From: an uncultured Clostridia bacterium
GTDB lineage: Bacteria; Bacillota; Clostridia; TANB77; CAG-508
Length of the DNA: 34,114 bases
Direction: 5' to 3'
Assembly (NCBI GenBank): GCA_963558405.1
Contig: CAUWGC010000018.1
Span: 1 to 34,114 of the forward strand
Below the pieces are notes generated by a model that was not told the origin of the DNA, made no database searches, and saw only the letters and a program-made list of their open reading frames with translations. A program made the position numbers and the translations under genes. Shown one piece after another: positions 1 through 34,114 of the stretch. Positions within the stretch are counted from its first letter, which is position 1. Each line of letters starts with the position of its first letter.

Positions 1-63
1 AGCATTCATAATGCTTTCAAAGATTTTTTGGATTCAAAACTGTCAAACTCCCGGGTATGCTAA
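1..63 (+). CDS. 3' end of an unidentified gene entering from the left (…SIHNAFKDFLDSKLSNSRVC*)
   Basis: Frame 1 is open to TAA at 61-63 and is followed directly by a terminator hairpin. Too short to identify. Confidence 0.4.
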   Translation, partial: SIHNAFKDFLDSKLSNSRVC

Positions 64-93
64 ATTAGACATCATATGATGTCTAATTTTTTT
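62..93 (+). terminator. Intrinsic terminator
   Basis: AAATTAGACATC / GATGTCTAATTT inverted repeat followed by a T-run. Confidence 0.75.
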
Positions 94-122
94 AAAATAT
101 GGTTATAAAATCTTTTTTTTAC

Positions 123-151
123 TTGACAAATATTTAAAATATTAGTATAAT
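123..151 (+). promoter_or_regulatory. Sigma-A promoter of rpmF
   Basis: Perfect TTGACA-17 nt-TATAAT. Confidence 0.8.
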
Positions 152-221
152 TCTATAGTATCAATATTAGTTAGAAATAATAAATTCTATAGAGAACTAA
201 ATACAAGAGGGGGGAACAAAA

Positions 222-407
222 ATGGCACAACCAAAAAGAAGATGGTCAAAAGCTAGAACTGGTTTAAAAAGATCTACATGGAAATTAGAAAATCAAAACT
301 TGGCTACATGCGCTCACTGTCACGAACCAGTAATGCAACACAGAGTATGTCCAAATTGCGGATACTATAACGGTAAGGAAGTTATTGCAAAAAAAGAAGA
401 AAATTAG
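222..407 (+). CDS. rpmF: 50S ribosomal protein L32 (Zn-binding type)
   Basis: MAQPKRRWSKART N-terminus, CxxC…HRVCxxCGYY motif, strong RBS. Confidence 0.97.
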   Translation: MAQPKRRWSKARTGLKRSTWKLENQNLATCAHCHEPVMQHRVCPNCGYYNGKEVIAKKEEN

Positions 408-440
408 AAACCAAAATTTTATACAATTAAAAAAATTAAG

Positions 441-467
441 AAACAGCAAAGAGGTTGCTGTTTTTTT
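441..467 (+). terminator. Intrinsic terminator after rpmF
   Basis: AAACAGCAA / TTGCTGTTT stem plus T-run. Confidence 0.7.
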
Positions 468-519
468 GTTGCTTTTTTTTATTAAAATTGATATAATTTG
501 AAAAAAATAGGAGAAAAAC

Positions 520-1015
520 ATGGAAAAAAGAATAGATAAAATTAATTATTATTTAGATATTGCAAAAACTGTTGCAGCAAGAAGCACCTGTTTAAGGAAA
601 AAGTCTGGAGCAGTAATAGTAAATTACGACGAAATTGTTGCTACACGGATATAGTGGAGCTCCTAGAGGAAGAGAAAATTGTATAGACTTAGGATTTTGT
701 TCAAAGAAAAAATTTTTTCCAGATGTAAGACATGCAGGTTATGATGCGTGTCGTTCTGTTCATGCTGAACAAAATGCTATTATAAGTTGTTCTAGAAAAG
801 AAATGATGGGAAGTACATTATATTTGGTTCAATACAGAACAGATTCTAAAGAATATGAAGAAGGTTCTGGATGTTGTCAAATGTGTAGAAAAATGATTAT
901 TAATGCTGGAATAGAAAAAGTTATAATAAGACAAACAAATACAAAATATGATGTTATTTCAGTATCTGACTGGATTAAGCAAGATGATTTATTACAAGGA
1001 AAAATTACATATTAA
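520..1015 (+). CDS. dCMP/cytidine deaminase family protein (ComEB-like), about 164 aa, needing a +1 shift at CGG 646-648
   Basis: RBS AGGAG then ATG520 gives MEKRIDKINYYLDIAKTVAARSTCLRKKSGAVIVNYDEIVAT, then CGG ATA TAG. Skipping C646 gives GYSGAPRG…HAEQNA…CQMC, the deaminase Zn motifs. Confidence 0.9.
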
Positions 1016-1042
1016 AATATGAAGAAATAGAGGGAGAAACAA

Positions 1043-2797
1043 ATGAAAAATAAAATTATTTTTGCAATGAAAGAATCAAAAATACTACACTATACAATTA
1101 TTTTTTTAATTAGTTTAATACTTTTTTACCCATTATTACATATGAATTTAGCAACATCTCATGATGGCTTTTTACATATTGCTAGAATTATAGGAGTAGA
1201 TAAAATTATAAATGAAGATTTTTATTTTCCACCAATGATATCATCACTTTTTTGTGAAGGATTTGGATACGCTATAAATTTATTTTATCCACCAATTGTA
1301 ACTTTTGTACCATTATTATTTAAGTTTTTGACCAATACATATTCATCAGCTTTAAAAGTTTTTACATTAATTACAATATTCTTGTCTGGTGCATTTATGT
1401 ATCAGTTTACATGTAAAATAACAAAAAATAAAATGATGGGATTAATATCAGCTGTTTTATATATAACTGCACCATATCACATAACTGATATATATATTCG
1501 TTTTGCTATTGGCGAATTTACAGCTTTTGTGTTTATTCCTATTGTCTTTTTAGGATTATATGACTTGTTTGAAGAACAAGGTAAGAAACATTATTATATT
1601 GCAATAGGAGTTATTGGACTAGTTTTAACGCATAGTATTACTCTTGTATATACAGCAGTTTTCTCGTTTATATATATATTATTTTATGCATATAAATTAA
1701 AAGAAAAGAATGTAATATTGAAATGTTTTGCAAATGCTATAATAATCCTACTTGCTACAGCTTTTTTTACTGTTCCAATATTAGAAAATAAAATGGCATG
1801 TGATTATATAATTTTTAATCCAAAATATATGTCAACTACTATAGAAATTGTTTATTCAAATACTATAAATCCTATACAATTTTTTGTAAATGATGAAGAT
1901 TCAGAATTAATATTTAAAATAGGAATACCAAGTATAGTTTCTATACTTTTTACAATACTAACATATAAGAATATAGATGAAAAGTATAAAAAAATTTATA
2001 CAATATTTTTATTTTTTGGAATATTAAGTTTAATAATGTGTACAAAATATTTTCCTTGGCTAATATTACCAAATATATTTGGTAATATACAATTTGCATG
2101 GAGAATGCTAGGATTTGCAACATTCTTTTTAAGTTTGGTAGGTGCAATAAATATTTACATTATAATAGACAAAATATTTAAAAATGATAATGTGACAAAA
2201 GTAAATTATTCATATATTGTACTACTAATTATGTTATTATATATTTATCCAATGGCAAGAACATATATATATACAGATTCAATACCAGATATGAAAATAG
2301 AAAATAAGGTTATTAATAACGAAACTACACACGTTTTTAATATAAATAGAGAATATCTACCTTCAAAATCTTTTATAAATAATTCTGACTACATTACAAA
2401 TAGACCAAAAGACACATCAATAATATTAAAGGGCAACCTAAATATAATAGAAGAAAATAAAAATAAGTTAAATTACAATTTAAAATTTGAAAAGAAAAAC
2501 AAAAGTGTTTCATTAGAACTTCCATATCTTTTTTATGTGGGATATAAAGTAGAGTATAAAACAGATGATGGAAATATATCTAATTTACCATATACAGAAT
2601 CGGAACATGGTTTTATACAAATAGAATTACCAGAAGATATTACTGAAGGTAGTATATATGTAACTTTTACAGGAACAACTCTTACTAAAATAGCTTATTT
2701 AGTGTCAGCTATTACATTGCTTAGTTTTACTATATGGATAATATATTTTAAATTTTATAAAGTAAGGAAAAAATATGAAAAAGACGGAAATAATTAA
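1043..2797 (+). CDS. Polytopic membrane protein, PTPS-related / YfhO-like GT-C glycosyltransferase family
   Basis: Many TM helices. Motifs DGxxH..R, GFGY..N.FY.P, APYH.TD.Y.R, QF.WRML, LELPYLFY.GY. Confidence 0.75.
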   Translation: MKNKIIFAMKESKILHYTIIFLISLILFYPLLHMNLATSHDGFLHIARIIGVDKIINEDFYFPPMISSLFCEGFGYAINLFYPPIVTFVPLLFKFLTNTYSSALKVFTLITIFLSGAFMYQFTCKITKNKMMGLISAVLYITAPYHITDIYIRFAIGEFTAFVFIPIVFLGLYDLFEEQGKKHYYIAIGVIGLVLTHSITLVYTAVFSFIYILFYAYKLKEKNVILKCFANAIIILLATAFFTVPILENKMACDYIIFNPKYMSTTIEIVYSNTINPIQFFVNDEDSELIFKIGIPSIVSILFTILTYKNIDEKYKKIYTIFLFFGILSLIMCTKYFPWLILPNIFGNIQFAWRMLGFATFFLSLVGAINIYIIIDKIFKNDNVTKVNYSYIVLLIMLLYIYPMARTYIYTDSIPDMKIENKVINNETTHVFNINREYLPSKSFINNSDYITNRPKDTSIILKGNLNIIEENKNKLNYNLKFEKKNKSVSLELPYLFYVGYKVEYKTDDGNISNLPYTESEHGFIQIELPEDITEGSIYVTFTGTTLTKIAYLVSAITLLSFTIWIIYFKFYKVRKKYEKDGNN

Positions 2798-4454
2798 AAA
2801 AATAATACCATATGTTTTTCTTGTTATACTTGCTATTATAATTTGCTTGCCACTAATTAAAAAAGATTTAGATATAACTAGAGACGATGGAATACAACAT
2901 ATTTGTAGATTAATAGGAACCCATGATTCTATAAAAGAAGGACAAATTTTTCCTGTAATTATGTCCTCTTTTTGTAATGGATTTGGATACAATTGGAATA
3001 CTTTTTATAGCCCGTTTACAGCTATAGTACCACTTATTTTTGGAATAATAACAACTGACTATGTTATTATTCTTAAATTATTTTTATTTTGTAGTATATT
3101 ATTTTCTGGAATAACAATGTTTTGGTTTGCAAAAGATTTTTGTAAAAATGAAAAAGCAGGAATATTAATTTCAAGCATATATATGCTTGCACCATACCAT
3201 TTAACGGATATGTATTTAAGAGTAGCAGTAGCAGAATTTACTTCGTTTATTTTTATTCCACTTGTTTTTTTAGGGCTTTATAATATATTTAATCAAAATT
3301 ACAAAAAAAGTTCTTATCTTATAATAGGCGCAGTTGGTTTAATACTTACTCATACACTATCATGTTTATTGGTAGCAATTTTTGGATTTATATATGTACT
3401 AATAAATATAAAAAAGTTAAAAGATAAGAAAATTTTGCAAAGTTTAATATACTGTACAGTTCTTATTATATTATGTAGTAGTATATTTATTTTACCATTG
3501 TTAGAATATAAAAACTCTGCTACATATGAAGTGTTTGTTCCAGGTAGAATGGAGCGAGGAGATGTACTAGTAAATAATAAACTATCTTTTTATCAATTAT
3601 TTTATACTTCAAATAATGATACTTTAGTTTTTGAAATAGGTTTGATTACAATAATAGGTTTATTGCTAACTCCAATTGTAATAGATAAAAAAGTTTTAGA
3701 AAAAAAACAAAAAAATACTTATTACTTCTTCTATGTATCAGGAATAATAGCTTGTTTAATAACATTAAAGTTTTTTCCATTTGAAAAATTACCAGATTTT
3801 ATTAAAATGCTTCAATTTCCATGGAGAATGTTAGAAATTGCAGTATTCTTTTTCAGTATTGTTGCTGGATTTAACTTTTCTTTATTAATAAAAAATTTCA
3901 GTTGGAAAGATGTAGGAGTTATTATTGCCATAAATGTAATATTGACAGGTGTTTCAATTATTCCTAAGTTAGAATATAAAAAAATTGATATTTCACAATA
4001 TATACCTGCATTACCACTAACTTCTAATACTGGAAGAGTTCATGGAGGTATGGCAAGCTTGGAATATATGCCAACAAAAGCTTTTAAAAATAGAAGTTAT
4101 ATAGAAACAAGAGATCAAAAAGTGCATGTGATTACAGGAGAAGCAAATATTAAAGAAGAGAAAAAACAAAATACCACATTATATTTTAAATTAAATACAA
4201 AAAAAGGAACAAAATTAGAATTACCATATCTTTTTTATCCAGGATATACAGTTTTAATTAAAGAAGATTCTAATAATTATTATCCACCATTATTTGAAAC
4301 AGAAAATGGAATGATTGGAGTTCAAATAGATAAAGATATAGAAAATGCAGAAGTATTTGTTAAGTTTACAGGAACTAGAATTATGATGATTTCTTATATA
4401 TTAACAGCAATAGGATTGATTCTTACCATTATATATTTTAAAAAAATAAAATAA
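2775..4454 (+). CDS. Paralog of the upstream GT-C-like membrane protein
   Basis: Same motifs in the same order as 1043..2797. Overlaps that gene by 23 nt. Confidence 0.75.
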   Translation: MKKTEIIKKIIPYVFLVILAIIICLPLIKKDLDITRDDGIQHICRLIGTHDSIKEGQIFPVIMSSFCNGFGYNWNTFYSPFTAIVPLIFGIITTDYVIILKLFLFCSILFSGITMFWFAKDFCKNEKAGILISSIYMLAPYHLTDMYLRVAVAEFTSFIFIPLVFLGLYNIFNQNYKKSSYLIIGAVGLILTHTLSCLLVAIFGFIYVLINIKKLKDKKILQSLIYCTVLIILCSSIFILPLLEYKNSATYEVFVPGRMERGDVLVNNKLSFYQLFYTSNNDTLVFEIGLITIIGLLLTPIVIDKKVLEKKQKNTYYFFYVSGIIACLITLKFFPFEKLPDFIKMLQFPWRMLEIAVFFFSIVAGFNFSLLIKNFSWKDVGVIIAINVILTGVSIIPKLEYKKIDISQYIPALPLTSNTGRVHGGMASLEYMPTKAFKNRSYIETRDQKVHVITGEANIKEEKKQNTTLYFKLNTKKGTKLELPYLFYPGYTVLIKEDSNNYYPPLFETENGMIGVQIDKDIENAEVFVKFTGTRIMMISYILTAIGLILTIIYFKKIK

Positions 4455-4520
4455 AGATAAATTTTTATTGCTATTTTAATAGAGATAGTATACAATATTA
4501 AACATAAAGAGGTGAAAAAA

Positions 4521-5846
4521 ATGTCAAAACCCGTAGTAGCAATTATTGGTAGACCTAATGTAGGAAAATCTACATTTTTTAATTATTTAGCTGGAAAAAG
4601 AATTTCTATAGTAGAAGATATTCCAGGTGTTACAAGAGATAGAGTATATGCAGAAACAAATTGGAGAGGAAGAAATTTTACATTAATAGATACAGGAGGA
4701 ATTGAACCCAAATCTGAAGACGTTATTTTATCAGGAATGCGTGAACAAGCTAATATTGCAATTAGTGTTGCAGATGTAATTATTTTTGTTACAGATATAA
4801 AACAAGGGGTAGTAGAAGCTGATAAAGAAATAGCTTTAATGCTTAAAAAAGTAGGAAAACCAATTGTATTAGTATGCAATAAAGTAGATACTTTTGGCAA
4901 AGTTCCAGATGAAATATATGAATTTTATAATTTAGGAATTGGAGATCCTTATCCATTATCTGCAGTTAATGCAATGGGAATAGGAGATATATTGGACGCT
5001 ATATATGAAAAGCTACCTCCAAAACAAGAAGATGAGAATATAGAAGATGCTATTAAAGTAGCAGTAATAGGAAAACCAAATGTAGGAAAATCTTCTTTAA
5101 TTAATAAAATATTAGGTGAAAATAGAGTTATAGTAAGTAATATTGCAGGAACAACAAGAGATGCTATTGATTCGGAATTTCAAAATGAATTTGGAAAATA
5201 TGTTTTTATAGATACTGCAGGAATTAGAAGAAAAAATAAAGTTACAGAGAATTTAGAAAAATATAGTGTAATGAGAACTTTGTTAGCAATAGAAAGAGCA
5301 GATGTGTGTCTTCTTATGATTGATGCAACAGAAGGAGTTACAGAACAAGATACAAAAATTGCAGGTGAAGCGCATGAAGCAGGAAAAGCAATTATAATTG
5401 TTGTCAATAAATGGGATGAATATCAAAAAGAAACTGGCAGTTTAGAAAAATATCAAAAACAAGTCTATGAAAAATTATCATATTTATCTTATGCACCAAT
5501 TTTATTTATTTCTGCAAAAACAGGACAAAGAGTACATAAATTATTTGAAATGATTAATGAAGTAAATAGACAAAATAGTCTTCATGTATCAACATCAGTA
5601 TTAAACGATGTTATCAATGAGGCAATAGCATTAGTACAACCACCTACAGATAAAGGAAAACGTTTAAAAATATTATATGGAACACAAGCTTCTACTAAAC
5701 CGCCAACATTTGTTATTTTTGTAAATGATAAAAAATTATTTCATTTTTCTTATGAGAGATATTTAATAAATCAAATAAGAAAAGAATTTGGACTTACAGG
5801 TACTCCAGTAAGAGTAATTGTAAGAGAAAAAATAGAAAAAGAATAA
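4521..5846 (+). CDS. der: Ribosome biogenesis GTPase Der (EngA)
   Basis: Two G-domains (GRPNVGKS/DTGG and GKPNVGKS/DTAG) plus KH-like C-terminus. ATG4521 fits RBS GAGGTG. Confidence 0.97.
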   Translation: MSKPVVAIIGRPNVGKSTFFNYLAGKRISIVEDIPGVTRDRVYAETNWRGRNFTLIDTGGIEPKSEDVILSGMREQANIAISVADVIIFVTDIKQGVVEADKEIALMLKKVGKPIVLVCNKVDTFGKVPDEIYEFYNLGIGDPYPLSAVNAMGIGDILDAIYEKLPPKQEDENIEDAIKVAVIGKPNVGKSSLINKILGENRVIVSNIAGTTRDAIDSEFQNEFGKYVFIDTAGIRRKNKVTENLEKYSVMRTLLAIERADVCLLMIDATEGVTEQDTKIAGEAHEAGKAIIIVVNKWDEYQKETGSLEKYQKQVYEKLSYLSYAPILFISAKTGQRVHKLFEMINEVNRQNSLHVSTSVLNDVINEAIALVQPPTDKGKRLKILYGTQASTKPPTFVIFVNDKKLFHFSYERYLINQIRKEFGLTGTPVRVIVREKIEKE

Positions 5847-5860
5847 AAGGAGGAAATAAT

Positions 5861-6484
5861 ATGTTAATATACATTATTATTGGGATTATTGCATATCTTA
5901 TAGGAAGTGTTAATTTTTCTGTTATTATTAGTAAAAGAGTAGCAGGCTTTGATGTAAGAGAAAAAGGAAGTGGAAACGCAGGAACTACAAATATGCTTCG
6001 TTCTGTTGGAAAAGGTGCTGCTGCCATTACTCTTATTTGCGACATATTAAAAGGTGTTGTAGCAATTGGAATTGCAATATTATTAGGAAATATTTTAAAA
6101 GAAGCTGATAAAGCATTATTAGTTCAAATAGCAGGAATATTTGTGGTTATAGGACATACATTTCCAATTTTCTTTAAATTTAAAGGAGGAAAAGGTATTG
6201 CTACTTCTTTAGGAATTTTACTAATGATAAATTGGCAAATTGGGCTTATTTGTTTAGTATTTGCTCTAGTACTAATGGCTCTTACTAGAATGGTTTCATT
6301 AGGATCTGTGGCAGCTGCAATTTTATATCCAGTTCTTACACTGTTCATTACAGAGCATTATGTAGTACCAGGAAAATATTTAATTTTTAGTATTATTGTA
6401 GCAGTTATAGTTCTATTTAATCATAGAAGTAATATAAAAAGAATATTATCAGGAACTGAAAATAGACTCAGTTTAAAAAAATAA
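5861..6484 (+). CDS. plsY: Glycerol-3-phosphate acyltransferase PlsY
   Basis: GSGNAGTTN, GHxFPIF…GGKG, HRSNIKR motifs. der-plsY-gpsA synteny. Confidence 0.96.
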   Translation: MLIYIIIGIIAYLIGSVNFSVIISKRVAGFDVREKGSGNAGTTNMLRSVGKGAAAITLICDILKGVVAIGIAILLGNILKEADKALLVQIAGIFVVIGHTFPIFFKFKGGKGIATSLGILLMINWQIGLICLVFALVLMALTRMVSLGSVAAAILYPVLTLFITEHYVVPGKYLIFSIIVAVIVLFNHRSNIKRILSGTENRLSLKK

Positions 6485-6507
6485 AACAAAAGGAAAAGGA
6501 TGAAAAA

Positions 6508-7491
6508 ATGAAAACAATTACTGTAATAGGAAGTGGAAGTTGGGGAACAGCCTTAGCTGTTCACTTAGCTAAACTAAAAAATAATGTAAAAGTATGGTCT
6601 TTTTCACAAGAAGAAGCAGACCTTATAAATAAAGAAAAAAAGTGTAAATTCTTACCATTAGTTAACATACCAGACAATTTGTATTGTACAACTAATATGG
6701 AAGAAGCAATAGATGGTAGTGATGTTATACTACATGTAACACCTTCAAAATTTACAAGAGAAATTATAAAACAGTATAAAGGATATATTACAAAACAACA
6801 AGTTATTATGTGTTCAAAAGGATTTGAAAAAGACACATTACTAACATTAGATGAAGTCTTAAGACAAGAGTTACCAAACACTCCAATTGGAGTGTTATCT
6901 GGACCAAGTCATGCAGAGGAAGTTTCTATAGGAGTTCCAACAGCAATGGTAATTGCATCAGAAGACATAAATGTTAGAAATAATATACAAGATTTATTTA
7001 TGTCAGAAACTATGAGAGTATATACTTCTGAAGATGTTAAAGGTGTAGAATTAGGAGCTGCTTTAAAAAATATTATTGCTTTTTGCGCTGGAATAGCAAA
7101 AGAATTAAATCTTGGAGACAATTCGTTTGCTGCTCTTTTAACAAGAGGACTAGCAGAAATATCTAATTTAGGAGTAAAAATGGGAGGAAGACAATCTACA
7201 TTTTATGGTTTAACCGGTTTAGGTGATTTAGTGGTTACTTGCTTAAGTGAACATAGTAGAAATCGTAAAGCAGGAATTTTAATTGGTAGAGGACTTTCAA
7301 TAGAAGAAACTAAAAAAGAAGTTGGTATGACAATTGAGAGTATTGACAATATTGAAGTTGCTTATGAACTTTCTAAGATATACAAAGTAGAAATGCCAAT
7401 AGTAAATGCAGTGTATGATATATTATATAATAAATTAAATCCTAGAGAAGCTGTTAAAATATTAATGACAAGAGAGAAAAAAAGTGAATAA
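6508..7491 (+). CDS. gpsA: NAD(P)H-dependent glycerol-3-phosphate dehydrogenase
   Basis: GSGSWGTA, SGPSHAEEV, GAALKNIIA, GLGDL..TC.S.HSRN. Confidence 0.96.
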   Translation: MKTITVIGSGSWGTALAVHLAKLKNNVKVWSFSQEEADLINKEKKCKFLPLVNIPDNLYCTTNMEEAIDGSDVILHVTPSKFTREIIKQYKGYITKQQVIMCSKGFEKDTLLTLDEVLRQELPNTPIGVLSGPSHAEEVSIGVPTAMVIASEDINVRNNIQDLFMSETMRVYTSEDVKGVELGAALKNIIAFCAGIAKELNLGDNSFAALLTRGLAEISNLGVKMGGRQSTFYGLTGLGDLVVTCLSEHSRNRKAGILIGRGLSIEETKKEVGMTIESIDNIEVAYELSKIYKVEMPIVNAVYDILYNKLNPREAVKILMTREKKSE

Positions 7492-7623
7492 AAAAATTCA
7501 CTTTTTTCTTTAATAAAAATTAACATAAATTTATTTTTTCCATAAAATAGTTTATAGAAGTATAATAATCTTTTAAATGAGCAATACTAATATTAGTGTA
7601 ATAAAAAAAGACGGAGGTTAATT

Positions 7624-8079
7624 ATGGATTTTATAAATGAAATTGGAAAAAAGACTTCGAAAGTGTGTAATTTTACAGTAAATAAAACAAATGAAATAGC
7701 AAAAGAAGCAAAATACAAAATGAAAATGATGTCATACAAATCAAAAGTAGAAGAACTATATGAAGATATAGGAAAAAAAGTTTATCAAAATTATGTTTAT
7801 AATAAAAAAGAAGACATAGAAGAACTAACACTAGAAGAATGCATAGAAATTGATAAAATTGCATCTCAAATAGAAGATTATAGAAAAGAGATATTAAAAT
7901 TAAAAAATAAAAAACAATGTCCAAATTGTTTTTTTGAAATAAAATCATATTATAAATTTTGTCCCAATTGTGGTCATGTTCAACAAGAAAATAATTCAAA
8001 AGTTGAAAATGAAAAACAAAATTCAGACGTAGTAATTGTAGAAAACAGTGAAAAAGGTATGGAATCAAATGGAAAATAA
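7624..8079 (+). CDS. Coiled-coil protein with C-terminal zinc ribbon
   Basis: CPNC…FCPNCG motif, RBS GGAGG. Confidence 0.8.
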   Translation: MDFINEIGKKTSKVCNFTVNKTNEIAKEAKYKMKMMSYKSKVEELYEDIGKKVYQNYVYNKKEDIEELTLEECIEIDKIASQIEDYRKEILKLKNKKQCPNCFFEIKSYYKFCPNCGHVQQENNSKVENEKQNSDVVIVENSEKGMESNGK

Positions 8080-8106
8080 AATGAACATATAAAAATAGGA
8101 GGAAAA

Positions 8107-8547
8107 ATGAAATTAGTTATACAAAGAGTAAAAGAATCAAGTGTATCAGTAGATGGAAAAATAGTAGGTAGCATAAATAAAGGATTTTTAGTATTAGTTG
8201 GTGTTGGACCTGATGATACAGAACAAACAGCTTATTACTTAGTAAAAAAATTATTAAACTTAAGAATTTTTAGAGATGAGAATGATAAAATGAATTTATC
8301 AATAAAAGACATTAATGGAGAATTACTTCTTATATCTCAATTTACATTATATGCTGATTGCAGTTCGGGAAATAGACCAAGTTTTATAGGAGCAGCAAAA
8401 CCAGAATTAGGAAATAAGATGTATGAATATTTTATTCAGAAATGTAAAACAGAATCTGGATTAAAAGTAGAAAAAGGAATCTTTGGTGCAGATATGAAGG
8501 TTAGTTTAATTAATGACGGACCTGTAACTATTTTATTAGAAAAATAA
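8107..8547 (+). CDS. dtd: D-aminoacyl-tRNA deacylase
   Basis: [25 protein letters not shown] motifs. Confidence 0.97.
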
Positions 8548-8570
8548 TGTATAAAAATATAAATACAATC

Positions 8571-8615
8571 AAATAATGATAAAAAGGCAGATATCATGCT
8601 TTTTTATCATTATTT
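8571..8615. terminator. Bidirectional terminator between dtd and the convergent gene
   Basis: AAATAATGATAAAAAGGCA / TGCTTTTTTATCATTATTT inverted repeat. Confidence 0.7.
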
Positions 8616-8896
8616 TACCAAGGATATCTTTCATAAAGATATCTAATTATTTCATCTGAATTATAATCTGTAACGTTTAAAAATACACCTTCATCTAAGC
8701 TAATCCACATATTAATATTATATTTATCATTGTTATCTATAAAACTGCCTATAATATCTGCAATTTCTATAGGATTTTTATATGTTTTTTCCCATTCTAA
8801 ATCATTTTCTAAAAAAATTTCTTCTTCAAAAAAGTCACTTAAAAAATGAGAAATAGCATTTTTATCATTACTATACAATCTTACAATAGTACTCAT
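8615..8896 (-). CDS. Hypothetical acidic protein, 93 aa
   Basis: RBS AAGGAG and protein-like composition. Confidence 0.7.
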   Translation of the reverse strand: MSTIVRLYSNDKNAISHFLSDFFEEEIFLENDLEWEKTYKNPIEIADIIGSFIDNNDKYNINMWISLDEGVFLNVTDYNSDEIIRYLYERYPW

Positions 8897-8950
8897 TTTT
8901 AAACTCCTTATATTATATAGTATATATTATATTTTATTAACTATGCAAAA

Positions 8951-8979
8951 GAATAAAAGGTAATTTTTTGAACATACTA
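8951..8979 (+). promoter_or_regulatory. Possible sigma-G (forespore)-type promoter
   Basis: GAATA-17 nt-CATACTA upstream of the lipoprotein gene, resembling the B. subtilis sigma-G consensus. Confidence 0.45.
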
Positions 8980-9005
8980 ATATAAATTAATATAAAGAGG
9001 TAAAT

Positions 9006-9914
9006 ATGATAAAATTTTTTTTGGAAAACAAAACTATAAGATTAGTATTAATAATGATGTTTTTGACGTTTCTCTTGTTAACTTTAACAGGATGTGGAAG
9101 AGATAATCAAGAAATAGAAGAACTAAACGAAAAAATAACAGAAGAAATTAAATATTTAGATAATAGACTAATTTATATGTTAAATTCATTAAATAATATT
9201 TCTTATGATAATTATACAGTTCTTCCTATTGAAATAGAAGAAGGAAAAATACCAGATGCAGAAAAAAGTAGTTCTACTGCTTCTAAAAGTGAACAAAAAA
9301 AGGAAAGTGAAGAGGATAAGAACCAAGAAGAACAGAAGGAAGAAAAGAAAGAACAAACAAAAGTAATATCAGGAGGTATTTTAAATAATACTAATAATCA
9401 AATTGATTGGGGAAATATAAAAAAAGATATTGAAAATCTACATGACATTTGGTCCACAATTATATTAGATTTATATAAATCTAATGCGGATTCTACTTTA
9501 ATTTTAGATTTTGGTAAACAACTTGATGTGGTTACTAGTAATATAGAAAAAGAAGATAAAGTAAATACCATTATATCACTTGCAGAATTATATCAATTTA
9601 TACCACAATATTCTTCTTCTTGCTTGGACGATTTTTTAACTAATGTGTATAAAACAAAAGCTAACATTATTTTAAGTTATTCAGCAGTAGAAACTGATAA
9701 TTGGGAAAATGTAACAAAAAATTTAAAAAATGCAGAAGAGAGTTTTAGTAATATAATGAATAACATAGAATATAAAAAAGAAAAAGAATATGCTATTAAT
9801 AAAACATATATTCTTTTAAAAGAATTACAAAATTCAATTTCAATGCAGGATAAAAATATATATTATATTAAATATAAAAATCTTATTTATGAAATTAACA
9901 TGATTAGTGCTTGA
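9006..9914 (+). CDS. Putative lipoprotein
   Basis: Signal peptide with lipobox LTGC, low-complexity E/K/S linker, helical remainder. Confidence 0.75.
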   Translation: MIKFFLENKTIRLVLIMMFLTFLLLTLTGCGRDNQEIEELNEKITEEIKYLDNRLIYMLNSLNNISYDNYTVLPIEIEEGKIPDAEKSSSTASKSEQKKESEEDKNQEEQKEEKKEQTKVISGGILNNTNNQIDWGNIKKDIENLHDIWSTIILDLYKSNADSTLILDFGKQLDVVTSNIEKEDKVNTIISLAELYQFIPQYSSSCLDDFLTNVYKTKANIILSYSAVETDNWENVTKNLKNAEESFSNIMNNIEYKKEKEYAINKTYILLKELQNSISMQDKNIYYIKYKNLIYEINMISA

Positions 9915-9946
9915 TTTATCGTTAAAAATTATGTATAATAAAACAT

Positions 9947-10289
<343 letters not shown>

Positions 10290-10293
10290 AAAA

Positions 10294-10330
10294 TAAAAAA
10301 AGATTTATTAATCCTAATAAATCTTTTTTA
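10294..10330. terminator. Bidirectional terminator between rnpB and the rluA-family gene
   Basis: AAAAAGATTTATTA / TAATAAATCTTTTT inverted repeat. Confidence 0.7.
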
Positions 10331-10342
10331 TTTTGCTTCTTT

Positions 10343-11224
10343 TTACTTATTTAGTAAATTTTCCATATCATCTGGTAACGAACAAAAGTATTCTAAAGTT
10401 TGTTTGGTGACAGGATGAATTGCTTTTATATGATAGCTATGCAAGGCTTGTCTGTCAATTAAAGGAGATTCATTCCCATACAAAAAATCTCCAACTACAG
10501 GGTGTCCAATAGCTTTCATATGTACTCTAATTTGATGAGTTCTTCCTGTTTTTAACCTACATAATATTAAAGACATATTATTTTTTTCTTCTTGAACTTT
10601 GTATTCTGTAATAGCTGTTTCACCAGAACTAGAAACTATTCTTTCTATTATACTGTTTTCCTTTCTTGAAATAGGCATATTAATTGTACCAGATTTTTTT
10701 TCTAAAATTCCATTAACAATGGTTAAATATTCTTTTACAAAGTCACCGGATTGCATTTGTTGTACAAAATTATTCTGAATATATTCATTTTTAGCAAATA
10801 AAATTAACCCAGAAGTGTTTTTGTCTAATCTATTTATGGGTCTTATTTTTTTGTGTAATCCAATACTATCAAAATAATAGCGGACTCCATTTGAAAGACT
10901 GTCTGTGTAATGTAAAATAGATGGATGAGTACTAATTCCTGCTGGTTTATTAATAACTAGGAAACAGTTATCTTCATATATAATATCTAAATCCATTTTT
11001 GTAGGAACAATATTAGAATTTTCCTCATCATTATCAATTAATATAGAAATGGTATCACCAATATTAATTAAAACGTATGGATATGTTTGATTCCTATTTA
11101 AAAAAATTTTAGATGTTCTTTTTAATTTCAATAATAAACGATCCGATATTTTAAATTCACATTTTAATACTTCTTTAACTGTTTTATACAAATCGCTTTC
11201 TTTTATAGTATATTTTAATTCCAT
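10343..11224 (-). CDS. RluA/RluD-family pseudouridine synthase
   Basis: NKPAG, NRLDKNTSGL (catalytic Asp), TGRTHQIRVH, GD.LYG motifs. Confidence 0.93.
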   Translation of the reverse strand: MELKYTIKESDLYKTVKEVLKCEFKISDRLLLKLKRTSKIFLNRNQTYPYVLINIGDTISILIDNDEENSNIVPTKMDLDIIYEDNCFLVINKPAGISTHPSILHYTDSLSNGVRYYFDSIGLHKKIRPINRLDKNTSGLILFAKNEYIQNNFVQQMQSGDFVKEYLTIVNGILEKKSGTINMPISRKENSIIERIVSSSGETAITEYKVQEEKNNMSLILCRLKTGRTHQIRVHMKAIGHPVVGDFLYGNESPLIDRQALHSYHIKAIHPVTKQTLEYFCSLPDDMENLLNK

Positions 11225-11359
11225 TTTTTCTCCTTATCTAAATATATAATATAAGATATTTTAGAATTGTTGTCTAGTATAAAAATCAATTTTTAATATA
11301 AATATTGTAAAAAATAATAAGAACAATTATAATAAAAACATAAAAGGGGAGAAGAGAGC

Positions 11360-11992
11360 ATGAATATTTTAAAGCCAATTATAAAAATTGAGCAAGAAGA
11401 ATATAGCATACAAAAATTTATAAACTCAAACATAGAAGAAATTAGAGAAATAGAATTTAAAAAAATACAAGAAACAAATATAAAGGCTGAAAAGTTAGAT
11501 ATTTACTCATGTAAATTTACTAATTGCCAGTTTTTAAATGGAGATTTTTATAACAGCTCATTTAAGGATGTAATTTTTGAAAATTGTGATTTTTCAAATT
11601 GTAATATAAGTAATTCTACATTTATAAGAGTTAAATTTTCAAATTGTAAATTGGTAGGAAGCAATTTTTCAGAAAATACATGGAATCATGTGTATATAGA
11701 TGAAACATTTGGAAAATATAGTAATATAAATTTAGCACATATAAAAAATTCCATAATTAAGCAAAGCGATTTTTCAGGAAGTAGTATGCAAGAAATAAAA
11801 TTTAAAGAATTTTATTTAAAAGATACTAATTTAACAGGAACATCCTTATTTAGAACAAAATTACAAGGAATTGATTTATCAACTTGTATGATAGAAGGGA
11901 TTGTAGTAAAAATTGAAGATTTAAAAGGATGCATAGTTACTGCAATACAAGCTCTTTCATTAGCAAAATTGATGGGGATTATTATTAAATGA
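11360..11992 (+). CDS. Pentapeptide repeat protein
   Basis: Tandem five-residue repeats (CKFTN CQFLN GDFYN SSFKD VIFEN CDFSN…). Confidence 0.9.
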   Translation: MNILKPIIKIEQEEYSIQKFINSNIEEIREIEFKKIQETNIKAEKLDIYSCKFTNCQFLNGDFYNSSFKDVIFENCDFSNCNISNSTFIRVKFSNCKLVGSNFSENTWNHVYIDETFGKYSNINLAHIKNSIIKQSDFSGSSMQEIKFKEFYLKDTNLTGTSLFRTKLQGIDLSTCMIEGIVVKIEDLKGCIVTAIQALSLAKLMGIIIK

Positions 11993-11994
11993 AA

Positions 11995-12080
11995 TGGTGC
12001 AAGTAATGGGACTTGAACCCATACGCATAAAATGCACACGCCCCTCAAACGTGCCTGTCTGCCAATTCCAGCATACTTGC
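11995..12080 (-). tRNA. tRNA-Leu(GAG)
   Basis: GCAAGTA acceptor stem, anticodon arm CACGT-TTGAGGG-GCGTG, long variable arm, GGTTCAAGTCC T-arm, encoded CCA. Upstream promoter TTGTAA-17-TATAAT. Confidence 0.97.
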
Positions 12081-12257
12081 ATGTAAATCATTTGTATTAT
12101 AGCAAAAATCAATTTAAATTACAAGTGTGAATCCGTAGGTTGAATATAAGTTAAATTTATGATACAATTAAGTATACATAAGTTATATTATTATTTGTAA
12201 ATATTTTTACAATATAACTTGTCATTACATTAAATTTAAACATAAGGAGAGAGTAAT

Positions 12258-12488
12258 ATGACAAAAGAAAAGTTGAAATTAGCATTGGTGTTAGCAGTAG
12301 AAATAATATTATTGACATTATCGGTAGTATTTATGTTGGAATTACTAATCAGTGGTAATTTTCAAAAGTTTATTAATCAGATTTATTATAAGATTGTAAA
12401 TTTCTATATTGGAAAAGATGCTTTACGGAATTTCTTAATACTTCTGATAATATCATTACTATTCACTTTTGTCCACAAGAAGCCTTAA
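12258..12488 (+). CDS. Small membrane protein, 76 aa
   Basis: RBS AAGGAG, hydrophobic segments, terminator hairpin at the 3' end. In-frame CGG-A at 12426. Confidence 0.6.
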   Translation: MTKEKLKLALVLAVEIILLTLSVVFMLELLISGNFQKFINQIYYKIVNFYIGKDALRNFLILLIISLLFTFVHKKP

Positions 12489-12584
12489 TAAGGCTTTTTG
12501 TGTTTCTATAAGTAAATAAGTTAAGTTGATAATTTTGAAACAATACTGTATAATAAAAACACTAAATATTTAGGAGGAGTAAAA

Positions 12585-13241
12585 ATGAGAATACGATGTA
12601 AGAAATGGGCCAAGCCAGAATTGATGGAATGTCCTTTCTATATAAAAAATCCAATAGAACATATAGGAAAGTGGAAAGAATTATATAAAAAAGAACAGCC
12701 TTTTTATTTAGAATTAGGTTGCGGAAAAGGAAGCTTTATAGCTGAGATGGCAAGTAGACATCCAGATATTAATTATTTAGCTATAGATGTAGTTGACTCA
12801 ATGTTAGGATTAGCAAAACGAAATATAGAAAGAGTATATGAAGATAAAAAAATACCTATCGACAATGTATATATTACTAAACATGATATACAAAGAATTT
12901 TGCTAATAATGAACGAAAAAGATGTAGTAGATAGAATTTATATCAACTTTTGTAATCCATGGCCTAAAAATACACATAAAAAAAGAAGATTAACATATAC
13001 TAGACAGTTAGAGCATTACAAGGTGTTTTTAAAACAAGACGGAGAAATTTATTTTAAAACAGATGATGATGAATTGTTTGAAGATAGCATTAACTATTTA
13101 ATTGAACAAGGATTTGAAATAATATGGAAAACCTATGATTTACATAAAGAAAATATCACGGAAAATATTGAAACAGAACATGAAAAAATGTTTTCAGAAG
13201 AAGGAATATTAATAAAGGCATTAATTGCTAGAAAAAGATAA
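12585..13241 (+). CDS. trmB: tRNA (guanine-N7)-methyltransferase
   Basis: LELGCGKG, INFCNPWPK..H.KRRLT, FKTDD, TEHE motifs. Confidence 0.95.
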   Translation: MRIRCKKWAKPELMECPFYIKNPIEHIGKWKELYKKEQPFYLELGCGKGSFIAEMASRHPDINYLAIDVVDSMLGLAKRNIERVYEDKKIPIDNVYITKHDIQRILLIMNEKDVVDRIYINFCNPWPKNTHKKRRLTYTRQLEHYKVFLKQDGEIYFKTDDDELFEDSINYLIEQGFEIIWKTYDLHKENITENIETEHEKMFSEEGILIKALIARKR

Positions 13242-13262
13242 GACCTATAGAAATATAGGTCT

Positions 13263-13808
13263 TTATAAATAATTGTTAGTTGGAATATATGTACCGTCTG
13301 GAGGATATACAAATTCATCTTTAGGGGCATTTACTTTTGAAATCTTACTAATTTTAACAATAGGCATATCTCCATGATAATCTCCTTTTATAATTTCACC
13401 AGTAACTTCTACCCATGTATCATTTTCAAAATTCTTTGCTTTATCATATTCACAAAGAAATCCTACTACAACACTTTGAAAGTCTGAACTAACAATCATA
13501 TCTCTTGCTAAAATAAATTGAGTATCTTTTATGTCATAAACGCGATATATATAACCTGTAAAACAAATTTTTTGACCAACATATTGATCAATATTTTCGT
13601 GTACTGTTTTTAATACACTAGTATAATTACTACTTTTTATATTATTAACAGATGTATTTACTTCATTTTCAATTTTAGTACTTTCAATACTTTCAAACAT
13701 TACCCTATAAACTGCAGTGCAAAATAAAATTACAATAGAGATACAAACTAGAACAAATATAATTTTTAAAAATTTACTACTATTAATTTTTAAATTATAG
13801 ATAAACAT
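13263..13808 (-). CDS. Membrane-anchored protein with DUF1980/TIGR03943-like C-terminal domain
   Basis: N-terminal TM helix, YVGQKI.FTGYIYR, F.LAR, DTWVEVTG.I motifs. Confidence 0.65.
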   Translation of the reverse strand: MFIYNLKINSSKFLKIIFVLVCISIVILFCTAVYRVMFESIESTKIENEVNTSVNNIKSSNYTSVLKTVHENIDQYVGQKICFTGYIYRVYDIKDTQFILARDMIVSSDFQSVVVGFLCEYDKAKNFENDTWVEVTGEIIKGDYHGDMPIVKISKISKVNAPKDEFVYPPDGTYIPTNNYL

Positions 13809-13922
13809 ATTTTCTCCTTTCTCTTTATCAAATTATTAATATATATTCTATATAATTGATAATAATGCAAAAAAGTGTTATAATATAAATACTTTTAAAT
13901 TTTTACATAGGAGGGATATTAG

Positions 13923-14063
13923 ATGATGCGGATTAAACGAAAAGAAAAAAGCAATTTTGCAAAAGGCTTTATGATAGGTTTTTTTGCAGCTATAATTCCA
14001 GCAATCATCATATTTTGGGTGATTATACCAATACTTCCCAAAATATACCCAATTTTCTTTTAA
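13923..14063 (+). CDS. Small single-TM protein, 46 aa (not in the ORF track)
   Basis: RBS AGGAGG. MMRIKRKEKSNFAKGFMIGFFAAIIPAIIIFWVIIPILPKIYPIFF*. Terminator hairpin at 14070-14096. Codon 3 is CGG. Confidence 0.65.
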   Translation: MMRIKRKEKSNFAKGFMIGFFAAIIPAIIIFWVIIPILPKIYPIFF

Positions 14064-14180
14064 AAGATAATCAGAAAAGCAATTAGCTTTTCTGATTAAT
14101 TTTTTAAAACTATTGCACTTAAAATAAAAAAATGATATAGTTAGTAAGTATAAAATTAAGCTAGATTAGGAGTGTTAATT

Positions 14181-16929
14181 GTGGGATTTTTTAAAACATA
14201 TAGTGAAAAAGAAGTAAAAAGAATAAAACCTATTATTGAGAAAATAAATAGTTTAGAAGAAGGAATATCTAAACTTTCTGATTCTGAATTACAGGCTAAA
14301 ACAAATTATTTTAAAGAACAATTAAAAAATGGAAAAACATTAGATGATATTTTACCAGAAGCTTTTGCGGTTGTAAGGGAAGCTTCTAAAAGAGTACTTG
14401 GAATGAGACACTTTGATGTACAGCTTATTGGTGGTATTATTTTGCATCAAGGTAGAATAGCAGAAATGAAAACAGGTGAGGGTAAAACATTAGTAGCAAC
14501 TTTACCAGTTTACTTAAATGCTTTAACAGGAGAAGGGGTACATGTAATTACCGTAAATGATTACTTAGCAAAAAGAGATAGTGAATGGATGGGAAAACTT
14601 TACCGCTTTTTAGGATTAACAGTTGGATTAGCTATCAGTGGAATGGATCCTAATCAAAAAAGAACTGCGTATAATTGTGATATCACATATGGTACAAATA
14701 ATGAATTTGGATTTGACTATTTAAGAGATAACATGGTTATTTACAAAGAACAATTAGTACAAAGAAAATTAAAATATGCTATTGTAGACGAAATTGATAG
14801 TATTTTAATAGATGAAGCTCGTACACCTCTTATAATTTCTGGTAGAGCAAATGAATCATCTGATTTATATAAAAAAGCTGATGAGTTTGTTAGAAGATTA
14901 ACGCCAAAAGTAATAGTAGAAGAAGATGTTAAAAATGCAGAGCAAGCAGAAGATAATGAAAAATACGATTATATTGTAGATTTAAAAGCTAAATCAGCAT
15001 CTTTAACTCAAAAAGGAATAAAAAAGGCAGAAGAAAATTTTAGATTAGATAATTTCAACGATTTAGAAAATTCTACATTAGTACATCATGTAAATCAAGC
15101 ATTACGAGCACACGGTGTTATGAAAAAAGATATTGATTACATAGTAAAAGATGGTGAAGTTTTAATTGTAGATGAATTTACAGGAAGAATTATGTATGGA
15201 AGAAGATATAACAATGGATTACATCAAGCAATTGAAGCAAAAGAACATGTAAAAATAGCAGATGAATCTAAAACTTTGGCTACTATAACATTCCAAAACT
15301 ATTTTAGAATGTACGAAAAGTTATCAGGTATGACTGGTACAGCTATGACAGAAGAAAAAGAATTTGAAGAAATATATAATTTAGATGTTATTTCTATTCC
15401 TACTAATAAACCAATGATTCGTGAAGACTTAAATGATGCAATTTATAAAAATGAAGCTGCAAAGTTTAGAGCAGTAGTTAAATCAATTAAAGAGAGTCAC
15501 GAAAAAGGACAACCAGTATTAGTAGGTACAGTTTCTATAGAAAAATCTGAAAAATTAAGTGAAATTTTAAAAAGAGAAGGAATTAAACACGAAGTTTTAA
15601 ATGCAAAATATCATGAAAAAGAAGCAGAAATTATTGCACAAGCAGGTAAGTTTGGTGCTGTAACAATTTCTACAAATATGGCTGGTCGTGGTACCGATAT
15701 TATGCTTGGTGGAAATAGTGAATATTTAGCAAAACAAGAAATGAGAAAACGTAAGTTTACACCAGAATTAATAGAACAAGCAACAGCTTTTAATGAAACA
15801 GATGACGAAGAAATTTTAGAAGCAAGAAAAACTTTTAGAGATTTAGAAGCAAAATTTTCAGAAGAAATAAAAGAAGAAAAACAAAAAGTAATTGATGCTG
15901 GTGGACTAAAAATTATAGGTACAGAAAGACATGAATCAAGAAGAATTGATAATCAGCTTAGAGGACGTAGTGGTCGTCAAGGAGATCCTGGTACTTCTAG
16001 ATTTTATATTGCATTAGATGATGATTTAATGAAAATATTTGGCGGAGATATGATTACAACAATTTATGACAGATTAGGTGCAGACGAAGACATGGAACTT
16101 CAAAATAAAATGTTATCAAATGCAGTAGAATCAGCTCAAAAAAGAGTAGAAGGTAGAAACTTTAGTATTCGTAAAAATGTTTTACAGTATGACGATGTTA
16201 TGAATACTCAAAGAGAAATAATATATAAACAAAGACGTCAAGTATTAGATGGAGAAGACTTAAAAGATAGCATTATAAAAATGATGAATTCAGAAGTAGA
16301 AACAATAGTTGGTTTTTATGCTAGAGAAGAAAATATCAATAAAGAAGCTCTTCTACAAGATATTATGAATACTTTTAACGTAGACAATATTCAATCTTTA
16401 AATGAACAAAAATTTAATGCAAACGATGTTATAAAAGAAGTACAAGACAAGATTATGAATAAATATGCTCAAAAAGAAGAAAACTTCACATCAGAAAAAC
16501 TAAGAGAAGTAGAACGTGTTGTTATGTTAAAAGTAGTAGATGAAAAATGGATGGACCACATTGACAGTATGGATGAACTAAAAGATGGTATTGGTTTAAG
16601 AGCATATGGACAAAAAGATCCAGTTGTACAATATCGTATAGAAGGTTTTGATATGTTTGATCAAATGATTGAAGATATTAAACATGATGTTGTAAAAATT
16701 CTATTACACTTAGAAAAATCTGGTACAGTAAAAAGAACTGAAACAACTAAAATAACAGGAGCTGGATTAGAAGATAGTGCAATAAAATTAGTAGATGGAA
16801 ATACACCTTCTAAAGATGGCAATGTTAATAAAACCGTTGTTAATGATTCAAAAAAAATAGGTAGAAATGATCCTTGTATTTGCCGGAAGTGGCAAAAAAT
16901 ATAAGAATTGCTGTGGAAAAAACAATTAA
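14181..16929 (+). CDS. secA: Preprotein translocase ATPase SecA; the SEC-C zinc motif needs a +1 shift at CGG 16884-16886
   Basis: MKTGEGKT, DEIDSILIDEARTPLIISG, TNMAGRGTDI, QLRGRSGRQGDPG. Frame 0 ends GRNDPCIC-RKWQKI* at 16904. The +1 frame gives GSGKKYKNCCGKNN* at 16929. GTG14181 fits RBS AGGAG. Confidence 0.97.
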
Positions 16930-16938
16930 ATATTTTAA

Positions 16939-16970
16939 ATCCCCCTGCTCAACGCCAAAGCAGGGGGAAA
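16939..16970. terminator. Bidirectional terminator after secA
   Basis: TCCCCCTGC / GCAGGGGGA stem between convergent genes. Confidence 0.7.
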
Positions 16971-16975
16971 ATTAT

Positions 16976-17257
16976 TTATTTGTGCCAAAACATAAATTTT
17001 TGAGCTTCATCATCCATTTGCCAATATACAGGTTCCAAGTATATCTGACATGGAGATTTTGATTTTATTCTTTCCGCATTTTGCGGAAAAGTGAGGTTTA
17101 AATATTTTGAAATGTCAGCATAGGATATTTCAAAACAATCTAATGCCGGGTTGTAACTTACCTTTTTTCTTAAATGTTGTTTAGAACAAAACTCTCTTAT
17201 AACTTTACAAGAGAAATCGTTGTTGTATGGAATCATCCGTAAAATATATCTAAGCAT
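16976..17257 (-). CDS. Hypothetical protein, 93 aa
   Basis: RBS AGGAGG. Ends at the shared terminator. Codon 7 is CGG. Confidence 0.6.
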   Translation of the reverse strand: MLRYILRMIPYNNDFSCKVIREFCSKQHLRKKVSYNPALDCFEISYADISKYLNLTFPQNAERIKSKSPCQIYLEPVYWQMDDEAQKFMFWHK

Positions 17258-17611
17258 TTTTAAATCCTCCTATAATTTTTGGCGTTGTAATGATATTAAA
17301 TATCATTTTAATTATAACATATATAAGAGTTATTAGCAATATTATTTTATGTAAATTAAGTAATTTCAAATTTACAATGCAAATTATACTAAATAAAATT
17401 AAAGTTTTTCTTGTAATATTTTATATGTTTATGTATAATATATAAAATAATTTATATTTATAAATTATCTAAAGAATAGTTTAGATCTTACTATTGTAAG
17501 GCTACCGTAAGATATAAAAGGGAGGGGAAAATCTAGAAAAAAATTGAGACATTTTTAAAATATATAAATCCATTAAGAATGTCATATTAATATATCAAGG
17601 AGGTTTTAACC

Positions 17612-18868
17612 ATGAAAGACTTTTTTAAAAATTATAAACAAACTGTTATCTTATTAGTAGCTATTGTTATTGGAGCAATAGTAGGTATGATTTTTGGAGA
17701 AAAAGCAGGAGTATTAGCACCTTTTGGCGATTTATTCTTAAATTTAATGCTTGTTATTATTGTACCACTTATTTTTTTAACAATTTCAATTTCTATTTCT
17801 AAAATGAGTACACCAAAAAGATTAGGAAAAATAATGACTACTATAATTTTTGTTTTTCTTTTTACATCTATTATAGCTGTACTGATTGGATTTTTAAGTA
17901 CATACTTTGTTAAATTAGTAGATACTGAAGATGGTAATAAAATTTTAGATAGTTTAAGTACTGAAGAAACTGTAACAGAAGAACAAGAAGACATAACTAT
18001 ATTAGATAGAACTGTTAGTGCATTAACCGTAAATGATTTTCAAAAATTATTATCAAAAGAAAATTTAATTGCACTTATTGTATTTTCCATAATGTTTGGT
18101 GTTGCAATGAATATGGCAAAAGAAAAAGCAAAGCCAGTACAAGATTTTCTTATTTCAGCAAACGAAATTATAATGAAATTTATTAATATAATTATGTATT
18201 ATGCACCAATAGGATTAGGATGTTATTTTGCATCACTTGTTGGAACATTTGGAGCAAACATTGCATTTGGTTATGCAAAAACTTTTATATATTATATTTT
18301 AATAGCAGTTGCTTTTTATTTTATTATGTACACATTTTACGCATGGCTAGCAGGTGGAAAAAAGGCAGTCAAAGTATTTTGGCAAAATGCTTTACCATCA
18401 ACAATAACAGCACTTGCCACATGTTCTAGTGCTGCATCAATTCCAATTAATGTAGAAAGTTCTAAAAAAATGGGTGTTCCAAATGATATAGCAGAAACTG
18501 TAATTCCTCTTGGAACAAGTTTTCATAAAGATGGTTCTATTATAGGTTCTGTATTTAAGATTATGTTTTTAGTTTGCTTATTCGGAACTAATGTTGCATC
18601 ATTTGGTGGAATTATGCAGGTATTATTAGTAGCATTGATTGCTAATTTATTAATTACAGCTGTTCCTATTGGTGGAGGAACTATTTCAGAAATGATGATT
18701 CTTACAATGATGGGATATCCTGTTGCAGCGTTACCTATACTTACAATTATAGCAACAATTATAGATCCACCAGCAACAATGTTAAATGTAGTTGGAGATA
18801 TGACAACATCAATGTTAACTGCAAGAATTGTAGATGGAAAAGACTGGATGAAGGATTTAAAAGATTAG
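17612..18868 (+). CDS. Dicarboxylate/amino acid:cation symporter (DAACS family)
   Basis: GDLFLNL, APIG, TCSSAASIP, PLG…KDG, T.LNV.GD motifs. Confidence 0.92.
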   Translation: MKDFFKNYKQTVILLVAIVIGAIVGMIFGEKAGVLAPFGDLFLNLMLVIIVPLIFLTISISISKMSTPKRLGKIMTTIIFVFLFTSIIAVLIGFLSTYFVKLVDTEDGNKILDSLSTEETVTEEQEDITILDRTVSALTVNDFQKLLSKENLIALIVFSIMFGVAMNMAKEKAKPVQDFLISANEIIMKFINIIMYYAPIGLGCYFASLVGTFGANIAFGYAKTFIYYILIAVAFYFIMYTFYAWLAGGKKAVKVFWQNALPSTITALATCSSAASIPINVESSKKMGVPNDIAETVIPLGTSFHKDGSIIGSVFKIMFLVCLFGTNVASFGGIMQVLLVALIANLLITAVPIGGGTISEMMILTMMGYPVAALPILTIIATIIDPPATMLNVVGDMTTSMLTARIVDGKDWMKDLKD

Positions 18869-18890
18869 CATATTTAAAATTAGAAAGGTT

Positions 18891-20010
18891 GTGATTTTTA
18901 TTATTGATTTAGAACAAAACAAAATTAAGTTAGAAGAGTTAAAAGATAGAATTATAAAGATAGGTGAGTCTCTTTGACATTCCTAAGCAAAAAAAAGATT
19001 TAGAAGAATTAGAAAATAAAACTTTAGAAACTGACTTTTGGAATAATCCTTCTTATTCTAGTCAAATTTTGGCTAAAATAAAAAGAATGAAATCAAAAAT
19101 AGAATCATATACTTTAGTACAATCTGATTATCAAGTAATCCAAGAAATGAATTCACTATTATTAAAAGAAACTGATGAAGAAATGTCAAAAGAAGTAATT
19201 TCAAATACTGAAAATCTAGAAAAAAGAATAGAGACATTAGAAATTTCTACTCTTTTTTCTGGAAAATATGATAGTAATAATGCAATTATTTCTCTTCATC
19301 CAGGAGCAGGTGGAACTGAAGCACAAGACTGGGCAGAAATGTTATATCGTATGTACGCAAGATGGGCTAATTCAAATGAATACACAATAAAAGAAATTGA
19401 TTATTTAGAAGGAGAAGAAGCTGGATTAAAAAGTGTAACTTTTGTTATTGAAGGAGAGTTTGCTTATGGATATTTGAAAGGGGAGATGGGGGTACATAGA
19501 TTAGTACGTATATCTCCATTTGATGCAGGAGGAAGAAGACACACATCTTTTGCTTCAGTGGAAGTATTGCCTGAGATAACAGAAGATACAAATATAGAAA
19601 TTAATCCAGATGATTTAAGAATTGATACATATAGAGCTTCTGGTGCGGGAGGACAACATATTAATAAGACTTCTTCTGCAGTTCGTATTACACATATTCC
19701 AACAAATATTGTTGTAGCTTGTCAAACAGAGAGGTCACAAATACAAAATAGAGAAACAGCAATGCGCATGCTTAAATCTAAACTATTAGATTTAAAAGAA
19801 AAAGAACATAAGGAAAAAATTGAAGATTTAAAAGGTGATCAAAGAGAAATAGCTTGGGGAAGTCAGATACGTTCATATATTTTTTGTCCATATACATTAG
19901 TAAAAGATCATAGAACAGGGTACGAAGTTGGAAATATAGAATCTGTTATGAATGGTGAATTAAATGGATTTATGATAAGTTATTTACAGAATGAAGTAAA
20001 ACATAAATAA
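18891..20010 (+). CDS. prfB: Peptide chain release factor 2 with programmed +1 frameshift
   Basis: Upstream frame …IDLEQNKIKLEELKDRIIKIGESL ends at CTT TGA C (18972-18978) with internal SD AGGTG. Downstream SPF and GGQ motifs. Start codon uncertain (GTG18891 or ATT). Confidence 0.96.
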
Positions 20011-20076
20011 AAATGTAATATAACTAAATTTATAATTAAATTTAGTTTATATAATTTAAAAAGGTGGTTATATACC

Positions 20077-21249
20077 ATGAAATCAACAGTAGTATTAAAA
20101 TTTGGAGGAAGTTCTTGTGCAGACAATATAAAGTTAAATATTGTTGCAAACAAAATTATTGATTTTTATGAGAGAAATAATAATGTAGTTGTTATAATAT
20201 CAGCTCAAGGAAAAACAACAGATAAATTGATAAGCGAAGCAAAAGAGTTATCAGATATTCCAGACGAAAGAGAAATGGACGTATTGTTAAGTGCTGGAGA
20301 GCAAATGTCAATGTCCAAAATTAGTATTTTATTAAATAAATTAGGTTATAAAACCGTTTCATTAACAGGTTGGCAAGCCGGAATTCATACAACAGGTAAA
20401 TATCAAGATTCAAAAGTTGATTTTATAGATACTAACCGTATAAAAAAGGAATTAGAAAATAACAAAATTGTTATTATAGCCGGTTTTCAAGGAATAAATG
20501 ACAATTTAGATATTACAACACTTGGAAGAGGAGGCTCAGATACATCAGCAGTTGCTGTTGCTGCAGCTCTTTCGGCAGACAAATGTTACATATTTTCTGA
20601 TGTGGATGGTATTTACAGTGCTGACCCTCATAAAGTAACTAATACAAAAAAATTAGAAAATATATCATATGAAGAAATGTTAGATATATCAAGTGAAGGG
20701 GCTAAAGTACTGCATAACCGTTGTATTGAAGTTGGGAAAAAATTTCATATTCCTATAATAGCTAAATCTACTTTTAATAATGAAGAAGGAACAACGGTTC
20801 AGGAAAAAATAGAAGACACAAGTATTAAAAGTATTGTAAAAAATGATAATATTATACTTGTAAATATCCAAAATTCAAATGTTATATATAAAATTATTAA
20901 TCTTTGTGTTTTAAATGGAATTATTATACAAAATACAATAAGTAATATTAATAGTAGCAAGGATTTTTCTTTTACAATAAAAAAAGATAATTTGGAAAAA
21001 TTAAGAGATTTAATTAAAAATAATTATCCAGATATAAAATTTTCTTGTACAGAAGTTACTAGGATTGCAGTTATAGGTTTTGGAATTTTAAATGATAATA
21101 ATATTTTAAAAGAAACTATGAATTTACTTTCAGAAGATTTTAATGAAATTGTTTTTATGGAAGTAAATGAATCTAAAATTGCAGTATTAGTTAAGGGAAA
21201 ATTACCAGATACAATTTTAGAAAAACTGCATAAAAATTTAATACAATAA
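20077..21249 (+). CDS. lysC: Aspartate kinase
   Basis: KFGGSS, TTLGRGGSDTSA, DVDG.Y.ADP, GAKVLH motifs. Confidence 0.9.
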   Translation: MKSTVVLKFGGSSCADNIKLNIVANKIIDFYERNNNVVVIISAQGKTTDKLISEAKELSDIPDEREMDVLLSAGEQMSMSKISILLNKLGYKTVSLTGWQAGIHTTGKYQDSKVDFIDTNRIKKELENNKIVIIAGFQGINDNLDITTLGRGGSDTSAVAVAAALSADKCYIFSDVDGIYSADPHKVTNTKKLENISYEEMLDISSEGAKVLHNRCIEVGKKFHIPIIAKSTFNNEEGTTVQEKIEDTSIKSIVKNDNIILVNIQNSNVIYKIINLCVLNGIIIQNTISNINSSKDFSFTIKKDNLEKLRDLIKNNYPDIKFSCTEVTRIAVIGFGILNDNNILKETMNLLSEDFNEIVFMEVNESKIAVLVKGKLPDTILEKLHKNLIQ

Positions 21250-21347
21250 ATTTTATAAGAATCTAAGAAAACTTAGATTCTTTTTTAGTTCTAAAAAAGA
21301 CAAGACTTGAATATAATAATTTAAGAAATAAAGAGAGGAGAGATAAA

Positions 21348-21650
21348 ATGACTTTAGAAGAAAAGAAAAATAATAACATGGCAGGAAGTATAATTCAAAA
21401 TCTAATACTAGAAAATAGAAATAGATTAAGTATTTCTGGAGTACTTGATGTTCTTAGTTTTGATGATCAAATTATTATTGTTGAAACAGAATTAGGATTG
21501 TTAACAGTAAAAGGGGAAGAACTTAGAATAAATAAATTAAGTATAGACACTTCAGAAGTTGTTGTAGAGGGCGAAGTTTATAGTTTATCTTATAGTGAAA
21601 AAGAAATTGAAAAAAAAGGAAGTAGTCTTTTAGGTAAAATTTTTAAATAA
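21348..21650 (+). CDS. yabP: Sporulation protein YabP
   Basis: LENR..L.ISGV.DV.SFD…ET.LG.L.VKG..L.INKL pattern. Synteny with yabQ and divIC. Confidence 0.93.
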   Translation: MTLEEKKNNNMAGSIIQNLILENRNRLSISGVLDVLSFDDQIIIVETELGLLTVKGEELRINKLSIDTSEVVVEGEVYSLSYSEKEIEKKGSSLLGKIFK

Positions 21651-21672
21651 AGATAGGTGATGAAAATAAATA

Positions 21673-22173
21673 ATGGATAGTACTAATCAATTGTATGTTT
21701 TTACTATTTTTGTCTTAACTGGTATAGTAACAGGTGTTTTATTTGACATATTTAGAATTTTTAGAAAGTCATTTAAAACACCAGATTGGCTTACCTATTT
21801 TGAAGATATAGTATTTTGGATTTTAACAGGCTATTTAGTATTATATTCAATATTTAAATATAATAACGGAGAATTACGTTTTTATTTATTTTTAGGAATT
21901 ACTTTAGGAATAATTTTTTATCTTCACATATTTAGCAAATTATTTATTTATATTAACGTAAAAATAATTAACATATTAAAAAAATGTATTTCTATTATTT
22001 TTTATCCATTTAAGTGTGTTTTATTGTTTCTTAGAAAACTTATATTAAAACCAATATCTTTTATTTATATAAACATAAGAAAAAATATTATGAATATTTT
22101 TAAAAATATTATTCATTTATTTGGTAAAAAAAACAAAAAAATATACAAACAAAAGAAGGATTTTAGCATATAA
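21673..22173 (+). CDS. yabQ: Spore cortex biosynthesis protein YabQ
   Basis: G.LFDIFR, ED..FW, NNGELR.Y motifs. Synteny. Confidence 0.92.
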   Translation: MDSTNQLYVFTIFVLTGIVTGVLFDIFRIFRKSFKTPDWLTYFEDIVFWILTGYLVLYSIFKYNNGELRFYLFLGITLGIIFYLHIFSKLFIYINVKIINILKKCISIIFYPFKCVLLFLRKLILKPISFIYINIRKNIMNIFKNIIHLFGKKNKKIYKQKKDFSI

Positions 22174-22221
22174 TGTAGAAATATATATATGTATAATTTG
22201 AAATTTGGAGCGATATTACTT

Positions 22222-22488
22222 ATGAAAAAAGTTTATAAAAATTTATTAATTTTAGTTTCTGTTTTATATGTTATTCTTACAATTATAAATCAACAAAAAA
22301 TGTTATCTTCATATAAAACTCAACAATTATCATATGAAGAAAAAATACAAGAGGAAAAAGAAAAAAATTCAGAATTACTTTCTGTTAAAGATAATGTAAA
22401 TTCATTAGAATATATCGAAGAAACAGCTAGAGAAAAGCTAGATATGTATCTTCCAAATGAAAGAAAATATGTAGATGTATGTAAATAA
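22222..22488 (+). CDS. divIC: Septum formation initiator (DivIC/FtsB family)
   Basis: TM helix, coiled coil, EYIE..AREKL…P.E motif. Follows yabQ. Confidence 0.85.
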   Translation: MKKVYKNLLILVSVLYVILTIINQQKMLSSYKTQQLSYEEKIQEEKEKNSELLSVKDNVNSLEYIEETAREKLDMYLPNERKYVDVCK

Positions 22489-22673
22489 GAACAAACCTTA
22501 AATATCATTTAAGGTTTCTATTTTACAATACAGAAAAATTTTGTTTTTATATTATAAATTTTTGAGTTATCATTTATTTTATTCTTAAAAATTAACTTCT
22601 TTCAAATCCCGTAAAATTATTTATATAATTATAATAAAATATTTCAATTTTGTTATATGCAAGGAGGAAAAAT

Positions 22674-24035
22674 ATGGATATAGAAAAAATGACATTAGTA
22701 GAATTACGCCAACTAGCAAAAGAAAAAGGATTAAAAAATGTTACTAAATTAAAAAAAGATGAATTAATTGAAATTTTAATAGAAAAAGATAAAATTAACT
22801 ATGAACAACCAGCTGAAGAATCAGAAAATATATCAAAAAGTCCAAATGTTCTAGAAGAGGGACCAAAAGTATATGCACCTCAAGGCATATATAAAGTTAC
22901 TAATACAGAAGATCAAATTATTGAAGGGATTTTAGAGGTTTTACCTGATGGATATGGATTCTTAAGAGGAGATAATTATTTACCTAGCCCAAAAGATGTT
23001 TATATTTCACCAGTGCAAATAAGAAGATTTAAACTAGATACTGGAGATAAAATAAAGGGAATTTCAAGAAATCCAAAAGAAGGAGAAAAATTTCCAGCAT
23101 TAATTTTTGTAGGAGAAGTCAATGGAGAACAACCAGAAAAAGCTTTTAGAAGAAAAAAATTTGATGATCTTGTTCCTATTTATCCTACTGAAAGACTAAA
23201 ACTAGAAACTGAGAATCCAAATGAATATGCAATGAGAATAATTGACTTAATTTCACCTGTAGGAAAAGGACAAAGAGGAATGATTGTTGCTCCTCCTAAG
23301 GTTGGAAAAACCACACTTATAAAAAAGATAGCTAACAGTATTGCTATTAATAATCCAGAAGTAGAATTAATAGTATTACTTATAGATGAAAGACCAGAAG
23401 AAGTAACAGACATGAAACGTTCTATTAAAGGAGATGTAATTTATTCTACTTTTGATGAAGTACCAGATCATCATGTTAAAGTTGCAGAAATGGTATTAGA
23501 AAGAGCAAAAAGATTAACCGAACAAGGAAAAGATGTTGTTATTCTTTTAGATAGCATAACAAGACTTGCTAGAGCATACAATTTGGTTATTCCATCTTCT
23601 GGAAAAACACTTTCTGGTGGTTTAGATCCAAGTGCATTACATAAACCTAAAAAATTCTTTGGAGCTGCTAGAAACATAGAAAATGGGGGAAGCCTTACAA
23701 TTTTAGCATCTGCTCTAATTGAAACCGGAAGTAGAATGGATGATGTCATATTTGAAGAATTCAAAGGAACAGGTAATATGGAAGTTCATTTAGACAGAAA
23801 ACTATCTGAAAAACGAATTTTTCCTGCTATTGATATAAATAAATCTGGAACAAGAAGAGAAGATTTATTATTAAGTCAGAAAGAATTAGAAACTGTATTT
23901 GCATTAAGAAAAGCAATGAATAGTATGCAAGTTTCAGAAATAACTGAACAATTAATAAACCAAATGATAGAAACAAAAAACAATGAAGAATTTATTGATA
24001 AAATGGAAGAACTTTTAAAGAACTATAAAGATTAA
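22674..24035 (+). CDS. rho: Transcription termination factor Rho
   Basis: [44 protein letters not shown]22674 fits RBS AGGAGG. Confidence 0.97.
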
Positions 24036-24062
24036 GGATTCTTTCTTAATCTTTATAGTTTT
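24021..24062 (+). terminator. Intrinsic terminator after rho
   Basis: AACTATAAAGATTAAG / CTTAATCTTTATAGTT inverted repeat plus T-run. Confidence 0.75.
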
Positions 24063-24075
24063 ATACTAAAGACAT

Positions 24076-24154
24076 AAAAAAGAACCTGCCACTTTAACTA
24101 ATAGTCATAAGACTCCTAGTATAACGTCCAAGACGGTAGGTGGCTTAGGTTCAT
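24076..24154 (-). ncRNA. Putative small structured RNA 1 (three-way junction)
   Basis: Own promoter TTGACA(24187-24182)-17-TGnTATAAT. Closing stem GAACCU-AA-GCCAC / GUGGC-AGGUUC followed by a U-run. Confidence 0.7.
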
Positions 24155-24191
24155 AGAAATTATATCACATTAAATAAATAATGTCAAAAGT

Positions 24192-24287
24192 ATATGTGTG
24201 GAAGAAACCCGCCAGGGTAGCTAATGATCAACAGATCCCTAACTCAACGTCCCAAACGAGACCCAGCTCAGATTTTTCCACACATAA
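24192..24287 (-). ncRNA. Putative small structured RNA 2, same fold as RNA 1
   Basis: Own promoter TTGACT(24320-24315)-17-TGnTATACT. Closing stem UAUGUGUGGAA / UUCCACACAUA. Shares CGUY-UNG-GACG hairpin with RNA 1. Confidence 0.7.
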
Positions 24288-24408
24288 TAAGAGTATAACA
24301 CAAGAAAGAAATAAAGTCAAAAGTGACAATTTTATAAAATAAGTAAAAAGATAGAATTGTCAAAGCGAGGTTTTTTTATAAAATTAAATTCACTTTAACA
24401 TATCAAAA

Positions 24409-25475
24409 GATAGCAGAAGAGAGGTAGGTATAGGTATGTAAAAGTGCAAAAAAAGAAATAATAAACATTGCACAAAATCAAAGTTTTGCGCAATAAGATA
24501 TAGGAGTAAAATATATAGGCATACCATTTAATGCCTTACAACCACTTTACCTACAACCCTCTTATAGCTTGCTATCAAATATCGTTTGACTAATGTTATT
24601 ACTTTATATATTTAATATTGTAATAATGTTAGTCTTGTTCCAGATTTTTTATCTTATTTCAATTCATAATTGAATCTTAACTGATTTTATAATTTATCCT
24701 TTATAATTTTATATTCAAATTATTTCTTATATTAAAATTTTACAAAAATCTCTAAAATCTTCAAATCACTATATTTGCCGTATTTTTGCAACAACAAACT
24801 ATATGTCTTTAAAATAAAAACGCCTTAAAATCGATTCTCGTGCGTCGTTTTTTTAGGTATTTTTTCAGTTTTTTATATATTTATATAAGTATAAAAAATT
24901 TGGTTATTTTTTATCTAAAATCTCTCAAACCCAGAATTATCAATATTTTGCTAAAATACTAAACAACAAGTTATATGGCTTAAGTATAAAAATGGCTTAA
25001 AATCGATTCTCGTAAGCCATTATTTTAAATCTTTTAGAGATTACTTTAGCATCTGCAGATAATTATAAAAATTGCATATATATAACTGAAATTTTCATAA
25101 ACAACTCAAATAAATCTAAATTTAATGTTTAGATGAATAATTTGTAAATGGCTTAAATTTGATTTTTGCAAGTTTAAATTATAATAATTAAAATACAATA
25201 TAAATTAAAAACCAAACATTGAAATTTGCAATTAACAAATGTTCGCTTTAAAAATTATATAAATTTAAAATTTTTAATTTACAATTTTTAAAATTTGAAA
25301 ATTTCAAATGCAATATTTTTTAATTTTATTTTTCAATTTAAAAAACTTTTAATTATAAATATTAAATAAATTTTATTTTGTAAAACTTTGCACAAAATTT
25401 TTCTAAGTCTTTTTTATTATATTAAATATAAATCTATAACATTAAAAAATGGCTATCCTTCCCTACTCTACTCAA
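24409..25475. repeat. Structured non-coding element, copy 1
   Basis: Core ATTGCACAAAA-TCAAAG-TTTTGCGCAAT at 24467-24494. Internal CTTAAAATCGATTCTCG units. Inverted arm TTTGCACAAAA near 25387. Homologous to elements starting at 27220 and 32650. Confidence 0.8.
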
Positions 25476-25529
25476 TTTTATTCAAATTAATAAAAAAAGC
25501 CAAATTAGTTATAAATCGGCTTTTCCATT

Positions 25530-25761
25530 TCAATTACTCAATTAATTCACATTTAATTTCTGCTAGCATATCAGGATTTTATCTCAAAAAATATTGTTTA
25601 ATCTCCAAAGAATCTTCTTTGGGCATTGTAGAAGTCTCAAGTAACTTATGTATAAATAATTTTGTATACGGAACTTTATAATCAAGTTTCAATTTTATTA
25701 CTTCTAAAAAAACTTTATAAAATTCTTGAAATGATGAATTTTCACTCATATTTAATTGCAT
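25530..25761 (-). pseudogene. Fragments of unidentified genes ending at a minus-strand terminator (25495-25523)
   Basis: Short open frames (SENSSFQEFYKVFLEV…; NPDMLAEIKCELIE*) with no RBS or start of their own. Confidence 0.4.
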
Positions 25762-25920
25762 CTATGCTTTTTTCTTATTCCTTAACCTTTCCACCAGGTA
25801 ACATATAGAAATCCATGTCATCTCCATAAAATAAAAGAATTTTTGTTTCATCTTCATTATATATAATTGCATACACTCTATATGCAAAATTAAAATTTTC
25901 ATTTTTTTATTTTATATCAC
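25750..25920 (-). pseudogene. NUDIX hydrolase N-terminal fragment
   Basis: DIK*KNENFNFAYRVYAIIYNEDETKILLFYGDDMDFYMLPGGKVKE*EKSIDAIK: start of a Nudix box with two stops, then truncated. Confidence 0.75.
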
Positions 25921-26191
25921 CAAATAAATCATATGTATAAAATACTTCTTTATAAGCAACACCTAATTTATAAACATCCTCTTCATAAGTTGATAATTTA
26001 CCACCCCATTTTTCATATATAGTTCTTGCTTTATGATTGTCTTTTAATACTCCAATCACATATCTAGTTGCGCCATTTTTTATTGCCCATTCTTCAAACA
26101 TTCTCTTAAAGCTACTACCTATTCCTTTTTCTTGAAAATCAGGATCTATATATAATCCAATTAAATCTGCATATTTTACATTATACTTCAT
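25907..26191 (-). pseudogene. GNAT acetyltransferase C-terminal fragment
   Basis: LYIDPDFQEKGIGS acetyl-CoA motif and N.KAR..YEKWG. N-terminal half missing. Confidence 0.75.
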
Positions 26192-26414
26192 TAACGTTAT
26201 CTATATATGATGCTATTTTACTTGTAATTAGCATTATTAAATAGGCAATTACAACTGCAACAGTAAGTTTTATTATTTTATCTAGTGTTAAAGGGCTAGT
26301 ACCAAAATATGATAACGCAAAAGCTTCACCATAATCTGCTATAGAATATATTGTGTTAAAAACAATAGACCATAACAATAATTTTTTAGATATTACTTTT
26401 AACAATTCTTTCAT
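26181..26414 (-). pseudogene. N-terminal fragment of a membrane protein, probably an ABC-transporter TM domain
   Basis: RBS GAGGCGG and two TM helices, then an abrupt end at the GNAT fragment. Confidence 0.5.
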
Positions 26415-26435
26415 TATCTACCGCCTCGTTTTCTT

Positions 26436-26924
26436 TCATTTCTTATATTCATTCTTAATATCATTTATAAATTCAGGTAAATTAGTAAATGTAGCTATAA
26501 CTCCTCTATTTGTAAGTGCAAAAATATCTCTAGTTTTTTTATTTATTTCTTCTTTTACTGCTTTAGGAACTTTAATTGATATTCCTGCTTTTTTATATTC
26601 TTGTTCTATGTATTTTTCTAACGTAGGAAACATATTTTGAATTAAAAAAACGGCTTTTTTTCCAGCTAAATTTCTTGCAAACACAAAGTTATTTGGCTCT
26701 ATTCCTTTTTTAGATTTGATATCATTATATAATTTTAAATATTTATCATATTTAGAAGACATAGGCACGAACCACAATATATTTTTATCAATTTTATCTC
26801 TAAAACAAAAATAAGTTGGCCTTTTTGTACCAGTTTCTTTATTTTACATTAAATGATATTTTGGATTATACTTTTCAATAAATTTATCTTTTATAAAATA
26901 TAATTTTCCTTCTATAATTTCCAT
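26436..26924 (-). pseudogene. Type III toxin-antitoxin toxin, CptN-like, with a nonsense codon at position 27
   Basis: RBS AAGGAG. MEIIEGKLYFIKDKF…LM*NKE…KRPTYFCFRD…WFVPMSSK…FLIQNMFP. TAA at 26846-26844. Upstream repeats and terminator are typical of type III TA loci. Confidence 0.8.
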
Positions 26925-26941
26925 CTTACTCCTTATATAAT

Positions 26942-26964
26942 AAAAAGGGAGTACAAAGACTCCC
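26942..26964 (-). terminator. Terminator between antitoxin repeats and toxin gene
   Basis: GGGAGT-CTTTGT-ACTCCC followed by TTTTT on the minus strand. Confidence 0.8.
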
Positions 26965-26969
26965 AAATT

Positions 26970-27060
26970 TATTCACCAGTGTATTTTCTCTTTGCCAACT
27001 GGGTGGCTGATTAATCGATTGTCTAGGGTATTTTACTCTTTGCCTCCTAGTAGGCAGTAT
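26970..27060 (-). ncRNA. Type III antitoxin RNA (CptI-like), two pseudoknot repeats with about 48 nt period
   Basis: UGCCU-ACUAGG-AGGCA…CCUAG and GCCA-CCCAGU-UGGC…ACUGG, shared linker AAAGAG(U)AAAAUAC. Extended -10 TGcTATAAT at 27083-27075. Confidence 0.8.
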
Positions 27061-27219
27061 TTATTTATATAATAATTATAGCATCTTATATTATTTGAAT
27101 TGTCAACTAGTACAAAATAATTTTCTAAAATTATTATATATAATATTATATGCTATTTTTTAATGTATAATACAAATAATTTTATGATATCAAATGATTA
27201 TATAAAAAACTGTCGCGGC

Positions 27220-27692
27220 ATCAAAGTTTTGTGCAAAAAGGAATAGGAGTAAAATAATAGAACCCTTATCAAGGTCCTACCCACAAGTTCTTGTAACTAC
27301 TAGCCTTAACGGCTTTACTAGCTATTTATTAGCTATCGTTTGACTAACATTATTACTTTATAATTTATTACTTGTAATAATGTTAGTCTAGTCCCAGATA
27401 TTTATTTCTAAAATCAATTTTAAATCAGTTTTATAATTTATCCTTATAATTTTACATCTAAATAATTTTTCTATTTAAAATTTAATTTTATTACTTAATA
27501 ATTTTTATTTCATATTATATTTTATATAAATTTTCCAAAAATCTTCAAAATGCCTATTTCTCTATATTTGCCGTATTTTACAGAAAACAAACTATATGTC
27601 TAATTTATAAAAAACGCTTAGAACCGATTCTCACAAGCCGTCATTTTAAAGGTTTTTGAGGTTTTGTCTTTGGTTTAGACAAAATTTGCAAA
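27220..27692. repeat. Structured non-coding element, copy 2 (truncated)
   Basis: 37 nt identical to copy 3 (ATCAAAGTTTTGTGCAAAAAGGAATAGGAGTAAAATA). 27332-27660 is collinear with 24578-24870. Confidence 0.8.
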
Positions 27693-27737
27693 AAGAAATT
27701 ACGACACAAACCAATGATGGTCTGTGTCATAAAGTTT

Positions 27738-27992
27738 TTATCTTATTCTATCTTTGTATACCAATACCTTCTTAATCTCATCTTCTGTAATTGCTCTATT
27801 ATCAATAGTTATACCTTTATCAGAATAGGCTATTGTTTTAAATGCAATTACTATTTCATAAGTACTTTCTATTGTTTGTCCATCTCTTAAAGTATAAAAG
27901 TATATATACTTATGATTTTTATAATAACTATAGTTCTTATAATTTACTAAACTAGAAAACATTGAATTATCATTCATGTGATGTACCATCAC
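27738..27992 (-). CDS. Hypothetical protein or decayed gene
   Basis: Open frame of 84 codons with a hairpin downstream (27702-27730). Start region looks disrupted. Confidence 0.35.
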   Translation of the reverse strand: MMVHHMNDNSMFSSLVNYKNYSYYKNHKYIYFYTLRDGQTIESTYEIVIAFKTIAYSDKGITIDNRAITEDEIKKVLVYKDRIR

Positions 27993-28048
27993 CTTGCAAT
28001 CTCTACATCTTCTCTAAAAAATATATTTTTTCACCTTTCTGTCACAAT

Positions 28049-28636
28049 CTACATATTAATAATTAAATACATATATCTTCTAACACCATTTATTTTATAA
28101 CAAATTCTATATTTTAAATTAGCACCCCTTGAACTACCCGCAATCTCACTAATTTCTACTGTCACCGTCGAGGTTTCTTTGCTTTGAACAGTTTGAGTTA
28201 CTGAAGCTGATTTTAGAGTTAAGTCTTTACTATTTTCTAGGTTTTCGATTACTCCATCTGTTAATGCAATATCATTATTATTAATAAATTTCATTGTTAC
28301 CGTTAAAGTTCTTTTTGTCAATGCGATTGCTGATATATTTACTTTTCCATTTACTCCAAATGTATCATCATCAAATTTTGAAGTATTTCCAACAGAAAAA
28401 GCATTTATGAAATAACTATCTTTAACTGTAATTAATTTATCATTACTCTGAGCAACTATATCTAAATTCTCTAGTTTAGGTTCTTTATAATCTGATGTTA
28501 CTGTACCATTAATATATAACTTTGAAGACCATAAAGAATATCCTGTTCCCATAGTCATAAAAAGCAATATTATTACAATCAATACAAGACTTACTGAAAT
28601 ATAATGTTTTCTCTTGATTTTGTATTTTTTTCGCAT
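28049..28636 (-). CDS. Secreted beta-rich protein with SipW-type signal peptide
   Basis: Basic N-terminus, TM helix, GTGYSLWSSKLYINGTV. ATG28636 fits RBS AGAGGAG. Confidence 0.7.
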   Translation of the reverse strand: MRKKYKIKRKHYISVSLVLIVIILLFMTMGTGYSLWSSKLYINGTVTSDYKEPKLENLDIVAQSNDKLITVKDSYFINAFSVGNTSKFDDDTFGVNGKVNISAIALTKRTLTVTMKFINNNDIALTDGVIENLENSKDLTLKSASVTQTVQSKETSTVTVEISEIAGSSRGANLKYRICYKINGVRRYMYLIINM

Positions 28637-28646
28637 ATTATCTCCT

Positions 28647-29705
28647 CTAACCATTATTTCTAAATATAAATCTATATGTTATCTCATTACTCATAACGCT
28701 AAACCAAGCTTCTGTGCTTTCTTTTGATTCCCAATATAAAATTGGTTTAAATAGTTCCTCAGATACTTTTATAATCTCTCCAAAGTCTTTAACATCAACA
28801 ATATTTTCTTGTTTAATGTCTACTTTATCTTTAATTTTTACTATCTTATCTTGGCACAATCTTAACATTCTATTTAATTCTTTTCTATAATTATTCTTTA
28901 TTTTATTTATTGCAACCGTATTTCTAGTAATATATTTCAATCCAATTACTAAAATTATAATTAGTATTGTATCTAAACTAATTGCTACAATATTGATATT
29001 TTCATTTTCTTCTTTTGTTTTTGTTACATATGATGTCTCATCTTTATTATTTTCGCCTTTTATCTGTGTCGTTTTTTCGCCTAAGTCAATTGAAACTGCT
29101 GATGTATATTGATTTACTACAGGCTCATCATCAATTTCTGTTTTGACATCAACCTGCAATATTATCATATACGTAGTTTTTAATGTCATGTTCATTTCTT
29201 GTTCAAAATCTGTTACTAATTTGTTTTTATCTTTTAAATTTAGTTCTATTGGCTCTTGAATTGAAATTTTATCTGACATTTGTTTTTGTGTTTCACTATC
29301 AAATAAAACTTCCTCTTTATCCCAAACCTTCTGTTCCTCTCCATCTTTTGTATATACGGCCTGAAGCTTTCCTAATATTTTATAATCATATTCCAAATCA
29401 GAAGCTTTGTTTCCTATATAATCATAATTAATATTCAAATGTATATTATCAATTAAGTCTGTAACATATACTTCATTCATCTGTAACGTTTTTTGATCTA
29501 TATATTTATTATTAATTAAATTAACATCATAATTATAATTAAATTCATTAGTATATGAATAAATTTCCTCTTTTTTTTTAATAGTATTATTTTTTAATAA
29601 GTTTTGAATAAGACTACTAGACAAAACTATAATTAATGACATAATACATATTATATAAAAATATCTAGTAGATTTACGTATTTTAACTTTTTGTCTAGTC
29701 CTCAT
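28647..29705 (-). CDS. Two-TM membrane protein, DUF5305-like, in the SipW operon
   Basis: N-terminal TM, large external domain, second TM, C-terminal V.DF.E..KVS.EL.KPIL motif. Confidence 0.65.
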   Translation of the reverse strand: MRTRQKVKIRKSTRYFYIICIMSLIIVLSSSLIQNLLKNNTIKKKEEIYSYTNEFNYNYDVNLINNKYIDQKTLQMNEVYVTDLIDNIHLNINYDYIGNKASDLEYDYKILGKLQAVYTKDGEEQKVWDKEEVLFDSETQKQMSDKISIQEPIELNLKDKNKLVTDFEQEMNMTLKTTYMIILQVDVKTEIDDEPVVNQYTSAVSIDLGEKTTQIKGENNKDETSYVTKTKEENENINIVAISLDTILIIILVIGLKYITRNTVAINKIKNNYRKELNRMLRLCQDKIVKIKDKVDIKQENIVDVKDFGEIIKVSEELFKPILYWESKESTEAWFSVMSNEITYRFIFRNNG

Positions 29706-29728
29706 ATTCCCCCTCCTTTAACTATATA

Positions 29729-30907
29729 CTATTTTCCTGTATCAACTTCTACCTGCTCGTTTGATTGTATTATATTTAGCCAAATAGCTGGATATCCTAA
29801 ATATTTTACCTTAAAAATAACTTTTCCTAGCACTTGTTCTTCTTTAACACTCTCTTTGTCTTCTGAAGGATTATTATCTCCTTTTGTTGTAAAATAATAT
29901 TCTCCATTTTTTTGCTTTTTCTCAATTACTCTATGTATAACTGTATATCCTTTCATTTGGTATTGTATAATGTCTCCATTGTCAATATCATTTGCATTAC
30001 ACTTTTTTACTATTACAACATCCCCTACATATAATTCTTTTTCCATACTCCCTGAAGCTATTGCTATTGGCTTTATAGGAAATACTCCTATTGTAAACCA
30101 TATTACCAATATTACTAAAACAACTAGCGGAATCGAATTTTTCGGATTTACATTTTCAATTTCCTGTCTTGATTTTATTTCACTATTTTTGCTATTAGCA
30201 TATCTGATATAGAAAAATAGTATTGTTGGAATCGTTGTTTCAATTATTGCAACCATAATCCATGGTGCATTTGGTAATATCGGAGATAGCCATAAATATA
30301 ATTTTGTAAATAATTCATATATACTTGCTGGCTTCCAATCAGATTTCATTGATATATATGAATATAAAACATTTTTAGCAATCAATGGTATAAGATTTTG
30401 ACATATATCTTTTAATGCAAATAATAAAGTTATTTTTGTATTTACATATTTGTTTAATCCTATTTCAATAATTATATATATTAATGATACTAATATAGCT
30501 ATTTCTTTTTTATCATTTTCATAAACATTGTTGATTAATCTATATCTTATATATTCTTTAGAAATTATTACAGTCCCAAACATCCATAAATTTATTAAAA
30601 AGCCTTTAACTGTTGTAAAATATGGATTGTTTCCAAAAGTAATAAATAGTCCTGATATCATATATGTTAATATATATATAATAACTGCTATTAAGATATA
30701 TTGAATAACTTCTTTCTTAATTCTTGATTTTTGATAAGATTTTCCAATAGCAATTTTTAAAAATACAGCTAATGTAATCCAAAATAAAGGATTGATAATA
30801 TATAAATATATAGCATTTATATTAAACACAAGTTTTAAATTTGCTAATAATCCATATATAAGCATCAAAATAATTATTGCTATTGTTATATTTTTTGATT
30901 TTTGCAT
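29729..30907 (-). CDS. Signal peptidase I, SipW/ER type, fused to an N-terminal polytopic membrane domain
   Basis: SGSME…GD, VIHRV (Ser-His dyad), TKGDNN…D motifs in the last ~130 aa. Confidence 0.88.
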   Translation of the reverse strand: MQKSKNITIAIIILMLIYGLLANLKLVFNINAIYLYIINPLFWITLAVFLKIAIGKSYQKSRIKKEVIQYILIAVIIYILTYMISGLFITFGNNPYFTTVKGFLINLWMFGTVIISKEYIRYRLINNVYENDKKEIAILVSLIYIIIEIGLNKYVNTKITLLFALKDICQNLIPLIAKNVLYSYISMKSDWKPASIYELFTKLYLWLSPILPNAPWIMVAIIETTIPTILFFYIRYANSKNSEIKSRQEIENVNPKNSIPLVVLVILVIWFTIGVFPIKPIAIASGSMEKELYVGDVVIVKKCNANDIDNGDIIQYQMKGYTVIHRVIEKKQKNGEYYFTTKGDNNPSEDKESVKEEQVLGKVIFKVKYLGYPAIWLNIIQSNEQVEVDTGK

Positions 30908-30969
30908 ATTTTTCCTCTAAAAAGTCTGATTAAAGGATAATATGAAATATTATCCTTTATTCACTTTAT

Positions 30970-31524
30970 TTATTTTGTATGTACTCCGTGAGTTGGTGTT
31001 ACAGTAACTTCATTTGTTGCTTGTTCATATGTAAAGTTTATTTTGAACTTAGCTGTTGTTGTTGTTGTTGTTGAGTCTTTTTTCCATTTAATTCCAAATG
31101 TCACTGGGCATGTTCCTCCTGCTGCTATAACTTCTAAACCATCTGTTGCAATAGTTGGTGTTGTAATTTCAATTTCAGAATTTGAAAATTCTTTTCCTTG
31201 ATCATCAGTTAATGTGAATCCTGTTAATTTAGCAGGTACAGTACCAGCGTTTTTAATATTTGCAGTTACTGTACAACCATCCCCTGGGTAACCTAATGTT
31301 ACATCAACTGATAATGTATCATTTTTGTTACCTGTAACATTAGCAGTACCATGTGATGATGTATCAACACTTGCTGATAAGAATTTAACATCCCATGTTC
31401 CTGATGCAGTTGCTGTTCCAGAAATTGTTATGTTTGCAGAAAATGCTGCATATCCAACAGCTATTGCTAATAATATTACTATTAAAGCTACCAACAAAAA
31501 GTTTCTTTTTTGCTTTTTCATCAA
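30970..31524 (-). CDS. TasA/CalY-like secreted protein with SipW-type signal peptide
   Basis: LLAIAVGYAAFS signal, PGD….I.N.GT.PA motif, Thr/Gly-rich. First gene of the sipW operon. Confidence 0.72.
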   Translation of the reverse strand: MMKKQKRNFLLVALIVILLAIAVGYAAFSANITISGTATASGTWDVKFLSASVDTSSHGTANVTGNKNDTLSVDVTLGYPGDGCTVTANIKNAGTVPAKLTGFTLTDDQGKEFSNSEIEITTPTIATDGLEVIAAGGTCPVTFGIKWKKDSTTTTTTAKFKINFTYEQATNEVTVTPTHGVHTK

Positions 31525-31719
31525 AAAATCCCTCCTAATATTAAAATCATTTATATTATAACATATTTATATGTATATTACTTTACAATAGCATTACATT
31601 TTCTTTGCATTTGTATTACATTGTTTTAAACTTGTAACAAAATTAAAATATTCCTGTAATGGTTTTTACTGCTATTTTGTGTTATTATGTTATTAAATAT
31701 ATTTGAAAGGAGTTTCTTA

Positions 31720-32145
31720 ATGTTAGAAAATATAGAAAAGCAAGATAATAAAATCTTATTAATTTCTGAAAAAGAACAGCAAGTATTTTTACCATATACA
31801 TTAAAGGAATTAGAAGATTATTTAGAGCAATTTCCTGATGCCTATTCATCAACTGATGATGTTATAAAAAAAGAATTTGTTTTACCTTTAGCTTATTATA
31901 TCTCTCATCCTGCTTTTTCAAGATTCAGAGAAGCATATTCTTTAAGTAGAGATAGAGAAGCAAAACCATTTTTAGAAAGTTTAAGATACGGAATTGACAT
32001 GATGTTTTATGACAAATTAAATCCCGCTATAATTGCTGCTTGTAAATCCCAAGAACAATTATCTAATTATATTGATTGCTTAGAAAATGACAAATTAAAT
32101 GACTTTACTGATTTTGAGATAAGATTTGAAGTAAACCCATTATAA
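31720..32145 (+). CDS. Hypothetical protein
   Basis: RBS GAAAGGAG before ATG31720. Terminator hairpin at 32145-32180. Confidence 0.75.
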   Translation: MLENIEKQDNKILLISEKEQQVFLPYTLKELEDYLEQFPDAYSSTDDVIKKEFVLPLAYYISHPAFSRFREAYSLSRDREAKPFLESLRYGIDMMFYDKLNPAIIAACKSQEQLSNYIDCLENDKLNDFTDFEIRFEVNPL

Positions 32146-32166
32146 AAAACACAAAACAACTAAAAG

Positions 32167-32528
32167 TTATTTTGTGTTTTTAATTAATTTATCTAGTAAT
32201 TCTGTATATGTAATTCTAACAGCTTCAAACAACTTAGGATACATACTTATTTTTGTAAAACCTGGCATTGTATTAGATTCTTCTGCTGATAATATTTCAC
32301 CAACAGTTGATACTTTAATCTCTTTTTCATCTAAAATTGCACATTCTAATTCTCTAGCATTAACACCTTGTTCAACTAAAATTTTGCTATCATATTGTCC
32401 TGCATTTTCTATTGCCATTTTTAATTCTTCTTTATTAGTTGCCTTTTTTACCCCTACAGAAGATCCAGAATTTGATGGTTTAACAAACATTGGAAATTTT
32501 AATTTTTCTGCTATTTTTTCTATATTAA
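32167..32528 (-). pseudogene. ddl: D-Ala-D-Ala ligase fragment with an internal deletion
   Basis: FPMFVKPSNSGSSVGV…ARELECA…GEILSAEE joined directly to NTMPGFT.ISMYPKL. N-terminus and the FY.Y.AKY…RVDF segment are missing. Confidence 0.85.
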
Positions 32529-32530
32529 AT

Positions 32531-32614
32531 AAAAGTTTTATCTACTTCAAGTTCCTCTCCGTATTTCTTTACATCAAACTTTTCTGTATCTTCTACAATT
32601 GTTATTGCATGTGG
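32531..32614 (-). pseudogene. Short internal fragment resembling diaminopimelate epimerase DapF
   Basis: PHAITIVEDTEKFDVKKYGEELEVDKTF resembles the (GN)PH…G..IE…FP segment of DapF. Confidence 0.55.
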
Positions 32615-32649
32615 AATATGAAAAGTGATATCATAGGGGGGTTACTATT

Positions 32650-33530
32650 ATCAAAGTTTTGTGCAAAAAGGAATAGGAGTAAAATATAAAACCATGCAAA
32701 ATGGTCCTCCCTCCAAAATCTCGCTATTCTTTTAGCGAAGCCTATTTCAGCCTATTATTACAACATTATAAAAAGCTCTTAAAATTGATTCTGGAGCTTC
32801 ATTTTTTTTATATTATTCCTGGTTTGATTTTTTTTCATTATTGTAACTACATTTAAAAAAAATTTTATATAACTTTAGATTATTTTATCAAAATTTCCTA
32901 AAACCTTAATTTTAAGTATTTTGCTTGATTTTTTAGACAACAAGTTATATTACCTTTTAATAAAAACGGCTTAAAATCGATTCTCGTGCGTCACTTTTTT
33001 AGCCATTTTTCAGCATTTTTAATAGATGCCTAAAAATCAGCATTTATACTTAATTTTATATATAAAGACTAGTTTTTTAAACTTACACATCTAATTTAAA
33101 ATATATAATAACTTGTTAGATAAAATATTAAAATGTCTTAAAATCGATTTTAATGCGTCTATAATATGAAATTATATTATTGATTAGTAATCTAAATTTA
33201 TATAATTATTATACACAATGATTTTATAAATTTATAATAAAAAATTTATTTAAAAACATTTTAGACAAATGTTCGTTTTAAAAAATTTATATTTAAAATT
33301 AACTTTGCACAAAATTTTAAAAATTTAATTGTTTAAAATCTAATTATAAAAAATTTTTGTAATTTTAAATTTAAAATTTTATTTTTTACTTTTAATATTT
33401 TTATTTTAATTCATTTTAAAATGATTAAAAAAATATCTTTAAATTTTATTTTCATTTTAAAAAGTTATTTTAAAATTTCTATTTTATTTAATTCGCTCTA
33501 AAATAGCCTATTCCCCTATTCCCTACTTAT
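32650..33530. repeat. Structured non-coding element, copy 3
   Basis: Same core start. Three CTTAAAAT(C/T)GATT units, ACAAATGTTCG, AACTTTGCACAAAATTTT (33301) and a GCCTATTCCCCTA block in the same order as copy 1. Confidence 0.8.
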
Positions 33531-33553
33531 TTTGATACATATATTAAAAATAT

Positions 33554-33880
33554 CTATATGACCTTTAAGTTCTTGTTTGGCTGAATTTGACCAAAATTTT
33601 TACTTAATAATTTGCCTAAACTACTCAAATTATCAAGATTATTGGCTTTTGAATCTACTTGTTCAGCTTGTGTTGCTAATACTTGCTCATAAGTATATTT
33701 CAACATTGCTATCTTTTCTTGTCTTAATTCATCTGTTGCATCACTACCATTAAGCATATATTCAAGATTATAGCCATATAATTCTAAAGCTCTCAAAATT
33801 ATTTCAACTTGTCCATCTAATAAATTCAATTCAACAGAATGAATATTGTTTGTATCAAATTTCTTTTCATAATCTATCAT
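33554..33880 (-). CDS. Hypothetical helical protein, 108 aa, downstream of the recombinase
   Basis: RBS AAAGGAG. Begins 25 nt after the recombinase stop codon. Confidence 0.75.
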   Translation of the reverse strand: MIDYEKKFDTNNIHSVELNLLDGQVEIILRALELYGYNLEYMLNGSDATDELRQEKIAMLKYTYEQVLATQAEQVDSKANNLDNLSSLGKLLSKNFGQIQPNKNLKVI

Positions 33881-33905
33881 TATATATCAGCTCCTTTACT
33901 ATAAA

Positions 33906-34112
33906 TTAAGCACAAAATGCCTCTGCATTTGCCATTTTAAATTGTGATAAAGGATGATCTAACATTGCATCCATAACTTCCTGGTCATGCAAGTGTGTAT
34001 ATATTTCTGTAGTATCAATTTGAACATGTCCTAATATTTCTTGAATTGTTCTAATATCTACAATGTAGGCAGATTTTCTCTCTACACCTTCTGGTTTCTT
34101 TGGTCTAGCAAA
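33906..34112 (-). pseudogene. Tyrosine recombinase (XerC/D-like) C-terminal fragment, apparently fused to unrelated sequence
   Basis: VDIRTIQEILGHVQIDTTEIYTH carries the catalytic His and Tyr. The expected HxLRH box just upstream is replaced by FARPKKPEGVERKSAYI. Runs off the window edge. Confidence 0.8.
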
Positions 34113-34114
34113 TG

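Follow-up and report, generated by a model that had tools for sequence, protein, structure and literature searches.

What are the two small structured RNAs that are encoded in tandem beside the rho gene of an uncultured Clostridia bacterium, and to which protein, if any, do they belong? A preliminary description of the window (the whole stretch of 34,114 nucleotides analysed here, from the genome G000) had noted this pair. It was found that the tandem minus-strand RNAs are present at the place described and that everything described there can be found in the sequence. In the following, the two RNAs are called A and B, and the question of their partner is answered through their homologues.

Two RNA units convergent with rho

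RNAs A and B are two three-way-junction RNAs of about 75 nt, both on the minus strand of the window genome. The promoter of RNA A (24292..24320, minus strand; TTGACT-17-TATACT) has a TG extension and 10 of 12 matches, and a promoter is found at the same position in homologues. RNA A itself spans 24193..24286 (minus strand; core 24203-24277). Its core is closed by an outer helix extension (GUGUGGAA / UUCCACAC), which is also seen in phage copies and is followed by a short U run. The promoter of RNA B (24159..24187, minus strand; TTGACA-17-TATAAT, TG extension, 12 of 12 matches) starts 5 nt past the end of the closing helix of RNA A. In RNA B (24076..24154, minus strand; core 24080-24154), P1 passes directly into a U tract. 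Thus, each RNA has its own extended promoter, as had been claimed. Promoter-like sites in general are not above chance in the surrounding region from 23800 to 24900 (10 sites, versus 7.2 +/- 2.5 in shuffles), and only the promoters of A and B carry a TG extension among those 10 sites.

The predicted folds are stable. RNA A (101 nt) folds at -37.4 kcal/mol (z -4.25) and RNA B (85 nt) at -24.3 kcal/mol (z -3.33), and 0 of 200 shuffles fold as well in either case. The minimum-free-energy fold of both RNAs is a three-way junction with a bulged P1, a P2, and a P3 containing a G/A mismatch, which is exactly the fold that had been drawn for them. The two cores align without gaps over 75 columns, 46 of which are identical (61.3%). 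All 48 pair cells (24 pairs in each RNA) are canonical, five pairs having changed on both sides and six on one side, so the sequences have indeed diverged under a kept structure. Since 17 of 500 shuffles reach these values (slid partners give 27-48%), the two sequences alone are weak evidence, and it is the homologues that carry the strong evidence.

The rho gene (22650..24035, plus strand) is convergent with the two RNA units, which are placed between rho and a long AT-rich non-coding stretch. A long perfect hairpin (24020..24061, not assigned to a strand) lies between the rho stop codon and RNA B. Unrelated hairpin models match it on either strand, and it probably serves as a bidirectional terminator, which would also stop read-through from A and B. 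The only frame that overlaps the locus is a 53-aa ORF (24181..24342, plus strand) opposite RNA A and its promoter. The absence of an adjacent partner gene, as previously noted, is therefore confirmed.

The neighbourhood is rich in gene fragments, among them parts of a GNAT gene and of a sortase gene, and a CptIN toxin gene that is interrupted. The CptIN locus lies 2.2 kb from the RNAs in the same window, and its ORF at 26439-26843 is a CptIN-family toxin according to NCBIfam. The same ORF was considered as a ToxN/AbiQ-like protein, and this assignment was dropped for want of a Pfam or PADLOC match. An Rfam search of 24300-27750 gave nothing relevant.

Do the RNAs belong to an annotated family? 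No Rfam family matches RNA A or B. A cmscan search of 23900-24700 at E values up to 10 returned only hairpin noise, and in the entire window the gathering score of Rfam 15 is reached by RNase P only. The abiF and DUF3800-associated motifs, which had been put forward as the families to compare, have no match either at the locus or at 15 homologous loci, where no other family was found at E values up to 0.5. The cognate gene, which the preliminary description did not name, turned out to be PBECR3 (PF18812), as described below.

A family shared by phages and diverse bacteria

A covariance model was built from A and B alone (R1). In the 1.58-Mb window genome, R1 finds only A (92.5 bits) and B (98.6 bits). 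None of the 60 nearest relatives carries the RNA according to R1, which indicates that the RNA is not a conserved host function. On the other hand, a degenerate DNA pattern, drawn from the columns in which A and B agree, led to 18 genome loci and five viral-contig loci in public collections. R1 confirmed 15 of these 23 loci at the site of the pattern, four of them, in phage contigs and MAGs, at 77-84 bits. In the confirmed copies, a near-consensus promoter is kept upstream at equal distance. Two pattern loci (L005 and L008) were rejected as chance sites inside an unrelated coding sequence, and six others (L006, L012, L013, L017, L018, and L020) because R1 did not confirm them at the pattern site.

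A second covariance model (R2) was built from 22 copies in an alignment (A7) that includes A and B. The R2 scores of A (73.7 bits) and B (84.8 bits) thus arise partly by construction. The dropped loci L008, L013, and L017 score 13.0-16.6 bits with R2, and the chance site L008 accounts for the highest value, 16.6 bits.

The family is spread over low-GC and high-GC phages, Clostridia, Bacilli, spirochaetes, and phages of Bacteroidota and Proteobacteria. RNA A is closest to a phage copy (74.7%), and RNA B to a copy within a giant ORF that contains PBECR3, in a Clostridia MAG (L011; 81.3%), versus 61.3% between A and B. Since both are nearer to outside copies than to each other, A and B are two old alleles rather than products of a recent local duplication. 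The GC content of the phage contigs is 29-31%, close to the 26.5% of the host.

The RNA lies behind the PBECR3 domain on the opposite strand

The linked homologues of A and B are found directly after a PBECR3 domain and antisense to it, both in phage contigs and in diverse bacterial genomes. The RNA starts from its own sigma-70-type promoter just past PBECR3 and ends at the last codons of the domain. Three settings were observed. First, in giant phage polyvalent proteins of 2886-3306 aa, the RNA and its promoter are read in the opposite direction as a linker rich in Ser, Thr, and Asn. Second, the RNA lies at the C-terminus of longer phage proteins (422-436 aa) that end in PBECR3. Third, it lies beside stand-alone PBECR3 genes. 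At nine loci, the RNA is antisense within an ORF that is open across the whole 3-kb locus.

Four nearly complete phage contigs of 38-43 kb were examined in full. According to Pfam, the giant ORFs encode polyvalent proteins with LPD38, PBECR3, ART-PolyVal, LPD1, RadC, and DnaJ domains, and PBECR3 was confirmed in three polyvalent proteins with Pfam E values of 1e-24 to 1e-42. The RNA follows the domain closely: PBECR3 occupies residues 1436-1552 and the RNA residues 1553-1578 in L032, and the corresponding residues in L033 are 1017-1127 and 1125-1150. In L035, the protein contains PBECR3 twice, and each of the two domains is followed by an RNA of its own.

Is this linkage also seen when the RNA is not used for the sampling? 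PBECR3 peptide patterns gave 41 viral loci, and the 30 distinct ones were scanned with R2 (among the 11 loci that were set aside, 10 duplicate a scanned locus exactly across a compared stretch of 230 nt, and one is truncated). R2 found 24 matches in 23 of the 30 loci, one of which holds a second copy. All the matches are on the opposite strand and about 100 nt or less from the end of the domain, and there is no match elsewhere in the 80,304 bases of these loci at E values up to 1. Sixteen of the positive loci score at least 22.9 bits and seven score 13.6-18.2 bits. Since chance sites reach 16.6 bits, these seven rest on position, strand, and a visible hairpin motif, not on the score. The other seven loci (L048, L069, and L072-L076) have no R2 match, and several of them show a variant hairpin by eye.

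When one starts from the RNA, the ORFs beside it in L010, L016, and L019 are PBECR3 (E values 3e-14 to 1e-24), and all five giant-ORF segments tested contain PBECR3. A tblastn search of phages gave 10 records, three of which were examined and carry the RNA weakly at the expected place: Rhodobacter phage RC1 (E 0.005), Rhizobium phage RHph_N28_2 (E 0.12; intergenic after a 119-aa PBECR3 gene), and Burkholderia phage phiE131 (E 0.54). A tblastn search of plasmids gave one record, and blastn of two loci with a C-terminal PBECR3 against GenBank phages gave no match.

Behind the genes that end in PBECR3, no protein candidate precedes the next phage gene, and the only constant neighbour is the RNA. 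In L011, one PBECR3 domain is followed by a second, different RNA type, which is transcribed from one predicted promoter and looks like an extra immunity determinant.

Compensatory changes and the strand of the RNA

The A/B family is a real structured RNA with a fixed strand and its own promoters. In the three-way junction, the bulged P1 covaries freely, and both P1 and P3 vary in sequence and yet stay paired. P2 is a short hairpin of nearly invariant sequence, CG(U/C)(U/C)UNGG(A/G)CGU, in which the sole variation noted is one switch from U-A to C-G in six of 42 copies. P3 has a conserved G-U pair and the internal G/A mismatch.

When 20 copies were aligned by sequence only with MAFFT and judged against the structure derived from A and B, 78.2% of the cells pair, versus 67.0% in shuffles and 30-50% with slid partners, and the covariation is 0.439 versus 0.239 in shuffles. 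None of the 500 shuffles reaches the observed pairing or covariation. RNAalifold recovered only P2 from this alignment because of one-base register shifts in J23 and P3. In the model-based alignments, which lean towards the model structure, 94.1% of the cells pair for 22 copies (19 of 24 pairs with double changes), and 92.4% for 42 copies versus 63.4% in shuffles (double changes in 21 of 24 pairs and in 283 cells, covariation 0.704 versus 0.211). For neither alignment does any of 500 shuffles match the pairing, the double changes, or the covariation, and the slid controls pair at 29-42%. Covariation over 42 sequences thus supports a single structured RNA family to which A and B belong as diverged members.

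The strand can be told from the wobble pairs. G-U cells outnumber A-C cells by 61 to 7 and by 65 to 2, which fixes the strand: the fold pairs 94% of the cells on the RNA strand and 83% on the other. Moreover, 22 of 31 copies have a promoter that scores 10 of 13 or better in the 60 nt upstream, versus 2.9% of random windows from the same loci.

Since the region is translated on the other strand in the polyvalent genes, and a peptide ..TS(K/E)T.. recurs there, one may ask whether the likeness among the copies is just that of a conserved linker peptide and the fold is coincidental. This is very improbable. A conserved peptide does not agree with compensatory changes in 21 of the 24 pairs, with a G-U excess that points to the non-coding strand, or with promoters conserved on the RNA strand. 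Furthermore, the motif is conserved past stop codons and in intergenic DNA. Where PBECR3 is C-terminal, the stop codon lies inside the 3′ strand of P1, which leaves P2 and P3 outside the coding sequence, and both are still conserved; the RNA of L010 is entirely intergenic. Thus, a protein-coding constraint cannot explain the conservation.

PBECR3 is a predicted RNase toxin

PBECR3 is a domain of about 115 residues and a predicted RNase toxin of the BECR fold. The best fold matches of its AlphaFold model (pLDDT 85) are the RNase toxins BrnT and RelE; these matches are weak (E 3.9e-3), and Foldseek gave no match at E 0.001 or below. A sequence search of the PDB with the PBECR3 profile returned nothing relevant. 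In Iyer 2017 (PMC5512222), the PBECR domains are described as predicted RNases with the fold of barnase, EndoU, colicin, and RelE, and the proteins bearing them are thought to be packaged in virions and injected; the word "antisense" does not occur in that text. A 2026 BECR preprint groups PBECR3 with colicin-like tRNases. No description of an RNA partner of PBECR domains was found in the literature searched, which was mostly outside subscription journals. Thus, this is apparently an undescribed RNA family with a defined protein partner, as judged from sequence data.

Orphan copies without PBECR3

Does the window genome have a PBECR3 gene elsewhere? G000 is 100% complete by marker genes, and PF18812 has no match in it at E values up to 1. 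The partner of the family is thus not found anywhere in G000, and A and B are orphans, as had been suspected. They are not alone in this. The RNA is carried by six of 150 genomes sampled evenly from the class. It adjoins PBECR3 in two of them (G121 and G198), and the three others that were searched for the domain (G076, G171, and G208) have no PF18812 match at E values up to 0.01; the sixth carrier is G173. The orphans of these three genomes have strong promoters and score 32-46 bits, versus 28-40 bits for linked copies. G076 has three copies, two of which are in tandem like A and B. Tandem orphan pairs are thus seen outside the window as well (L084). In the spirochaete MAGs L003 and L009, the PBECR3 end next to the RNA is reduced to about 18 codons, according to a reading of the sequence.

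A similar trace may exist in the window. The plus strand opposite RNA A resembles the last PBECR3 residues and the linker, when compared with the linker translations of phage polyvalent proteins. The 53-aa ORF gives a relic-like reading of this boundary (..VWKKP..NSTSQT..) and is not a PBECR3 domain. The approximately 350 nt required for coding PBECR3 are absent from the locus, and the promoter of RNA B occupies that place. A genome of the same genus (G001) has rho and the element on the far side of the RNAs but lacks the block of about 300 nt that holds both RNAs. Thus, from the sequence comparison, acquisition of A and B as toxin-less modules is as likely as a local loss of the toxin.

Are A and B then simply the remains of a decayed prophage polyvalent gene, that is, two functionless PBECR3-linker junctions? 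The PBECR3-like reading opposite RNA A, the fragments of GNAT, sortase, and CptIN genes that fill the neighbourhood, and the genome of the same genus without the RNAs would all fit such decay. Nevertheless, neutral relics are hard to reconcile with two RNAs that differ at 29 of 75 positions and keep all 48 pair cells canonical with five double changes. The near-consensus promoters have been kept and the PBECR3 coding sequence of about 350 nt is wholly gone; only the promoter of B separates the two units. In addition, orphans whose promoters are intact, both tandem and single, are seen again in unrelated genomes. A DNA contig of a different sample, which spans 23904-24484, departs from the window only at positions up to and including 24041 and leaves the RNAs unchanged; as one strain, it counts weakly. 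The contigs assembled from RNA runs leave 24030-24443 uncovered, which bears on expression in neither direction, since assembled contigs do not reveal small RNAs. I consider it unlikely that A and B are neutral relics.

A candidate RNA antidote to PBECR3

A toxic RNase needs an antidote in the cell that produces it. Since no protein candidate is present and the RNA is the constant neighbour, the RNA is the candidate for an antitoxin or immunity factor. I therefore favour, with a probability of roughly 0.55, the reading that the family RNA is a candidate PBECR3-neutralising antitoxin or immunity factor and that the orphans in the window are stand-alone immunity against incoming PBECR3. With a predicted RNase toxin domain as the partner, albeit elsewhere, the "RNA antitoxin or protein-binding RNA" of the preliminary description is also the most economical reading.

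How might such an RNA act? It would neutralise the PBECR3 RNase, more likely than not by binding the nuclease domain directly in the manner of a type III antitoxin. Alternatively, it may be a type I-like antisense regulator that only base-pairs with the overlapping PBECR3 mRNA and causes its degradation or blocks its expression, for example to silence leaky expression in lysogens. The window orphans would then act in trans on related mRNAs of incoming phages, or do nothing. The PBECR3-linked copies are always cis-antisense and convergent with the coding end of PBECR3, an arrangement similar to the 3′ overlaps of Gram-positive type I systems. Moreover, the P2 loop fits Y-U-N-R in most copies, and Y-U-N-R loops are typical of antisense recognition. 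Pure antisense silencing is a serious rival but seems less likely to me, and direct binding is favoured over it, on account of three traits of the family. Pairing in cis needs no conserved sequence, whereas the P2 hairpin hardly varies over a GC range of 34% to 68%, including contexts in which it is non-coding. The conserved G-U pair and internal-loop bases of P3 suggest a shape that is recognised. Orphans with strong promoters persist in four genomes that lack the complementary target gene. The nature of the toxin also speaks against an antisense regulator of the type I kind, since it is an enzyme domain of about 115 aa, often within a 3000-aa ORF, and not a small membrane peptide.

Some other role tied to PBECR3 is also conceivable. 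The RNA could be a cofactor, a guide, or a substrate mimic that directs the RNase, or an RNA for folding or packaging. The tight physical linkage would fit a cofactor equally well, and the grouping of PBECR3 with colicin-like tRNases in the 2026 preprint would also suit such a role; speculatively, the conserved hairpin would imitate the stem-loop of a substrate. Orphans without the enzyme, however, make sense for an antidote and not for a cofactor, and ARAGORN found no tRNA-like gene at the locus. Such a role is thus rather improbable.

If the RNA neutralises PBECR3, its antisense position at the edge of the domain would hold the toxin and the antidote together during domain shuffling. The promoter and the RNA would double as a protein linker, and PBECR3 and its antidote could be shuffled as a unit among the giant polyvalent proteins. 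Bacteria may in turn take up copies that lack the toxin, either one at a time or as small arrays like that of A and B, against incoming phage effectors. In the window, the two orphan RNAs, predicted to be constitutive, would guard the cell against PBECR3 from phages or other mobile elements. That the orphans are stand-alone immunity is inferred from their likeness to orphan immunity genes. The whole scheme, RNA-based immunity to a virion-delivered RNase effector with the antidote inside the effector gene and with toxin-less copies captured as shields, is offered as a tentative one, and I would rate it as possible rather than probable.

If these proposals are true, a widespread RNA family with unusually clear covariation joins the short list of RNA antidotes to protein toxins, and it provides the first candidate immunity factor for the PBECR-type RNase domains of polyvalent and other PBECR3-bearing phage proteins, for which the literature searched names no partner. 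The locus is also a gene within a gene: about 130 nt hold a promoter and a structured RNA on one strand, and their complement encodes a protein linker. The orphans make it a testable idea that bacteria resist injected phage effectors by means of captured antidote RNAs, which would be an RNA counterpart to orphan immunity-gene arrays. For annotation, the RNA model marks the boundaries of PBECR3 domains and candidate toxin-less immunity loci.

Comparison with known systems

The family probably represents a new variant of RNA-based toxin neutralisation. The type III systems (ToxI, CptI, and TenpI) are the first to compare. As in these systems, a small structured RNA lies beside a predicted endoribonuclease toxin and is presumed to neutralise the protein, and the RNAs are found in phages and mobile DNA, with tandem units possible. 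Type III antitoxins are short direct repeats of about 34-40 nt that lie upstream of, and co-oriented with, a toxin of the ToxN, CptN, or TenpN type. The present RNA is instead a three-way junction of about 75 nt that has a promoter to itself and is encoded antisense to the toxin domain, at its 3′ boundary. The units A and B, about 75 nt each, 61% identical, and with separate promoters, do not form such a repeat array. The partner, PBECR3 of the BECR fold, also differs, and there is no Rfam or sequence similarity.

Gram-positive type I sRNAs such as RatA/txpA and SR4/bsrG have 3′-overlapping convergent genes. The PBECR3-linked homologues resemble them in being cis-encoded and convergent, with their own promoter and an overlap with the 3′ end of the toxin frame. 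This cis-antisense overlap with the toxin mRNA is present in the homologues and absent from the window, where there is no toxin gene. Unlike in the type I systems, the partner is an enzyme domain, often internal to a 3000-aa protein, instead of a small hydrophobic peptide; the fold and the hairpin sequence are deeply conserved across phyla, and orphans persist without a target.

Arrays of orphan immunity genes occur, and orphans of the present family are likewise retained, sometimes in tandem, in toxin-less genomes. In the MuF polymorphic phage toxins, protein immunity genes lie downstream, according to Jamet 2017 (PMC5576092). The candidate antidote described here is similarly right beside a variable toxin domain, but it is an RNA and lies inside the toxin gene on the other strand, not downstream. 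Finally, the pseudo-ToxI of a Pectobacterium phage is a phage-encoded antitoxin mimic that counters the abortive-infection toxin of the host. In both cases, a phage genome carries an RNA that is able (here putatively) to neutralise an RNase toxin. In contrast to pseudo-ToxI, the toxin domain here is the phage's own.

Orphan and tandem copies of the RNA family in other genomes

As seen in locus L084 of the genome G076, which lacks the PBECR3 domain, two orphan RNAs of the family lie in tandem on the minus strand (1346-1426 and 1501-1570). This is a second such case, parallel to the tandem RNAs A and B of the window. A different arrangement was found in L011, where two different RNA types only 11 nt apart (1392-1556, plus strand) lie behind a single PBECR3 domain; a promoter precedes the first RNA only, and the two are apparently co-transcribed. 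Another orphan copy is located in L078 of the genome G208 (1501-1572, minus strand). In its neighborhood, it was found that a ParG-like gene adjoins the copy, that a second, weaker RNA copy exists at 1749-1826 on the plus strand, and that a CRISPR array (36-nt repeat with a period of 66 and about 7.6 units) lies about 370 nt away in the interval 1944-2575. In a spirochaete MAG (L003 1720-2372, minus strand), a pair of genes that resembles YafQ/RelE-DinJ, judged only by eye and by motifs, lies convergent to the orphan RNA.

A CptIN locus among partial genes

At 26439-27105, the minus strand of the window carries a CptIN-family locus, which is a toxin-antitoxin system of type III. Its ORF (26439-26843) scores 113 bits against NF047359, for which the cut-off is 90, and the match spans positions 22-144 of the 150 in the model. 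Neither Pfam nor PADLOC recognizes this ORF. An in-frame TAA severs the first ~26 codons (26853-26930) from this ORF. On its 5′ side lie a consensus promoter, two hairpins each with GGCAAAGAG at the end, and a terminator, which together are probably the cptI RNA. The 24-28 kb region has the look of a gene graveyard. Two fragments lie there on the minus strand: the C-terminal portion of a GNAT acetyltransferase gene (25910-26191) and a piece with a match to class B sortase (27741-27992; 33 bits, far under the cut-off of the model). Three genes form an operon-like set (28650-31524, minus strand). One encodes a DUF5305 protein (28650-29705), another a protein in which a long membrane N-terminus is joined to a signal-peptidase S26 domain (29732-30907), and the third a secreted protein of 184 aa that matches CARDB weakly. 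The class A RNase P RNA (9946-10294, plus strand; 290.8 bits) and the tRNA-Leu(GAG) (11995-12080, minus strand) are ordinary.

A repeated non-coding element and a recombinase

A non-coding element of about 400 nt, with hairpins between two conserved blocks, occurs three times on the minus strand (24440-24900, 27195-27650, and 32630-33060) and has no match in Rfam. A different gene set follows each copy; the first copy is upstream of RNAs A and B and the second is upstream of the CptIN locus. The end of the element also adjoins rho in the same-genus genome G001. Short contigs from two runs, whose RNA origin is a guess, cover 24464-24700. On the same strand as the elements and RNAs A and B, the contig end encodes the C-terminus of a tyrosine recombinase, 68 residues long (33909-34112; Phage_integrase E 5.6e-6, just below the Pfam cut-off). 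The element copies together with this recombinase look like a possible cassette array.

Follow-up and report, generated by a model that had tools for sequence, protein, structure and literature searches.

Downstream of rho, in a 34,114-nt stretch of DNA from an uncultured Clostridia bacterium (GCA_963558405.1, CAUWGC010000018.1:1-34114; referred to here as the window), the short core sequence ATCAAAGTTTTGYGCAA occurs three times on the plus strand, starting at 24477, 27220 and 32650, and each copy precedes a related AT-rich noncoding block. What are these copies, and how did they come to lie one behind the other? The original prediction took the three same-orientation copies, which we confirm, for a structured noncoding element linked to a tyrosine recombinase, and proposed an integron-like or new integrative system. 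Three core matches were reached in none of 100 dinucleotide-preserving shuffles, and no further copy with up to one mismatch was found in the 1.575-Mb genome.

The first copy differs in kind from the other two, which the original prediction did not note, and the idea that the structured noncoding element is itself the mobile unit is not supported. Copy 1 is part of a complete 26-nt palindrome without strand, TTGCACAAAA-TCAAAG-TTTTGCGCAA (24468..24493), composed of a left arm (24468-24477), a central region (24478-24483) and a right arm (24484-24493), i.e., inverted arms of 10-11 bp around a 6-bp spacer. The place where Xer-type tyrosine recombinases resolve chromosome dimers is dif, at the replication terminus. 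The site has the layout given for dif in a published account, namely two partially symmetric arms of about 11 bp and a central region of 6-8 bp (PMC5357621). GC skew in the window switches sign at about 24 kb, at the full site, with the per-base cumulative maximum at 24519; the maximum lies at 298592 and the same site at 298621 in genome G014 (contig C1, 400 kb examined), and at 98727 and 98756, respectively, in G019 (the whole 225-kb contig C21). The site is thus found within about 30 nt of the skew shift point, where a dif is expected, in all three. The full palindrome was found with up to two mismatches in 84 of 121 genomes of the family, as a single copy in 83 of them and as two copies, both at contig ends, in the remaining one, while a reversed-pattern control gave no matches; the 37 genomes without a match include incomplete MAGs or variants. 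It should be noted that all genomes compared are MAGs, often broken at the core and block repeats. This conservation as one copy per chromosome is that of a dif. The arms are constant in the family and the spacer is variable (TCAAAG, TGAAAG, TAAAAG, TGAAAC), and a closely similar site is present in another family of the same order. The genome encodes the Xer recombinases and FtsK-type translocase that go with a dif: a XerD (TIGR02225, 355 bits, exceeding the cutoff of 329.6), a XerC-like protein (246 bits, under the cutoff of 335) and an FtsK in an 812-aa frame (FtsK_SpoIIIE, 245 bits). The neighboring rho gene (22650..24035, plus strand; Pfam Rho_RNA_bind, ATP-synt_ab and Rho_N) is the last conserved core gene of the left replichore, and its yabP-yabQ-divIC-rho synteny also stands beside the same site in G017, G019 and G014. 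Because the full site is at the skew switch and single-copy, and because XerD, a XerC-like protein and FtsK are encoded, we read copy 1 as the probable chromosomal dif, an assignment made by architecture, terminus position and uniqueness and not by likeness to a known dif sequence.

Copies 2 (27220..27236, plus strand) and 3 (32650..32666, plus strand) consist of the central region and the right arm only. Homology of the second to other genomes starts exactly at its first base, since the alignments to L115, L111, L035 and L085 all begin at 27220 (four comparisons), and in L121 a full dif precedes the homologue of block 2 (92% identity). Altogether we collected 25 full sites and about 21 half-sites; the half-sites have ATCAAAG and the right arm in common, and their left contexts are unrelated, differing up to the A of ATCAAAG, with no likeness between the true left arm and the left arms of the half-sites. 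The homology boundaries, on which the predicted role of the copies depended, therefore coincide exactly with the core. At least two exact copies of spacer plus right arm are present in 22 of the 121 genomes. Hybrid sites with sharp boundaries in the central region are what integration of an IMEX at dif leaves behind, and copies 2 and 3 would be, as expected of such events, hybrid sites produced by site-specific integration at dif. A transposon or MITE was rejected: there is no transposase, the full site exists in a single copy, and the ATCAAAG common to the copies would mark where crossover takes place and would not be a duplicated target.

Between the copies lies cargo with ORFs almost all on the minus strand, as had been predicted. 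Cassette A (25401..27219, minus strand) carries a GNAT fragment (25907-26191), a 77-aa ORF and an ORF of a 181-aa family (26436-26930) which is broken by an in-frame TAA and has RNA-like repeats and a terminator hairpin ahead of it (26935-27062); its cargo DNA matches at 91.8% identity over 732 nt, and it ends in the degenerate left arm ...ctgtcgcggc. A ToxN/AbiQ-like nature of the broken ORF, which we had considered, was rejected for lack of Pfam or PADLOC support, and only the gene arrangement was retained. Cassette B (27666..32649, minus strand) carries 84-aa and 201-aa ORFs, a DUF5305 protein, an S26/S24 signal-peptidase-like protein, a 184-aa ORF with a weak, sub-threshold CARDB-like match, a 152-aa ORF on the plus strand and an internal Ddl fragment (32167-32490) that shares no more than 53-74% identity with the ddl found on contig C3 of this genome; the cassette ends in the degenerate left arm ...ggttactatt. 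Neither cassette has an integrase, and formally both resemble IMEXs in having no recombinase of their own. The cargo has spread horizontally: one cargo ORF is 94% identical in amino acids across genera (G015, L123/L124), as against 71-77% for Rho, and a cassette of 1,211 nt between two half-sites bears the same cargo. No site marks the end of the homologous cargo module in G015.

Copy 3 adjoins, as the original prediction stated, a 108-aa ORF and a tyrosine recombinase remnant. The ORF, here called ORF108 (33554..33880, minus strand), appears to encode a helical-hairpin protein (AF2 model with pLDDT 71 and two long helices) that accompanies the dif-linked integrase in phages and prophages; it had no family match in Pfam, NCBIfam or PADLOC, fell into unnamed clusters only in Atlas and gave no Foldseek match to the PDB at E up to 0.001. 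It is present in 20 of the 121 family genomes, and for 17 of its 21 matches a core site is found on the same contig, at no more than some 1.3 kb in about 12 of the 17 and at up to 6.3 kb in G014. The recombinase (33906..34112, minus strand) preserves only about 50 aa, from the C terminus, of a Xer-like phage integrase; the catalytic-Tyr box is all that is kept, and the frame continues past the end of the contig. Its match to a 172-position Pfam profile is confined to positions 145-171, there is no HxxR box, and nothing upstream of DIRTIQEILGH is related to recombinases. The best relative of this remnant is an intact 327-aa gene (L036:3744-4727), and the same remnant is also found in G003. The same sites are linked to tyrosine recombinases in other genomes as well, the dif-linked integrase gene being convergent with the site and about 0.25-1.3 kb away.

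Free phages carry the half-site beside an integrase. Three IMG/VR phages with direct terminal repeats and a CheckV completeness of 100% (G138, G139 and G140) contain one half-site each in the first two and two adjacent cores in the third, and thus bear the dif-like attP that marks an IMEX. Beside the half-site in G137, G139 and G140 there are a 93-97-aa ORF and a 323-350-aa integrase; the small ORF is a homologue of ORF108 (tblastn) and sits between integrase and attP. The locus of G137 matches that of G138, the latter being covered by tblastn only. PHROGs identified a terminase large subunit, portal, major head protein and holin in G139; none of the five viral records matched the Pfam profiles TerL_ATPase, Phage_portal or Phage_capsid. 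The dif-targeting tailed phages measure 36-39 kb, and with a XerC-like integrase beside attP they depart from the IMEX feature of using host XerC/XerD without a recombinase of their own. Given that the half-site of complete phages has a homologue of ORF108 and a XerC-like integrase next to it, the decayed end of a dif-targeting prophage is what copy 3, ORF108 and the integrase remnant together probably represent.

The best explanation of the locus, with a probability of roughly 0.8 as judged from sequence, is a dif with stacked integrated phage ends and small gene cassettes. The attachment site of an element would copy the 6-bp central region and right arm of dif, with an unrelated left arm, and the element would be inserted by strand exchange in the central region. 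A full dif would thereby be rebuilt on the rho side from the host left arm and the element right arm, and the hybrid site on the far side would consist of the degenerate left arm of the element and the old right arm; the second recombinase monomer is assumed to bind the left arm of the half-site. The regenerated dif could take repeated insertions, leading to a stack with the newest presumably next to rho, which in the window would read dif, cassette A, half-site 2, cassette B, half-site 3 and the int end of a decayed temperate phage (block 3, ORF108 and the integrase remnant). The acting recombinase may be either the phage XerC-like integrase with its 108-aa partner or the host XerC-like protein and XerD. 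The earlier proposal that the copies are ends of integrated DNA accumulating in tandem downstream of rho is supported by these data.

The integron-like character suggested in the same proposal fared less well. An integron-like platform, in which the 327-aa-type integrase and the 108-aa protein shuffle cassettes via the conserved arm and no host Xer takes part, would account for arrays of up to four sites, for a cassette of only 1.2 kb, for the uniform orientation of cargo relative to the site and for the recombinase at one array end, and the locus does share with integrons a tyrosine recombinase and ordered same-orientation cassettes with a recombination site at each boundary. We nevertheless consider it unlikely, as the recombinases score 185-246 bits with XerC/XerD models and only 99-104 bits with integron integrase models (cutoff 265), leaving no IntI-type integrase, and as each boundary is a double-stranded half-site of the core type, unrelated in its left flank, and no folded, attC-like site was seen. 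New insertions would, moreover, enter at the end far from the integrase, which is only a remnant in the window and in G003 although the cargo looks recently exchanged, and ORF108 is present in just a sixth of the family (20/121). Differing further from integrons, the cassettes appear to bring their own promoter regions, and the insertion point would be the chromosomal dif.

In the noncoding blocks, alignment bears out a module series common to copies 1 and 3, with a head (GGAGTAAAATA) and variable hairpin, TTAAAATCGATTCT units, ACAAATGTTCG, an inverted TTTGCACAAAA and an AT-rich tail. Block 1 (24494..25400, plus strand) has head, hairpin, two TTAAAATCGATTCT units, ACAAATGTTCG and inner TTTGCACAAAA and is 80-84% identical to blocks of G015; block 3 (32667..33530, plus strand) has head, hairpin, three units, ACAAATGTTCG and TTTGCACAAAA, closes with the pyrimidine-rich end CCTATTCCCCTATTCCC and is 76-77% identical over 717-881 nt to blocks of G003 and G008, which belong to other genera. 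Copy 2 comprises only the first part, as noted before, spanning about 27220-27665; its short block (27237..27665, plus strand) has one unit and is 93.7% identical to G015 (L026:15528-15954), and homology to all relatives ends at 27632. The claim of hairpin units held for the AATGGCTTA...TAAGCCATT type, which alone forms a stem, and failed for the others, which are conserved sequence or the 18-nt palindrome CTTAAAATCGATTTTAAG and not covarying stems. A noncoding block adjoins all 29 scorable full dif sites; it measures 0.45-0.9 kb in the window and next to host dif, as against about 0.2-0.4 kb in phages and in the shortest of the cassettes. There are no ORFs of at least 60 aa inside blocks 1 or 3 and no plausible small ORFs in the blocks; an ORF starting at 25388, on the outer edge of block 1, looks spurious. 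Rfam 15 at gathering score found only RNase P (9946-10294) in the whole window, and nothing in the blocks at E up to 1. No tRNA that could be a target lies near the sites, promoter and terminator scans gave no promoter-like sites above shuffles in this AT-rich DNA, and blastn of block 3 against deposited phages and plasmids gave no match. The unit motif has a few matches outside the blocks, on other contigs, and the two inspected (C3:5110 and C2:112093) are within coding sequence and look like chance.

Could the blocks be noncoding RNA genes, or stacked terminators or insulators, multiplied through duplication and homologous recombination? In favor of this, the hairpin of the head varies and a U-rich tail follows it on the minus strand, stems of at least 7 bp occur in 30 of 55 copies versus 33% of shuffles, the units are flanked by A and T runs and the blocks are mosaic between genomes. 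Against this, the absence of any Rfam match is joined by the failure of RNAalifold to find a consensus structure in 55 heads, most units keep sequence and not pairing, and duplication leaves unexplained both the identical ATCAAAG breakpoints with many unrelated left contexts and the free phage genomes with a half-site; we regard this explanation as very unlikely. Our best guess, a tentative one, is that the block serves the attachment site in cis, as an attP arm or an accessory region; read on the minus strand, it may also end cargo transcription before the site. No second site was found beside dif in G014 (400 kb scanned) or G019 (225 kb), though the noncoding block is present; unless these genomes have lost a distal site, the block must be more than an arm brought by the latest insertion. 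With considerable doubt we raise the idea that dif may here be a composite locus, in which the site has a host-functional partner, a conserved polar noncoding arm 0.6-0.9 kb long that phages and integrase-less cassettes copy, and which serves as an integron-like gene-capture platform with phage XerC-like integrases and the ORF108 helical-hairpin cofactor acting in trans; the TTAAAATCGATTCT units, an extra core-type half-site and the GGAATAGG/CCTATTCC brackets may be the marks of such an arm. Least probable of all is that the site serves only as attB for a phage and cassette family close to the terminus and that host XerCD has its real dif elsewhere. The phages do bring their own integrase, and nothing similar was found among deposited phage and plasmid records; but the skew maximum falls within about 30 nt of the site in each of three genomes, and the site is single-copy with arms conserved across the family and a closely similar counterpart in another, and is present in G014 and G019 without a second core site to mark an element, and a site so widely conserved without integrated elements is more likely host-functional.

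The new integrative system that had been considered is not supported, since the target would be the chromosomal dif and the logic is known from IMEXs and dif-mimicking phages. Among known systems the locus comes closest to the IMEX array at dif rather than to the integron. CTXphi, VGJphi and TLCphi in Vibrio cholerae and the gonococcal genetic island likewise integrate at dif through a dif-like attP, have a conserved arm and central region with the other arm divergent, and regenerate a usable dif, leading to tandem stacking (PMC5357621). The hosts here are uncultured low-GC gut Clostridia, the vehicles include tailed phages with their own XerC-like integrase whereas IMEXs by definition exploit host Xer, each element has a conserved noncoding arm, and some units are integrase-less cassettes down to 1.2 kb. 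The Legionella element LME-1 similarly mimics dif; its integration next to the terminus points to where the host dif lies, and a modified downstream site modulates its stability (PMC9765430). Its host has a single recombinase (XerL), which the element uses, whereas here the host has two, XerD and a XerC-like protein, to which the phages contribute a third paralogue. In XerS/difSL and XerH/difH, a Xer-type recombinase gene is also genetically linked to its site (PMC5357621), whereas the linked recombinase here is patchy, phage-borne and convergent with the site. The pdif (Xer) modules of Acinetobacter are likewise small gene modules bounded by Xer sites and thought to move between replicons, but are on plasmids between inversely oriented full XerC/XerD sites, whereas those described here are chromosomal, with direct repeats, half-degenerate sites and a long arm. 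Relative to IMEX and dif-mimic logic, what is new is the host clade, the vehicle and the large conserved noncoding arm; in the literature searched, much of it as partial text, we found neither tailed phages reported to target dif nor arrays of dif cassettes reported from Firmicutes.

These findings identify, on our reading, the dif and replication terminus of a large, uncultured family of small-genome gut Clostridia, and they single out parts that can be tested, namely a compact attP built from core, head and a single unit, the integrase of XerC-like type and its helical partner of 93-108 aa. Dif-mimicking integration would not be confined to filamentous or tailless phages of Proteobacteria, and the phage with two adjacent cores has spacers which match two host dif variants. 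If the composite reading were true, dif in this order of gut Clostridia would amount to more than the 28-bp site itself. The terminus stands out as a hot spot of accessory-gene exchange between genera.

The 17-nt core ATCAAAGTTTTGYGCAA occurs three times in the window, at 24477, 27220 and 32650 and always on the + strand, a number of matches reached in none of 100 shuffles of the window, which means that the three same-orientation copies of the original prediction are real. The window is one entire contig of a 34-contig genome of 1.575 Mb, and a search of this genome with the 17-nt core gave no copy beyond these three at up to one mismatch. Repeat finding and an alignment of seven sequences likewise showed that copies 1 and 3 share the ordered series of modules and that copy 2 is truncated. 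What had been overlooked is a difference in kind between the copies: copy 1 is a complete palindrome, TTGCACAAAA-TCAAAG-TTTTGCGCAA (24468-24493), whereas to the left of ATCAAAG copies 2 and 3 carry unrelated sequence and are thus half-sites. The arrays of relatives repeat this pattern, with one full site plus half-sites in each array.

Comparative evidence, all of it from MAGs, indicates that the full palindrome at 24468-24493 is the chromosomal dif, since its position, uniqueness, conservation, recombination machinery and synteny agree with what the literature gives for dif; passages of PMC5357621 list 11-bp arms, a 6-bp centre and location at the GC-skew shift point, and PMC9765430 applied the same logic to Legionella. 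In the window the GC skew changes from positive to negative at about 24 kb, with the per-base cumulative maximum at 24519. Since gene orientation might produce such a switch locally, the comparison was extended to long contigs from two relatives: in G014:C1, of which 400 kb were covered, the cumulative skew peaks at 298592, beside the site at 298621-298646, and in G019:C21, over its full 225 kb, it peaks at 98727, beside the site at 98756-98781. At up to two mismatches the 26-nt palindrome was found in 84 of 121 family genomes, in exactly one copy in 83 and in two copies, at contig ends, in one; the reversed pattern gave no match in the same 121 genomes, and the 37 genomes lacking a match include incomplete MAGs. 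Across the family the arms are invariant and the 6-bp spacer is variable, and another family of the same order has kept a site of the form TTGCACAAAA-TAATAG-TTTTGTACAA. The genome encodes the Xer machinery, namely XerD, which passes its cutoff with 355 bits, a XerC-like protein, which stays under its own with 246 bits, and FtsK, and the conserved yabP-yabQ-divIC-rho synteny adjoins the site, with rho at 22650-24035 (+). The interval between rho and dif holds two sRNA-like elements that are paralogues of each other, at 24070-24158 (-) and 24195-24291 (-); both are GC-richer than their surroundings, have a strong sigma-70-like minus-strand promoter upstream (12/12 and 10/12) and share a closed three-way fold (z -2.9 and -3.3). 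Rfam gave no significant match for them (TD-2, E 0.29), and the 271-nt region that contains them had no homologue in 40 relatives.

The half-sites appear, from their sequence context, to be scars of integration. The fetched loci held 104 distinct core instances, 48 of which have the family head, i.e., the conserved start of the adjoining noncoding block; these comprise 25 full sites and 23 listed half-sites, or about 21 once one chance match (a Flavobacterium record) and one near-full site are removed. The other 56 are either sites whose heads have diverged or accidental matches in unrelated taxa. The left contexts of the half-sites form several mutually unrelated groups, and in four comparisons (loci L115, L111, L035, and L085) homology begins exactly at 27220, so that the homology boundaries do coincide with the core, a check the original prediction had named. 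The block following copy 2 (27237-27665) is 92% identical to the block directly after the full dif in L121 and 93.7% identical to that of genome G015. In 22 of the 121 genomes the spacer and right arm together recur exactly, in two to four copies, against none in the control; in G094 two such copies are 42.9 kb apart on one contig.

Searching IMG/VR identified 47 stretches with the core, eight of them family-like, while the remaining 39 have neither head nor block unit and look like chance matches. Three of the family-like stretches belong to complete phages with direct terminal repeats and a CheckV completeness of 100% (G138, 38,234 nt; G139, 39,038 nt; G140, 36,772 nt); G138 and G139 carry one half-site each and G140 two adjacent cores, and the genes of G139 include those for a large terminase subunit, portal, major head protein and holin. 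The genes beside the site were scanned in G139, G140, and G137, whose locus matches that of G138 (itself addressed by tblastn only), and follow the order head, hairpin, one TTAAAATCGATTCT unit, an ORF of 93-97 aa and an integrase of 323-350 aa. The small phage ORF is 35-38% identical to ORF108, the 108-aa ORF at 33554-33880 (-) beside copy 3, and the integrase is 36-42% identical to the host XerC-like protein. The two G140 cores (L238 1945-2017) are about 50 nt apart and share the same left context; their spacers, TGAAAC and TCAAAG, both occur as host dif variants, and the dual cores may reflect adaptation to two groups of hosts. In a further four viral contigs the end of a prophage lies directly against a full dif with a stretch of host flank, and five MAGs show the order rho, dif, block, ORF108, integrase.

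ORF108, to which no family could be assigned, is patchily distributed (20/121 genomes). It shares a contig with a core site in 17 of its 21 matches, about 12 of these 17 within some 1.3 kb and the most distant, in G014, at 6.3 kb. It is predicted to form a helical hairpin (pLDDT 71), for which a fold search gave no match, and, lying between int and attP, it may act as a directionality or activation factor. Both the 108-aa ORF and the tyrosine recombinase remnant expected beside copy 3 were found, the latter as a 68-aa frame whose match to Phage_integrase is confined to the final 27 positions of that profile. This frame, from which the HxxR box is missing, is similar to the end of an intact 327-aa gene in G013, and G003 has the same remnant, so that copy 3 and the two genes would represent a decayed prophage int-attP module; cassette B (27666-32649) and then cassette A (25401-27219) would later have inserted at the regenerated dif, an order that we infer. 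In G013 (L036 3383-5751), two genes for Xer-like recombinases, of 345 aa and 327 aa, stand in tandem with an ORF108 homologue; they are 2.4 kb away from dif, on the side of the left arm, alongside a partial inverted block. In G048:C1 (21013-22994) one dif is flanked on both sides by ORF108 homologues, which suggests that elements can occupy either side of the site.

The noncoding block beside dif includes TTAAAATCGATTCT units, GGAATAGG and an inner TTTGCACAAAA. Blocks 1 (24494-25400) and 3 (32667-33530) contain no internal ORF of 60 aa or more, and Rfam gave no match inside the blocks. Sufficient flank for counting was available at 29 full sites, every one of which has at least one forward unit within 1 kb on the right-arm side; this side held 69 forward and 11 reverse units, the left side no forward and three reverse, and ACAAATGTTCG was found at 24 of the 29. 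A stricter 17-nt unit pattern (up to two mismatches) placed four of five matches in the window's genome inside blocks; two unit-motif matches outside blocks were inspected and both are within coding sequence. Its occurrence in phage attP, in a 1.2-kb cassette and beside the host dif fits a cis-acting arm or accessory region of the site, by analogy with the arms of lambda attP and the accessory sequences of cer and psi. The block is also kept in two genomes with no second site and may therefore be a host feature copied by mobile elements. On the minus strand the head presents a hairpin and a U-rich tail, and cargo transcription runs toward the site, an arrangement that looks like a cargo terminator; head stems of at least 7 bp occur in 30 of 55 copies vs. 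33% of shuffles, a modest enrichment.

As predicted, the cargo ORFs between the copies are mostly on the minus strand. The 113-aa ORF at 26436-26777 has 94% protein identity to counterparts in G015 and in an unrelated MAG, while Rho of these same genomes is 71-77% identical; at the DNA level the values are 91.8% for cargo and 77-82% for rho. Such sequence comparisons indicate that the cargo is horizontally shared between genomes. In the other MAG the same cargo gene lies in a 1,211-nt cassette with a half-site at both ends, whereas in G015 the homologous module ends without a site, which counts against a tidy cassette model. The genes at 26436-27062 (-) are arranged like a type III toxin-antitoxin locus, with two direct GGCAAAGAGWAAATAC repeats, a terminator hairpin and an ORF of a 181-aa family, which is interrupted in the window by an in-frame TAA (26844-26846) and is intact in G015 and L123; the broken ORF gave no Pfam or PADLOC match, which leaves the ToxN-like idea as no more than a resemblance in gene arrangement. 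The cassettes also hold the C-terminal half of a GNAT acetyltransferase (25907-26191, -) and an internal part of a foreign D-Ala-D-Ala ligase (32167-32490, -; 53-74% identity to the ddl that this genome itself has on contig C3), fragments that are consistent with imported DNA in decay. In cassette B, DUF5305, an S26/S24 signal-peptidase-like protein and a weak CARDB-like ORF follow consecutively (28647-31524, -) and may form a secreted-fibre or surface-protein operon.

The idea of an integrative system at the repeats was thus right in spirit, but neither its integron-like nature nor a wholly new system held. Taken as a sequence-based reading, the system is one of dif-targeted integration, of the kind of the integrative mobile elements exploiting Xer (IMEX) and dif mimics, which it resembles in that integration targets dif, and not an integron. 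Three features would be new in it: tailed phages that bring a XerC-like integrase of their own together with a small new partner, the ORF108 family; mini-cassettes that carry no integrase; and, at dif, a noncoding arm that is both large and conserved.
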